A DNA stretch of 64,000 nucleotides, taken from assembly GCF_031769215.1 (NCBI RefSeq), contig NW_026782254.1, positions 62,001-126,000 of the forward strand, written 5' to 3'. This DNA is from Ylistrum balloti. Lineage: Eukaryota. Positions 1 to 64,000 of the stretch are shown here, piece after piece; within the stretch, counting starts at the first letter, position 1; every line of letters begins with the position of its first letter. The position numbers were made by a program, and so were the translations under genes. The notes under the pieces were generated by a model. The model did no database searches and was not told where the DNA came from. It was given only the letters and a program-made list of their open reading frames with translations.

Positions 1-3000
1 CTGTGTAGATATTTGTTGTTCTTATTTTGTTCTAGATTCATCAAATTGGAGTTTTAAATAGTCATTTTGACATGTCGGAGTTTTTTTTATAGTGAGTGGT
101 AATTGAAGGTAATATTTCTTAGTAATGGTTTCAGTGCACTAAGTTCATATAAGATTCTTATATAAAGAACACCTGGCAGTTTGAGTTAGTAAACAAATAA
201 ACAAAAAAATATACGTTATTTTTGGCTTCAAGTATGAAAACGATTGATCATCGTTTCAATGTTATTTCTAATCTGCTGACTTTATATAGCCCTAGAAAAT
301 ATATTCAGACTTGAAGTACATTCCGTTTACCTAAACACATATATCATTTGGCTGCCTAAACGACCCACTATGAAGTCTAGGCTTAATCACAATGCGTTGC
401 AAAGTGCATATGAATATGCAAATGGTGGAAGGTGCTTGAAGATTATATACGCTTTTTTATAACTAACAAGCTCGTTTGCTGATGTCATCACTGAAAACGT
501 AGATGCTTGACAAGGTAAGTGATTCAAAAGGGAGACAACAGTTCTAAATATTCCTGCGTTTGGCAGCGATATATAAAATGTGTTACAAGATTAGGTTTTA
601 TTTTTCACAGTTATCCAATACAAAAACCAAAGGGATACTCTGTATTTTACAGTAGATTAATGACATCATTTAGGTGACTAGGCAATAAATGCCATCGGAT
701 TCATAATAAAGATGTAGAGAATATATGGTCAGTGTCTTAAAATAGCTGTATTTTGGCGAGGGGTGGGGGGAAGACAAAAGTTGCGAGCCACTTTGTCTTT
801 CTGTTCCGAGCAAACATGCAGCTTATATTTCAAGACACTGACCATGTATTCTATTTATCCTGCAGCATTGATTGGAAAATCCGACCATCTAAACTTCATC
901 AGTTTTTTGGTTCAATCTTTATTTACCTGACATTGACGTTACGCTGAACTTTGTCTGATGTTACATACGCCAAAATAATTGCTCCGCGCAGAAATGTGTT
1001 CCAAACTTCAACGGATATAACAGCGATTTTTATGAATTTTCGTAGATAAACTTATTCATTAAAACATGTAAAATCGTTTATTTCAACTGTTTTTTTATAT
1101 TATTAAACGTAATTTCAAAGTAAATTCAGAATGCAATTACTGCACTTGCTAAGACACAGTTGTTTTCCGTCACTGCCGAATCCAGCAAGGTAGTTGAAGG
1201 ATAGATATAAGTATTCACCATGTATGTGGGACCTCTTGAAGTAGCAAAAATAATTGTAATGCGTCTGAAGATTTGATCTGAAATGTCCAAGAATATCTCC
1301 AGTAAAAATACAGGAAGATACTCAAAGCATTATGTTTTTTATATTAAAATTATGAGAATCCAACAAATCTGAGGGTCTTTGCCTTCAAACAGAGCGACAA
1401 AGAGACCGATATACACTTCTGCTGTTTTGGGAAATATTTGGGACCTTCAAACTCTCTTTATTTTCTGCACGTGTTTTCTGTCCTTGGACATCACTCTTGT
1501 CCTCTTGACGTTTGCTCTCATATGACTGCGACTGTTCCGAGAATGATAACCGCCTTCAAAACAAGCTAATATCACTATTTTGAACCATTAGTGGAACTCC
1601 GTTATTTGCGTTACCTTTCTGACGTTGGACCCAAACTTAAATCTCAAACAACATGTTGCTGGTAAACAAATAAACAAATTCATCAACGATATTTGTATAG
1701 TTATTACCCTCATTGGGATGAAATAGTGAATATATTTCTTTATAGCTTAAAATTGTAAAAACAACAACACGGTTCAAATTTTTCAGTGTTTTTAAATAGA
1801 TTATTTGATAAAAAAATTAGAACCTTAAGATCCCACTAGTGTTGAAATAATCCTTTCACACATCGAACACCAAAACTATGTATCATGGGATAACTTTATC
1901 AACAAATATGGGCATGGATCTTTACCCTAACTTAAACGTACGTCTAGGAAATATTTCTACTCGATGCGATATGTGACTATACACCGAGGCTTTCCCAAAA
2001 TTCTAAGTACGACAGGAATCTCTACAGAAAGAGGCGTTTCTTTAGAGCGTAACCCGATGCTTTTACAACCTAAAGGATAGTACAGTAACGTAAAATCTAT
2101 GTCTGGGGGAATATTATTGTCTTAACCCTTTTTTTTGTACGAGGTCTAGATAGTCGAGATGGGAGGTTTTTTGTCCTATCCTCCATCAAGTTAGGGAATA
2201 TTTTCCCCATTTCACAGATATCCAGATAGAGCAACAATAAAACAAATACGGGCCTTAAAAACATGTGACGAGTTTGCATCAGGATTGAGTGATGTGTTCA
2301 AATCTGAATCATTTTGGGTGACACGGTTTATGAACAAATACTTTGTGATTCCAAATTTGCAATATGTCGTTGATATTTTTCTCCGTTCGAAGCAAAGCCA
2401 ACGTCAATGACCGCGACTGACCTGCACGCGTCATGAATAATAGTAAAATATCAACGAAAGTCCATCCTCTTTAATTGTTGATGACGTCAAGAATCCTGGG
2501 CTCAGTGACACAAATTTTCACAATAACAGCGGAAAATACTATGATAACGTTGGCTTTAGCTAAAAAAAACCCCACTTGATTATGAACTTACTTACTCGTA
2601 AATATTCAACTATTTTAATGCTATAAAACCTATTTACGTTTGGTAGACTTCTGGTAGACCTTGGTAACCTTCTGGTAGACCTTAGTAGACTTCCGCGTCT
2701 TAATGTTCTGAATTTGCTACTTCTCCGTCTGAGGTAAGAAAAATACAGAGTACTCACTTTCCAATGAGACTTCCATTAGTTTCGTTCTAGAAAATATGAA
2801 GTCCCCAAAATTTGCCGTAATCTTCATGTAACGTTTTAATTCATTGGAATATCGGCACTGTTCAGAATATACAAAAACACTTGATGCTGTTCTAGAATTA
2901 TATGACATGTGACAATACAAACTCATAGGCTTTAATATTTAGGTTGCTTAAGTCCTAGAGACACGACACAACTGTTGTCCATACCTGTTGCCCTAGTTTG

Positions 3001-4124
3001 ATTCTGACTTTGTTTTATGATTATGTTGACATAAGTTTCTTGTTTATTTTTGTTTTTTTTTTTGTTTTGTTTATTTTGTTTTGGTTTTTGTTTTGATGTG
3101 TTTTGTTTTTCACTGAAAACTATACGCAGAAAATGTAATATAATGATAACCAAAATAACTAGACTAAGCCATGTCTATATGAAATTAAATTCTTTTTGAA
3201 AATCTATCTGATAGTTTGATCTTTAAGACAAAAGAAAAGGAGTAAGGGGAGATAAGCTAGGAGACAAATGGAGCGAGTTATTTCTTAACTTAAGGGCTAG
3301 TAGCCAGTTTACAGTAAAACCCTCATATATTAACAGATTTATGATCAAAGGAGCACTTTAATATAATGTCAAATGTTCACCAATGCGGCCTTTTTTCTTG
3401 TAACTGTAGTGATCATCTGGGACCAAATTCTGTAGAGATAAACGCTTTCGTCATTTTGTTTTCTATCTACAATGCTATATATATTACATGGAAGTTACTG
3501 TTAAGCTGTTCCGTATACTTCACTTATAAAACATACATTTAAATGATAAGAAAATAAAATTTCGATAAGTACATAAGCAAACGGATTATACATAAATAAT
3601 GACGAAATCCGTGAGCACTGGCATTATACGGCAGTCAAGTAATAGTTCATGTATACGAACTCAGGAGTTTCATTTGTCGGTGAGTAAAGACAAATGGCAA
3701 AAGTAGTTATATACAAAATGGTGTTATATTGGAGAAACATATTTAGTTTATTTTAAAATATATAATGTATATCTATGATTTTAATTATAGTTGAATGTTT
3801 AATTGAAAATGTGTAAATTTGTAAAGAATGTTCGTCAAAAAAAGTATTAAAACGTATATACGTACATCCCACATCAATCAGAACCCATTGCGGAGAAGTA
3901 AAGTTATATAACAAATAATACGTGTACATTTCACATCAAGCCCGTTTGATTTATTTATTGTCGTCTGTGTATGAGAATTCTCTGGGAATTGTCTTCATAA
4001 GCCGATAGTTGTTAAGAGGGTGCAAAAACTCAAAGAAAATAGAAAAAGAAATGTTTAATGGTCACAATAACGAGAGTAATTTAAACAGTATCTATATATC
4101 GTTTATTTATTTGTTTTTGAACAG

Positions 4125-4296
4125 TGGTGGTGCCCAAATGGTGGCTATTGATATCGACACAGAAAATGGAGGAATGACACTGAACGAAGATTTCCTTATC
4201 GATTTCGGACAAGAACCTGACGGTCCTGCCTTAGCGCACGAAATGCGGTATCCTGGTGGAGACTGTACTTCTGATATTTGGCTTGTTAAACAATAG
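4125..4296 (+). CDS. SELENBP1: Terminal coding exon of selenium-binding protein 1 / methanethiol oxidase; upstream exons not found in window
   Basis: Acceptor ttgtttttgaacag ends at 4124. The exon reads (phase 2) [56 protein letters not shown], matching the SBP56 C-terminus as I recall it for human ([52 protein letters not shown]). Confidence 0.92.
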
Positions 4297-4684
4297 GACC
4301 GTACTTGTATCGGTACCGACAGTTCAGTATAAAGATCTTATGAAGAAATTCTATATCTAAACAGATTTTTTCCAAGTAGGAAACAAGTATAAGTAAAAAG
4401 TAAGAAAATATATATTGTTTTATTTCTAATGACGCCACTAACACACATTATTTTCTATAACTGTGCACTCACATCTAAATGTATCAAGTAAATGGAAACA
4501 GGATCAATGTATGACTTTTTATCATAGACTGTGTATTTCAAAAACGTATCCTAATAAAACTAATGGTTTTAGTTCTATAAAGCATTGTTTGTTGAAACTG
4601 TTTTAATTGATAAAACTAAAGGCAAATGTGTATTTTTCTATAGAAGTAAAAGTTACTTATTATTAATACGGCAGTCAAATGAAT

Positions 4685-4842
4685 AAAATTATTGAATTAC
4701 AAAATTATTGAATTACAAAATTATTGAATTACAAAATTATTGAATTACAAAATTATTGAATTACAAAATTATTGAATTACAAAATTATTGAATTACAAAA
4801 TTATTGAATTACAAAATTATTGAATTACAAAATTATTGAAAT
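4685..4842. repeat. 16-bp tandem repeat (aaaattattgaattac), about 10 near-perfect copies
   Basis: Directly visible tandem array about 400 bp after the SELENBP1 stop codon. Confidence 0.95.
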
Positions 4843-7739
4843 TCTTAATGCGGCTCGCAGTATCAACTATTCAAGATATGTGTACTGTAAGTATAGTTTT
4901 ATGCTGTTTACAGCACTGATGGACATGGATTCTCTTTCATGTATAAATTTGAAATGTTGTATATTTCTGCAATTCGACGAAAGGAATGTCCCTATTAGTT
5001 CACTTTCGCCTGTCCTTTTTTTCAGATACCCTACATATTTCATAAACATGTCATATTTGGCATAAAACTCAGTTTTCCCCCTAATTTTATTACATGAAAT
5101 ACGTGCATTGCCATAAGTATATTTTTGTATTTGAACTTATTAATCAGATCATGGATGAAGAGATCACATTTACACAAACATTTGTACATATCTAAACCAC
5201 TCGTAATGTACATTATGCCAATATATATATATATTTCTAACATATCTATGTACAACCTATGTCCCAGTGCGACAAACAAAGACTTCACATCCTCATTTGT
5301 CGCTGATATTGTTACAATATAATGAAATAAAATTTATTAATAGAGAAATGCATTTTAAATCTGATTGTATTCAGCAGTTCCTGAGGCGGGATATTTGATC
5401 GAAGACAACCGATATAGTTTGGAATCAGTGTAACAGTTTACCGCGTAGTAAAGAAAACAAAATGTCGAATACACAGGCGTATTCTGCCAATACTAAAATA
5501 GAATTGATTGGTGATAGTTCGAATTAAAGTTATTATAACACAACCAGTACAAGATTTGAGCGTATCGTTCTGATGAATAAAAGGTTATCGTCCCCATACA
5601 AATTTGAAGCGATCTAGCATTAAGATACGTAGTGTATGATATGTACACCAGCACTACTACCATCATACATACACTAAGGTGGAAATAGTTTGACGAAATG
5701 GTAAACAGATTATAGACAAACTTACAAAAGATGATGCGAAAGAGAAGTTGCAATTTAGAATCAGGAATTTGTAATCGTTTTAGGAATTTTCAATGACAAT
5801 GTGATAGAAACCCCTAGAAGTATCGAGTACAGTGTATTATGTTGTATGCAATATCACTGGTTTGTCTGTTGGTTCCATTGTTGTATACTTTGGTTTCCTT
5901 ACAGAACGTGATATCAATTACTTAGATTAGAATTAACATTGCGTGTTAGGGGGAGGAAAGCGGAGGACCTATATCAGTAACCAGGCGTGAGTTTCGTGTG
6001 AAACTGTCATACGCCGGTTATCAAAGTCTATCCAGTTTTTTTTATGATTTTTTCACAATATAAGATCATACGTTAACAAATTTACATGTGTCTACAGCAA
6101 TTTTGAAAAGCAAAAGTTTTCGTTTTTAACATGTTTTCCCCAACTATTGGCCGGTGGCAATAAAAACAAATCATGTATTATAATGTTTCTTCGTTATGTT
6201 TCTGTCATCTTTTGTTATCATCAATTTAGTTTTCCTCCAGAAATAGGTAGACGGAAATACCAGTATGATGTTTATTGTAGGTGACAACACTTGACTCAAC
6301 TAAACGTAAATCGAAAGGAGATTATTCACCGTGCTTATGTTTTACATGCTAGCTTCATCAATAACTACATCTGTGTCATTATAAAGCGAGGAAGTCTTCG
6401 ATAAATTAAAAAAGGCGTATAAAAATACAATTTTATATCTAAAATATTATTTCACATTTGAATTAATCTTGAGGCTGAAAATTAAGACATAAAACAACAT
6501 ATTTCTTTAAGAAACCATCACGTTTTGTACATGTAAGCTTCCAAAATTCATTTCCCCGCTAGTCCTGAATTATAGCGATATTTGCCATTTCTGATGCCCA
6601 ATACAATGCCTTAAATATGTGTTTATTGCAAAAACCTTCATCAGGACAAGGGCTTTTACTCTTATGATACGTAAAGTTCGTGATAATATCGGTTACTATA
6701 TATTGTATTATTTTATTATAAAAAGTATGAAATATGTAAGGAATGCGGTTATTTCTCTACATGGGATCATCTGACATTATATATAAATTTTGTGATAACG
6801 TTGGTCAGACAATAAATTAAAATATACAACATTTGAACATAAATAAGCCATGTTTTTTTGTTTTTTTTATATATAAAAAGACAATTTTTTTTCTTGGAAC
6901 CATTACATATAAAATGATTAATTCAATCCTTATGAAACTTACACCACATGAGATATTTACGTAGTTTCAATCTCACCTGGGCTATTTGCATTCATAAGAG
7001 AATAAAAGGAGAGAGAGTTTCTATAGATCTCTTTGCGCTTGGGAGACATACCATCCACTACGATTTTGTTTTCATTATGGGTAAGTACAATTGTACGCAA
7101 TCATTTTTTGACAATGATAAAATGATTTAAAAGCATCAGAGTTAATATTGGTTAAGTTTCATTGATATTATTTTCAGAGATCGTTGGTTTATTTCAAATT
7201 TAACATCCTCTCATGGCATATACTTAACAAACGAAACAGAGAAGGAACCTGTAGCGTTATATCAATAAGTGTGATAGATTTCTTTATAAACGTCATGCAT
7301 ATACATTTCCCAACTTAACGTCAAAATAAGCCTTTAAGTATCCGCAAATGTTAATTTTCCCTTAAAATTTGTGTATCGGATTGGTGAGATTGTACTCATC
7401 GTCTTTAATAAACAACTGGAGTGTATCGATGGAGGGTCAAAGCCCACACGTTACAGAGCCATATGTCGACATGTTGACATTCAATTTTAGACTCAAATCT
7501 CGTGTGTGTTTCCTATCGGTCTTTATTCCATAATTCTTATGGGTAAGTAGAATTACATATTGATATCAATTTGTACAATTTTTATCTGTTTTCGTTGTGA
7601 CGATTTAAACGTTTTGATCAAGTTTGTTTTAATCAATTCGTGGAAATAGTTTCGATAACTTTACAACATCTACCTGAAACGTTTATAAGTATAGTCTTGT
7701 TCCATATATACACTAGGCTTAATTTAATGTTACATGGCG

Positions 7740-8750
7740 TTATCCATCTGTTTTCCTGTAGAAGGCCGGTTATTTTTGCGGGCGACTTTAATTGTATTGA
7801 AAATAGTTCTCTTGACAAAATAGGTGGTAATCCGATGCAGGGATTTGTTGGTATTAAGTCTTTGCTGAATACTTGTAGTGACTTTAAATTATTTGATGTT
7901 CCCAAATGTACTTTCTACCACGTGGCATGGAAATGGTGTTTCATGTCGATAAGATCGGTTCCTCTCAGTCAGCTAAAATTTCCCGTTATGCTGATGATAG
8001 TACTGGTGTTTGCTGCACATATACGTCCATTCAAAAACTGTTTTACTGGGGTGATTTATACGGCAAAGCGTCATTGAATAGGCAGAAAACTAGGGGTATT
8101 TGGCTTGGGAAATGGAAATTTCGTTCTGATCATCCTTTTGGCATTAGTTGGGTTGAAAAGCATAAGATTTGTGGGATTTTGGTTGGGAATAACATTCCCC
8201 CTGACGATATTTGGCAGCCGGTCTTTCGGAAATTTTCAAGGACCTTAGATATGTGGAAAATGCGAAATTAATCTCTGGCTCAAAAATCTGTTATCATGAA
8301 TGTTCTTGCCTGTAGCAAAATATATTATGTTGGTACTATCCTCTTAATGCCACGGCATTATTTGGACCTTTTCGAGAGAACATTGTTCAGGTTTTTATGG
8401 AACTTAAGATTGGAGCCACTTGCGCGCACCGCAGCTTATGGGTCTCCCACTAGTGGTGGACTCGGTATTGTTGATTTTAAAACTAAACTTCAAGATACAG
8501 GGGTCAAGTGGCGGTTTTTTTTACTTCGTACTGGCCCTCTCTAGAATTTCGTGAATATTTTACACGGTTTAATAATAACTCTCCTCACAGTGATTTGTGC
8601 CCTGTTTTTTATTCGAAAATTCGTAAGGTTTTTCAGACGTACAGGAAGGACTTTCCGAAGTCCAATTTTGAGTTATCTACAACCAAAGAGTTTTATGTTA
8701 CATTGTTATCTAGTGTCATTAAAACACCGCATCCTTTATATACTACGATG
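7740..8750 (+). mobile_element. Degraded Tx1/L1-clade LINE ORF2 fragment (APE endonuclease remnant joined to RT C-half)
   Basis: IFAGDFNCIENSSLDKIGG (endonuclease motif), then ISRYADDST (RT catalytic motif), LNRQKTRGIWLGKW, WKMRN-LSLAQKSVIMNVLACSKIYY and GGLGIVD, broken by frameshifts and stops. Confidence 0.88.
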
Positions 8751-8819
8751 CTACCTTACTCCCATAAAAACACAACCACCATATGCATGTGAGCCGAGCG
8801 GACAATAGAGCCGGCATTT

Positions 8820-9140
8820 AATGTCATATTCTCTCTCTTTTTTTTAATTATATATATATATATATTCCCTTACTCACTCACTAGCCTCTCGCTACCTTAA
8901 TTATACCATTGTATAACAAGCCTTAGGAGAACCAAGCGAGCCACCCAACCTCAAAACCGTTATACGGGATGAGAGGAGGTGCACCAGCCCAAACTGCTTC
9001 AGGCTCCCGAAATAATGCTGGGATTTCAATTGTTCATCCATTTTAAGCACCTGCATTTCAATGGTCTACAATGGTATTTCTACCGGTCGTTAGATACTCT
9101 CACACTTTATATTTCTTCAATACCTTTACTGAAAAGCGAA
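8820..9140 (-). mobile_element. Possible short antisense 3' fragment of a second LINE nested in the Tx1 element
   Basis: Interrupts the Tx1 coding remnant. The minus strand gives a short coding-like tail (FREPEAVWAGAPPLIPYNGFEVGWLAWFS*) followed by a (TA)n/A-rich tail. Confidence 0.3.
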
Positions 9141-9329
9141 AATATGTAAATTATATATTCTATACTATATATAAGTGCATTTATACGTTTTCACCCGAAC
9201 CCTGAAACTATAGCAGTCAACGCTTTGGAAGTCCGCGGCTAGAATGAATACCCGATATACCCCTCACGTGCGCGTCGGTACCCTAGTACTCCACGTGGCA
9301 CGCCAATCAGTCTCCTGATTGGTCAGATA

Positions 9330-10327
9330 CTATACACTGCCTTGCACGCCTTGCGTACATATGTACGTGACCGAAACTATAGGACAGCAAATTTCCGCTA
9401 TTCTCCGAAACGCGAAAAATTTTGAAGTATTGTAAGGGTCTATCCCACTTTAGATTTCCGCCAAGTCTTCCTCAATGTTTCCAACAAAGTTTTGGATACC
9501 CGATCCCGGGATGTTGTTTTTAAGATTGTCCATGAAATTTTACCTGTTAACTTTCGTATGTATAAATTTAGTGTTGAGGCTTTAGGGCGCTGTACATTTT
9601 GTGATGAATTTGAGACCTTTTCTATAAATGTTCATTTATCCAGCCTCTAGTATCATTAGTTAATTGCTGGGTCCAGCAGATCTCAGAGAATAAGGTCCCC
9701 ACTGCTTCGGCTCTTTGGCTTTTCCACTCCCCGGTTACTCTCACTCTAAAACTAAACCTCTTGTTCTCCTCCTAGTGGCAGAATCGTTATCCTCCATTTG
9801 GCATATCCGTTGCATTAAAAAATATGATAAAAAGGCTCCCACATCTGGTTCTCTCGTCTGCCACTTTATCAGTAATATCATTCTTCGTATTAAGTCCGAT
9901 TTCACTCGACTCCCAAAAACTACTTTCCCTGAGTATTGGTGTACTACGGATATTTTTTGTACTATTCAAGACGAGGAGCTAGTAATAAATCTTCCCTTAG
10001 CCGTGTAACTTTAATGCTTTACCTCATTCTTTGTATTAATCTATCCCTTTGATAATTGATCATCGTTACCAGGTTTAAATTGTATGAATTTCGTATTCCT
10101 TTCTATTTTTTGTGTCTTCCTATAGCTATTGTTACTGGTTTATAATTGTGTATTAGTTTAGAGTGATGAAATCAGTACAGATATTGTACATCGTAGTTGT
10201 CAGGGATAATTACAACTTACCGGGGCTACCGGTTGTCCATCCGTTGCTGGCGTCATTAGGGCCTGTCCTATGACGTTTTTACCTGTAAATACTAAATAAA
10301 ATTTTATGAAACAAAAAAAAAAAAAAA
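9330..10327 (+). mobile_element. 3' part of Tx1-like LINE with C-terminal zinc-binding region, 3' UTR and poly(A) tail
   Basis: VLDTRSRDVVFKIVHEILPVNFRMYKFSVEALGRCTFCDEFET (zf-RVT-like) and LLVAESLSSIWHIRC; AATAAA at 10295-10300 and an A-run at 10313-10327. Confidence 0.82.
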
Positions 10328-10784
10328 GGGTTGTCTCATGAACACAGCTCCATAAAAGAGCGTGCGCCCTTTCCTCATCACTTCTATAAATGCGGTCGTG
10401 ATATATATGCGGTACGGTATACTGAGGCTTTGTACACGTTTACCGTGACTTTATTTCATGGTATTTATGAATGAATTTCCGTTATTGTCTATGCAAAAAG
10501 TTTCTCTATTTGAAGATGTGTGATTACAAAAAGTTCAGTCTGTAATTCGTTTATTTAACTTTTTATCAATTGTTGTAAATTTCATCCTGTCAATATAATG
10601 TATGATCCAGGGCCCCTTAGTATGAATGTCAAGGTTATATAATTCAGATTGGTCTATATATTCATGTTTGATATAACCTCGAGAAATAGGTGATCATGAC
10701 AGGTACCTGTTTTCAGCTAATACAACTAGCCTGATGGTTGTTGCACTTTTATAAGTAGTTTCAATATATATCCCTCTTTTTCAG

Positions 10785-11715
10785 GAATAACCAACGGCCA
10801 CCTTCATCAAGAGTTCACGAATCTTAGGTGGACCGCAGATGATACAGTTGAGGTTGAACGGAAAACGTCTTAACCTGACTACGTCACTCTTCTCATCCTG
10901 GGACAAACAGCTCTACCCGGAACTCCTCAGGTAATTCTTATCCTGGGACAAACAGTTCTACCCGGAACTCCTCAGGTAATTCTCATCCTGGGACAAACAG
11001 TTTTACCCGGAGGAACTCCTCAGGTAATTATCATCCTGGGACAAACAGTTCTTCCCGGAACTCCTCAGGTAATTCTCATCCTTGAACAAACAGTTCTACC
11101 TGGAACTCCTCAGGTAATTATCATCCTGCGACAAACAGTTCTACCCGGAACTCGATAAAACATGTAAATTTCCAGGTTTGTAAGAATTTAATGAGCTGTT
11201 TTTAAAAGATCTTTGTTAAATTCAGTCTTGTATGAAAACATAAATAAATCACCGAAGAGGAGCACATTTAGTTCCCAAAGATATGCCATTAATGAGTTTG
11301 AAGTTCTTACCACCAATCTCGACGATGTTGTCAACAAGAAACTCGATCATTTTTATGATTTCATATTAGTATTTTTTCTCTTTGATTTAAGCCCGTTTTT
11401 TTCACGTCATACGCTTCACAACAGTTCACAAAGATAACTGGATCGTCGTTCACCTTTGGAGGACCCCTCCACAAACAATATGACCTCAAACAAATTAACT
11501 GTATTTTCATTGTTTTTCTTTTTTTTGCAGCGAGGGATCTGTAATGCTTGCCATTGACGTTGATACGCGGAAGGGTGGACTTAAGCTTAACCAAAATTTC
11601 CTTGTTGATTTCGGAAAAGAACCAGAAGGTCCTTCATTAGCTCATGAGATAAGGTATCCAGGCGGTGACTTACGACATATGGCTTGCCAGTACTGCTCGC
11701 AAACCAAAGCTCTAA
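10785..11715 (+). pseudogene. SELENBP1: Decayed SELENBP1 paralog: penultimate exon 10785-10930 and last exon 11531-about 11715
   Basis: Exon A reads [47 protein letters not shown], with in-frame TAA at 10788-10790 and donor ag|gtaat. Exon B follows ttttttgcag and reads [46 protein letters not shown], then a 5-nt deletion, with [13 protein letters not shown] in another frame. Splice phases (2/2) agree. Confidence 0.85.
10891..11153 (+). repeat. 45-bp tandem repeat (about 5.8 copies) derived from the exon 3' end plus splice donor
   Basis: Unit tctcatcctgggacaaacagttctacccggaactcctcaggtaat; the first copy is the exon end itself. Confidence 0.95.
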
Positions 11716-13178
11716 ACACGCTGACAACATGACATATTTGTATATATTTACCTCTGCAACAATAACAATTTGTTGTATCACTTAACCACAATCATTTAAA
11801 CTGATGCCATCTAAGGCTTGTTGATATTTGATAAATGAACATTGAGATAAGACTTCCTTAATAATATTTCTATAAATATATTAAAGTCTGTTATATTACA
11901 ATTCCTTTTGTACATTTCAAACCTGCTGATATTTAAAGAGGAAGTCGTTATGAATGACGATATTTTGAATATTAAGTCATTAAAAACAGAAAAAGAGTTC
12001 TTAATTTAAATCGTAAAAAATATGATATAGATTGAGCAAAGGATATTCTATGACTCATCGGTTGGAGTATTGAGACATGTCCCCCTTTGTTACTGCCCCA
12101 TTAGCGTCATGACTATAACATATATAAGGCTTCTGCGGGTTCAAAAACACATGGTTAAATATTGGTACGATTTCACAGATATTAAAACAAAGATTAAAAA
12201 ATGGCGGACAGTTACAGAGATATCACTTGATCCATTGATATTTTATTTTTGAGAATTATGCAAAATACACACTAGCTAAAAAAGCCTTTCAAATCAATTT
12301 TAGGATCATATGTCAATAGAAAATCAATAGAAAGTCAATGATTGAATGACATCACTTTGCTGTATTCATTATTTGGCTCTGCTATGTCTAATTCAACAGT
12401 TGTGTTGTTATTTACTTGCCAAATGTTGATTCTGCTCTGTCGCCTCTCAAGCATGAATGTTTTACAGGGCTACACGATTGGTACGATCAGTAAAATCTCC
12501 TCCAAGATTATCAGAGAGATGAACCGGATTGTTCAATTGGTATATAGAATTGTTCAATTAGTTTTGCATTTGGTTACAATTGTAAACCTTTATTCTTTAA
12601 CACAAAATGAAAATACAAATATCGTCAATTGATATTTGTTGACGAATCTCATAGCGGTACTTGGAAACGGCTTCCGGCTACGGCACCGCAAGATCTTCTC
12701 TTCTTTAATGGCAATAGTTGTGATGATCATACACTAAACAATTCTCGGAATACATTACATATATTAGTACATGTGATCCCAGGATATAAAATAGATATCA
12801 ATAGATATCAATGGATCAAATGAGTGTATGACAGAAAGGAATTTGCCTTAAGCGTAGAAACACTATTTCAGGAAAACCCCTTTTTTCGTGTCCTGTCTCG
12901 GCGATATTTCATCAATAAACCGTCAGTCATTCCTAGATACATCGGCCTTAAATCTCCCACACAAGCAATCAGTCACTGATATTGGCCGAGTGATATCTTT
13001 TGATTATAAATTCTTCCGTTCCTTTTTCTGTTTTCCTTCTTCCTGACATTGCCTCAAAGTCGATCGACATGCTAAAAATAGAAAGAGAAATGTCAACACC
13101 AGATCACGTGTTTGTTAATTATTTGTCGATATTCATGACGATCACAAGGGGATAACTACACCGGAAAGACGGGTGGAC

Positions 13179-13416
13179 TCATTCTTCTGTAACTTTATAT
13201 TTCTTATGGTAATTTTTTGTTTTTGTTATTGTTTCTTCTTTTTTGGATTTAAATTGTTTGTACGTTCTTATATTTCTTGCATCTACAAGATCAAGTGAGC
13301 TTAAACCGTCAACCGTTCTCTCTGCAACTTTTATGCTAACGGAATCCAATTTCCTTGAAATTATGTCATCATTGAAATAATGGATAACAGAACCGAAACA
13401 TTTAACCCGTAACAGT
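13179..13416 (-). CDS. Predicted second (terminal) coding exon of the ZAP/PARP12-like gene
   Basis: Acceptor ttatttgtacatag at 13417, phase 2, matching the upstream donor; continues in the open frame LLRVKCFGSVIHYF...KKYKVTEE*. Spliced CDS is 1761 nt (586 aa). Confidence 0.65.
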
Positions 13417-13524
13417 CTATGTACAAATAAGATTTTAGAGGAATTAAGTGGTAGTGAGTGTAACACGCCCCTTAAACATAAAGCCGTTAAAATCTTCATA
13501 GAAACTTCATTACGAGTGACTTAC

Positions 13525-15047
13525 TTTCGTCCGTTCAATCGTATGGTAGGCTGCTTAGCTCGTAGGTAGGTATGGTAGAGGGATTCTAATTCTTGGTGAT
13601 CCCTTACTGAAAGCTCCACAGTCCTTCTATCAGTCCTTGTAAATACCTGCCAGCAGTGGGCAACGCTGGGTGCGCTTCGAGTCATTTGTAACACGTCATT
13701 TCCTATTAGTGGTGAATTTCTTTCACGCGGATCGTTACGTTCCTCATCTATATGCAATCCGAAATCTAGCGCCTGGTGCCTAGATTCACAAAGAGGCTCA
13801 GAAGTCCAAGCTGTCAAGCAATGGATTTTCTCACCAGAAGTTCGTAACCGATCCAGAGCATAGCTTTCGTTCTCAAACGGTACACGCATTTCTTCTTGAT
13901 TTGCTAATGCGTCAAATTCTTGTCCTTCGTTTGACGAGTCAGACGTGTCCTCAAATCTATTACTTTGATCAGAGCTTCCCCATTTCTTATAGAGTTGGTC
14001 GTAAATGGAGAACGATTTTGCTTCTTGCCTTTCGTATTCATTTGATGAAGCACTCTCTGAACATTGTTCATCTGACGTATATAAGTAGTCTTCGTCACTT
14101 GAAGAAGGGTACTCAGCGACCATCAATCTCTGAAGGTCTTCTATGGTCGTTCCATTGAGTCCATATCTACGTAAGATACGTCGAGGTTGGTCCTCGGAAA
14201 CATCATGAGAGAAGCAACATTTTTCTTCACCAAATCTGCAATTACCTCGAATAAAATATTTGCATAAATGTAGAAATGAACATTTTCGAGACCTCTGACA
14301 TCCAATGTTCGAATTATAGAAGGAACAGATGCCAGGAAGAGTAAGACCTTTTCGGTTGTTTAAGCTGCTTAGTAATTCGCGAATCTGTTGGTTGGACAAT
14401 TTCTCCATCTTATGAAATTTCAGCACGGAGTTATTATGATTACTCCTCAAATTGTGACCGAAAATGCAATTTCTTCCTCTGGAACAGCGATTCATCATTT
14501 GAAATTTACAAATATGCAAACATTTACAGTTTGTTTCACATTTGCCATCTGAACTTCCATGGACCTTACAAATCTCCAAGTTGAAAGATAAAGTCAATAC
14601 ACTGGCGTTGTCAGGGCTACCTGTCAAAAGGTGACTGTAGTTTTGTATAAATCCGTTAACTGTATTGTCAGTAGAGAGTTTGAGCATGTCAGCATAAAGA
14701 CGTCTATGTGATTTTCGTAGAACATTTACTTGAACAGAGCCGCCATGGTTGACGAGAATACAAACTAGATCACTCACTAACTCATCTGATCCATACGGAG
14801 AAGACTGAGGATTACAAGTTCTACTGCTGTGCCTTATAATGTCCTCTTTCGTCTTGCTGTCTTTCATTCTTGATGGACTAGTTAGTGGTTGTGCTTTGTT
14901 GGTCGCTAAAGGAATTGCTGGATTGTCCTCCATGTTACGGATACTTTCATAAGTAGATGATGATGTATGTTTACCTTTTCTATTTTTCCCACCTCTGCGA
15001 CCTCGCCTTTGCCTGCTGTTATCTTCAGTCTCTCCCTGAGGATCCAT
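13525..15047 (-). CDS. CCCH zinc-finger antiviral protein (ZC3HAV1/ZAP, PARP12)-like; main coding exon
   Basis: Acceptor tattttttag precedes ATG at 15047 (MDPQG). Helical N-domain, four CCCH fingers in ZAP arrangement (CKVHGSSDGKCETNCKCLH, CKFQMMNRCSRGRNCIFGH, CSFYNSNIGCQRSRKCSFLH, CKYFIRGNCRFGEEKCCFSH) with the ZAP-type linker NHNNSVLKFHKMEKLSNQQIRELL, an acidic Ser-rich region and a WWE-like segment (HCWQVF...ELESLY). Ends at donor aa|gtaagt. Confidence 0.88.
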
Positions 15048-15558
15048 ATCTAAAAAAATAGTCTTCCAAATCAGTTCATTTTCCATTAACAAAATGTACA
15101 CCATTTGGTGGTTGATCAGTTTAGTTTTGAAAATAGTAAGAGAAGAAATTATGACATAACTTCTTTTTATCAACAAATTGCTCTATTCTTTTGTGTGTCT
15201 TTTGTTCAATCTTTATGCACATCAATGACACATTTCATACGCATAAACAGACATAAATAACAGATATGGGTATAGTATCATCATATCACGACATCAATTA
15301 GCTCAATAAGTGAACGCAGACATGTCAAATATGTCACTGCGTGCAGTCCTTTTAAACTGAAATTTTAAGTCGGTCGTATTCTTTTTGCATCATGTTGTTT
15401 GATGTACATGAGGTTTCGTTAATCTAAAGTATTAACAAATTCAACGAAAGTAAAACCGCCACGACAAAATGATTTTACAACATACTCAATAAACTTCAAT
15501 TCATAGGCCTTAAATGATCACGTGATTTCTGTGTGACCTGTTAAAGGTATAGTTTATA

Positions 15559-15597
15559 TTCCTAGAACTATCACTCAAAATGAAAGTGAAAGTGAAA
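15559..15597. promoter_or_regulatory. GAS (STAT) site plus tandem ISRE/IRF-E element upstream of the ZAP-like gene
   Basis: TTCCTAGAA at 15559-15567 (TTCN3GAA consensus) and GAAAGTGAAAGTGAAA at 15582-15597 (three GAAA half-sites with IRF spacing). An E-box TCACGTGA lies near 15518. Confidence 0.65.
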
Positions 15598-15816
15598 TAA
15601 ATTGATACTATATCATCGTGCATAGAAAATCTGCCGAGTGACATTGATAATATTTTACGATTAGAGATGGATTCACATAACATAGTCTGTGATTATCGAT
15701 TAAATCACTACTGAAGAAAATGAATGAAGACTTACAGTTAGGTCTATCATGGATTTGAAATGAAAAAAATGAAGTTGTACAGTATTTTTTGTTTCGATTT
15801 AAGTAAGTCACTTCCT

Positions 15817-16667
15817 AAGTATTAACAATTTGGTATGTAGATCTATGAGGTCGGTGTGATAAAATGGCTACATTTATAACAATTTGGTATGTAGATCTAT
15901 GTGGTCGTGGTGACAAAATGGCTACATTAATAGCAATTTGGTATGTAGATCTATGAGGCCGTGGTGATAAAATGACTACATTTATAACAATTTGGTATGT
16001 AGATCTATGAGGTCGGTGTGACAAAATGGCAACATTTATAGCAATTTGGTATGTAGATCTATGAGGTCGGTGTGATAAAATGACTACATTTATAACAATT
16101 TGGTATGTAGATCTATGAGGTCGGTGTGATAAAATGGCTGCATCTATAAGAATTTGGTATGGCGATCTATGAGGTCGTGGCGATAAAATGTCTTCATTTA
16201 TAACAATTTGGTATGTAGATATATGAGGTCGTGGTGACAAAATGACTACATTTATAACAATTTGGTATGTAGATCTATGTGGTCGGTGTGATAAAATGAC
16301 TACATTTATAACAATATGGTATGTAGATCTATGAGGTCGGTGTGATAAAATGACTACATTTATAACAATTTGGTATGTAGATCTATGTGGTCGGTGTGAT
16401 AAAATGGCTACATTGATAACAATTTGGTATGTAGATCTATGAGGTGATAAAATGACTACATTTATAACAATTTGGTATGTAGATCTATGAGGTCGGTGTG
16501 ATAAAATGACTACATTTATAACAATTTGGTATGTAGATCTATGAGGTGATAAAATGGCTACATTTATAACAATTTGGTATGTAGATCTATGAGGCCGTGG
16601 TGACAAAATGACTACATTTATGATAATTTGGTATGTAGATCTATGAGGTCGTGATGATAAAATGACT
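15817..16667. repeat. 54-bp minisatellite, array 1 (about 16 units, some 48-bp variants)
   Basis: Unit catttataacaatttggtatgtagatctatgaggtcggtgtgataaaatgacta; explains the 18-aa periodic ORF 15815..16606. Confidence 0.95.
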
Positions 16668-18179
16668 CGTGTTTGTTTTGCATCACGTACAAAGCTAACA
16701 TACTTTTCAATGAAAGCTTCTCTGTTTATACAAAAGAGCTGGTCTAAATGAGTAATATAGACGAATATTGTTCTTGAAGGCTTCTAACAATGCACTCGGT
16801 CATGAAAAACCTCACTATCCCCAAAGAGAGAGAAAAACAAATAAAAAACAAAACATACCACGAACACACAAAAAGAAAACGAAAAAGGGTTTCTAGCAGT
16901 TTTACAATGTATGTGTATCTCCTCTACATGTATTCTTTAAACTGAAGTATGACTAGAAATCCTTTGTAACAAGATCGAATTATCATATGTTATATCTGGT
17001 ATTAGCATTGACAGTACTTTGTATACCCAAAGTCACGTGATTTGCATTAAAGTGGTCATACATACCCTTAACTATAGTTAATGACACTGTGGACATTACA
17101 GACGTTTGGGAGTTGCCTTTGTAATTATATATAGATAGGTTTTATCTTGTAATTGTTCATCTTTATCTGTCTGTATAATGTTTATAGAATCATTCAATAA
17201 AACATGATTTGACGTCATAAACGCTCTATTGATTATTGAAAGCAGAGGGAATCATAAATTGTATGACGGGAGAACGAGACAGATAACGTCAAACCTTTTT
17301 GAAAGATGTTATTTACTTATGGTACGGTTATTTGTTTAACGAGGATGACCAAAGATCTTGAAAATTTATCTATATGGTAATTTTCAAATAATTTCTAAAA
17401 CAATGCATTTTTGAAACAATGAATTACTGTGTAAAACACATTTTTGCTTAAAACTTTCATCAACATTAGGTTAAAGTTGAACGTTAAAGAAACTACAGTT
17501 TTTGCGATAAGATAGTTTCAGTAGATTGCCCTTAAGTGGGCCTCATTATCATGTGACTGCCATGAGGTAATGGACGCTATTATAGTAGATATTATTATAC
17601 AGGAAGTTATTAGATATTTCATAGATCGTTCAATATTTCCTGTGTAATGTAATCCATCTTTCACAAATGAAATCGTATAAACACATTGAATAAATCTGGC
17701 GCCATTTTTCCTTCAATGAATACTGAATTGTTTTACAATAATTTTGAAATGATATACTCACCACGAATCTTGGTGGTTGTTGACCAATGGCAGAGTATTG
17801 TTTACTTCTGTTGTGAAGGAATCTATTGCTTGGCGTCGTTCTATGGCTGTTCTGTGTTACTTATGTCCCTTTTACGTCAATACCTGGTGACATTATAGGC
17901 AAAAGTATATCTGGTCCACTATAGATATCGAGAGAACGACTCATAACAAGTGGTAGTCAACAAATATTTACGTCATAGTATTGGCCTTCCTGGTACAACT
18001 TATTTTTAACATATACCGATGACAACGATATATGTATATATATATAATCATAAGGACTATATTTAGATCTCAGTATGTTAATGCCTTCCAAGAAGTGGCT
18101 ATCTTTGTATGTTAAATAAAATTGAAAAATGTCTGTTCTGAGCGATGGCGATTTCCAATTTATACAAATTTATTATCAT

Positions 18180-20022
18180 CTTTATGTAGATCTATGAGGT
18201 GATGAAATGGCTACATTTATAACAATCTATCATGGATTTGAAATGAAAAAAATGAAGTTGTACAGTATTTTTTGTTTCGATTTAAGTAAGTCACTTCCTC
18301 AGTATTAACAATTTGATATGTAAATCTATGAGGTCGGTGTGATAAAATGGCTACATTTATAACAATTTGGTATGTAGATCTATGAGGTCGGTGTGATAAA
18401 ATGGCTACATTTATAGCAATTTGGTATGTAGATCTATGAGGCCGTGGTGATAAAATGACTCTACATTTATAACAATTTGGTATGTAGATCTATGAGGTCG
18501 TGGTGATAAAGTTACTACATTTATAACAATTTAGTATTTAGATCTATGAGGTCGGTGTGATAAAATGACTCTACATTTATAACAATTTGGTATGTAGATC
18601 TATGAGGTCGTGGTGATAAAATGACTCTACATTTATAACAATTTGGTATGTAGATCTATGTGGTCGTGGTGATCAAATGGCTACATTTATAACAATTTGG
18701 TTTGTAGATCTATGAGGTCGTGGTGATAAAATGACTACATTTATAACAATTTGGTAGGTAGATCTATGAGTTCGTGGTGATCAAATGGCTACATTTATAA
18801 CAATTTGGTATGTAGATCTATGAGGTGATAAAATGACTCTACATTTATAACAATTTGGTATGTAGATCTATGTGGTCGTGGTGATCAAATGGCTACATTT
18901 ATAGCAATTTGGTTTGTAGATCTATGAGGTCGTGGTGATAAAATGACTCTACATTTATAACAATTTGGTATGTAGCTACATTTATAACAATTTGGAATGT
19001 AGATCTTTATGGTCGGTGTGATAAAATGACTACATTTATAACAATTTGGTATGTAGATCTATGAGGTCGGGATGATAAAATGACTCTACATTGATAACTA
19101 ATTGGTATGTAGATCTATGAGGTCGGTGTGATAAAATGACTACATTTATAACAATTTGGTATGTAGATCTATGAGGCCGTGGTGATAAAATGACTACATT
19201 TATAACAATTTGGTATGTAGATCTATGAGGTCGGTGTGATAAAATGGCTACATTTATAACAATTTGGTATGTAGATCTATGAGGTCGGTGTGATAAAATG
19301 GCTACATTTATAAAAAAATTGGTATGTAGATCTATGAGGTCGTGGTGACAAAATGGCTACATTTATAACAATTTGGGATGTAGATCTATGAGGTCGTGGT
19401 GACAAAATGGCTACATTTATAGAAATTTGGTATGTAGATCTATGAGGCCGTGGTGACAAAATGACTACATTTATAACAATTTGGTATGTAGAACTATGAG
19501 GTCGTGGTGATGAAATGACTACATTTATAACAATTTGGTATGTAGAACTATGAGGTCGTGGTGATGAAATGACTACATTTATAACAATTTGGTATGTAGA
19601 TCTATGAGGTCGTGGTGATAAAATGGCTACATTTATAACTAATTGGTATGTAGATCTATGTGGTCGTGGTGACAAAATGACTACATTTATAACAATTTGG
19701 AATGTAGATCTATATGGTCGGTGTGATAAAATGGCTACATTTATAACAATTTGGTATGTAGATCTATGAGGTCATGGTGATAAAATGACAACATTTATAA
19801 CAATTTGGTATGTAGATCTATGAGGGCGGGATGATAAAATGACTCTACATTGATAACTAATTGGTATGTAGATCTATGAGGCCGTGGTGATAAAATGACA
19901 ACATTTATAACAATTTGGTATGTAGATCTATGAGGTCGTGGTGATAAAATGACTACATTTATAACAATTTTGTATGTAGATCTATGAGGCCGTGGTGACA
20001 AAATGACTCTACATTGATAATA
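18180..20022. repeat. 54-bp minisatellite, array 2 (about 32 units), with an embedded 74-bp unique segment
   Basis: Same unit as 15817-16667, with 56-bp (gactcta) and 48-bp variants. Segment 18226-18299 is identical to 15743-15816. Confidence 0.95.
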
Positions 20023-20329
20023 TGTAATATTTTGCTCTACAATGCCTAAACATCAGTTTCTATCGGAAGTTATTATTCATCTGTTTGTCTTTTCATTATC
20101 ATATAGATTATTTTGCAAAATGCACGTTTTCCGGATACGTATATATACACAGAGAATAAGGTAAAGCTGGTCGGCTAACATGCTAATGAACGAATACACG
20201 ATAATGCCCTTGACATTTATTCAATGTATCACACATAACACCATATAATTTCTTTACAGTACATCTGTGTTATATATGTAACAGGTTGCCTGACTCGTGT
20301 GTTTTTTAAAGGTTATAGTGTGTCTATAT

Positions 20330-23150
20330 CGTAAATAAATTGGTTGTGTGATTCGTTTGTATTTATGAAAGTTACAGGGAGCTTGACTCGTGTGTGTTAT
20401 ATAGATAACAGACTGCCTGAATCGTGTGTGTTATAATTGGTAACATGATGCCTGAACAGGGTGCCTCTAGCGTGTGTGTTTTATAGGTAACAGGGTGCCT
20501 AAAGCGTGTGTGTTATATTGGTAACATGGTGCCTAAAGCGTGTGTGTTATATTGGTAACATGGTGCCTAAAGCGTGTGTGTTTTGTAGGTAACAAGGTGC
20601 TTAAAGCGTGTGTGTTATATAGGAAACAGGATGCCTAAAGCGTGTGTGTTTTATAGGTAACATTGTGCCTAAAGCGTGTGTGTTATATAGGTAACAGGGT
20701 GCCTAAAGCGTGTGAGTTATATATATGTGTTGTGAAGGTTATAGGGTGTATGAGTCGTGTGTGTTGTGAAGGTTATAAGGTGTCTTAGTCATATGTGTTG
20801 TGAAGGTTATAGGGTGTCTGAGTCGTGTGTGGTGTGGACGTTATAGGGTGTCTGAGTCATATGTGTTGTGATGGTTATAAGGGGTCTGAGTCATATGTGT
20901 TGTGAAGGTTATAAGGTGTCTGAGTCGTGTGTGTTGTAAAAGTTATAAGATATCTGAGTCATAAGTGTTGTGAAGGTTATAGAGTGTCTGAGTAGTGTGT
21001 GTTGTTAAGGTGAAAGGATGTCTGAGTCGTGTGTGTTGTTAAGGTTATATGTCTGAGTCATGTGTGTTATGAAGGTTATAAGGTGTATGAGTCGGGTGTG
21101 TTGTGAATGAAGGTTATGGGGTATCTGAGTCTTTTTTTTTGAAAGTTATAAGGTGTCTGAGTCATGTGTGTTGTGAAGGTTATAGGGTGTCTGAGTCGGT
21201 TGTGCTGTGAATGAAGGTTATAGAGTGTCTGAGTCGGGAGTGTTCTGAAGGTTATAGAGTGTCTGAGTCATATGTGTTGTGAAAGTTATAAGGTGTCTGA
21301 GTCATATGTGTTGAGAAAGTTATGGAGTGTCTAAGTCGTGTGTGTTGTGAAGGTGAAAGGGTGTCGGAGTCATGTGTGTTGTGTAGGTTATAGGGTGTCG
21401 GAGTCGTGTGCGTTGTGAAAATTATAGGGTGTCGGAGTCGTGTGTGTTGTGAAGGTAATAGGGTGTCTGAGTCATATTTGTTGTGAAGGTTTTAAGGTGT
21501 CTGAGTCAAATGTGTTGTGAATGTTATAGGGTATCTGAGTCGTGTGTGTTTTGAAAGCGTGTGTTTTATATAAAAGGTAAAAGGGTGTCTGAAGCGTGTT
21601 TGTTTTATAGGTAACAGGGTGCCTAGAGCGCGTGTTATATAGGTTACAGGGTGCCAGTCTCACGTGTGTTATATATGTGTTGTGAAGATTATAGGGTGTC
21701 TGAGTCATATGTGTTGTGAAGGTTATATGGTGTCTGAGTCATATGTGTTGTGAAGGTTATATGGTGTCTGAGTCGTGTGTGTTGTGAAGGTTATAGGGTG
21801 TCTGAGTCGTGTTTGGTGTGGAGGTTATAGGGTGTCTGAGTTGTTTGTGTTGTGACATTTATAAGGTGTCGGAGTCGGGTGTGTTGTGAAGGAAGGTTAT
21901 AGGGTGTCTGAGTCGGGAGTGTTGTGAAGGTTATTGAGTGTCTGAGTAGTGTGTGATGTGAAGGTTTTAGGGTGTCTGAGTAGTGTGTGTTGTGAAGGTT
22001 ATAGGGTGTCTGAGTCGTGTGTGTTGTGAAAGTTATAGGGCGTCTGAGTCGGGTGTGTTGTGAAGGTTAAAGAGTGTTAGAGTAGTGTTTGTTGTGAAGG
22101 TTATAGAGTGTCTAAGTCGTGTGTATTGTGAAGGTGAAAGGGTGTTGGAGTCGTGTGTGTTGTGAAGGTTATAGGGTGTCTAAGTCGTGTGTGTTGTGAA
22201 GGTTATAGGGTATCTGATTCATATATGTTGTGAAGGTGAAAGGGTGTCGGAGTCGTGTGTGTTGTGAAGGTTATAGGGTGTCGGAGTCGTGTGTGTTGTG
22301 AAGGTTATAGAGTGTCTGAGTCGTGTGTATTATGAAAGTTATAGGGTGTGTGAGCAGCAGTGTGTGGTGAAGGTTTTAGGGTGTGTGAGCAGTGTGTTGT
22401 GTAGGTTATAGGTTTTCTGAGTCGTGTGTATTGTGAAGGTGATTATAGGGTGTCTGAGTGGGGTGTGTTGTAATGGTTATAGGGTGTTTGAGTCGTGTGT
22501 GTTGTGAAGGTAATAGGGTGTCTGAGTCGTGTGTGTTGTAATGGTTATAGGGTGTCGGAGTCGTGTGTGTTGTGAAGGTTATAGGGTGTCTGAGTCGGGA
22601 GTGTTGTGAAGGTTATTGAGTGTCTGAGTAGTGTGTGATGTGAAGGTTTTAGGGTGTCTGAGTAGTGTGTGTTGTGAAGGTTATAGGGTGTCTGAGTCGG
22701 GTGTGTTGTGAAGGTTAAAGAGTGTTAGAGTAGTGTTGGTTGTGAAGGTTATAGAGTGTCTAAGTCGTGTGTATTGTGAAGGTGAAAGGGTGTTGGAGTC
22801 GTGTGTGTTGTGAAGGTAATAGGGTGTCCGAGTCGTGTGTATTGTGAAAGTTATAGGGTGTCTGAGTCGTGTGTGTTGTAATGGTTATAGGGTGTCGGAG
22901 TCGTGTGTGTTGTGAAGGTTATAGGGTGTCGGAGTCGTGTGTGTTGTGAAGGTTATAGAGTGTCTGAGTCGTGTGTGTTATGAAGGTTATAGGGTGTGTG
23001 AGCAGCAGTGTGTGGTGAAGGTTTTAGGGTGTGTGAGCAGTGTGTTGTGTAGGTTATAGGTTTTCTGAGTCGTGTGTATTGTGAAGGTGGTTATAGGGTG
23101 TCTGAGTCGTGTGTGTTGTAATGGTTATGTAGTTTCTGAGTCATGTGTAT
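20330..23150. repeat. 34-bp G/T-rich satellite with two unit subtypes
   Basis: Main unit ggttatagggtgtctgagtcgtgtgtgttgtgaa; variant gtgcctaaagcgtgtgtgttatataggtaacagg at about 20440-20710 and 21560-21680. Confidence 0.93.
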
Positions 23151-23299
23151 TTAAGCCCAGTCAGAATCAAGCCAAATTAAACAGCCTGTAGACTACATTC
23201 TAAGAGATAACATAAACAATGAATGAGATATTTATCTCTTCTTGTATCAGCTGTTTCTCTTCTCGTCAATAGATTAATTCATTTACTTTATTGATTTTT

Positions 23300-23337
<38 letters not shown>

Positions 23338-23439
23338 AAATATCTCAACATAAATAAATAGACAATTCACAATAGGTAATTCAATATCGTCACCCTTATC
23401 ATACAGTTTGGTGGAAAGTTGTAAATAATAATCTCATAG

Positions 23440-23504
23440 AAGGAAAAGATGGGGAAAGTCGTCTAAGGCTGAAGAGTTTGTCGTGTCCTAGATTTCTAAT
23501 ACAG
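23440..23504 (+). other. Candidate 5' non-coding exon of the LRR-GPCR gene (start position approximate)
   Basis: Strong donor acag|gtgagt at 23504/23505, upstream of the signal-peptide exon. No transcript evidence. Confidence 0.3.
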
Positions 23505-24383
23505 GTGAGTATACACAATGTTTTGTAATAAGTTAGTTATATAAAGAAAATGTATTATCAATATATATCTCAGAGTAATTTAGAATGATTTTTTCAAGGT
23601 CTGTGTTACCTGTTTTCATACGCTCATGAATATATTCAGACTTGCATGAAGACAAAAAAAGTCCGTCAACTAAGGGGCACAGTTAGTTCCCAGAGGTATG
23701 CGAACAGTCTGTTAAAAAGTCTTGCCGAAAAACTCGACGAAATTCATCATTCTCCAGCATATTTCTTTTTTGTTTTTGAACATTTTTTTGACAAAACATG
23801 TTTCAGTGTAGTTATGTATATGTTATTGCAACCAGCGGAGAAATGCTCATATGGAAGAAATTATGTTTAGACTTTTCAGGATTGGTTAAAAAACACACTT
23901 AGAAATTCCTTAAAATCCACATTTCATTTTCAGTAAGACATAAAAAGTAAGAAGCTGCATTAAAGTTATGAGTGATCAATTAGACGAGCCAGCAATAAAA
24001 CGCTGTATAGGTTATGTTGAAGTTTAGGTGTAATATGTGATTATTGAATGTGTTAAAGTTTTATGCTGTGCTATATTATTAGGGACAGGATCTCCCTCAA
24101 ACTTTCGACCAATATCAATATTTATGTAGGGATACTCAAATAACTTTCTGTAACTTTCTCCACCTCACAAGTCGTGTTATAAGTTACCAAGACAGTATCA
24201 GCGGGTGATTTAAACACCAGTAAAACAGAAATATAAGCTACTGTCCAGATTATCGAATCATAGAGAGATATTAGATAACGAAGCTAGTAAATTTTAGGAA
24301 AACACTATGCTAAGCCTATGTGAGAACGTGACAGCGAAACATTGGTGTCATATACAAATAAATTAGGCAGAGCAGGCTGCCGC

Positions 24384-25936
24384 CAGGACAGTTGTTCTGT
24401 TACTCCGCTCCGGTCTCCAGGACAGTAGTTCTGTTACATCGCTCCAGTATCCAGGACAGTTAATCTGTTGCACCGCTCCAGTCTCCAGGACAGTAAATCT
24501 GTTACACAACTCCAGTCTCCAGGACAGTAGATCTGTTACATTGTTCCAGTCTCCAAGACAGTAGATCTGTTACATTGTTCCAGTCTCCAGGACAGTAGAT
24601 CTGTTACATTGTTCCAGTCTCCAGGACAGTAGATCTGTTACATTGTTCCAGACCTTAGGACAGTAGATCTGTTACATTGTTCCAGTCTCCAGGACAGCAG
24701 ATCTGTTACACCTCTCCAGTCTCCAGGACAGCAAATCTGTTACATTGTTCCAGTCTCCAGGACAGTAGATCTGTTACATTGTTCCAGTCTCCAGGACAGT
24801 AGATCTGTTACATTGTTCCAGTCTCCAGGACAGTAGTTCTGTTACATTGTTCCAGTCTCCAGGACAGTAGATCTGTTACATTGTTCCAGTCTCCAGGACA
24901 GCAGATCTGTTACATTGTTCCAGTCTCCAAGACAGTAAATCTGTTACATTGTTCCAGTCTCCAGGACAGTAGATCTGTTACATTGTTCCAGTCTCCAGGA
25001 CAGTAGTTCTGTTACATTGTTCCAGTCTCCAGGACAGTAGTTCTGTTACATTGTTCCAGTCTCCAGGACAGTAGATCTGTTACATTGTTCCAGTCTCCAG
25101 GACAGTAGATCTGTTACATTGTTCCAGTCTCCAGGACAGTAGATCTGTTACATTGTTCCAGTCTCCAGGACAGTAGATCTGTTACATTGTTCCAGTCTCC
25201 AGGACAGTAGATCTGTTACATTGTTCCAGTCTCAGGACAGTAAATCTGTTACAGTCTCCAGGACAGTCTGTTATCTGTTACATTGTTCCAGTCTCCAGGA
25301 CAGTAGATCTGTTACATTGTTCCAGTCTCCAGGACAGTAGATCTGTTACATTGTTCCAGTCTCCAGGACAGTAGATCTGTTACATTGTTCCAGTCTCCAG
25401 GACAGTAGTTCTGTTACATTGTTCCAGTCTCCAGGACAGTAGATCTGTTACATTGTTCCAGTCTCCAGGACAGTAGATCTGTTACATTGTTCCAGTCTCC
25501 AGGACAGTAGATCTGTTACATTGTTCCAGTCTCCAGGACAGTAGTTCTGTTACATTGTTCCAGTCTCCAGGACAGTAAATCTGTTACATTGTTCCAGTCT
25601 CCAGGACAGTAGATCTGTTACATTGTTCCAGTCTCCAGGACAGTAGATCTGTTACATTGTTCCAGTCTCCAGGACAGTAGATCTGTTACATTGTTCCAGT
25701 CTCCAGGACAGTAGATCTGTTACATTGTTCCAGTCTCCAGGACAGTAGATCTGTTACATTGTTCCAGTCTCCAGGACAGTAAATCTGTTACATTGTTCCA
25801 GTCTCCAGGACAGCAGATCTGTTACACCGCTCCAGTCTCCAGGACAGTAGATCTGTTACATTGTTCCAGTCTCCAGGACAGTAGATCTGTTACATTGTTC
25901 CAGTCTCAAGGACAGTAGATCTGTTACATTGTTCCA
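24384..25936. repeat. 34-bp highly homogeneous satellite (about 45 units)
   Basis: Unit ccagtctccaggacagtagatctgttacattgtt; edge units are more diverged. Confidence 0.96.
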
Positions 25937-25962
25937 ATAATTGCAAAAATATAGCCGTAAAC

Positions 25963-26170
25963 ATGTTTAATACATTATCAAGGTGTGTTTTCTTAATAAT
26001 GATTTGTACATTTAGTGTGAACTTAAGGATAACTGGGGACATTTCAGAGGAAAGTGTAAAAACTCAGGATAGGTCTAAAGCAGAAACGATCCATTTTGAT
26101 AGTTCCGTTAAGAAACTTCAAAGAAGAGGTCCACGTTTGAAGAGACACAAGTCAAAAGGATGTTTGAAAG
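25963..26170 (+). CDS. Predicted first coding exon of the LRR-GPCR (signal peptide plus basic pro-region)
   Basis: MFNTLSRCVFLIMICTFSVNLRITG is signal-peptide-like, followed by ...KKLQRRGPRLKRHKSKGCLK. Strong donor aaag|gtaagt, phase 1, compatible with the next exon. Confidence 0.55.
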
Positions 26171-26498
26171 GTAAGTTTTTTTTAAAAAAAAAAAAAATAA
26201 ATAAGTAGGCTCTAATTTTAATACAATTAAGTTTCCCCTTACAACGTTTAGATTATCCTATATATGGTTACAAATGCACGGGAGTGAGGAAAAACTATAA
26301 CAATGAAAAAGACTAAATAATATCTGCTACTCCAATCACCCCAATCGTTTTTCCATAGACATCTAGTGTCAGAGAATTTACGCGGATGTTATCATCAAAG
26401 ACTATTGTTTTCGCCTGACGCAGACAGTCCTTTTATCACCAGACACCCATCCAGATACTGTCTGTCGATGTCTTCCTAGTCATACACGACCCTTTCTG

Positions 26499-28650
26499 TT
26501 GTCTCTAGGTAATCGACACCCTGTGACCCTAGATGTTGTCTCACGGGACACCCGTCATCACATAACACTTACTGTTGTCTCCTTAGACACCCGTCATCAC
26601 ATACCATTGACTGTTGTTTCCTTAGACTCTCGTCATCACATGACATTGACTGTTGTCTCCTTAGACACCCGTCATCACATATTATTGACTGTTGTCTCCG
26701 TAGACACCCGTCATCAGGTAACATTGACTGTTGTCTCCTTAGACACCCGTCAGCACATAACACTGACTGTTGTCTCCTTAGACACTCGTCATCACATATT
26801 ATTGACTGTTGTCTCCGTAGACACCCGTCATCAGGTAACATTGACTGTTGTCTCCTTAGACACCCGTCATCACATACCATTGACTGTTGTCTCCTTAGAC
26901 ACCCGTCATCACATACCATTGACTGTTGTTTCCTTAGACTCTCGTCATCACATACCATTGACTGTTGTTTACTTAGACTCTCGTCATCACATGACATTGA
27001 TTGTTGTCTCCTTAGACACCCGTCATCACGTAACACTGACTGTTGTCTCCTTAGACACCCGTCATCACATACCATTGACTGTTGTCTCCTTAGACACCCG
27101 TCATCACATACCATTGACTGTTGTCTCCTTAGACACCCGTCATCACGTAACATTGACTGTTGTCTCCTTAGACACCCGTCATCACATAACACTGACTGTT
27201 GTCTCCTTACATACCCGTCATCACATAACATTGACTGTTGTCTCCTTAGACACCCGTCATCACATAACACTGACTGTTATCTCCTTAGACACTCGTCATC
27301 ACATATTATTGACTGTTGTCTCCTTAGACACCCGTCATCACATAACACTGACTGTTGTCTCCTTACATACCCGTCATCACGTAACATTGACTGTTGTCTC
27401 CTTAGACACCCGTCATCACATAACACTGACTGTTATCTCCGTAGACACTCGTCATCACATATTATTGACTGTTGTCTCCGTAGACACCCGTCATCACGTA
27501 ACATTGACTGTTGTCTCCGTAGACACCCGTCATCACATACCATTGACTGTTGTTTCCTTAGACTCTCGTTATCACATGCCATTGACTGTTGTCTCCTTAG
27601 ACACCCGTCATCACATAACACTTATTGTTGTCTCCTTTGAAACCCGTCATCACATAACATTGACTGTTGTGTCCTTAGACACCCGTCATCACATAACATT
27701 TTCTGTTGTCTCCTTAGACACCCGTCATCATATGACATTGACTGTTGTCTCCTTAGACACCCGTCATCACATACCATTGACTGTTGTTTCCTTAGACACC
27801 CGTCATCTCATAACATAGACTGTTGTCTCCTTAGACTCTCGTCATCACATGCCATTGACTGTTGTCTCCGTAGACACCCGTCATCACATAACACTGACTG
27901 TTGTCTCCTTAGACACCCGTCATCACGTAACATTGACTGTTGTCTCCTTAGACACCCGTCATCACATAACACTTACTGTTGTCTCCTTAGACACCCGTCA
28001 TCACATAACACTGACTGTTGTCTCCTTTGAAACCCGTCATCACATAACATTGACTGTTGTGTCCTTAGACACCCGTCATCACATAACATTTTCTGTTGTC
28101 TCCTTAGACACCCGTCATCACATGACATTGACTGTTGTCTCCTTAGACTCTCGTCATCACATGACATTGACTGTTGTCTCCTTAGACTCTCGTCATCACA
28201 TGCCATTGACTGTTGTCTCCGTAGACACGTGTCATCACATAACACTGACTGTTGTCTCCTTAGACACCCGTCATCACATAACACTGACTGTTGTCTCCTT
28301 ACATACCCGTCATCACGTAACACTGACTGTTGTCTCCTTAGACACCCGTCATCACGTAACATTGACTGTTGTTTCCTTAGACTCTCGTCTGTTGTCTCCG
28401 TAGACACCCGTCATCATTGACTGTTGTCTCCTTAGACACCCGTCATCACGTAACATTGACTGTTGTTTCCTTAGACTCTCGTCATCACATGCCATTGACT
28501 GTTGTCTCCGTAGACACCCGTCATCACGTAACATTGACTGTTGTCTCCTTAGACACCCGTCATCACATATTATTGACTGTTGTCTCCGTAGACACCCGTC
28601 ATCACGTAACATTGACTGTTGTCTCCTTAGACCCTCGTCATCACATGCCA
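26499..28650. repeat. 39-bp minisatellite (about 55 units), intronic
   Basis: Unit cgtcatcacataacattgactgttgtctccttagacacc; gives 13-aa periodic ORFs on both strands. Confidence 0.96.
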
Positions 28651-28949
28651 TGGTGAACGTGTAGTTAAGTTACTAATTAATGAGATATTCAGAAGATTTT
28701 GTCACTTTTCCCGTCTTTTTGAAAATTATGTTTATATTTATCATCTTTTCCATTTGATATATATTTTTGTATTTCATATGATTATCTTATTGAGCCTTCA
28801 AGACCAGTTAAGGATAGTGGTTTTGGAAAGCATCTTGTTTTGTAAACACAACTAATAATAAGAATAATATGATTATCTACATTGAATCGGATTCAATTTT
28901 CCTCATGTTTACCAAATATAAATGTCTCTTTATTAAAAGAAAAAGGGAT

Positions 28950-30245
28950 AAATAATGAATCTAACAAGGTTTCAAAGTTTGTTATCAGGTTTTGTACCTG
29001 AATGCATTCCCATAAAGCATGTTCAATGGTTTCTATTTCTGACTTACAAAAATAACAATAGGTATTATCTACTAATCCTGCTCTATGTAGATATAAGTTA
29101 GTTGTTAAGATGTGCTGATTAATTCTGTTTTGGAACCACTGTAATTTTGTATTTTTTGTTACTTAAAAAGGCATTTTATAAATATTTCTCCAGATATTAT
29201 CAGTAAAGTCAACCCACCTCTTTCTACCTGTTGACACAGTATCATCTTTACTAAATAAACTATAAAAATCTTGTCCCTTTCTTGTGTTTTAAAAAAAATA
29301 TTTGTATATTGCTGGGTATAAAAGGATAACTTACATTTTCTAACTCTTGTTCTTGTACCTGAGACAGGTGTCCATTAATAGCAGAAATCAGACCTTGATA
29401 CTGAAGAAAATTTGTTGCAATGTTAAAAACTTGTCTGATTTCTTGTAAAGTATAATGGAGTTATCTCCCTTGTATTGATTTTCACTTACTTTGACTAATT
29501 TGTTCCATGTATTAAATACATCTTTCCAAAATAGGTTTTTGCTTATTTTTTCACATTTTAAATTATAATCACTTCCAAATTTTGCTAAAATGTCTATATT
29601 TATATAAGTTTTTAAAATTTCCTGCCATTTACCTGATGTAATGCACAACCTTCTTATCCATGTTCATTTCAAAGAATCTATAAGGACTTTAAATGTATCA
29701 TTTTGAACCCACCATCTGTATAATTCTTTATTACTATATCCCTTTTAGTTTAATCTACCTTGCTTTTCCATAAGAAGTTGAATAATTCTGTGTTAAGGTT
29801 TTTAAGAAAATACTCATCTGGTTTTGGTATTGCAATCAATAGGTGATTTAATTACGAAATAAGCAATGATTTTATGATATGAATTCTACCTATTGGTGTA
29901 GTAATTCTCCAAGACCAAGTATTTTAACTAGTTTTTTTTTTTATCATAATTCAGTCTAGGGATGAGGTGTAAATCTACATGAAAGTTGATGCCAAGAACA
30001 TTAAATGCTTTAATTCCCCACTTTGATTTCCATTCTGGATATAGAATTTCCTCTCTATATTTTTTACTCCCTATCCATATAGCCGGAGATTTTGATATGA
30101 TAATTTTCAAACCTGAGATTTTTACGAAATTATTTAGTTCATTTAATGCTTCTTTCAGAGAAATTTAAGTTCCATCTAAAATTAAAGAGGTATCACCAGC
30201 ATACTGAGATATTAAAATGGGACAATTATTTATACCGATACCCTT
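28950..30245 (-). mobile_element. 5'-truncated degraded L1/Tx1-type LINE (RT C-half to C-terminal Cys region), antisense in GPCR intron
   Basis: Minus strand reads ILISQYAGDTSLILDG (decayed YADD), KSPAIWIGS, TPIGRIHIIKSLLIS, DGGFKMI, FWKDVFNTW and ETIEHALWEC. Confidence 0.85.
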
Positions 30246-30449
30246 TACCTGTTATTTCTTATTGCTAGTACCTCTGGATCTAGACTTGTAGTGTAGTTTC
30301 ACTGAGTAAGGTTGCCCAAGCACTTAAACACAGGGCTACTTATTTTTTTTATATCTCGGTTTTCTCTTATTAATTGCTTTTCCTATCCAAAGTTATTTTT
30401 GTTGATATTCCTGTTTATGGACGAAACCGAATTCTTGATTCGGTTTTAG

Positions 30450-30560
30450 GAGAACATCTAAGTACAGAAGAGCAAACTTGTCGGCAAAACACATCCCGTC
30501 AACTTGTGGAATATAGCTGTTGTATAAAATGTCAAGAGAGACCTACAGGAGTCGGCTGTG
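30450..30560 (+). CDS. Predicted symmetric phase-1 Cys-rich exon of the LRR-GPCR
   Basis: ggttttag| 111 nt |gtaagt, open frame GEHLSTEEQTCRQNTSRQLVEYSCCIKCQERPTGVGC; phase 1 at both ends fits both neighbouring exons. Confidence 0.6.
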
Positions 30561-33212
30561 GTAAGTTTTACTGTTACATAGTAATGATTCTGTCGTAACG
30601 TTACCTATCATTTCGTGATGGTCATAGCAAACAAGCAAATACAAATTTAGAATCCAATACAGCAGAGTCGAATAATGAAGCTAACTACACTATACAGTTG
30701 AGCTGTTTTCATAGGACTCAACGGTGATGCAAAGGGTTTCAACTTTGAGATCTAGAATGTGACTAAAGAAACCAACTCACACATTTTGTAATATTCATCT
30801 GATAATTTTGAAATATACATTTGTATGTTCTGAAATGAGCCACTAGAATGAATTTTAATTCTTATTTGGGAACATGACATTGCTTACACAGTCGGCATTA
30901 TCAATGAAGACACTTACTCTTTAGGAACACCTGGTCTTATCACTTACGATTCCACTTAGATTTTGAATTATGATTGTGTTGACACGTCCTCAACATCTTT
31001 GAATTTATAAAAACTATTTTTGTGAATACCACACTGAAAAATATTTTTGAAACTATATGAAAATAATGGTATCTACTTATGCTCTGATATTTTCGATAAC
31101 TCACTATTTTTCAGAATATCAAATGACATTTCAGTATATATTAACATTATACCAACAAGTACCTTATGAAAATAATATTGGGTAGAAACGTTATCACGAT
31201 GAAGTTTAAGTGGTCAAACAGAAATTGAATATGAAAAAAAAAAGACAAAATGAAACATAATCAGAATTACATACTCAAAAATATGGCACTCAACAACAAG
31301 CCATAAATGAAAATATGTCAGGAACGTTTTCTCTTCGAGACAAAAATAGGTTTAGACGACAAATTTAAACAAATACGTTGGTTTGTGAACACTTTCTTCA
31401 CTTGCTGCCCCTGAAACTTATCAGGGTTTGATGCAACTCTTAATGTAATAACGGCGCTGTATTACAATAAACGTTGCAACAGCTACGCTAAATATAATAA
31501 AGTTATGATTATAATTAGATTAATTATTAGAATGCCATCAAACCTTGCATGTGGTTAAAATGCCAGTTACCTCACTGTTTGTATGCATACACATTATGAT
31601 GATCCCCGTCAGCCGTGTCATATCAAAGACGTTTAAAATGGCACTTGAAGCTTCCCCCCATTTAAACATTAATACTGCAAGGAGCAAGGAACTAAACGGC
31701 CTGGAGTCAGTATAACGGTGTGGGTAGTGGGTTGGGTACATGTATTGTGTCTGCCATGCATGCCATGTACCTATGATATTATCTGCAAATGACTCAAGCT
31801 GTTGCGCGGACGTTAATAGACAATACAACACAACTTTCAAGGTCACGGAATCAAAGGGTTATTGCTTTGTGTTGCTCCTTTGTTATGTTGTTGCTAATAT
31901 ATAGTTGCATTGATACGACCTTTCGAAAATAGCTTCTTTTGTAGTCAAAATGCATCACAATATTTCTTAACACCAACATATTGTGTTTGAAAAAATATTC
32001 GCTTTTTTGGAAGGTCACAGGTTTTGGCTGTACCTTTTAGATTAAGAATAAGAATTTACACGTGATCAAATTGTATATAATCATCTTTTTAATGATCAAC
32101 ACTGCATAACATAACATCGCAATATTGTATTCATGGAAACCTAGTCTCCTCACAGATCACAGTTGAAGATACAATGTAATCTGGCTAAATAATAAAACAA
32201 ATTTTACACAAACCATTCATGATCAACAAGATAGATGTGATTTTAAACAACTTAGAGGCTTAGAGGCATGTGCCAGTACAACATCCATATGCTTTTAAGG
32301 CAACAAGAACTTCATCGTTATATGGTGAAGGTCTGTAAGTGAGTAATAGTATCACAGTACAAACATCGATTAATTGTACCAGCCCTACATCATACATAAC
32401 GCTACACAATTGAAAATGTGCACATGTAAAATTGTTACAATCTTCATATTTGCTAAATTTGTACTTTTGCTCTTAATCGTGCTTGGCCTAGAGTTTTTTA
32501 CTTACTTTATCTTACGTTTACTATGTTAAAAAGGCCTGGAAACCAAATGCAAATGCAAAACTACACATGGCGATGACCACTTAAAGGCCTACCACTTTTT
32601 GTTGTATAGTAAGCGATTGCATGCACTACATTTCTCCTAGTCCATAAAGGGGCATTGCTCCATGAAAGTATTTGAAGCGAAAGCTAATCACAATTAATTG
32701 TAATGCAATAAGTATTACATTTGTGGTAGCAGTTAGCAATACATGTCCTGCCGTTAATATAATAATTTCCTAAAGACTCGAAAATGATACTACACACGGA
32801 TCTGTCATTAACCGTTATCAAACTTGTTCGAATAGTCCAAAACTTACATGTTTACTATTCACTGTTTGGCATTCCAAATATTTGATCTCGAGCAATGCTG
32901 ACGAGAAATTTATATCTGAAATGTGCACATACACTGCACCAAAATTAGTACTGGTGTCATCAATGTTTATTATTACAAGTAATAAGGGTAGCGATGCAGT
33001 CCCTACCGTTAATGTAATAATTATTACAGTCCCTACTGCTAAGCGTAATGGTTGCAACGCTTAATGTAACTATTATTACATTAGCGTCGTTATTAAATTA
33101 AGAGTTGCGTCAGGGTTTAGATTATAACAATTCTTGAAACTGTAGAAGTAAATAATAATGAAAGTATTGTTCATATACAGCGTTGTAGCAGGATACTATT
33201 TGTTTGTTGCAG

Positions 33213-35435
33213 AGCCATACAGCTGTATTGGAATCCATGCTTGCTCGTCCCTACAGGAACCATCTCGACGTCTTGATCTCCATAACAGTCATATTTCCGC
33301 CCTTCCTTCTAATGTTTTCGATGGACTTGTTGATCTTGTTTTTCTTGACCTTTCCTACAATAATATTTCAATTTTACGTCAAGATGTTTTCAATGGACTA
33401 TTAAGTCTTACTCATATAAATCTGTCCTATAGTAACATTAGCTCTCTCTCCTATAAGGCGTTCAGGGGATTGACGAACCTTACTCATCTTAACCTGAACA
33501 GAAATAATATCGGCTTTCTTCCTCAAAATGTGTTCAAAGGACTGTTGAATCTTGTTGTTCTCAACTTGTATGATAATAAGATAGCTGATCTTCCATATAA
33601 AGTGTTTGATGATGTTTCCTCACTAAATTATGTCAGCCTCGGTTTGAACAACATAACAACCATTCGATCCATGCTGTTCAGTGAACTATCTCAACTGACT
33701 TATCTCGACTTGTCAAGAAATAAGCTAACAATTCTGAATCGAAATGCGTTCAGAGGGCTGTCGAGTCTGTTTCATCTCTACCTGCATGACAACAAGTTAG
33801 CGGATCTTCATCATGAGGTGTTTGATGAGCTATCCTCTCTAATTAGTCTCGCCTTGGACAATAACAAGTTAACTGATCTCCCAGATTATATATTTAACAA
33901 GCTGACGAATTTGAGATATTTCAATTTGGTAAGAAATAAACTAGTCAATATTACTTTCAATGTGTCGCCCAAACTCATAAAACTGTATTTTACACACAAT
34001 AATATACATATTCTTCCTTTTAACATATTTCGCGACCTTTCTGAACTTACTGTCCTTCACCTTGCTTATAATAACTTAGTAACTTTCCCATCTGATATGT
34101 TCAATGGTTTGTCTGCACTGAGATATCTTTATCTTAACAACAATGGTATCACGGTTCTGCCACACAATGTCTTCAGAGAACTACCTAATCTAACTTATCT
34201 CGACTTGTCCGATAATAAGATAGTGATAATACCAATTAATCTATTTATGGGACTGTCTGATCTTACTTTCCTACACATGCACCATAACAAAATCCCGAAG
34301 CTGCCCTACGGTGTATTTTCTAGAATGGGTGTAGATGGCAAACGATATAACTGGGACAATAAGTCCACAGTTGAATCTGCTCCGCCTTATAACATTCAAG
34401 AACTGGACATCTCCTATAATAGATTGACACATTTACCACGTCTACCGGATAACCTTTCACATCTAAACATCATCGGTAACAATATAGATGTGACAGAACG
34501 TATGTTTGAGGGTTTGGATAATCTGAAGATGTTGTTCACTGATATCCCCTTTATGTGTTGTGTTAAACCACCTTCAGTTGATGACAATAATTGCTTTAAA
34601 ACAAAGTATTCATTATGGCAATGCACTTTTTATCCTGGTCGTTGTAAATCAGAAAATGATGCGATATCATCTTGTTTTGCCCTGATAGGTTCGACTTTAC
34701 TAAGAGTTTGTCTCTGGATAATAGGAATGTGTTCTTTAATTGGAAACTTAGCCGTAATAGTGTATAGACTTCACATCGACAAAGATAATATTACAAAAAA
34801 CTATTCGCTCTTCACTGTGAATTTAGCCATGTCTGATTTACTTATGGGTGTTTATCTATTCATAATAGGAGTTATTGATGTTTATTACGATGGTGTATAC
34901 GCCTGGAACAACAATAGATGGAGAAACAGTGTTTTGTGTACTGCAGCAGGTATCTTGTCGAGTGTGTCAAGTGAGATGTCGACATTCCTGATATTAATGG
35001 TTACAATAGACAGATTAATTGCCATCATGTTTCCTCTGTCCCGTCTCTCTCGGTGGAGAAATTCCTGGAAACTCTCATTACTTGTGTTAGTTTCCTTATG
35101 GATAGTTTCAATCATTCTTGCAACCATCCCTATTGTAGCTAGTCAGTCTTACTTCAAAGGGGAATTCTACTCTCAGTCGAGTGTTTGTCTTGGCCTTCCT
35201 CTCACAGCAGAGCAGCGACCAGGCACTGAGTATTCATTTGCTGTATTTGTATGCCTCAACAGCGCCGTGTTTACCGTAATTGTCGTAGGTCAAATTTGTA
35301 TCTGGAAAGGCATGAGGGAGAGTCGACGACGCATTTCATCATCACAGAATCGAGAACGAGAGACGGCTGTTGCAAGGACTCTTTTCTTCGTGGTAGCGAC
35401 AGACTTTTGTTGTTGGTTTCCCATTGGTGTAATGG
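33213..35435 (+). CDS. LRR-containing rhodopsin-class GPCR (type C LGR; RXFP/GRL101-like), large exon: about 17 LRRs, hinge, TM1-TM6
   Basis: Canonical LxxLxLxxNxI repeats; hinge PFMCCVKP...AISSCFALIG; TM2 NLAMSDLLMGVYL; TM3 LCTAAGILSSVSSEMS...TIDR; FYSQSSVCLGLP; TM6 TDFCCWFPIG. Acceptor tttgtttgttgcag ends at 33212 (phase 1); donor g|gtacgt. The in-frame ATG at 33158 is an alternative start. Confidence 0.93.
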
Positions 35436-35691
35436 GTACGTTTGTGAGCTTTTCATTAAATAGTAAAACCTCCGCTTAGAAAGGGGCAGGTAATAATCAG
35501 TGCATTTGTGCAAACTTTGGTGGACAAGATATGCCAGAAACCTTTAACAGATCTAGCTCATCATTACAGCAGTTCCGGAGTATACTCCTGAGTTTATTTG
35601 TCATCTGAAACAGTTGAATGTGAAAGCTCAACCAGTTTGGAAATATGGATATTGTGTACAAGGTGTAGCATTAACCTCTGGAGAGATTTCA

Positions 35692-36380
35692 TATTCATAC
35701 CACCATGCTGTGGTCACTTGTCGAGGTTAATGTCCACCATATTCACACCACCATGCTGTGGTCACTTGTCGAGGTTAATGTCCACCATATTCACACCACC
35801 ATGCTGTGGTCACTTGTCGAGGTTAATGTCCACCATATTCACACCACCATGCTGTGGTCACTTGTCGAGGTTAATGTCCACCATATTCACACCACCATGC
35901 GGTGGTCACTTGTCGAGGTTAATGTCCACCATATTCACACCACCATGCGGTGGTCACTTGTCGAGGTTAATGTCCACCATATTCACACCACCATGCGGTG
36001 GTCACTTGTCGAGGTTAATGTCCACCATATTCACACCACCATGCGGTGGTCACTTGTCGAGGTTAATGTCCACCATATTCACACCACCATGCGGTGGTCA
36101 CTTGTCGAGGTTAATGTCCACCATATTCACACCACCATGCTGTGGCCACTTGTCGATGCTGATGTCCACCATATTGAGGGTAATGTCCACCATATTCACA
36201 CCACCATGTGGTCACTTGTCGAGGTTAATGTCCACCATATTCACACCACCATGCTGTGGTCACTTGTCGAGGTTAATGTCCACCATATTCACACCACCAT
36301 GCTGTGGTAACTTGTCGATGCTGATGTCCACCATATTCACACCACCATGCTGTGGTCACTTGTCGAGGTTAATGTCCACC
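35692..36380. repeat. 48-bp minisatellite (about 14 units) in the GPCR intron
   Basis: Unit caccatgctgtggtcacttgtcgaggttaatgtccaccatattcacac; lies between donor 35436 and acceptor 36687. Confidence 0.95.
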
Positions 36381-36687
36381 ATTGGCTGGTTTCGAAATGA
36401 TCGTGTAAAAGATATGGACTCTTCACTAGGTTTTGTTGATGATAAAAAAAAATCAGATAAAGGAGATAAGCTTTTCAAAGGTCCTGTTCTTTGTTTTACA
36501 TCACATCCAATAAAAGTCCATATTATGTCTTTACCAGATATATGATGCGGTAACAGATTCTTACAATGCCAATATCCAGGATTCTTGTTTCAAACAAGAC
36601 ATTTCGTAAATGTCAAGAAATGTCTTTTCTTGTCCATGACAAAGTTGATATTTAGTGTTACAATTAAATGCTATCGATTTATTTCAG

Positions 36688-36821
36688 GAGTGGCATCAAA
36701 GTGTGGGGTAGAAATCCCGAATGGAGTGTACGCCTGGGTGATGGTGTTCGTGTTGCCTATCAATGCCGCCATCAATCCGTTTCTGTACACTGCTACAGCT
36801 GTGTGGAGGAAACGACGAACG
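36688..36821 (+). CDS. LRR-GPCR exon encoding ECL3 and TM7
   Basis: tttcag|GVASKCGVEIPNGVYAWVMVFVLPINAAINPFLYT...RKRRT|gtaagt; contains the NPxxY motif; phase 1 fits the upstream donor. Confidence 0.9.
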
Positions 36822-37083
36822 GTAAGTTGATATTGATATCACAGGTAACAGCATACGTAAGATTACATCCGTGTTGTTTTTTTTATTATACCAATTTTGA
36901 CGGAGGTCACTGTCTATTACGGAGCACTATGTCTTATGTTTTTACAAGGACTTCCGAGTTAATATTTATTTTCTGTGAAGTTTGCCTTTGTTTTACTAGT
37001 TTTAGGTCTTTCGGAGCTATTTCGATATATGCTCGGTTTTGGCGTTGCATGAATTAATATTGACATTTTTCTTTTTCTTGAAG

Positions 37084-37638
37084 ATCTTAATAAAGATAAC
37101 ATCATCGACACGACCAAAGCACCTGCCGTCTGCAAGTATCGATATTCAGACAACGCCAGTCGGCAGAGATATTGTGGCCAGTACTGATATTCAGACAACG
37201 CCAGTCGGCAGAGATGTTGTGACCAGTACTGATATTCAGACAACGTCAGTCGGTAGTGATGTTGTGGCCAGTACTGATATTCAGACGTCAGTCGGCAGAG
37301 ATGTTGTGGCCAGTACTGATATTCAGACAACGTCAGTCGGCGGAGATGTTGTGGCCAGTACTGATAGTCAGACAACGCCAGTCGGCAGAGATGTTGTGAC
37401 CAGTACTGATATTCAGACAACGTCAGTCGGCAGAGATGTTGTGGCCAGTACTGATATTCAGACGTCAGTCGGCAGAGATGTTGTGGCCAGTACTGATATC
37501 CAGACAACGCCAGTCGGTAGAGATGTTGTGGCCAGTACTGATAGTCAGACAACGCCAGTCGGCAGAGATGTTGTGACCAGGACTGATATTCAGACAACGC
37601 CAGTCGGCAGAGATGTTGTGACCAGTACTGATATATAG
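37084..37638 (+). CDS. Candidate terminal exon: Ser/Thr-rich repetitive cytoplasmic tail
   Basis: Pyrimidine-rich acceptor tttttctttttcttgaag, phase 0, matching the TM7 exon donor; open frame ILIKITSSTRPKHLPSA followed by 11 copies of STDIQTT(P/S)VGRDVV(A/T). Confidence 0.55.
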   Translation: MLIKITSSTRPKHLPSASIDIQTTPVGRDIVASTDIQTTPVGRDVVTSTDIQTTSVGSDVVASTDIQTSVGRDVVASTDIQTTSVGGDVVASTDSQTTPVGRDVVTSTDIQTTSVGRDVVASTDIQTSVGRDVVASTDIQTTPVGRDVVASTDSQTTPVGRDVVTRTDIQTTPVGRDVVTSTDI

Positions 37639-37832
37639 ACAACGTCAGTCGGCAGAGATGTTGTGGCCAGTACTGATATTCAGACAACATCAATCGGCAG
37701 AGATGTTGTGGCCAGTACCGATATTCAAACAACGCCATTCGGCGGAGATGCTGTGACCAGTACTGATATTCAGACAACGCCAGTCGGCTGAGATGCTGTG
37801 ACCAGTACTGATATTCACACATCGCCAGTCGA
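37135..37832 (+). repeat. 45-bp tandem repeat (about 15 units, with 42-bp variants)
   Basis: Unit agtactgatattcagacaacgccagtcggcagagatgttgtggcc; the length variants seen are 3-nt deletions. Confidence 0.95.
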
Positions 37833-38619
37833 CAAATAAAATGCGGCAGAAAACACCAATGGGTATAGAACTGATACAAGTGTTTGAACGATGTCCGTCA
37901 GTCAATACCACGTTAACTTGTAAATGTTCGGACGTACTTTACAAAAAACAAAATGTCATAACGACGGCGACATTTTGTATTGCTTTTGGAATTTTGACGA
38001 AACTTTTTGTACCGTAATATGCATATATTTTCATGGTTTCCTATTGTTATTCGTCTATACATTTGGAATGGACAACTTCATAACACAATGTAACATTTGC
38101 ATATTCATTATTGTAGATATAAAATATTGGAATGTGAATTCATGTTTCCCTCATACCGCCTACTAATAGAGCTTGTAAGTTACATCATGTTAATTAAGTT
38201 TAACGGATTGACTGAAAATTATTTTCTGATTTTTGGTCCGAACTTAAGAGCGCGATTGGTCTTACTCTTAAAGTTTGTGCAAATTATCAGATTCCTGTTT
38301 ACAACCAAATCGAGGAATCGAACCCTGGACAACTAGGTAAAGACATGTCTGTTAACACTGCGTCATTCGACCAAATAGGATTGTAATTGGACTTGTAATT
38401 ACCGCTTTGTTTCAAAATAAAATTCAGATATAGACGTTTTATTTTTTGTTTTTGAAAGGGGATCCAGGATCATATGAAGACGGTTTCAACGCATGATTGG
38501 CCAATTGGTTTGATAGTGTCATCAAACAGAGGTATGATAATCTGGTCACGCTAAAATGACGTTCGGTCACACTATACTGACAACGGGTAATCGTGTGAAT
38601 CTAGTTAGCACTGAGCGAT

Positions 38620-38850
38620 ACTTAGCTCAAGGCCAAACCGTGGAATTTGCTCTGTGATGTGGCATCCGCCCTTCCGTCCGTCTGTCAACAATATTTGTTA
38701 TCACTATTTCTTAAGATGTACTGAATTGATATCTCTCAAATTTCATACGTATGTCCCATTTGGTCTCTCCTTGTGCCCTTTTGATTTTGGGACTGATGAG
38801 AAGAAACCTAATGGATCCCAGGCGGCCATTTTCGACTTGGCAGGTAAAGA
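38620..38850 (+). mobile_element. Non-autonomous Helentron/HINE (pearl-like) remnant
   Basis: ttagctc-type start, ccgtccgtctgt microsatellite seed, then one core unit (tttgattttggg...ggcggccatttt) similar to the units at 55060-55690. The family assignment is from recalled bivalve HINE architecture. Confidence 0.5.
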
Positions 38851-38945
38851 TTATTTTTGCTATATCTGCAAAGGAATGTTCAAATATCTTATCATTATGA
38901 GTAAAAACAGGGAAAAGAGAGGAAAAGATCCAGATTTCTAAGTGC

Positions 38946-39218
38946 AAACAAAGATCAAACAATGATTGGCGCCAAGATCACTCAAACAAAGATCAAACAA
39001 TGATGGGCGCCAAGATCCTTCAAACAAAGATCAAACAATGATTGGCGCCAAGATCTCTCAAACAAAGTTCAAACAGTGATTGGCGCCAAGATCCCACAAA
39101 CAAAGATCAGACAATGATGGGCGCCAAGATCCCTCAAACAAAGATCAAACAATGATGGGCGCAAAAATCCCTCAAACAAAGATCACACAATAATGGGCGC
39201 CGAGATTCCTCAAACAAA
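38946..39218. repeat. 38-bp tandem repeat (about 7 units)
   Basis: Unit caaacaaagatcaaacaatgattggcgccaagatccct. Confidence 0.92.
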
Positions 39219-40559
39219 TGTTATCTTGATAAATTGCCTCTTCTCGTGGACAAACCTTTTCAATTTTTAAAAGCAGATTGGTATTAGAGCCTTATTTGGT
39301 AAAGCTGTATCCGGAAGAAACGAGGATATTCTGTCGATTTAGAACATCCAATAATCTAAAATTCTGGAACAGGTCGATGGACAGGTGTGCCTCGAGAGAG
39401 TAGAATATGCCCTCTGTGTATGCTGTGTATAGGTGTACCATTACCATTATCTTTTCACAGATGTTAGAACGAATTGGTAAAAGAAATACGTCACAAATAC
39501 TTTCCTGAACATTATCACAAAATTTCTAGTATAACTAAGATGAAAGATATGTTTTCTATTTGTAATGTTACACTTATCAAGAAAGTTGTCAAATTCTTAT
39601 AATTAATTTTTTTTTCTTTTTTTTCATACAAATGCTGCAATCTGATTGGTCTAAAAAAATCATACCTCTATGAAAAAAAAATAAGCCACGCCCCCTCTTC
39701 GCAGGAACTATTTTTCCCCGGCAACATCAAAGGCTCACAGTAACCTTTGATCTTCACCTTCAACTTCCGGTTTGTGTCAAACCAACTGTACTTAAAATTG
39801 TTTTAAAATGAACCAAAATATACACTGTGCTACTGAAAAAACCCAATAAAAACATTAAAGGAAATAATAATAATAATAAACAAAAAGCGACCGTCACTCG
39901 GAGTATTGGCTTACAATCAACTGTAACAAGTGAACCACGTGTGTCAGGATTAAACCATACGTTGAATCCAACACAGCTTGCTTCTTCCAACAACTTTATG
40001 TCCTCTGGACTTCTTTCTCACTCTTCCTTTTCAAACTGCGTGTTTAACTTCGGCCAAAAACAGTTTTAGGAAAAACAATTAACTTTTCCACCCAGCATTC
40101 CTCGCTTGGGTGTGCTATGAAAGATGGCCGACGTCTTCCCGCTGATCCGATCAGCTGAAACGCGCGCGCTCATTTGCATATCGTTCAGTTCATGGTAATT
40201 GCGCATATATAAAGTGCCACTATTAAATTCGTTAAAAATAACTTCCTTTTATGTTTTATTTTAAACTCGGTGGATTTAAAATTAATTATAAGCGTTGAGG
40301 TCATTTTTTTAGTTTCCTAGGGGTATGAAAAAGAATTGTTTGCAAACTGTATGAATCCGCGTGACATCAATGCTTAAATAAAATCTAGAAAAAACGAACT
40401 TACAGTTGGTGTTACATGCAACACTCGTCCCCTGCCATTAATTGAATTTTCTAAGCAACATAGATCTTGATAGCCATGAACAAATATCTCATTTTATCAA
40501 TTGAAAGTCTTCCCTCCTAAAACCAGTGTCTTGACAGGAAGGACGCACAAACAAGAAAA

Positions 40560-41485
40560 TAACGCGAAAAAAAACTTAATATGCACTCCCTTGTAATTAA
40601 TACTATGTGAAGTTTTAATTAAGTTCATCATCCCTAATTCAATTATATCTGGAAAAGAAACCAAAACACTGAAATATGAGAAAGGACCCGGCTTTGTGTC
40701 TGCCTTTTTAAGGTAAATTTAACCATAACAGTTACATTGTAACACAATACACATGAAAAGATGTAAAACGTCACATTGACCTTTTGACACAGTGACCTTG
40801 AAAGTTGGTCAGTTGACTACCGGTGTTATTCTGACAAACTTTGCTTCCCACATCTTTGATGCAGGGCCCCAAAAATAGCGATAAATATCTATTTTAATAA
40901 GTAATCTTCACAGCCTCCACAGTTGACCTTTTCATTCCCAACCCCATCCCACCCGTATGTTCTCTAATAATATTAGATTGCGTCAAGTTTCAATACAATT
41001 GGTTTACCCTATCACAAGTTATTAACTGGAAGCCAAAATATGACGATAAAAGACTATTTTTAGTAACAGCGACTTCGTAGTTGATTGACTCTTTGACCCC
41101 AAACTCAATCCAACTCTATATTACCTCAGAAGCCAACGTTGTATGAAGTTTAAAGCCAGTCCATCGATCCTCTGTGAAATTTTCATCTGGAAACCGAAAA
41201 ACGAAAAAGTTTTTTTTTAGAAACAGTGACCTTCGCAATTACCTTTCGATCCCAAAATCAATTACACTCAGCATTTACTCGTAAGCTAGCATTGTATGAA
41301 GTTTCAAGCGTGCAGGTCTCCAGAACGCCGACGTTCGTCGATGAGACGATACCTGCACACAGGAGAATTCACGGAGAAGGAAAACCTGTCAATCAATCAA
41401 TTCAAGCAAAAACAAAAAAAAAAAAAAAAAAACAAGTTACCATCTGGAAACCAAAATGTGACGAAAAATATCTGTTTCTAGCAAC
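40560..41485. mobile_element. Degenerate HINE-like element with long (about 150-200 bp) diverged internal repeats
   Basis: Recurring blocks tgtatgaagttt, (t)ctggaaacc(a/g)aaa and tgacctt(g/t)(ga/t)cc at semi-regular spacing. Confidence 0.4.
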
Positions 41486-41539
41486 CGGAGTCCTTTGTAG
41501 TTGACTTTTTCGACTTCAAACCCACTCTCTATTACCTCA

Positions 41540-41675
41540 NNNNNNNNNNNNNNNNNNNNNNNNNNNNNNNNNNNNNNNNNNNNNNNNNNNNNNNNNNNNN
41601 NNNNNNNNNNNNNNNNNNNNNNNNNNNNNNNNNNNNNNNNNNNNNNNNNNNNNNNNNNNNNNNNNNNNNNNNNNN
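41540..41675. other. Assembly gap (136 N)
   Basis: Run of N. Confidence 1.
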
Positions 41676-42124
41676 CATATCGTGGTTTATTGGGGTCCGG
41701 AATGAGTTTACACACCAACACTCCGAGGTCCTGACTGCGGCCTGAGGTAAAAAAACGGACCTCGTAGCGTATCATTAATATTAAGATATCATTCAAACGC
41801 GGCGTATCGAAGATGAAGAGAACACACACTTTTCTATTTGACCAATCAGAATTGTTGGATAAGACCTCAGAATGAAGGACACTTCTGAGAATTTCACACC
41901 GACATATGAGGGGACCTCTGATACATATACCCGGTATTATGTAACAGTAAGCTTTCATAAAAGTTTAGTAGAGCACTGAACCAAACAAGACAATATAAAA
42001 CGTTGTTTATATGGATTGCACGATTTTATAATTTGTCTTTTCTGCAGGTACAATCACATATTTGATTATATATATGTGTGTGTCCATTGTTAGTGCTGTA
42101 CTGTCTATATATGCCCGGTGTAAG

Positions 42125-42930
42125 TGTGACGAAAAATATCTGTTTCTAGCAACATGATTGCAATTGATGGTGTATATCACTTAAAGTGCTTGACATCATA
42201 TTATAACAAACAGAGATCTCAAAGTCATTCGACGGAGAAGTGTCAACAAATTAGTGCACACTCACTTGCATTTGCGGAGGTGGTGACATAAATTGAGGAA
42301 TTTGGACAATTATGTGGAGACCGGTTTCAAATTCTCAAACTCTGATCTCAAGGCATTGTATAATGAAAGCCTAAAAAGATTAGGCGGTGTCACAACTGGA
42401 AACATTCATTCAACCAGACGTACGCAAAAGCTTCTGCGCCATATGCCAGATATTGAAGCCCATAATAGCAACTTTGGCACTGTATTGTCATTCAAAGACG
42501 ATATTTGTGATGCCTTGCTCGATGCCTGCCGTCCTGATCCAGATGATGAAGCTGTTATGCTGATGAGAGTAGCACAGCTTGTTCGAAAAGAAGTACTTGA
42601 GAAAAAATACCAATTCAGTTGTTCCTTATGCGACGAACAGTACGATGATCTCCCAGTGTCCCTTTCTGCATTGGTGGAGCTGATTCTACGAGGCCCAAAT
42701 GCAGGACAACATATGGATGACAATGAAATAAGCACAGCTGCCTCGTCCATTACCCAGTTGTTAGTCTTCAATGCGGTCAAACGTGGTAGAAAGGAGTCAG
42801 TTGCAGTGCGGTCAACTCTGACCCTGACACTGTTCTCCCACTCAACCACAACAAGACACGGCAACGATAACTCATTGACATTCTTCTCGAGAAAGGTTTA
42901 TCCCTTGCTTTCTAAGTCTATTCACAGTAT
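42125..42930 (+). pseudogene. Disrupted ORF of an uncharacterised marine-invertebrate multicopy (probably transposon-related) protein family
   Basis: MIAIDGVYHLKCLTSYYNK...SLAFAEVVT*IEE...IHSTRRTQKLL...DDEAVMLMRVAQLVRKE...PVSLSALVELILRGP...ITQLLVFN, then after a frameshift KTRQR*LIDILLEKGLS. The motif series resembles a family I recall from cnidarian, bivalve and echinoderm genomes; not verified by search. Confidence 0.5.
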
Positions 42931-43449
42931 ATTTTAATTACTGTGTCAGAGCAGGATAAATTGGAAACTGACAAATCCCAACTTGAGGATGATGATGTAA
43001 GTGATGTTAGTGTTCTTGATGAAGAGACAGTATAGAGAGATATGAAAAGTCTGATGTTGTACAAGAAAGTCATGAAATCTGAAACCTCCAAAACAAGGAA
43101 AAAGAAATAAATTGGATGGGGTATATGACAAGTATCAGTTTTGTGGTGTTTGTAATATCAGAGTTTGCAACTTTGCACAACATACAGAAAGAAATCAACA
43201 AAAAACATGAAGGTAACTTGTATGTAAAAGAGATACAGAAAGAAAAAGACCCAAAAAGGAAAAACAGACTCCATACGTAGCTCAGAGGCGGGTTTAATCA
43301 TGAATTTAACGTGACATCAATAAAAAGAGGAGACATTATCTTTGAAAGAAAGCCATCATCTTTTTTTCAGTTGACAAAGTCTCATGGTGACCTAATCTAA
43401 TGCCCTTCATCCGGCAAGCAATTGAACACTTTCTACCTCTCAGAAAACC

Positions 43450-43935
43450 CCTGATCCAATTTCAATCCAATTTTGCAGAAACCTTTCCTGGCCCAAGATG
43501 AACCAAAATTGTGAGTTATACAGTCCTCATCCCTAGGACCTAAGGGGCCAAAAGGGGTCAAGTTGACTCGGATTTCAAAAATCTTCTTCTCAAGACCCAG
43601 TTATGGTAGAATAAAACACTCTTCATGAATTGAAGCATCTTAAGGTGCTTTAGTTACCAAAATGAGTCTCACATATCTTTCTGAGGAGGAATTTTTTAAG
43701 ACTTTACTCTAATTTTCATAGAAAAATAGTATTTTTGAACATAACGTTGATTATTTCCAACTGGAAATAACTTTATAAGAATTATTAGTATAGGATGACA
43801 TGAATCCTTGAATTGACACTGTCTATATTCAGTGTCAGAATTTCTGTTTCATGACACTTGATAACTATCCTTTAACCTTTATGTCCAATATTACTTATCT
43901 CAGGTGACCGTTAAGGCCTCTAGGCCTCTTGTTTC
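43450..43935 (+). mobile_element. Helentron/HINE 3' part with a satellite-like core unit and terminal hairpin
   Basis: Core with ccaatttcaatccaa and aaaaatcttcttctcaaga; ends with ctcaggtgaccgttaaggcctctaggcctcttgttt (subterminal motif plus near-palindrome), typical of oyster HINE ends as I recall them. Confidence 0.55.
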
Positions 43936-45769
43936 ACTATATTCATCAACCTGTAACATCTTATCTCATAAACCATTTGTCTGTTGCTATGAAACTTGGC
44001 ATAAATGGATCAGTAACATTGAGATTGGATTTGAAAAATCTGCTTCTATCATTTTTTTTTATTTTATATATATACATATTTTTTTGCCTTGTTTTGCAGC
44101 CGAAAAAAAGGTTGTTTCCCCTAGCCAAAATGGGGGACTTTTGTCCCAAAATGAAGCAAAATCCAAGAACATTTTTCAATTTATTCATAAATCAAGGTAG
44201 AAAAAACACCATGTTTTGTATACATGTATATAAGAATGATGTAAGAACTTAAATGAAGAATAGCCAACAATTTTAAGGTCAAAGGTTAAAGTTGGGGGCA
44301 GAGAAATTTTAAGGTTAAATAAAGATCAAGAAACACAGAGAAGTCGAAAGACTAGAATACTATATTTTCAGGATTGAATTTCAAAAGTATGGACAAAAAA
44401 TATCATTTAGGATGAAAATTCGCAATGGTGAGCAATGTTCGCCAGCTTTTCACCTCCTAGGTATGGTCTGGAATCCCTTTTGTTGCAGGGATATTTCTCA
44501 GTCAAGTGTTACAAAATTACTAATTTTAAATTAGAAATTTTGATCGCTGACATATCATCTGCCAACAGTGTTTACACATAAGCAGGGTTTGTACAGAAAA
44601 TACCTTGAATTGAGAAATTATCCTGAAACTCCTTGAAAATCCTGGTACGTCTTGAAAACATTGATTTAGCTGAGTAATTTTAATACTGTATTTGTGTAAG
44701 GTAACAAAAATTAAATTGCCAATATAAAAAGAAGTCAGAATGAGTCACCTTACTTATTCAAATGCTCTGTTGTTGTTTCAGGTCTTGAACCCAAAACCAA
44801 ATGAAATGGAATGGGTTATCAACCATATTGACCACTCACATGACATTCATAAAATACATTAAAGGTAACTTGAAATATAGAATAAGATGCTCACACATCC
44901 AATATACCAAGACTGTGATCCATTTAAACATTGTCCATTTCGTTTTTGAAATCTCACAATTATGCAGAGTAGTAGTGGAAATATTACACTTAGGGTTTCC
45001 AATGGAAAATTTTGGTTCCGGTATACAAAATGATTTAGTTGGAGGTGATCTGGTCAAATTAAGTGACACAGGTTTTCATTCTATTTTGTTCTACTACTTC
45101 TTCATGATTTATACCTCTTTTGTAGATTTTACTTATGTGATAAAAATAAGATCTTTTAAATTTTTCGATAAAATGCATAGTTTATAGAAAATGTGACATA
45201 CTTTGATTATGTGTGGAGCATTTAATGAAAAGAGTACATAAAACCCTTAAATAGGAAATGCATTACTGTTTATACAATCAACAACACTGAACTCCGTATA
45301 TGAAAATTCTGTTTTATAACCCGTCCAGCAGATGGTATATAAATATTCTATTGTATGTTTAGATCATCATCACAGCTCAATTTCTCCTTCCGACATTGAA
45401 ATAGCACCAGACTAGATAACGTCATTACCCTAGCATTGGATTATATGATCAACTAAATGTTTTCTGTTCATTTTAGATACTAGATATGTTTGGCATTACA
45501 ATCAGATGGCGTAGTATATTTCTGCGGTCAAATTTAAATGTTACAGCCCCTATCAAGTTCAAGCTTGTGGACTACATTCAGAGAGATAACAAACACATGG
45601 AAAGAGATATCAATCTTTCTTGGTAAAAGCGGTTCCGCTTCTCATTAATGCTTAATATTATTAATAAGTTTGATTTATTTGACATTTGGTTGAAAAAAAT
45701 ACCGTCATTGTGACATAATCATATTCAATAAAACTAGGACAAACTTTTGACAATAGCAGATATTGATAC

Positions 45770-46260
45770 GGAGACTCAGTACAAGAAGAATACGACTAAG
45801 CGTTCCGGAAGAGTAAGCGTCTCCAGCTTCATCAACGACATCCGCGATGTGTATCTTGGTCAATCCAACTAAGTAATACCAAGTTCTCATGTAAACAACG
45901 GAACGAACAGGCAAATAATGAGCATCAAACACGTCCAGCTTCATATCACACAAAACATTGAAATGTTTCTCAATGAGATCACAATAGTGACCATAAAACT
46001 TCTACTTAACTTGGCTATACCTGTATCTTTTGAAACTGCGAGAGTGCGCGTCCCTTGATGAGTTTTTGCTAGAAAAGCGAGAGAGAGAGGAAGCTGGCCC
46101 TTATATATGTTTTTTCTAACTGCTACATGTAAACAACATAAGTTAGGGATGCAGGGATGATGCTGACTTCTAATTTAGGTGGGTATATACAACGGACATA
46201 TTCACTAATATTTCGACTTTTTAAAGTAACGACATCATTAACATATGTTTGAAAATGAAA
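45770..46260 (-). mobile_element. Degraded Penelope-like retroelement fragment
   Basis: Minus strand reads FQTYVNDVVTLKSRNISEYVRCIYPPKLEV (decayed RYIDD...IYP.ELE RT motif) and KFYGHYCDLIEKH, followed by the acgcttactcttcc 3' motif. Confidence 0.6.
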
Positions 46261-46395
46261 AAAAAGTATTGTGCAAGGTCTTTGTTCCCAGTTTTGATAA
46301 GCTCTTGTGAAGGAGAAGTGCACTTATAGTAGTTGTTTTTCAGATTTAAAAAAATGTTATCATTTGAATCATATAAAAATAAATGAGACAGTACA

Positions 46396-46910
46396 GGCCA
46401 GGACAGTAGTTCTGTAACACCGCTACAGTCTAGTCTCCGGGACAGTAGATCTGTTACATTGTTTCAGTCTCCGGGACAGTAGATCTGTTACATTGTTCCA
46501 GTCTCCAGGACAGTAGATCTGTTACATTGTTCCAGTCTCCAGGGCAGTAGATCTGTTACATAGTTCCAGTCTCCAGGACAGTAAATCTGTTAGACCGCTC
46601 TAGTCTCCAGGTCAGTAGATCTGTTACATTGTTCCAGTCTCCAGGGCAGTAGATCTGTTACATTGTTCCAGTCTCCAGGACAGTAGATCTGTTACACCGC
46701 TCCAGTCTCCAAGACAGTAAATCTGTTACATTGTTCCAGTCTCCAGGACAGTAGATCTGTTACACCGCTCCAGTCTCCAGGACAGTAGTTCTGTTACATT
46801 GTTCCAGTCTCCAGGACAGTAGATCTGTTACATTGTTCCAGTCTCCAGGACAGTAAATCTATTACATCGGTCTAATCTCAAGGAGAGTAGCTCTGTAACA
46901 CCGCTTCAGT
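46396..46910. repeat. Second array of the 34-bp satellite (about 15 units)
   Basis: Same unit and orientation as 24384-25936. Confidence 0.95.
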
Positions 46911-47939
46911 CTTCAAGGAAATTTTCCTATAAAATCGCTGTACTGTAGTCTCGGGAACAGTTGTTCGGTAACATCGTTCAATTTTTTAAAACTCCAATCC
47001 ACTATAGTTGTCTTGTTCGTCTTGTTGTCCTCAATAGTCCAGTCACTTAAGGTGAAATATAGGGTCAACCTGGAACTCATTGCAACAAAAACGGGGACAA
47101 CAGTTTTGAGTTCCTTAATACTTCCCTCATGCACATGACAAAATCTAGAAAAATATTAGGGGAAATGAGTATTTTTTGTCTTTTCATAACCACGTGTTCG
47201 TGTTTTTTTACAGCCAACATAGCAACGGAAACGCCGAGGCTCGTGTACATACGGAAAAGACGATATATAAAGGTCACTTTTCACCAAGAGTTCAAAAGTA
47301 TCAACAGCAATATGTTATTTGGTGTATTTAATTGTATTTAAACAGATAATATGCAGTTTTATGATTTATTTCCGATTATTTTGTTTTACCCCACCCACCC
47401 AAACTTTGATCAGTTCTGATACACCGTTAACAGTCAGCCATGAAATAATCATATCACGTGTAATCATTCTAAACGAAATACTGAAACAAAACTAATAGAT
47501 GTATGGCTTCATACGAGTTTACAATATACAATGCATTATTCACGTGTTTACCCACCCACTTTATTTGAATAGGTCTACAAAATAGCATACGAATTACACA
47601 GTATTCATCCAAACATTAAAAGTTCTTCTGCAGTGGTATAAAGACAATATCTACAGCACATACTATTTACCACAGAGACATTTTGCTAAGCAAATTCTCA
47701 TCACAATATATCACTTACGTCTTCTTCTACAATATTTGACACATTCGTACAACTAAGACCCCTACACTCAACACCCAGCTGTGCATTCTAACCCATGTTA
47801 TCTGCAGGTACATCTACGAGTATCACAACTGGAGCTGCAGTTATATTGTATAATTTTCAGAAGATTTTCAGGGTCTGGAGGTTTATCCGTTTTCATGGGA
47901 ATGAACCTAGCATCGATCACCGCCCAGCCCAGTCAATTG

Positions 47940-48125
47940 GTTCAACATCTAAGGTTATATCGCAGCGGTCAGTGCACCTACCTGTGATTTCCTGGCTTAC
48001 TCATAGCAGTACTTACACACCTTCTTTCGAAGCCCCTGGCTACTTCCTCACAGGGGTGAGAGGTGAAATTTCACCGGAAAGAAGTTGCCCTGCCGGGATT
48101 CGAACCTACGGCCCCCACGACCGTC
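47940..48125 (-). mobile_element. tRNA-derived SINE-like fragment
   Basis: Pol III B-box GGTTCGAATCCC on the minus strand at about 48090-48105, then a body ending caggtaggtgcactgaccgctgcgatataacc...tgttgaa, similar to mollusc SINE 3' regions. No clear A-box or cloverleaf. Confidence 0.45.
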
Positions 48126-50468
48126 TGCATCCTTCATGCATTTATACCAGTTGGATTTCCTTATCTCCCTCGGTGTACCTTGTCGTTTTCCAGACCACAT
48201 GCCTCTGTACAACGGGTTTTGTCTGAGTAGACACACTCGCCACTGCTTTTAAAACCTTAGGAGCTCGATGGAGATTAGTAGACCTCTCTACCTTTTGGAG
48301 CTTCTTTGGGATACAATTCCCGTTTAAGGGTGAACACCTTATCTGGCCGTGTAGGCTTTATCACAGTAGGATCGGGAATGGCCTCTTCATCAGGTTCCAC
48401 GCCAGCAGAATCATTATTGTCTTCTCCATTGTCAGAGTCCGACACACCACCTAGGATGCTAGCAAGATCGCCAGGGTCATTGTCTTTCCACGACTTTTCA
48501 TCCTTTCTTTCAGTCGACAGGGTGCCTCCTTCGTGTGGGAGTCCTGGCTGTACCGTATGTTCTGCACTGTGCCATCTCCTTGTGTGCTGGAGAAGATTGC
48601 TTGTTGAGGTGGTAGCAAAGGAGCATTCTTCACATACGAAGGATTTCTTCTCAATTTCCCTCAAACCACACCTGACAATTTGCTCCTTCATCCTTTCAAT
48701 ATCCACACAAGTGAATGTACACATGGGAGATCGCTGTTCCTTCCTTGGAGTGGTCTTTGTCTTCACCATCTCAGATTTCGGGGGGATGTTGAGAGTATTG
48801 GCAACAGCCACACGATAATACCCTATATTCCCCATACTTAGCAACTCAACCTCCTGCTGTCCAATTGTAAGTTTCTGTTTTGTAACATCGACAACACACG
48901 TTTCATCTTTCATAAAATCCAACCCAAGAACTCCATCAACTGATAGCTTGGCTACCACCAGTCCCTTCATCTACAAGGGGTTATCAAGTAATAATGGTAA
49001 AACTGCATGGCCACTTACTGCCAGTGATTCTCCGTTCGCTGACAAGATGTCGCGGGACACTTTCGTCAAGTGGTGCTGGTACCCTTCCCTACTGCATATT
49101 GCTTTGAACACATAGTCAGATACGAGCGACACAGTCGCTCCCGTGTCCACTGGAAATTTTCATTTTACCCCCTGAATCTCCACATTGACATAGATTCCTG
49201 GCTCTCCAGCTTGTCTATTCACACCAACTTGTTCTTTTTTTGTCGCGGAGTTTGCTTTTCCTTTTTTATTACCTTGCTGGTTATCCTTTCTCTCTTCTGG
49301 GCAATTCCTCTGAAAAAGACCCTTTTCACCACAGTTCAAACATTTACCGCCGGTACCTCTGTTGCGGAATTTAGATGTCGGCCGCCAATTGCGGTGTCTA
49401 GACTCCAAGTCCGCTACTTGAGTTTTTAGACCGGCCAGGGATTCTTGTATCTCGGTCATAACTTCAGTCAACGCTTTTATTCCCTGGTCAATCTCTTCTG
49501 TGCTATAGGCCTTAAGAATCCTTGCGACTCCCTGTGCTTCTGGTCTGACTTAATGAAGGCCTCTAATTCAACGGCATGGCGTAAAACTTCATTGAGACTA
49601 GCTGGCCTGGCTTGTTTAATCCGCAATCTCATGTCCGAGTCTATCAAGGCGTCATTGAATTGCTCTTTTGCAAACACCTGTATGACATCAGACGGTGCAG
49701 TCGGGTACGCTTGATTTGCTAACCTCCTTATGCTTTGCCCCAGCTCTGGTAGTGACTCGGTTGCCTTTTGTCGCTTTTCTCTTAACTGAGCACGATAGAG
49801 TTCGGTCTGGTTGGGTGGAGCAAACCGTTCACTGAGACCACATACCAGGTCCTTATATTTCTTAAGTGGTCCACCTGGGAGGTTACCGAGTACTCCTTGT
49901 GCCTGGCCCCTGAGGGAAACTGCTAGGTCCAACCAGGAACCACTGCCGTCGTAGGTTGGATATTAAATGTTGGTGTACGCCTGGTCTTTGTGTAGTCTGT
50001 ATCCGGGCGCTTGCTGCGAAGTTGGGATGTCCTGTCATCATACTGATAGTTCGGTCGAGCCAGTTGTTCACTAGATACAGATTCATGTCTGTAGTAATCA
50101 GACAGGGACCTGGTTGCTCCTGCAACAACCTATCACCAGTATTTTTTCTGTATCTCTCCTTGTCTGGTGTCTGCGGGGTAAACTGTACAAACTTAGTACG
50201 TAGGTCAGCATCCTTCGAAGTCTGCCCCAAACCAGCACCAGAATCAGCATCGGAACTGCACAAAGTCGCTATTCCGGAATCAGCTGTGTTCTCCTCGTCT
50301 AAGGTCACTATGCTAGTATACCTCAGAGTCGAGTGCCTGGCTGGACCATCTCCTGGTCTCTGCCCTACACCATAGGACGCGATGCGGGCCTCCAGCTCCT
50401 CAATGGTCTTGTTTATATCATCCATTGCAAATCAATACATACAACAAATACAGCTACATTCAACTATG

Positions 50469-50486
50469 ATTCCACCGCTGCCACCA
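50469..50486 (-). promoter_or_regulatory. Primer-binding site, tRNA-Leu type
   Basis: Minus strand TGGTGGCAGCGGTGGAAT, 6 nt inside the LTR end; complementary to the 3' end of eukaryotic tRNA-Leu (…CCACCGCTGCCA-CCA). Confidence 0.8.
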
Positions 50487-50492
50487 TTAAAA

Positions 50493-51088
50493 TGTAACGT
50501 GCACCCTTATGGTAGCCGGGCTCTCAATTTATTCGGAGCTACCTGCTCCAGAGGCGATCGGGATCCCTCGGCTACCTGGCCGAACAGTTGAGCAAAATAG
50601 CACAAACTAACAAACAATATGTAAATCTACACTACAATAGCATGGACAGTACCCCTGTCCTCCCTACACCGTCGCCTGGACGTAGATCACACCACAAGGC
50701 TACAACACGCCGCAACACTCAACAGTATGCCAGCACCACGACATGGTCACTACAGGCACGTCCTCGATCGCTGAGCTGACCACCGTACAGCTCCGACGCC
50801 GCCTGCCAGTGTCCTGCTGTTACCAAGTACGGTGTCCATTCTTGTATCAGCAATCAGGCGTACCAGAGCAGCCTTTGCAGGCGACCCCTTATCCAAGAGC
50901 TTCTGGCGTACCTGACCCGTCAACTTACTGGCACTAACCATACGTACATTAACTGTTACCAAAGTAGCCTTATTCAGGCGACCCCTTATGCAAGAGCTTC
51001 TGATAGCAGTATGTATCGTGTTGTGTGTCAGAACTTCCCGTTTTCAGTACTGGTTTCAGTTAGCCTTTATATAAAATTTGGTGTAACA
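50493..51088 (-). repeat. 5' LTR (596 bp)
   Basis: Minus strand begins TGTTACA and ends GTTACA (TG…CA, imperfect terminal inverted repeat), adjacent to the PBS; contains an internal duplication of about 36 bp (caggcgaccccttat.caagagcttctg). Confidence 0.75.
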
Positions 51089-52168
51089 TTTTGGGTGTCC
51101 CATTATTTTGCACATTAAAGCGCCAAAAAATATCTCATAACCCAAAAGACATACATTTATTCACTTATAAAGTATGAAAACATATATAAAACACTAGTTT
51201 CATTTACACATTAGTCAATCATCGTTAATTACATTAATTAGGTAGATTACATAAAGGGAGATAACTCTAACTGAATAAAATCATCACAGATTCCCGGATG
51301 TTCTGCTTCGGCGCCATTAAAATGACAGTCAACTAAATCCTGACTCTCCTTGTTTTGTAGGTAAGTACTAGAGAATGTTGTTTGATTGTGATTGCATGTG
51401 ACGAAATGGTGTGGTAAGTAACCAGAATCATAATTGCTAAGGGTAAGTGTTCAGGAAATCTATCATTTGAGTAATTTAACGCATAATTGAAGCGAGGTGT
51501 TTGATCGCCTGACCACATGGTTCGCACCATGTATGCGGGTTAGTCAATCTTAACGATAGTTGTCAGGAGTTGTTGGAATTTCATTGTAGCATGTTCGTAT
51601 ATTCCCCATTTCCATTGTAATGATACATATTAACATAGTGTTGCATGGTTGCACAGTAGTTATACTCTGATGCAGTTTGATTAACAGATTGGTGTATTGT
51701 ATGTTGACGGAGCCTCAACTTTTGTTATTCGAGTTATCCCCCTTTATATGGATGGTACATGTCAGTTGGACATTATCAGGCCAATATATATGAATATTGT
51801 TACTGAACCAAGTTATGGGTCATTTTACCAAAGTTTTTAGAACTTTTATTGAAATGATGTGTATTGATTGATTGAATTGCTTGTCAGAGTAAGATTGATC
51901 TGTATGATAAGAAATAAAACCCAGAGAATACAATTTATCACCAATCCAATAACACATTTCTAGGTTATTACAATTAACATTGATGTTATTTAAGTTCATA
52001 TTTCTGTTCATGCTATGAATTAATGTTGAGGCATTTTATCTGATCTAATTTGTAGGATCATTATCAGTGATGAGTTAATATCGTAATGTTATGTAGTATG
52101 AAATATTGTGACAGTATCGGTCGAAACTTTTGTGTAGTGCCATGTATTGCTCTAGTCACTCTCTAGTA

Positions 52169-53220
52169 CAGGCCTCGAATTTAACGCTTTTTACTGGCTA
52201 TTTGCGAGTGGAAATCCAAGAATTGCAAGTAAGAAAAATATGCTCTTGCTTTTTTTAGCGAGTGGATTTATCAGATGCAAACTGTAATAATTACATCACA
52301 TATAAATACAGACGTGCAGTTCGTGGAAAAAATGAATTTGTTGCTTATAATTTACCTCAACTGAAGCCTGTGTTCATCGTAAAATCGTAACATGCCAAAG
52401 CTGAAAATGAAAGTCACACACGCCATTTGGAGCAATCCTTGTACATGCAATGTTAGATTTGTGTTGTAAACCGTGGCAGAAAATTTGTCTTCTTAAATAA
52501 TTATGTCTTTTTTCAAAAAAAAAAAAAAAAAAAAAAATAAAAAAAATTAGTAATGCTGCCGATGAAGTGATTACAGTAAAAAATAAGCAAGAATGGTACA
52601 GCCCAAATGCAATTATGTGAAGGCATCAGCCAAAACAGTTGCTAAATGGGAAAAAGAACTTAACATAACCCTAGGCAAACATATGACCACCGACAACGTT
52701 GTTGATGAAATATGGTGTGCGGTGTGCAGAGAGTATGCTATTAAAATTAACTGGTTGAGTTCAATTTTCAAAGTGTTTAGTAGTCAGTGTTTTCAGTTGA
52801 CTTGAGTTAAAATCATTTCCAGAAATTGTCAATTGGTTATTGATTCATCATCAATGTCCACTAGGACTGTCATATCATCGTAGAATATTTCTTGAAATAT
52901 TGACATTCATTTTGAACTTACTATATGTATAAGTACATGACTCAAATTAACTGACTGAAAGTTGCTTGTTTATTTTTGCCAATAAATTTATTTCAATGAA
53001 AATATTGGGACAAAGCAGTTCTTAGTATAATGTCGACATTACATACATTCCAATATTGATATCATTGGATGAAGAAAATTAATACACATAATCAATCACC
53101 AAAATAAAACATTATTTGAAGATTTACTGTAATAACAAGTAAAAAGTCATTTTAGCAAGTAAAATTTTAAGGCACTTGCTGTTTTTAGCAAGTGACAAAA
53201 AATGTTAAATTCGAGCCCTG
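52169..53220 (+). mobile_element. Internally deleted hAT-type DNA transposon (1052 bp)
   Basis: 17-bp TIRs CAGGCCTCGAATTTAAC (52169-52185) and GTTAAATTCGAGCCCTG (53204-53220), one mismatch; subterminal (a/t)gc(a/g)agt repeats; internal remnant KTVAKWEKEL...VDEIWCAVCREYA resembling the N-terminal zinc finger of hAT transposases. No 8-bp TSD retained. Confidence 0.75.
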
Positions 53221-53427
53221 GTTGTGATTAATACGACCTAGTGGAGCTGTGATTGATCATGGTTTGCACAACCTTGAAAAGTACTGGAATTTACAGTGGG
53301 GGTGGAAAAGTCCTTGAAAACTAATTTTGGTCGTGAAACTCCCTGAATTTAGAAACAATGCCTGGAAAAGTCCTTGAATCTTGCATATTCCGCAATTCCA
53401 AATGTTTCTTTTGCCTCCAAAACGTCA

Positions 53428-53871
53428 ATAAATAATGCGTAAGTTATATACCTGCCGTCATTACGTTGCACAATTTAGGTAAAAATGTATTAGGGTCTCG
53501 CTCATTGTTGTTTCCCAATTATCAATGGATCAAACCACATCAACTGTGTCATCGCGGTAACCAGTAATTAATTAATCTTTCTGTAGAAAATCTGTTTTTT
53601 TTAATCTGACCCCAAAAAAGTACCGGCGCATTATACCTGAGTGCAAATTTCATCCCACTTCCTGTTGAAAATACATGGATTCCTTGGCATGACCAGTATA
53701 AACCACGTTTGCTCCCTGTTTGCAGCGCGAAGCGGACGGAAGAGCGTAGATTGCGCATTGTGTCCGCGCATGTTTGAATTACCTCCCTTTACCAATAGTT
53801 GTGACTAAAGCCCGGTACCGATGAAATGTGCAACGTAATGATGCCAGGTATATAACTTACGCATTATTTAT
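53428..53871. mobile_element. MITE-like element with 45-bp terminal inverted repeats
   Basis: 53428-53472 and 53827-53871 are reverse complements with 2 mismatches; non-coding interior. Confidence 0.7.
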
Positions 53872-55059
53872 GAAAAAAAACGCCAACAACCAAAAACAAA
53901 AATGATGGTAAATTTGAAAAAAAGAAATAGGCGTTTTGTCATGTTAAAAACTGATATCAACATTTTATCTAATATAATATAAATATGGTAGCAAGTTCAA
54001 TATTTCTCTGTGATATCTAAGACACTTAGAAATTGAGTTACCAATAAATAATTGTATTTCATACATAACGGACTTATTAATAAACCGTGGTCCAATTTAA
54101 TTGGTCGTAACATATATTTCATCACTGTATGAATTATTTCGTCTGCTTCTGAACGGAACAAAGGATGCGAAATAAAAAAATGGTGACTATTCCTTTTAAT
54201 AGACAGAATCCGATACAAGATACCAAGACTAACAACTACAATATGAAATGTATATAATCTGTATGTTTACGCTGAGCAGTCGAACTTCGTTATTTCGAAA
54301 AGTTAGCCTAGTGGTTAGTGAAAAATTCAGATAACTGCCACTGAACAAACAAGAGTGTAAAATGAACATTCAAAATATATCAAACTGCCCTGTCTCGACA
54401 AACCTACAGCAAACACCAGGCCACGATTTTGTTTAATTCATGTCTGAATTTTTTTCTTACCACCAGTTATCTCTAACCAGCCTTTGAGCAACCGGAGCCT
54501 GATGGATAAGGTAAATATCTCAGATTTAAGGAATATCTTATTTCACATACTTACCTCTTCAGACATATTTGCGAATACATGATTTCCGACATTTTGCCTA
54601 GAAATGACTTTAGATTTGTGAATAATAGGCTATTAGATATATAGACTCGGATATCAGTAACTTAATCAACATGGCGTCATTAAGAATTACTTCTGTAGAT
54701 ATAATTGCAAGGCCGTGAATTTGCCATTGACTCTCCTCTCATATTAATACATAAAAAATCCCACACCAAATATAAGTGATTCACAGTAATCTTATAATCC
54801 TGGATGTCATATTGGCTTTGTTTGTACAATTTTTAGAGTTTTAAAGTCTAGCTTGTTATCTCCCTTGTCAACTAAATATTGCTCACTTGTAATGCTTTCT
54901 AGTGTGGTGTTCTCAGTGTCCATACGATGACTGCTGTCTACGGTTGATGCGTGAGTTACTTGTAGTTATTTGGTTTTAGTAGCCAGTCTGGTCATTTTTT
55001 AAGTTTATTGACATCTTATTGTATATCTATCATCTTTGTTACTAATTTTCTCAAATTTA

Positions 55060-55690
55060 GGCTCTCCTTGCACCCTAGTTGTGCCAGATTGATTTGGGTC
55101 TTCTCTGAAACGCAAAATGTCTGACAGGCCGCCATCTTGGATTTTTACAAAAAGAAAAATTGTTACCGCTATTTCCTGAAAAATCCATAATGGACCAACT
55201 CAAATCTTATACATAAGTTCCCTTTGGTCTCTAGTTTTGCCCATTTGATTTTGGGACTGACCACGAAAAACAAAATGGCCGACAGATGGTCATCTTGGAT
55301 TTCACTTAGTAAAGTTTGTTGTTGCTATTTCTTGAGAAGTACAGAATGGATCCACTTAAATTTCAGACATAGGTTCATCTTGATCCCTTGTGTGCCAGTC
55401 TGACTTTGAGACTGATCAGAAAAACAAAATGTTTGAGTACTGAATGGATCTCTCCGATATTATATTTAAGTTCCCTTCTCTTGAAAAAAGTAAGTGTCGG
55501 ACAGGTGGCCATTTTGGATTTTTACTATGAAGTTTATTATCACTATTCTTTCAGAAAGTACACAATGGATCCACTCAAATTTAAGACTGATCAGAAAAAA
55601 ATTAAATGGAAATGGCTAACAGGTGGCCTTCTTTGATTTCACAATGAAGTTTGTTGTTGCTATTTCTTGAGATGTACTGAATGGAACTGT
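55060..55690. repeat. About four diverged, roughly 160-bp HINE/satellite-type core repeats
   Basis: Recurring ggccgccatcttggattt, aaagtttgttgttgctatttc and aatggatccactcaaattt blocks; similar to 38700-38850. Confidence 0.65.
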
Positions 55691-57319
55691 TGAGAAAACT
55701 TGTGAGATTAACCTGGCAGTGATTCCCTGGTTGCCTCCTTCCATGATTTAGGTAGTTTACCTTCCTACAGAGATTCTTAATATAATTGACAGTGGTTTAC
55801 TCAACACATCTCTTCAGTTTGATATATACATTTGGATATATTTTCAATAGGACTAGTTGATTTGTTTCTGTCCATTTTCATGAGAGGTTTCCTTATGGTG
55901 CATACTCGAATGGTTGACTGGTAGGTGATGATTCTTTAGTAAAGACACTGATGAAATAGGTAGCCAATACTTCTGCTCTGCTTGTTACAAATATGATACA
56001 AGTAAAATGTGTCCGAACTGGAAAATATGGTGCCAACGGTAGGACAGTCCGTCGACCAGAGAATTCCAGAGGTCAAGGACATGAGAGCCTGCACTCCGCC
56101 ACTAGTAGTTGTCCATACTCCTGGTGTAGAGCGAGTGAGATTGATTCTGTGTGTTACAACGATAGTGGGCAGATTAAAAAAACTGTCAAATGAGAAAGTC
56201 ATAACGCCCATGTCTAAAAAGCCAATGGAACGACTGTCTTGCCAAAAAACATCAGAACAAGAGATATATGCCAAAGATGAACCAATATTTCCAATTGAAA
56301 ATCTCTCTTCGCGGGAATTAGTGAGTAAAATATTGGAGCGACTTATCAGGTTTTGGGGACACTGAGCATTGACCAGCTGAAGGATTCTGTTAATGCTGAT
56401 AACCTTTGTAAGGAAGTGAAATGATTGTCGTGTGATGGAACTTTGGAGGGAATGCTTAATGATAACAAAGAAGTGTTTTCTGTGACCCACTTTGGTGGAG
56501 AGGTGTATCAGGATGGAGAAGTCATTCATTGGCAGACGTACATATCTTCATGTCTTATGAATTATCGATGCATCATACTATTGCTTCCTCCGTCTAGGGT
56601 TTGTCAGTGATAAAAATGTCTAAATTTTGAAGTCTTTGATGTTAATGTAGAAAATCACAATTGGTCAAGGAATCGTCACGAGAAGGTGCACTGGGCCATA
56701 ATTCCATAAATTTCCTACAAACAGACATCAAGGAAAATGTCAATACAATCACATCAAATTTACTTAAATTACAGCAGATTATGAACAAGAGAAAAACCTA
56801 CACAGAGATTCCTGAAAAAGAGAATTAGATTAGATGTTCCAGAAGAGTAAGCGTATCTGCTTCATTGAGTCCTACCCTGTAAATCTTGGTCAATCCACGT
56901 AGATACTGAATGGATATCAAGTTTCCAACACAGAACAAAGTGAACAATTGAACCAACAGATATACTAACGATCATTAAACACTTTAATGTTGATATATAA
57001 CTCCAAATTTCAGGGGAACGTCTACTATTCAATCTGAAATGTGTCATTATTCGCAGGAATTAAACGTAGCATACAGGTTATGGCACATCTCAGGAACTAA
57101 AGGTCCGCCAATAGTGTCTGCCTCAGTCAAGTGTTACAGCATCCTCAATGATATGTCAAGATATATTATGATAATTTACATTGAAATATCATCTTTGATA
57201 GGTTGTAAAAAAGACCCCCAAAAAATCCTAATTCAAATTCCATAAAACTAGGGCGAAATATGAACAAAATAAATATTTACACTGAGACTCCTGAAAGAGT
57301 ACAAGGGTAATACGACCAA

Positions 57320-57640
57320 ATGTTTTGTAAGAGTAAGCGTCTTCTGCTTCATCGACGACATCCGCCATGTAAACCATGGTCACTCCAAGTAAATAATGTC
57401 ACGTTCTCAAATAAGAGCAAGGTATACAAAAATGGAACGAACAGGCAAACTAACGAGCATCTAGCTTCATATCGTACAAAGTAACTGAATGTTTCTCAAT
57501 GAATCACCATGACAACCGTACAACTTTTCCTTATTTTTCATCAACATGCAATTTTTGAAACTCTGTGTTACGAGTTTTTCCGGTAGTTTACGACGTCTTG
57601 CAAGAAAGTCAATTGCGACATGTTAGCACCATAGGTTGAG
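57320..57640 (-). mobile_element. Second degraded Penelope-like fragment (partial third copy at about 56835-56930)
   Basis: Clear similarity to 45800-46010 (gagtaagcgtc...gcttcatc.acgacatccgc, ggaacgaacaggcaaa, tgtttctcaatga); minus strand FLARRRKLPEKLVTQ...KLYG. Confidence 0.6.
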
Positions 57641-58465
57641 GATACAGGATTATTACTATCGTGAAATGGAAAATTGACAATAGTGGAATTGAAATCATAC
57701 AACTTGGTGGAAAGCTGCTCATATTGGTTTCGTTGTAGGAAAAGATAAAAATAAGCGGCTGACGAAGCGTTTGGTGTCGGATGTTATCGAAACTATATCG
57801 GTGTGACCATTTCTAGCTGAAAATATAAAGCGTTCAAATGCGTTAGTTCCAAGAATCATCATTTCAAAACTTTATCAAGACAATGCAATGAGTTGGTAGT
57901 ATAGCAAAAAATACTATGACTTTATAATAATGGCTGAGAATTGAAACGATCATTGTCAATTTGCAACTTTCAGACAGGAAATATACAAAATATCAATGAT
58001 CTAATAGTGGAACCTTATCCGTAATAGTTGTTTCAAACAAGGAGTGCACCGCTAATTCTTCACATCATTTCTCCCATCTCGACAAAAACCTTGATGTTTT
58101 CTAAATCATATTCTTTGACAGATTCTGATGGAAATTCAGCAACGATATCAATTGATTCTTTCGTGACTTAAATGTACATGGATGCCGCCAGTAATGACAT
58201 CACTCGAGAGATGTCTTTCTCTAAAAAAAGTTTTACAAATTGATGACGGAACAAAAATCAGCAGTCATGGTCAAAGTTAGTCACACGATCATTGCTTTTA
58301 GAAAAAAATGTACATCAAATACCTTGTAAAGGACAAAAGTTACAGGTTTGTTGGATCAAGTAACTATTTTCAGAAAACCGTAATCAACATTTCAACAGTT
58401 TAAATCCTGAATGGAAATCAATCTCGTTCATTTTCAGAAAAATATAAACAACAGTAACTACAATA

Positions 58466-59608
58466 TTGTCTCAGTGACTGTACTACATCTACATTACTGT
58501 CTCAGGTAGTAATTGTCCTACCTCTATATCACTGTCTCAGGTAGTAACTGTACTACATCTACATTACTGTCTCAGGTAGTAATTGTCCTACCTCTACATC
58601 ACTGTCTCAGGTAGTAATTGTCCTACCTCTAAATTACTGACTCAGGTAGTAACTGTCCTACCTCTACATCACTGTCTCAGGTAGTAACTGTACTACCTCT
58701 ACATCACTGTCTCAGGTAGTAACTGTCCTACCTCTACATCACTGTCTCAGGTAGTAACTGTCCTACCTCTACATCACTGTCTCAGGTATTAACTGTCCTA
58801 CCTCTACATACATCACTATCTCAGGTAGTAACTGTCCTACCTCTACATCACTGTCTCAGGTAGTAACTGTCCTACCTCTACATCACTGTCTCAGGTATTA
58901 ACTGTCCTACCTCTACATTATTGTCTCATGTAGTAACTGTCCTACCTCTACATCACTGTCTCAGGTATTAACTGTCCTACCTCTACATCACTGTTTCAGG
59001 CAGTAATTGTCCTACCTCTACATCACTGTCTCAGGTAATAATTGTCCTACCTCTACATCACTGTCTCGGGTAGTAACTGTCCTACCTCTACATCACTGTC
59101 TCAGGTAGTAACTGTCCTACCTCTACATTACTGTCTCAGGTAGTAACTGTCCTACCTCTACATTATTGTCTCAGGCATTAGCTGTCCTTCCTCTACATTA
59201 CTGTCTTAGGTAGTAACTGTCATACCTCTACATCACAGTCTCAGGTAGTAACTGTCCTACCTCTACATCACTGTCTCAGGTAGTAACTGTCCTACCTCTA
59301 CATTACTGTCTCAGGTAGTAACTGTCCTACCTCTACATCACTGTCTCAGGTAGTAACTGTCCTACCTCTACATCACTGTCTCAGGTAGTAACTGTCCTAC
59401 CTCTACATCATTGTCTCAGGTAGTAACTGTCCTACCTCTACATCACTGTCTCAGGTAGTAACTGTCCTACCTCTACATACATCACTATCTCAGGTAGTAA
59501 CTGTCCTACCTCTACATACATCACTATCTCAGGTAGTAACTGTTCTACCTCTACATACATCACTATCTCAGGTAGTAACTGTCCTACCTCTACATTACTG
59601 TATCAGGT
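58466..59608. repeat. 35-bp satellite (about 32 units, some 39-bp variants)
   Basis: Unit actgtctcaggtagtaactgtcctacctctacatc. Confidence 0.95.
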
Positions 59609-60681
59609 ACTCTCCTCTAGGAAAGTTGTATGGTGTAAAAATGGTAACTTTATAAACCCTTCTGACAAGTATATTTACTGGAATGATACAAGTCTGATAA
59701 CCGGTGATAAAAAATATTGACTTGAATTTCCCGCGTTTTTTAACTGACGAATCACATCATTCTTTTGATTATGTATTTTGTTACTGTTTAGTTTGAATAG
59801 AAATTCTGATTGAAGATAGGTTCAACGGCATTGATGTCCGTCTTCCTGTTTAACTGGTGTCCCAATAGCCATACAGTCGAAATTTAGTGACACTTGACGC
59901 GATTTGGTTTCAACTTTGGACAGCCAAATAATTATTTATTGCTAAAAATGATTCTTTTCATGTTTTATAAACATGGGTTTTATGTCCTAAATGTCAATTG
60001 AATTGGTTCTAATGTCATGTTTTGATACGCCTATGGTGAAACATAAGTGTACTTGGTTACCGAGCAAAGTCCCTATTTAAGGTTTGTAAAACACATCCCT
60101 AAGTAGACTATCCACCGCAGTAGTATAGTGAACTTCCTGTCAGGCTCTTGACATTGCCCTAGATGTGTTCTAGCCGAGGAGGTAGGGCTTCAGGGAAGGG
60201 AGTGCACGGCACAAAACAGTGGCTGGCAACATGACTACCCTCTACGTATTGCAGGTAGGAAAACTCCAGTTCTGGCTGGTCAAACAGTCTTTTAGATATT
60301 TAAGAGCATTATAGTCATATTGTGATTATATTTCAAATTATATCGATTATCAATTTAAATTTCTACTTAAGAGAACAGTTGGAATCATTTTAGTCCATCT
60401 GATAAATGTTGCTGATTTGCAGAATTTGATTTACAAATAGACTTCATGATTTACGGTTAAAATGATTTTGTACCTTTGTAAAGATATTTGATCATCGCTG
60501 TCATTGAAAAAAATATCAAGAATTATTCTTCAACAAAACTGATATCATGAACTAAACTTAACGTAATACATAGGACTGTTCCGGTATTCCTTATAATAAT
60601 TTATTCAAGCTTTCTAAAATTTTATAATTTTACTAATATCAGTAACCAAGGTATTATGTATATCAAAGATCAATACATCTA

Positions 60682-62952
60682 ACACGACAAATAAACAGTT
60701 ATATGATATATAGTACAACAATGACAGACCTATACGATATCTATAACACGACAGATAAACAGTTATATGATATATAGTACAACAATGATAGACAGTCCTA
60801 TACGATATATATAACACGACAGATAAACCATTATATGATATAAAGTACAACAATGACAGTCCTATACGATATCTATAACACGACAGATAAACAGTTATAT
60901 GATATATAGTACAACAATGATAGACAGTCCTATACGATATCTATAACACGACAGATAAACAGTTATATGATATATAGTACAACAATGATAGACAGTCCTA
61001 TACGATATCTATAACACGACAGATAAACGGTTATATGATATATAGTACAACAATGATAGACAGTCCTATACGATATCTATAACACGACAGATAAACGGTT
61101 ATATGATATATAGTACAACAATGATAGATAGTCCTATACGATATCTATAACACGACAGATAAACAGTTATATGATATATAGTACAACAATGACAGTCCTA
61201 TACGATATCTATAACACGACAGAAAAACGGTTTTATGATATTTAGTCCAATAATGATAGACAGTCCTATACGATATCTATAACACGACAGATAAACAGTT
61301 ATATGATATATAGTACAACAATGATAGACAGTCCTATACGATATCTATAACACGACAGATAAACAGTTATATGATATATAGTACAACAATGATAGTCCTA
61401 TACGATATCTATAACACGACAGATAAACAGTTATATGATATATAGTACAACAATGATAGACAGTCCTATACGATATCTATAACACGACAGATAAACGGTT
61501 ATATGATGTATAGTACAACGATGATAGACAGTCCTATACGATATCTATAACACGACAGATAAACGGTTATATGATTATGATATAAAGTACAACAATGACA
61601 GTCCTATACGATATCTATAACACGACAGATAAACGGTTTTATGATATATAGTACAACAATGACAGTCCTATACGATATCTATAACACGACAGATAAACGG
61701 TTATATGATATATAGTATATGATAGTCCTATACGATTATATAACACGACAGATAAACAGTTATATGATATATAGTTATATGATATATAGTACATGATATA
61801 TAATGACAGTCCTATACGATATCTATAACACGACAGATAAACAGTTATATGATATATATGTAGTCCAACAATGATAGACAGATACAACAATGAAGTCCTA
61901 TACGATATCTATAACACGACAGATAAACGGTTATATGTTATATAGTACAACAATGATAGTCCTATACGATATCTATAACACGACAGATAAACGGTTATAT
62001 GATATATAGTACAACAATGATAGACAGTCCTATACGATATTTATAACACGACAGATAAACGGTTATATGATATATAGTACAACAATGACAGATAGTCCTA
62101 TACGATATCTATAACACGACAGATAAACGGTTATATGATATATAGTACAACAATGATAGACAGTCCTATACGATATCTATAACACGACAGATAAACGGTT
62201 ATATGATATATAGTACAACAATGATAGTCCTATACGATATCTATAACACGACAGATAAACAGTTATAGTCCTATACGATATCTATAACACGACAGATAAA
62301 CGGTTATAGTCCTATACGATATATATAACACGACAGATAAACGGTTATATGATATATAGTACAACAATGACAGTCCTATACGATATCTATAACACGACAG
62401 ATAAACAGTTATATGATATATAGTACAACAATGACAGTCCTATACGATATCTATAACACGACAGATAAACAGTTATATGATATATAGTACAACAATGATA
62501 GACAGTCCTATACGATATCTATAACACGACAGATAAACGGTTATATGATATATAGTACAACAATGACAGTCCTATACGATATCTATAACACGACAGATAA
62601 ACGGTTATATGATATATAGTACAACAATGACAGTCCTATACGATATTGATAACACGACAGATAAACATTTATATAATATATAGTACAACAATGACAGTCC
62701 TATACGATATCTATAACACGACAGATAAACAGTTATATGATATATAGTACAACAATGGTAGACAGACCTATACGATATCTATAACACGACAGATAAACAG
62801 TTATATGATATATAGTACAACAATGATAGACAGTCCTATACGATATCTATAACACGACAGATAAACAGTTATATGATATATAGTACAACAATGATAGACA
62901 GTCCTATACGATATCTATAACACGACAGATAAACAGTTATATGATATATAGT
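60682..62952. repeat. 68/64-bp minisatellite (about 34 units)
   Basis: Unit tacaacaatgatagacagtcctatacgatatctataacacgacagataaacagttatatgatatatag, with 4-bp deletion variants and a few truncated units. Confidence 0.95.
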
Positions 62953-64000
62953 ACAACAATGTTACTTTATGATATACAACATATCACATATAAATGTGTC
63001 TATATAATAATTTTCCTTAATTACATTGAACGTTTCAATGACATGGTATAAATAATCGATATATCACTGATGTGGTAGATATTCTAGAGATATCGAATCT
63101 CATTATTATTGATAGCAAACAATTCAGATAAATTTGCGATGTATAACATCTCTTTTTTATAGAATATCATTGATAACTTATGTGCAGTCTTCGTCTTCGA
63201 ACACGCTTTGTTCTGGAATTCATTAAAAAACTTTTACTTACAAACAATGTAAGGTATTTATACATTGCCAAAATATAAAATTTTTGATTGTGACAACCAT
63301 GATTATGCGCAACATTCGACATTTGTTATAGTCAAAGTTCAAGTCCAAAACGTTTGGCCACCTCTTTGTACTTTTTCGTGGGTTTTTTTTTTTTTTTTTG
63401 TGAATCTTTAGCTTACACAAGCTCTGGTAAGCTTTGTTACTGTATATTCATCCGCGTGTGAACACGAAAGGATGTTGCAAAGAAAAGCACTGTTGGCCCT
63501 ATGGATAGGTCACGGTAGAATCACCTGGATACCATGCTCAACAAAGACATTCGGAAAGAAAATGCTCACAAAAGAAATGCACACATTCAATTATTTTTGA
63601 ATCACGAGAAGATACAAAGACAAAATGAAAAATGTCCTGGAAGAAGATATGCCGACTTCTTGGAGATAAGCTAAACTTTCATGATATTAAGTGTAGAATA
63701 AAACCTCAAATTAAGCAGGTATATCAGGGAAATGGCGGGCTTTTAATTCAATACCTCTTTTCGGAATCGTCAAATACAAAAGAGGCACTCCGAGATCAGT
63801 GAAGTTCAAAAGGCGGAAGTATAAGCTGACACCTATATAAGCAATGAATAATGTATAATCAGGTTTACTTTTCTAGTAGGAGCATTATTCTGAAAAAGGG
63901 ATATATGAGAGACTGTTCTCCGCTTCTATTGTCTATCTAGATTTTGCTGTTGTGTGGAGTGGTAGGGGGCCAGGAACTGGCTGCTTTCAAAAAACTCGAC

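What the first reader, a model, noticed from the sequence alone, without database searches (positions are those of the whole stretch)
25963..35435. Reconstructed LRR-GPCR with no LDLa module but a putative furin-cleavable pro-region and Cys-rich cap
Seen: three exons with canonical splice signals all join in phase 1 (25963-26170, 30450-30560, 33213-35435). They give signal peptide - ...KKLQRRGPRLKR|HKSKGCLK - GEHLSTEEQTCRQNTSRQLVEYSCCIKCQERPTGVGC - EPYSCIGIHAC - LRRs. Established: type C LGRs (RXFP1/2, Lymnaea GRL101) normally carry N-terminal LDLa module(s), and in RXFP1 the LDLa/linker acts as a tethered agonist; R-X-K-R is the furin consensus. Inference: a cleaved pro-segment and a novel Cys-rich module replace the LDLa, possibly giving a protease-activated or tethered-ligand receptor architecture.
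Basis: partly seen in the sequence, partly recalled or inferred. Interest (0 to 1): 0.72.

Follow-up and report, generated by a model that had tools for sequence, protein, structure and literature searches.

The report
Scallop LRR-GPCR with convertase-site cysteine cap
This scallop gene for an orphan relaxin-receptor-like GPCR really does have two small upstream exons that add a signal peptide, a conserved furin-type cleavage motif and an eight-cysteine cap in place of the usual LDLa module, an architecture shared only by a small group of scallop receptors and not yet tested in RNA or protein.

Summary
Exons 25963-26170, 30450-30560 and 33213-35435 have canonical AG/GT signals and all join in phase 1. 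A fourth exon (36688-36830) carries TM7.

No RNA data could be found, so support is comparative.
- Five other loci in this genome (Ylistrum balloti) carry the exon-2 peptide, each next to an LRR-GPCR exon.
- NCBI models of paralogues in three scallop genera use the same three exons with the same junctions.
- A basic R/K-x-K-R motif lies exactly five residues before the first cysteine in all six members of the clade.
- All eight cap cysteines are kept.

A profile search of 1.84 billion proteins found the module only in Pectinidae.

- The gene has no LDLa, and no LDLa exon lies in the window.
- The cysteine module did not replace the LDLa. Sister clades carry the module followed by a degenerate LDLa and an LRRNT.
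- This clade later lost all but the first two LDLa-like cysteines.

Convertase cleavage is a well-founded inference. Tethered-agonist or protease-activated function is untested.

Rivals not excluded are a short form starting at ATG 33158, or a decaying young duplicate.

I rate it a new variant of a known kind, of moderate interest. The scan had already noted gene conversion among scallop LRR-GPCRs on other DNA; I see the same here.

The parts
25963..26170 (+). Exon 1: start codon, signal peptide (about residues 1-21), about 36-residue pro-region, basic motif, and the first cap cysteine (Cys67). Ends in phase 1.
   Evidence: Translation. Homologous open exon with the same ATG and donor in paralogues C902/C685: 83.7% nt identity against 57-58% in the flanks. 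Same exon end in the NCBI model P0002. Alignment A3.
26134..26145 (+). R-L-K-R (residues 58-61), a furin/proprotein-convertase consensus, five residues before the first cap cysteine.
   Evidence: Read from sequence. [RK]-x-K-R at the same 5-residue distance from the Cys in C902, C837, P0002, P0004 and P0124.
30450..30560 (+). Exon 2: core of the Cys-rich module (five cysteines, including the CC-x2-C motif). Phase 1 at both ends.
   Evidence: Translation. tblastn from P0004 at E 6e-6 and P0002 at E 2e-3 against the window. Own-genome matches. 84.7% nt identity without gaps to C902, against 71-78% gapped flanks. Alignment A1.
33158..33212 (+). In-frame ATG plus 18 hydrophobic codons lying on the polypyrimidine tract and acceptor of intron 2. 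Possible alternative start of a short form.
   Evidence: ORF list. The same ATG is present in C902/C685 and an analogous one in C837, but none in C44. NCBI uses this start for paralogue P0001. 93% identity here is part of a conversion-like block and so is not informative.
33213..35435 (+). Exon 3: the last two cap cysteines (EPYSCIGIHAC, 33213-33244); LRRs (about 33266-34568); Cys-rich hinge (about 34540-34680); TM1-TM6 (7tm_1 from about 34742, with DRL and CWFP motifs).
   Evidence: Translation. Pfam LRR_8 E 4e-71 and 7tm_1 E 2e-21. Homologues. Alignment A4.
36688..36830 (+). Exon 4: TM7 (NPFLY) and a basic juxtamembrane stretch. Either stops at TGA 36828-36830 or uses the GTAAGT donor at 36822 to reach a repeat-encoded tail exon from 37084, as in NCBI model P0003.
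   Evidence: Sequence. Homology to the last exon of P0001/P0002. P0003 sequence.

Best explanation
The window holds an intact member of a scallop-only (Pectinidae) clade of type-C-derived LRR-GPCRs, which NCBI names GRL101-like or relaxin-receptor-like. NCBI's model for this locus is truncated.

The gene has at least four coding exons.
- Exon 1 gives a signal peptide, a pro-region of about 36 residues, the motif RLKR, and the first cysteine five residues later.
- Exon 2 gives five more cysteines.
- The large exon 3 starts with two cysteines, which are what is left of an LDLa-like module. It runs straight into about 17 LRRs, the hinge and TM1-6.
- Exon 4 gives TM7.

Shown here:
- the exon structure;
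- its conservation in paralogues and in other scallop genera;
- the conserved basic motif and the eight-cysteine pattern;
- the absence of an LDLa and of an LRRNT;
- the restriction of the module to scallops.

Inferred:
- A furin-type proprotein convertase cuts after RLKR in the secretory pathway.
- The mature receptor then begins five residues before a disulphide-bonded cap of about 60 residues. This cap takes the place of the LRRNT at the N-terminal end of the LRR solenoid.

Speculative:
- The cap has also taken over the activation role that the LDLa plus linker plays in RXFP1/2.
For: - Exon signals and phases are read directly from the sequence.
- Exon-2-like peptides occur at only six places in the genome. 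The five checked (C902, C685, C837 twice, C44) lie in the same order e1-e2-e3-e4 with an LRR-GPCR.
- NCBI models P0002 (C44) and P0121 (C837), Pecten maximus P0004, P0124 and P0126, and Mizuhopecten P0122 and P0123 splice the homologous exons at the same residues.
- C44 has no in-frame ATG upstream of exon 3, so there the upstream exons are obligatory.
- Against paralogue C902, exon 1 is 83.7% and exon 2 is 84.7% identical and free of frame-breaking gaps. Flanking intron is 57-78% identical with many gaps. The one indel is 15 nt, in frame.
- [RK]-x-K-R lies exactly 5 residues before the first Cys in six of six clade members, although the pro-regions are only 22-28% identical to the window's outside the close paralogue C902.
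- Eight cysteines are conserved.
- The tree puts the LDLa-less clade as one group (97/94) nested among clades that keep a degenerate LDLa.
- The module profile finds 10 true hits, all Pectinidae, in 1.84 billion proteins.
- All exons are open. DRL, CWFP and NPFLY are present.
Against: - There is no RNA evidence. The only public run holding the gene is genomic DNA.
- NCBI's own model of this locus (P0003) starts at an internal Met. Its model of the closest paralogue (P0001) starts at the equivalent of ATG 33158 and ignores exons 1-2.
- Against the young paralogue C902, dN/dS is 0.78 for exon 1 and 1.8 for exon 2 (2 synonymous against 14 non-synonymous changes). It is 0.65 for exon 3. Amino-acid constraint in this pair is therefore weak or absent.
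- Cleavage at RLKR was not and cannot be tested here. His at P1' and Lys at P2' are not the commonest furin context (my own knowledge).
- AlphaFold gives the module only pLDDT 34-69, so no fold supports the 'cap' idea.
Confidence: 0.6

Rival explanations
1. Short-form gene. In this copy and its close paralogues, transcription starts in intron 2 and translation starts at ATG 33158. This gives its own signal-like peptide (MKVLFIYSVVAGYYLFVA) directly in front of EPYSC. Exons 1-2 are then relics, or are used only in a minor isoform.
For: The open in-frame ATG with a hydrophobic stretch is kept in C902/C685, and an analogous one exists in C837. NCBI annotates P0001 (Y. balloti) and P0006 (Mizuhopecten) with this kind of start. 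dN/dS of exons 1-2 against C902 is near or above 1.
Against: The hydrophobic 'peptide' is the translation of a T-rich polypyrimidine tract plus acceptor, which is expected by composition. Its conservation is no better than that of the surrounding conversion-like block: 93% across 33127-33212, with homology ending abruptly at 33127. C44 has no such ATG, yet has the same exon 3. Exons 1-2 stay open with intact ATG, donor and acceptor sites, all cysteines and RLKR.
Confidence: 0.2
2. Decaying or silent young duplicate. The locus is one of several recent copies homogenised by gene conversion, and is not expressed or no longer under selection. The intact N-terminal architecture is then inherited, not functional here.
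For: dN/dS is 0.65-1.8 against C902. Mosaic identity runs from 77% to 99% along exon 3, typical of conversion among copies (earlier finding s1-258794). No RNA holder was found. The NCBI model is truncated. The gene is embedded in minisatellites.
Against: There is no stop or frameshift in about 2.7 kb of coding sequence. All splice sites are canonical, and the GPCR motifs and all cap cysteines are intact. Absence of RNA runs reflects lack of data for this species, not silence.
Confidence: 0.12
3. The exons are real, but the basic motif is not a cleavage site. It would be a conserved basic patch (for example for glycosaminoglycan or ligand contact), and the N-terminal 40 residues would stay on the mature receptor.
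For: The region is generally K/R-rich (KKLQRRGPRLKRHKSK). Two sister-clade proteins lack a full RxKR: P0007 has RPER and P0008 has none. No cleavage predictor or experiment is available.
Against: The spacing to the first Cys is a fixed 5 residues. The last two positions are strictly K-R in six diverged clade members, while the neighbouring residues vary freely. Signal peptide, pro-region, dibasic site and Cys-rich domain is the standard layout of convertase substrates (established knowledge).
Confidence: 0.2

Closest known systems
Annotated scallop paralogues and orthologues: Y. balloti XP models P0002 ('relaxin receptor 2-like') and P0121; Pecten maximus P0004, P0124 and P0126 ('GRL101-like')
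   Same: Same exon layout and junction residues. Same order of signal peptide, pro-region, [RK]xKR, x5, 8-Cys cap, LRRs and 7TM. They form one clade on the 7TM tree (97/94).
   Different: Exon 3 is 53% identical at the protein level to the C44 locus that encodes P0002, and P0004 is 61% identical over 70% of the query. The pro-region is only 22-28% identical. The window's own NCBI model (P0003) misses the whole ectodomain. None of these proteins has been studied experimentally, as far as the paper searches show.
Sister scallop clades (P0007/P0009, P0011, P0013, P0008, P0010)
   Same: Same Cys module after the signal peptide and pro-region (alignment A1). RQKR or RRKR in P0011 and P0013. Same hinge and 7TM.
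   Different: They keep a degenerate LDLa (third Cys replaced; Pfam E 2.2e-4 and 0.09, below cutoff) and a classical LRRNT (PCxxxCMC...) between the module and the LRRs. The window's clade has deleted both except for the first two cysteines.
Type C LGRs: RXFP1/RXFP2 and Drosophila Lgr3/4 (C1); Lymnaea GRL101 (C2)
   Same: LRR ectodomain plus rhodopsin-type 7TM. Vertebrate RXFP1 is the best non-scallop GPCR match among named proteins (28-31% identity over about 70%). It is sister to the scallop group in my small tree.
   Different: An LDLa module is the distinguishing feature of type C (PMC11863921) and is essential for RXFP1 activation (PMC4837482, PMC4561518). Here it is absent. No pro-region or convertase site is described for those receptors. 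Here the LRRs and TM1-6 lie in one exon.
Protease-activated receptors (PAR1-4) and N-terminally processed GPCRs
   Same: The idea that cleavage in the N-terminal ectodomain creates a new N-terminus that matters for function.
   Different: From my own knowledge, not tested here: PARs are cut at the cell surface by regulated serine proteases, and the new N-terminus is a short linear tethered agonist. An RxKR site after a signal peptide predicts constitutive cutting in the Golgi, that is maturation rather than signalling. There is no sequence relationship.

Membership tests
Type C LGR (relaxin-receptor / GRL101 type) | Extracellular leucine-rich repeat domain | tested here: met
   Pfam LRR_8 E 4.1e-71, 8 stretches.
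Type C LGR (relaxin-receptor / GRL101 type) | Rhodopsin-family 7TM most similar to RXFP/GRL101-type receptors | tested here: met
   7tm_1 E 1.9e-21. Named hits are GRL101-like proteins and relaxin receptors. The scallop group is sister to RXFP1 in a small tree without type A or B references, so the subtype placement is only partial.
Type C LGR (relaxin-receptor / GRL101 type) | One or more N-terminal LDLa modules (PMC11863921) | tested here: not met
   No Ldl_recept_a hit at E<=1 in exons 1, 2 or 3. No LDLa-like ORF in any frame of the 64-kb window. Only the first two Cys of the degenerate LDLa of the sister clades remain. It is best called type-C-derived, not a canonical member.
Pectinidae Cys-cap LGR clade (defined here) | e1-e2-e3 exon structure with phase-1 junctions at the same residues | tested here: met
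Pectinidae Cys-cap LGR clade (defined here) | [RK]-x-K-R five residues before the first of eight conserved cysteines (1 in e1, 5 in e2, 2 in e3) | tested here: met
   Alignments A1, A3 and A4. Six of six clade members.
Pectinidae Cys-cap LGR clade (defined here) | Groups with the clade on a tree of the signalling half | tested here: met
   Clade of window, P0001, P0002, P0004, P0005 and P0006 with support 97/94.
Proprotein-convertase (furin-type) substrate | R-X-K/R-R motif in a lumenal or extracellular segment after a signal peptide | tested here: met
   RLKR at residues 58-61, downstream of a hydrophobic N-terminal segment. No SignalP or ProP was available, so the signal peptide is judged by eye.
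Proprotein-convertase (furin-type) substrate | Actual endoproteolysis at the motif | not testable with these tools
   Needs protein work.
Tethered-agonist / protease-activated GPCR | The N-terminal element is required for, or triggers, 7TM activation | not testable with these tools
   No functional data. The AlphaFold model of the module is of low confidence.

The most novel reading that the evidence does not exclude
In this scallop clade, a convertase-matured eight-cysteine N-terminal cap has taken over the tethered-activator role that the LDLa plus linker plays in RXFP1/2. Removal of the pro-region would then license the receptor. The exon-3-skipping isoforms seen in other scallops (cap joined directly to TM7) would act as membrane-anchored decoys or modulators. 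That would be an independent solution to LGR activation, built from a lineage-specific module.
Probability: 0.12. Interest if true: 0.75.

Novelty: new variant of a known kind. Interest (0 to 1): 0.45.

Why it matters
Type C LGRs are defined by their LDLa module, and in RXFP1/2 that module is needed for activation. A clade that has discarded it, yet keeps intact LRRs and an intact 7TM core, raises the question of how such receptors are switched on. It also offers a natural experiment. The clade carries a conserved convertase site and a scallop-specific cysteine cap.

The finding also corrects the annotation of this locus and of its closest paralogues. NCBI's models there lack the ectodomain or the first two exons.

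The practical weight is limited. The receptors are orphans, the family is fast-evolving and shuffled by gene conversion, and there is no expression or protein evidence yet.

Tried and rejected
**RNA evidence.** The look-up of sequencing runs (kind rna) on exon 3 returned one run of unknown kind. When its contigs were laid on window:29600-35590, they covered introns at the same depth as exons and showed no splice joints. It is therefore genomic DNA and says nothing about splicing.

**Word-index protein searches.**
- The N-terminal 125 residues of P0002 found only P0002 itself.
- P0124 found only TM7 matches and no transcript-derived proteins.

**Pfam.** Scans of exon 1, exon 2 and the modules of P0002 and P0004 gave nothing.

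**Structure.** AlphaFold2 on P0002:58-330 with an 8-row alignment gave LRRs above 90 pLDDT but the module at 34-69. I therefore ran no fold search, because the matches would be meaningless.

**ESM Atlas.** A feature search with P0011:66-175 gave LDLa clusters at 0.81, below the level that counts. This is a lead only.

**LDLa exon in the window.** A regular-expression scan and tblastn with scallop and vertebrate LDLa modules found only spurious hits in a minisatellite.

**Literature.** Searches for GRL101 with scallop, for LGR, LDLa and mollusc, and for LGR, furin and propeptide found no description of this architecture. One search was malformed.

**'Partial' label on P0001.** I considered it as evidence for a missing 5' end and rejected this. 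The gene's 3' end lies about 470 bases from the contig's start (last exon at C902:475-615), so the label may instead refer to the 3' end.

**Resemblance of CIGIHAC to the LRRNT motif CIGLTINC of P0007.** Contiguous alignment with the preceding module favours homology to the first two LDLa-like cysteines. A deletion fusing the two motifs cannot be excluded.

**Joined model.** Every search, alignment and tree used single exons by reference or natural database proteins.
Full report
**What is in the sequence**

- Exon 1 (25963-26170) opens with an ATG and ends at G|GTAAGT.
- Exon 2 (30450-30560) lies between ttttAG and G|GTAAGT.
- Exon 3 (33213-35435) follows ttgtttgttgcAG and is open for 740 codons.
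- All three junctions are in phase 1. The split codons read Gly and Glu, so the quoted peptides are exact.
- Pfam finds LRR_8 (E 4e-71) and 7tm_1 (E 2e-21) in exon 3. It finds nothing in exons 1-2 and no LDLa.
Exon 4 (from 36688) encodes TM7 with NPFLY. It either stops at 36828-36830 or splices at 36822 into a minisatellite-encoded tail, as in NCBI's model.

The window is from the saucer scallop Ylistrum balloti. NCBI protein P0003 is 100% identical to this locus, but it starts at an internal Met in the hinge and so lacks the whole ectodomain.

**Are exons 1 and 2 real?**

No RNA evidence could be obtained. The single public run that holds the gene turned out to be genomic: its contigs cover the introns and show no splice joints. 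The case therefore rests on comparison, and that case is strong.

- The 36-residue exon-2 peptide matches only five other places in the 648-Mb genome.
- At C902, C685, C837 (two tandem copies) and C44 it lies between an exon-1 homologue and a paralogous LRR-GPCR exon, in the same order and orientation.
- NCBI's models for C44 (P0002) and C837 (P0121, a fusion of the two tandem genes) splice these exons at exactly the homologous residues. The first junction follows the first cysteine and the second falls before E-P/V-Y/H-x-C. Pecten maximus P0004 and P0126 show the same N-terminus.
- In C44 there is no in-frame ATG upstream of exon 3, so there the upstream exons are indispensable.
- Against the closest paralogue (C902), exon 1 is 83.7% identical with a single in-frame 15-nt indel. 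Its flanks are 57-58% identical.
- Exon 2 is 84.7% identical without gaps. Its flanks are 71-78% identical and gapped. The ATG, both donors and the acceptor are kept.

**The conserved features**

Six members of the clade were compared: the window, C902/C685, C837, P0002, P0004 and P0124.
- The pro-regions are only 22-28% identical to the window's, apart from the close paralogue C902 at 67%.
- All six carry [RK]-x-K-R exactly five residues before the first cysteine.
- All keep eight cysteines: one in exon 1, five in exon 2 (including CC-x2-C) and two at the start of exon 3.

**What the module is, and what happened to the LDLa**

A profile of the module was searched against 1.84 billion representative proteins. 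It found eleven proteins, of which ten are scallop LRR-GPCRs or their isoforms (Ylistrum, Mizuhopecten, Pecten) and one is a spurious insect repeat protein. The module is thus, as far as HMMER can see, confined to Pectinidae and to this receptor family.

In sister clades (P0007/P0009, P0011, P0008, P0010) the same module is followed by an LDLa-like segment and a classical LRRNT. P0013 carries that segment and LRRNT too, but lacks the exon-2-encoded core of the module.
- The LDLa-like segment of P0013 scores E 2.2e-4 against Ldl_recept_a. This is just under Pfam's cutoff, and the third cysteine is replaced.
- That of P0011 scores E 0.09. An ESM Atlas feature search points the same way, but weakly.

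On a tree of the signalling half:
- the scallop receptors form one group (94/99);
- the LDLa-less proteins form one clade (97/94) nested among the LDLa-bearing ones;
- that clade has members from all three genera.

So the module predates the loss. The LDLa and the LRRNT were deleted once, before these genera split, leaving only the first two LDLa-like cysteines (EPYSCIGIHAC in the window). No LDLa-coding ORF exists anywhere in the window. 'Replaces the LDLa' is not the history, though the cap may well have taken over the LRRNT's capping role.

**How it probably works**

The layout is signal peptide, short pro-region, strictly conserved dibasic RxKR, then a cysteine-rich domain. This is the standard layout of proprotein-convertase substrates (established knowledge).

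I therefore think the pro-region is removed in the secretory pathway and the mature receptor starts at His62, five residues before the cap. This step is inferred.

Whether the cap is merely structural or also acts on the 7TM domain is open. LDLa is essential for RXFP1 activation (PMC4837482, PMC4561518) and defines type C LGRs (PMC11863921). A functional clade without it would therefore need another activation route. I give the tethered-activator reading about 12%. A constitutive Golgi cleavage would not make the receptor 'protease-activated' in the PAR sense.

**Caveats and rivals**

*Short form.*
- An in-frame ATG at 33158 gives a signal-like peptide in front of exon 3, and NCBI uses it for paralogue P0001.
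- It is conserved in C902/C685, and an analogous ATG exists in C837.
- The hydrophobic stretch is simply the translated polypyrimidine tract.
- Its conservation is part of a 93-98% block that ends abruptly at 33127.
- A short isoform remains possible.

*Young duplicate.*
- Identity to C902 along exon 3 is mosaic: 96-99% blocks and a 77-79% block at 33727-34026.
- This fits gene conversion, which an earlier finding of this scan reported for other scallop LRR-GPCR pairs (s1-258794).
- dN/dS against C902 is 0.65 for exon 3, 0.78 for exon 1 and 1.8 for exon 2 on very few changes.
- This young pair therefore shows little amino-acid constraint, and the copy could be drifting. Nothing in it is broken.

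*Fold.* AlphaFold gave no confident fold for the module.

**Method note**

As required, the spliced model was never joined. All searches, alignments and the tree used single exons by reference or natural database proteins.

**Verdict**

The gene is a new variant of a known kind, an LGR clade with a lineage-specific, probably convertase-matured cysteine cap and a secondarily lost LDLa. It is of moderate interest until RNA and protein data exist.

Noticed in passing
window 24383-25936: A 34-bp minisatellite (about 46 copies, 93% matches) ends only 27 bases upstream of the start codon. Related repeats lie upstream of exon 1 in paralogues C902 and C685. The 5'UTR or promoter must lie in or across this array.
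   Followed up: partly
window 26547-28651 and 35690-36382: Intron 1 holds a 39-bp minisatellite (about 53 copies) and intron 3 a 48-bp one (about 14 copies). Their long ORFs in several frames are repeat artefacts.
   Followed up: no
window 36822-37831: NCBI model P0003 splices from the GTAAGT at 36822 to an acceptor at 37083/37084 and reads a 45-bp minisatellite (37141-37831) as a Ser/Thr-rich C-terminal tail. The alternative is a stop at 36828-36830.
   Followed up: partly
window 33127-35571 against L007 (C902): Mosaic identity: 96-99% blocks alternate with a 77-79% block at 33727-34026. Identity falls to 75-82% just past the exon. Homology stops abruptly at 33127. This looks like gene conversion among paralogues.
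   Followed up: partly
L007 7290-7775 against L008 3335-3820: Paralogues C902 and C685 are 100% identical over 486 bases around exon 1, yet they differ within exon 2 (74% against 71% to the window) and in exon 3. This could be a further conversion tract or an assembly redundancy.
   Followed up: no
proteins P0122, P0123 (Mizuhopecten), P0124 (Pecten maximus): NCBI isoforms X2/X3 join the N-terminal exons directly to the last exon and skip the big LRR-TM1-6 exon. The product would be signal peptide, pro-region, Cys module, TM7 and tail. The same skip would be in frame in the window (phase 1 to phase 1). It is not known whether these isoforms are real or annotation artefacts.
   Followed up: partly
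protein P0121; loci L009, L010, L013 (C837): NCBI's 1604-residue 'uncharacterized protein' fuses two tandem LRR-GPCR genes into one model. It starts at the second Met, missing the signal peptide found upstream in the ORF (MAKLIIYFGIFIIFF...).
   Followed up: partly
protein P0013 against P0011: P0013 (Y. balloti) equals the P0011-type N-terminus minus the exon-2-encoded segment. Exon 2 has been lost or skipped in that gene or model, which leaves a six-cysteine LDLa-like unit right after the RRKR site.
   Followed up: no
window 29388-30110, minus strand: Short ORFs in intron 1 look like fragments of a non-LTR retrotransposon reverse transcriptase. They were not analysed.
   Followed up: no
window 18000-24000: There is a very strong GC skew (+0.35 to +0.55) upstream of the gene, suggesting G-rich repeats on the + strand. 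It was not examined.
   Followed up: no
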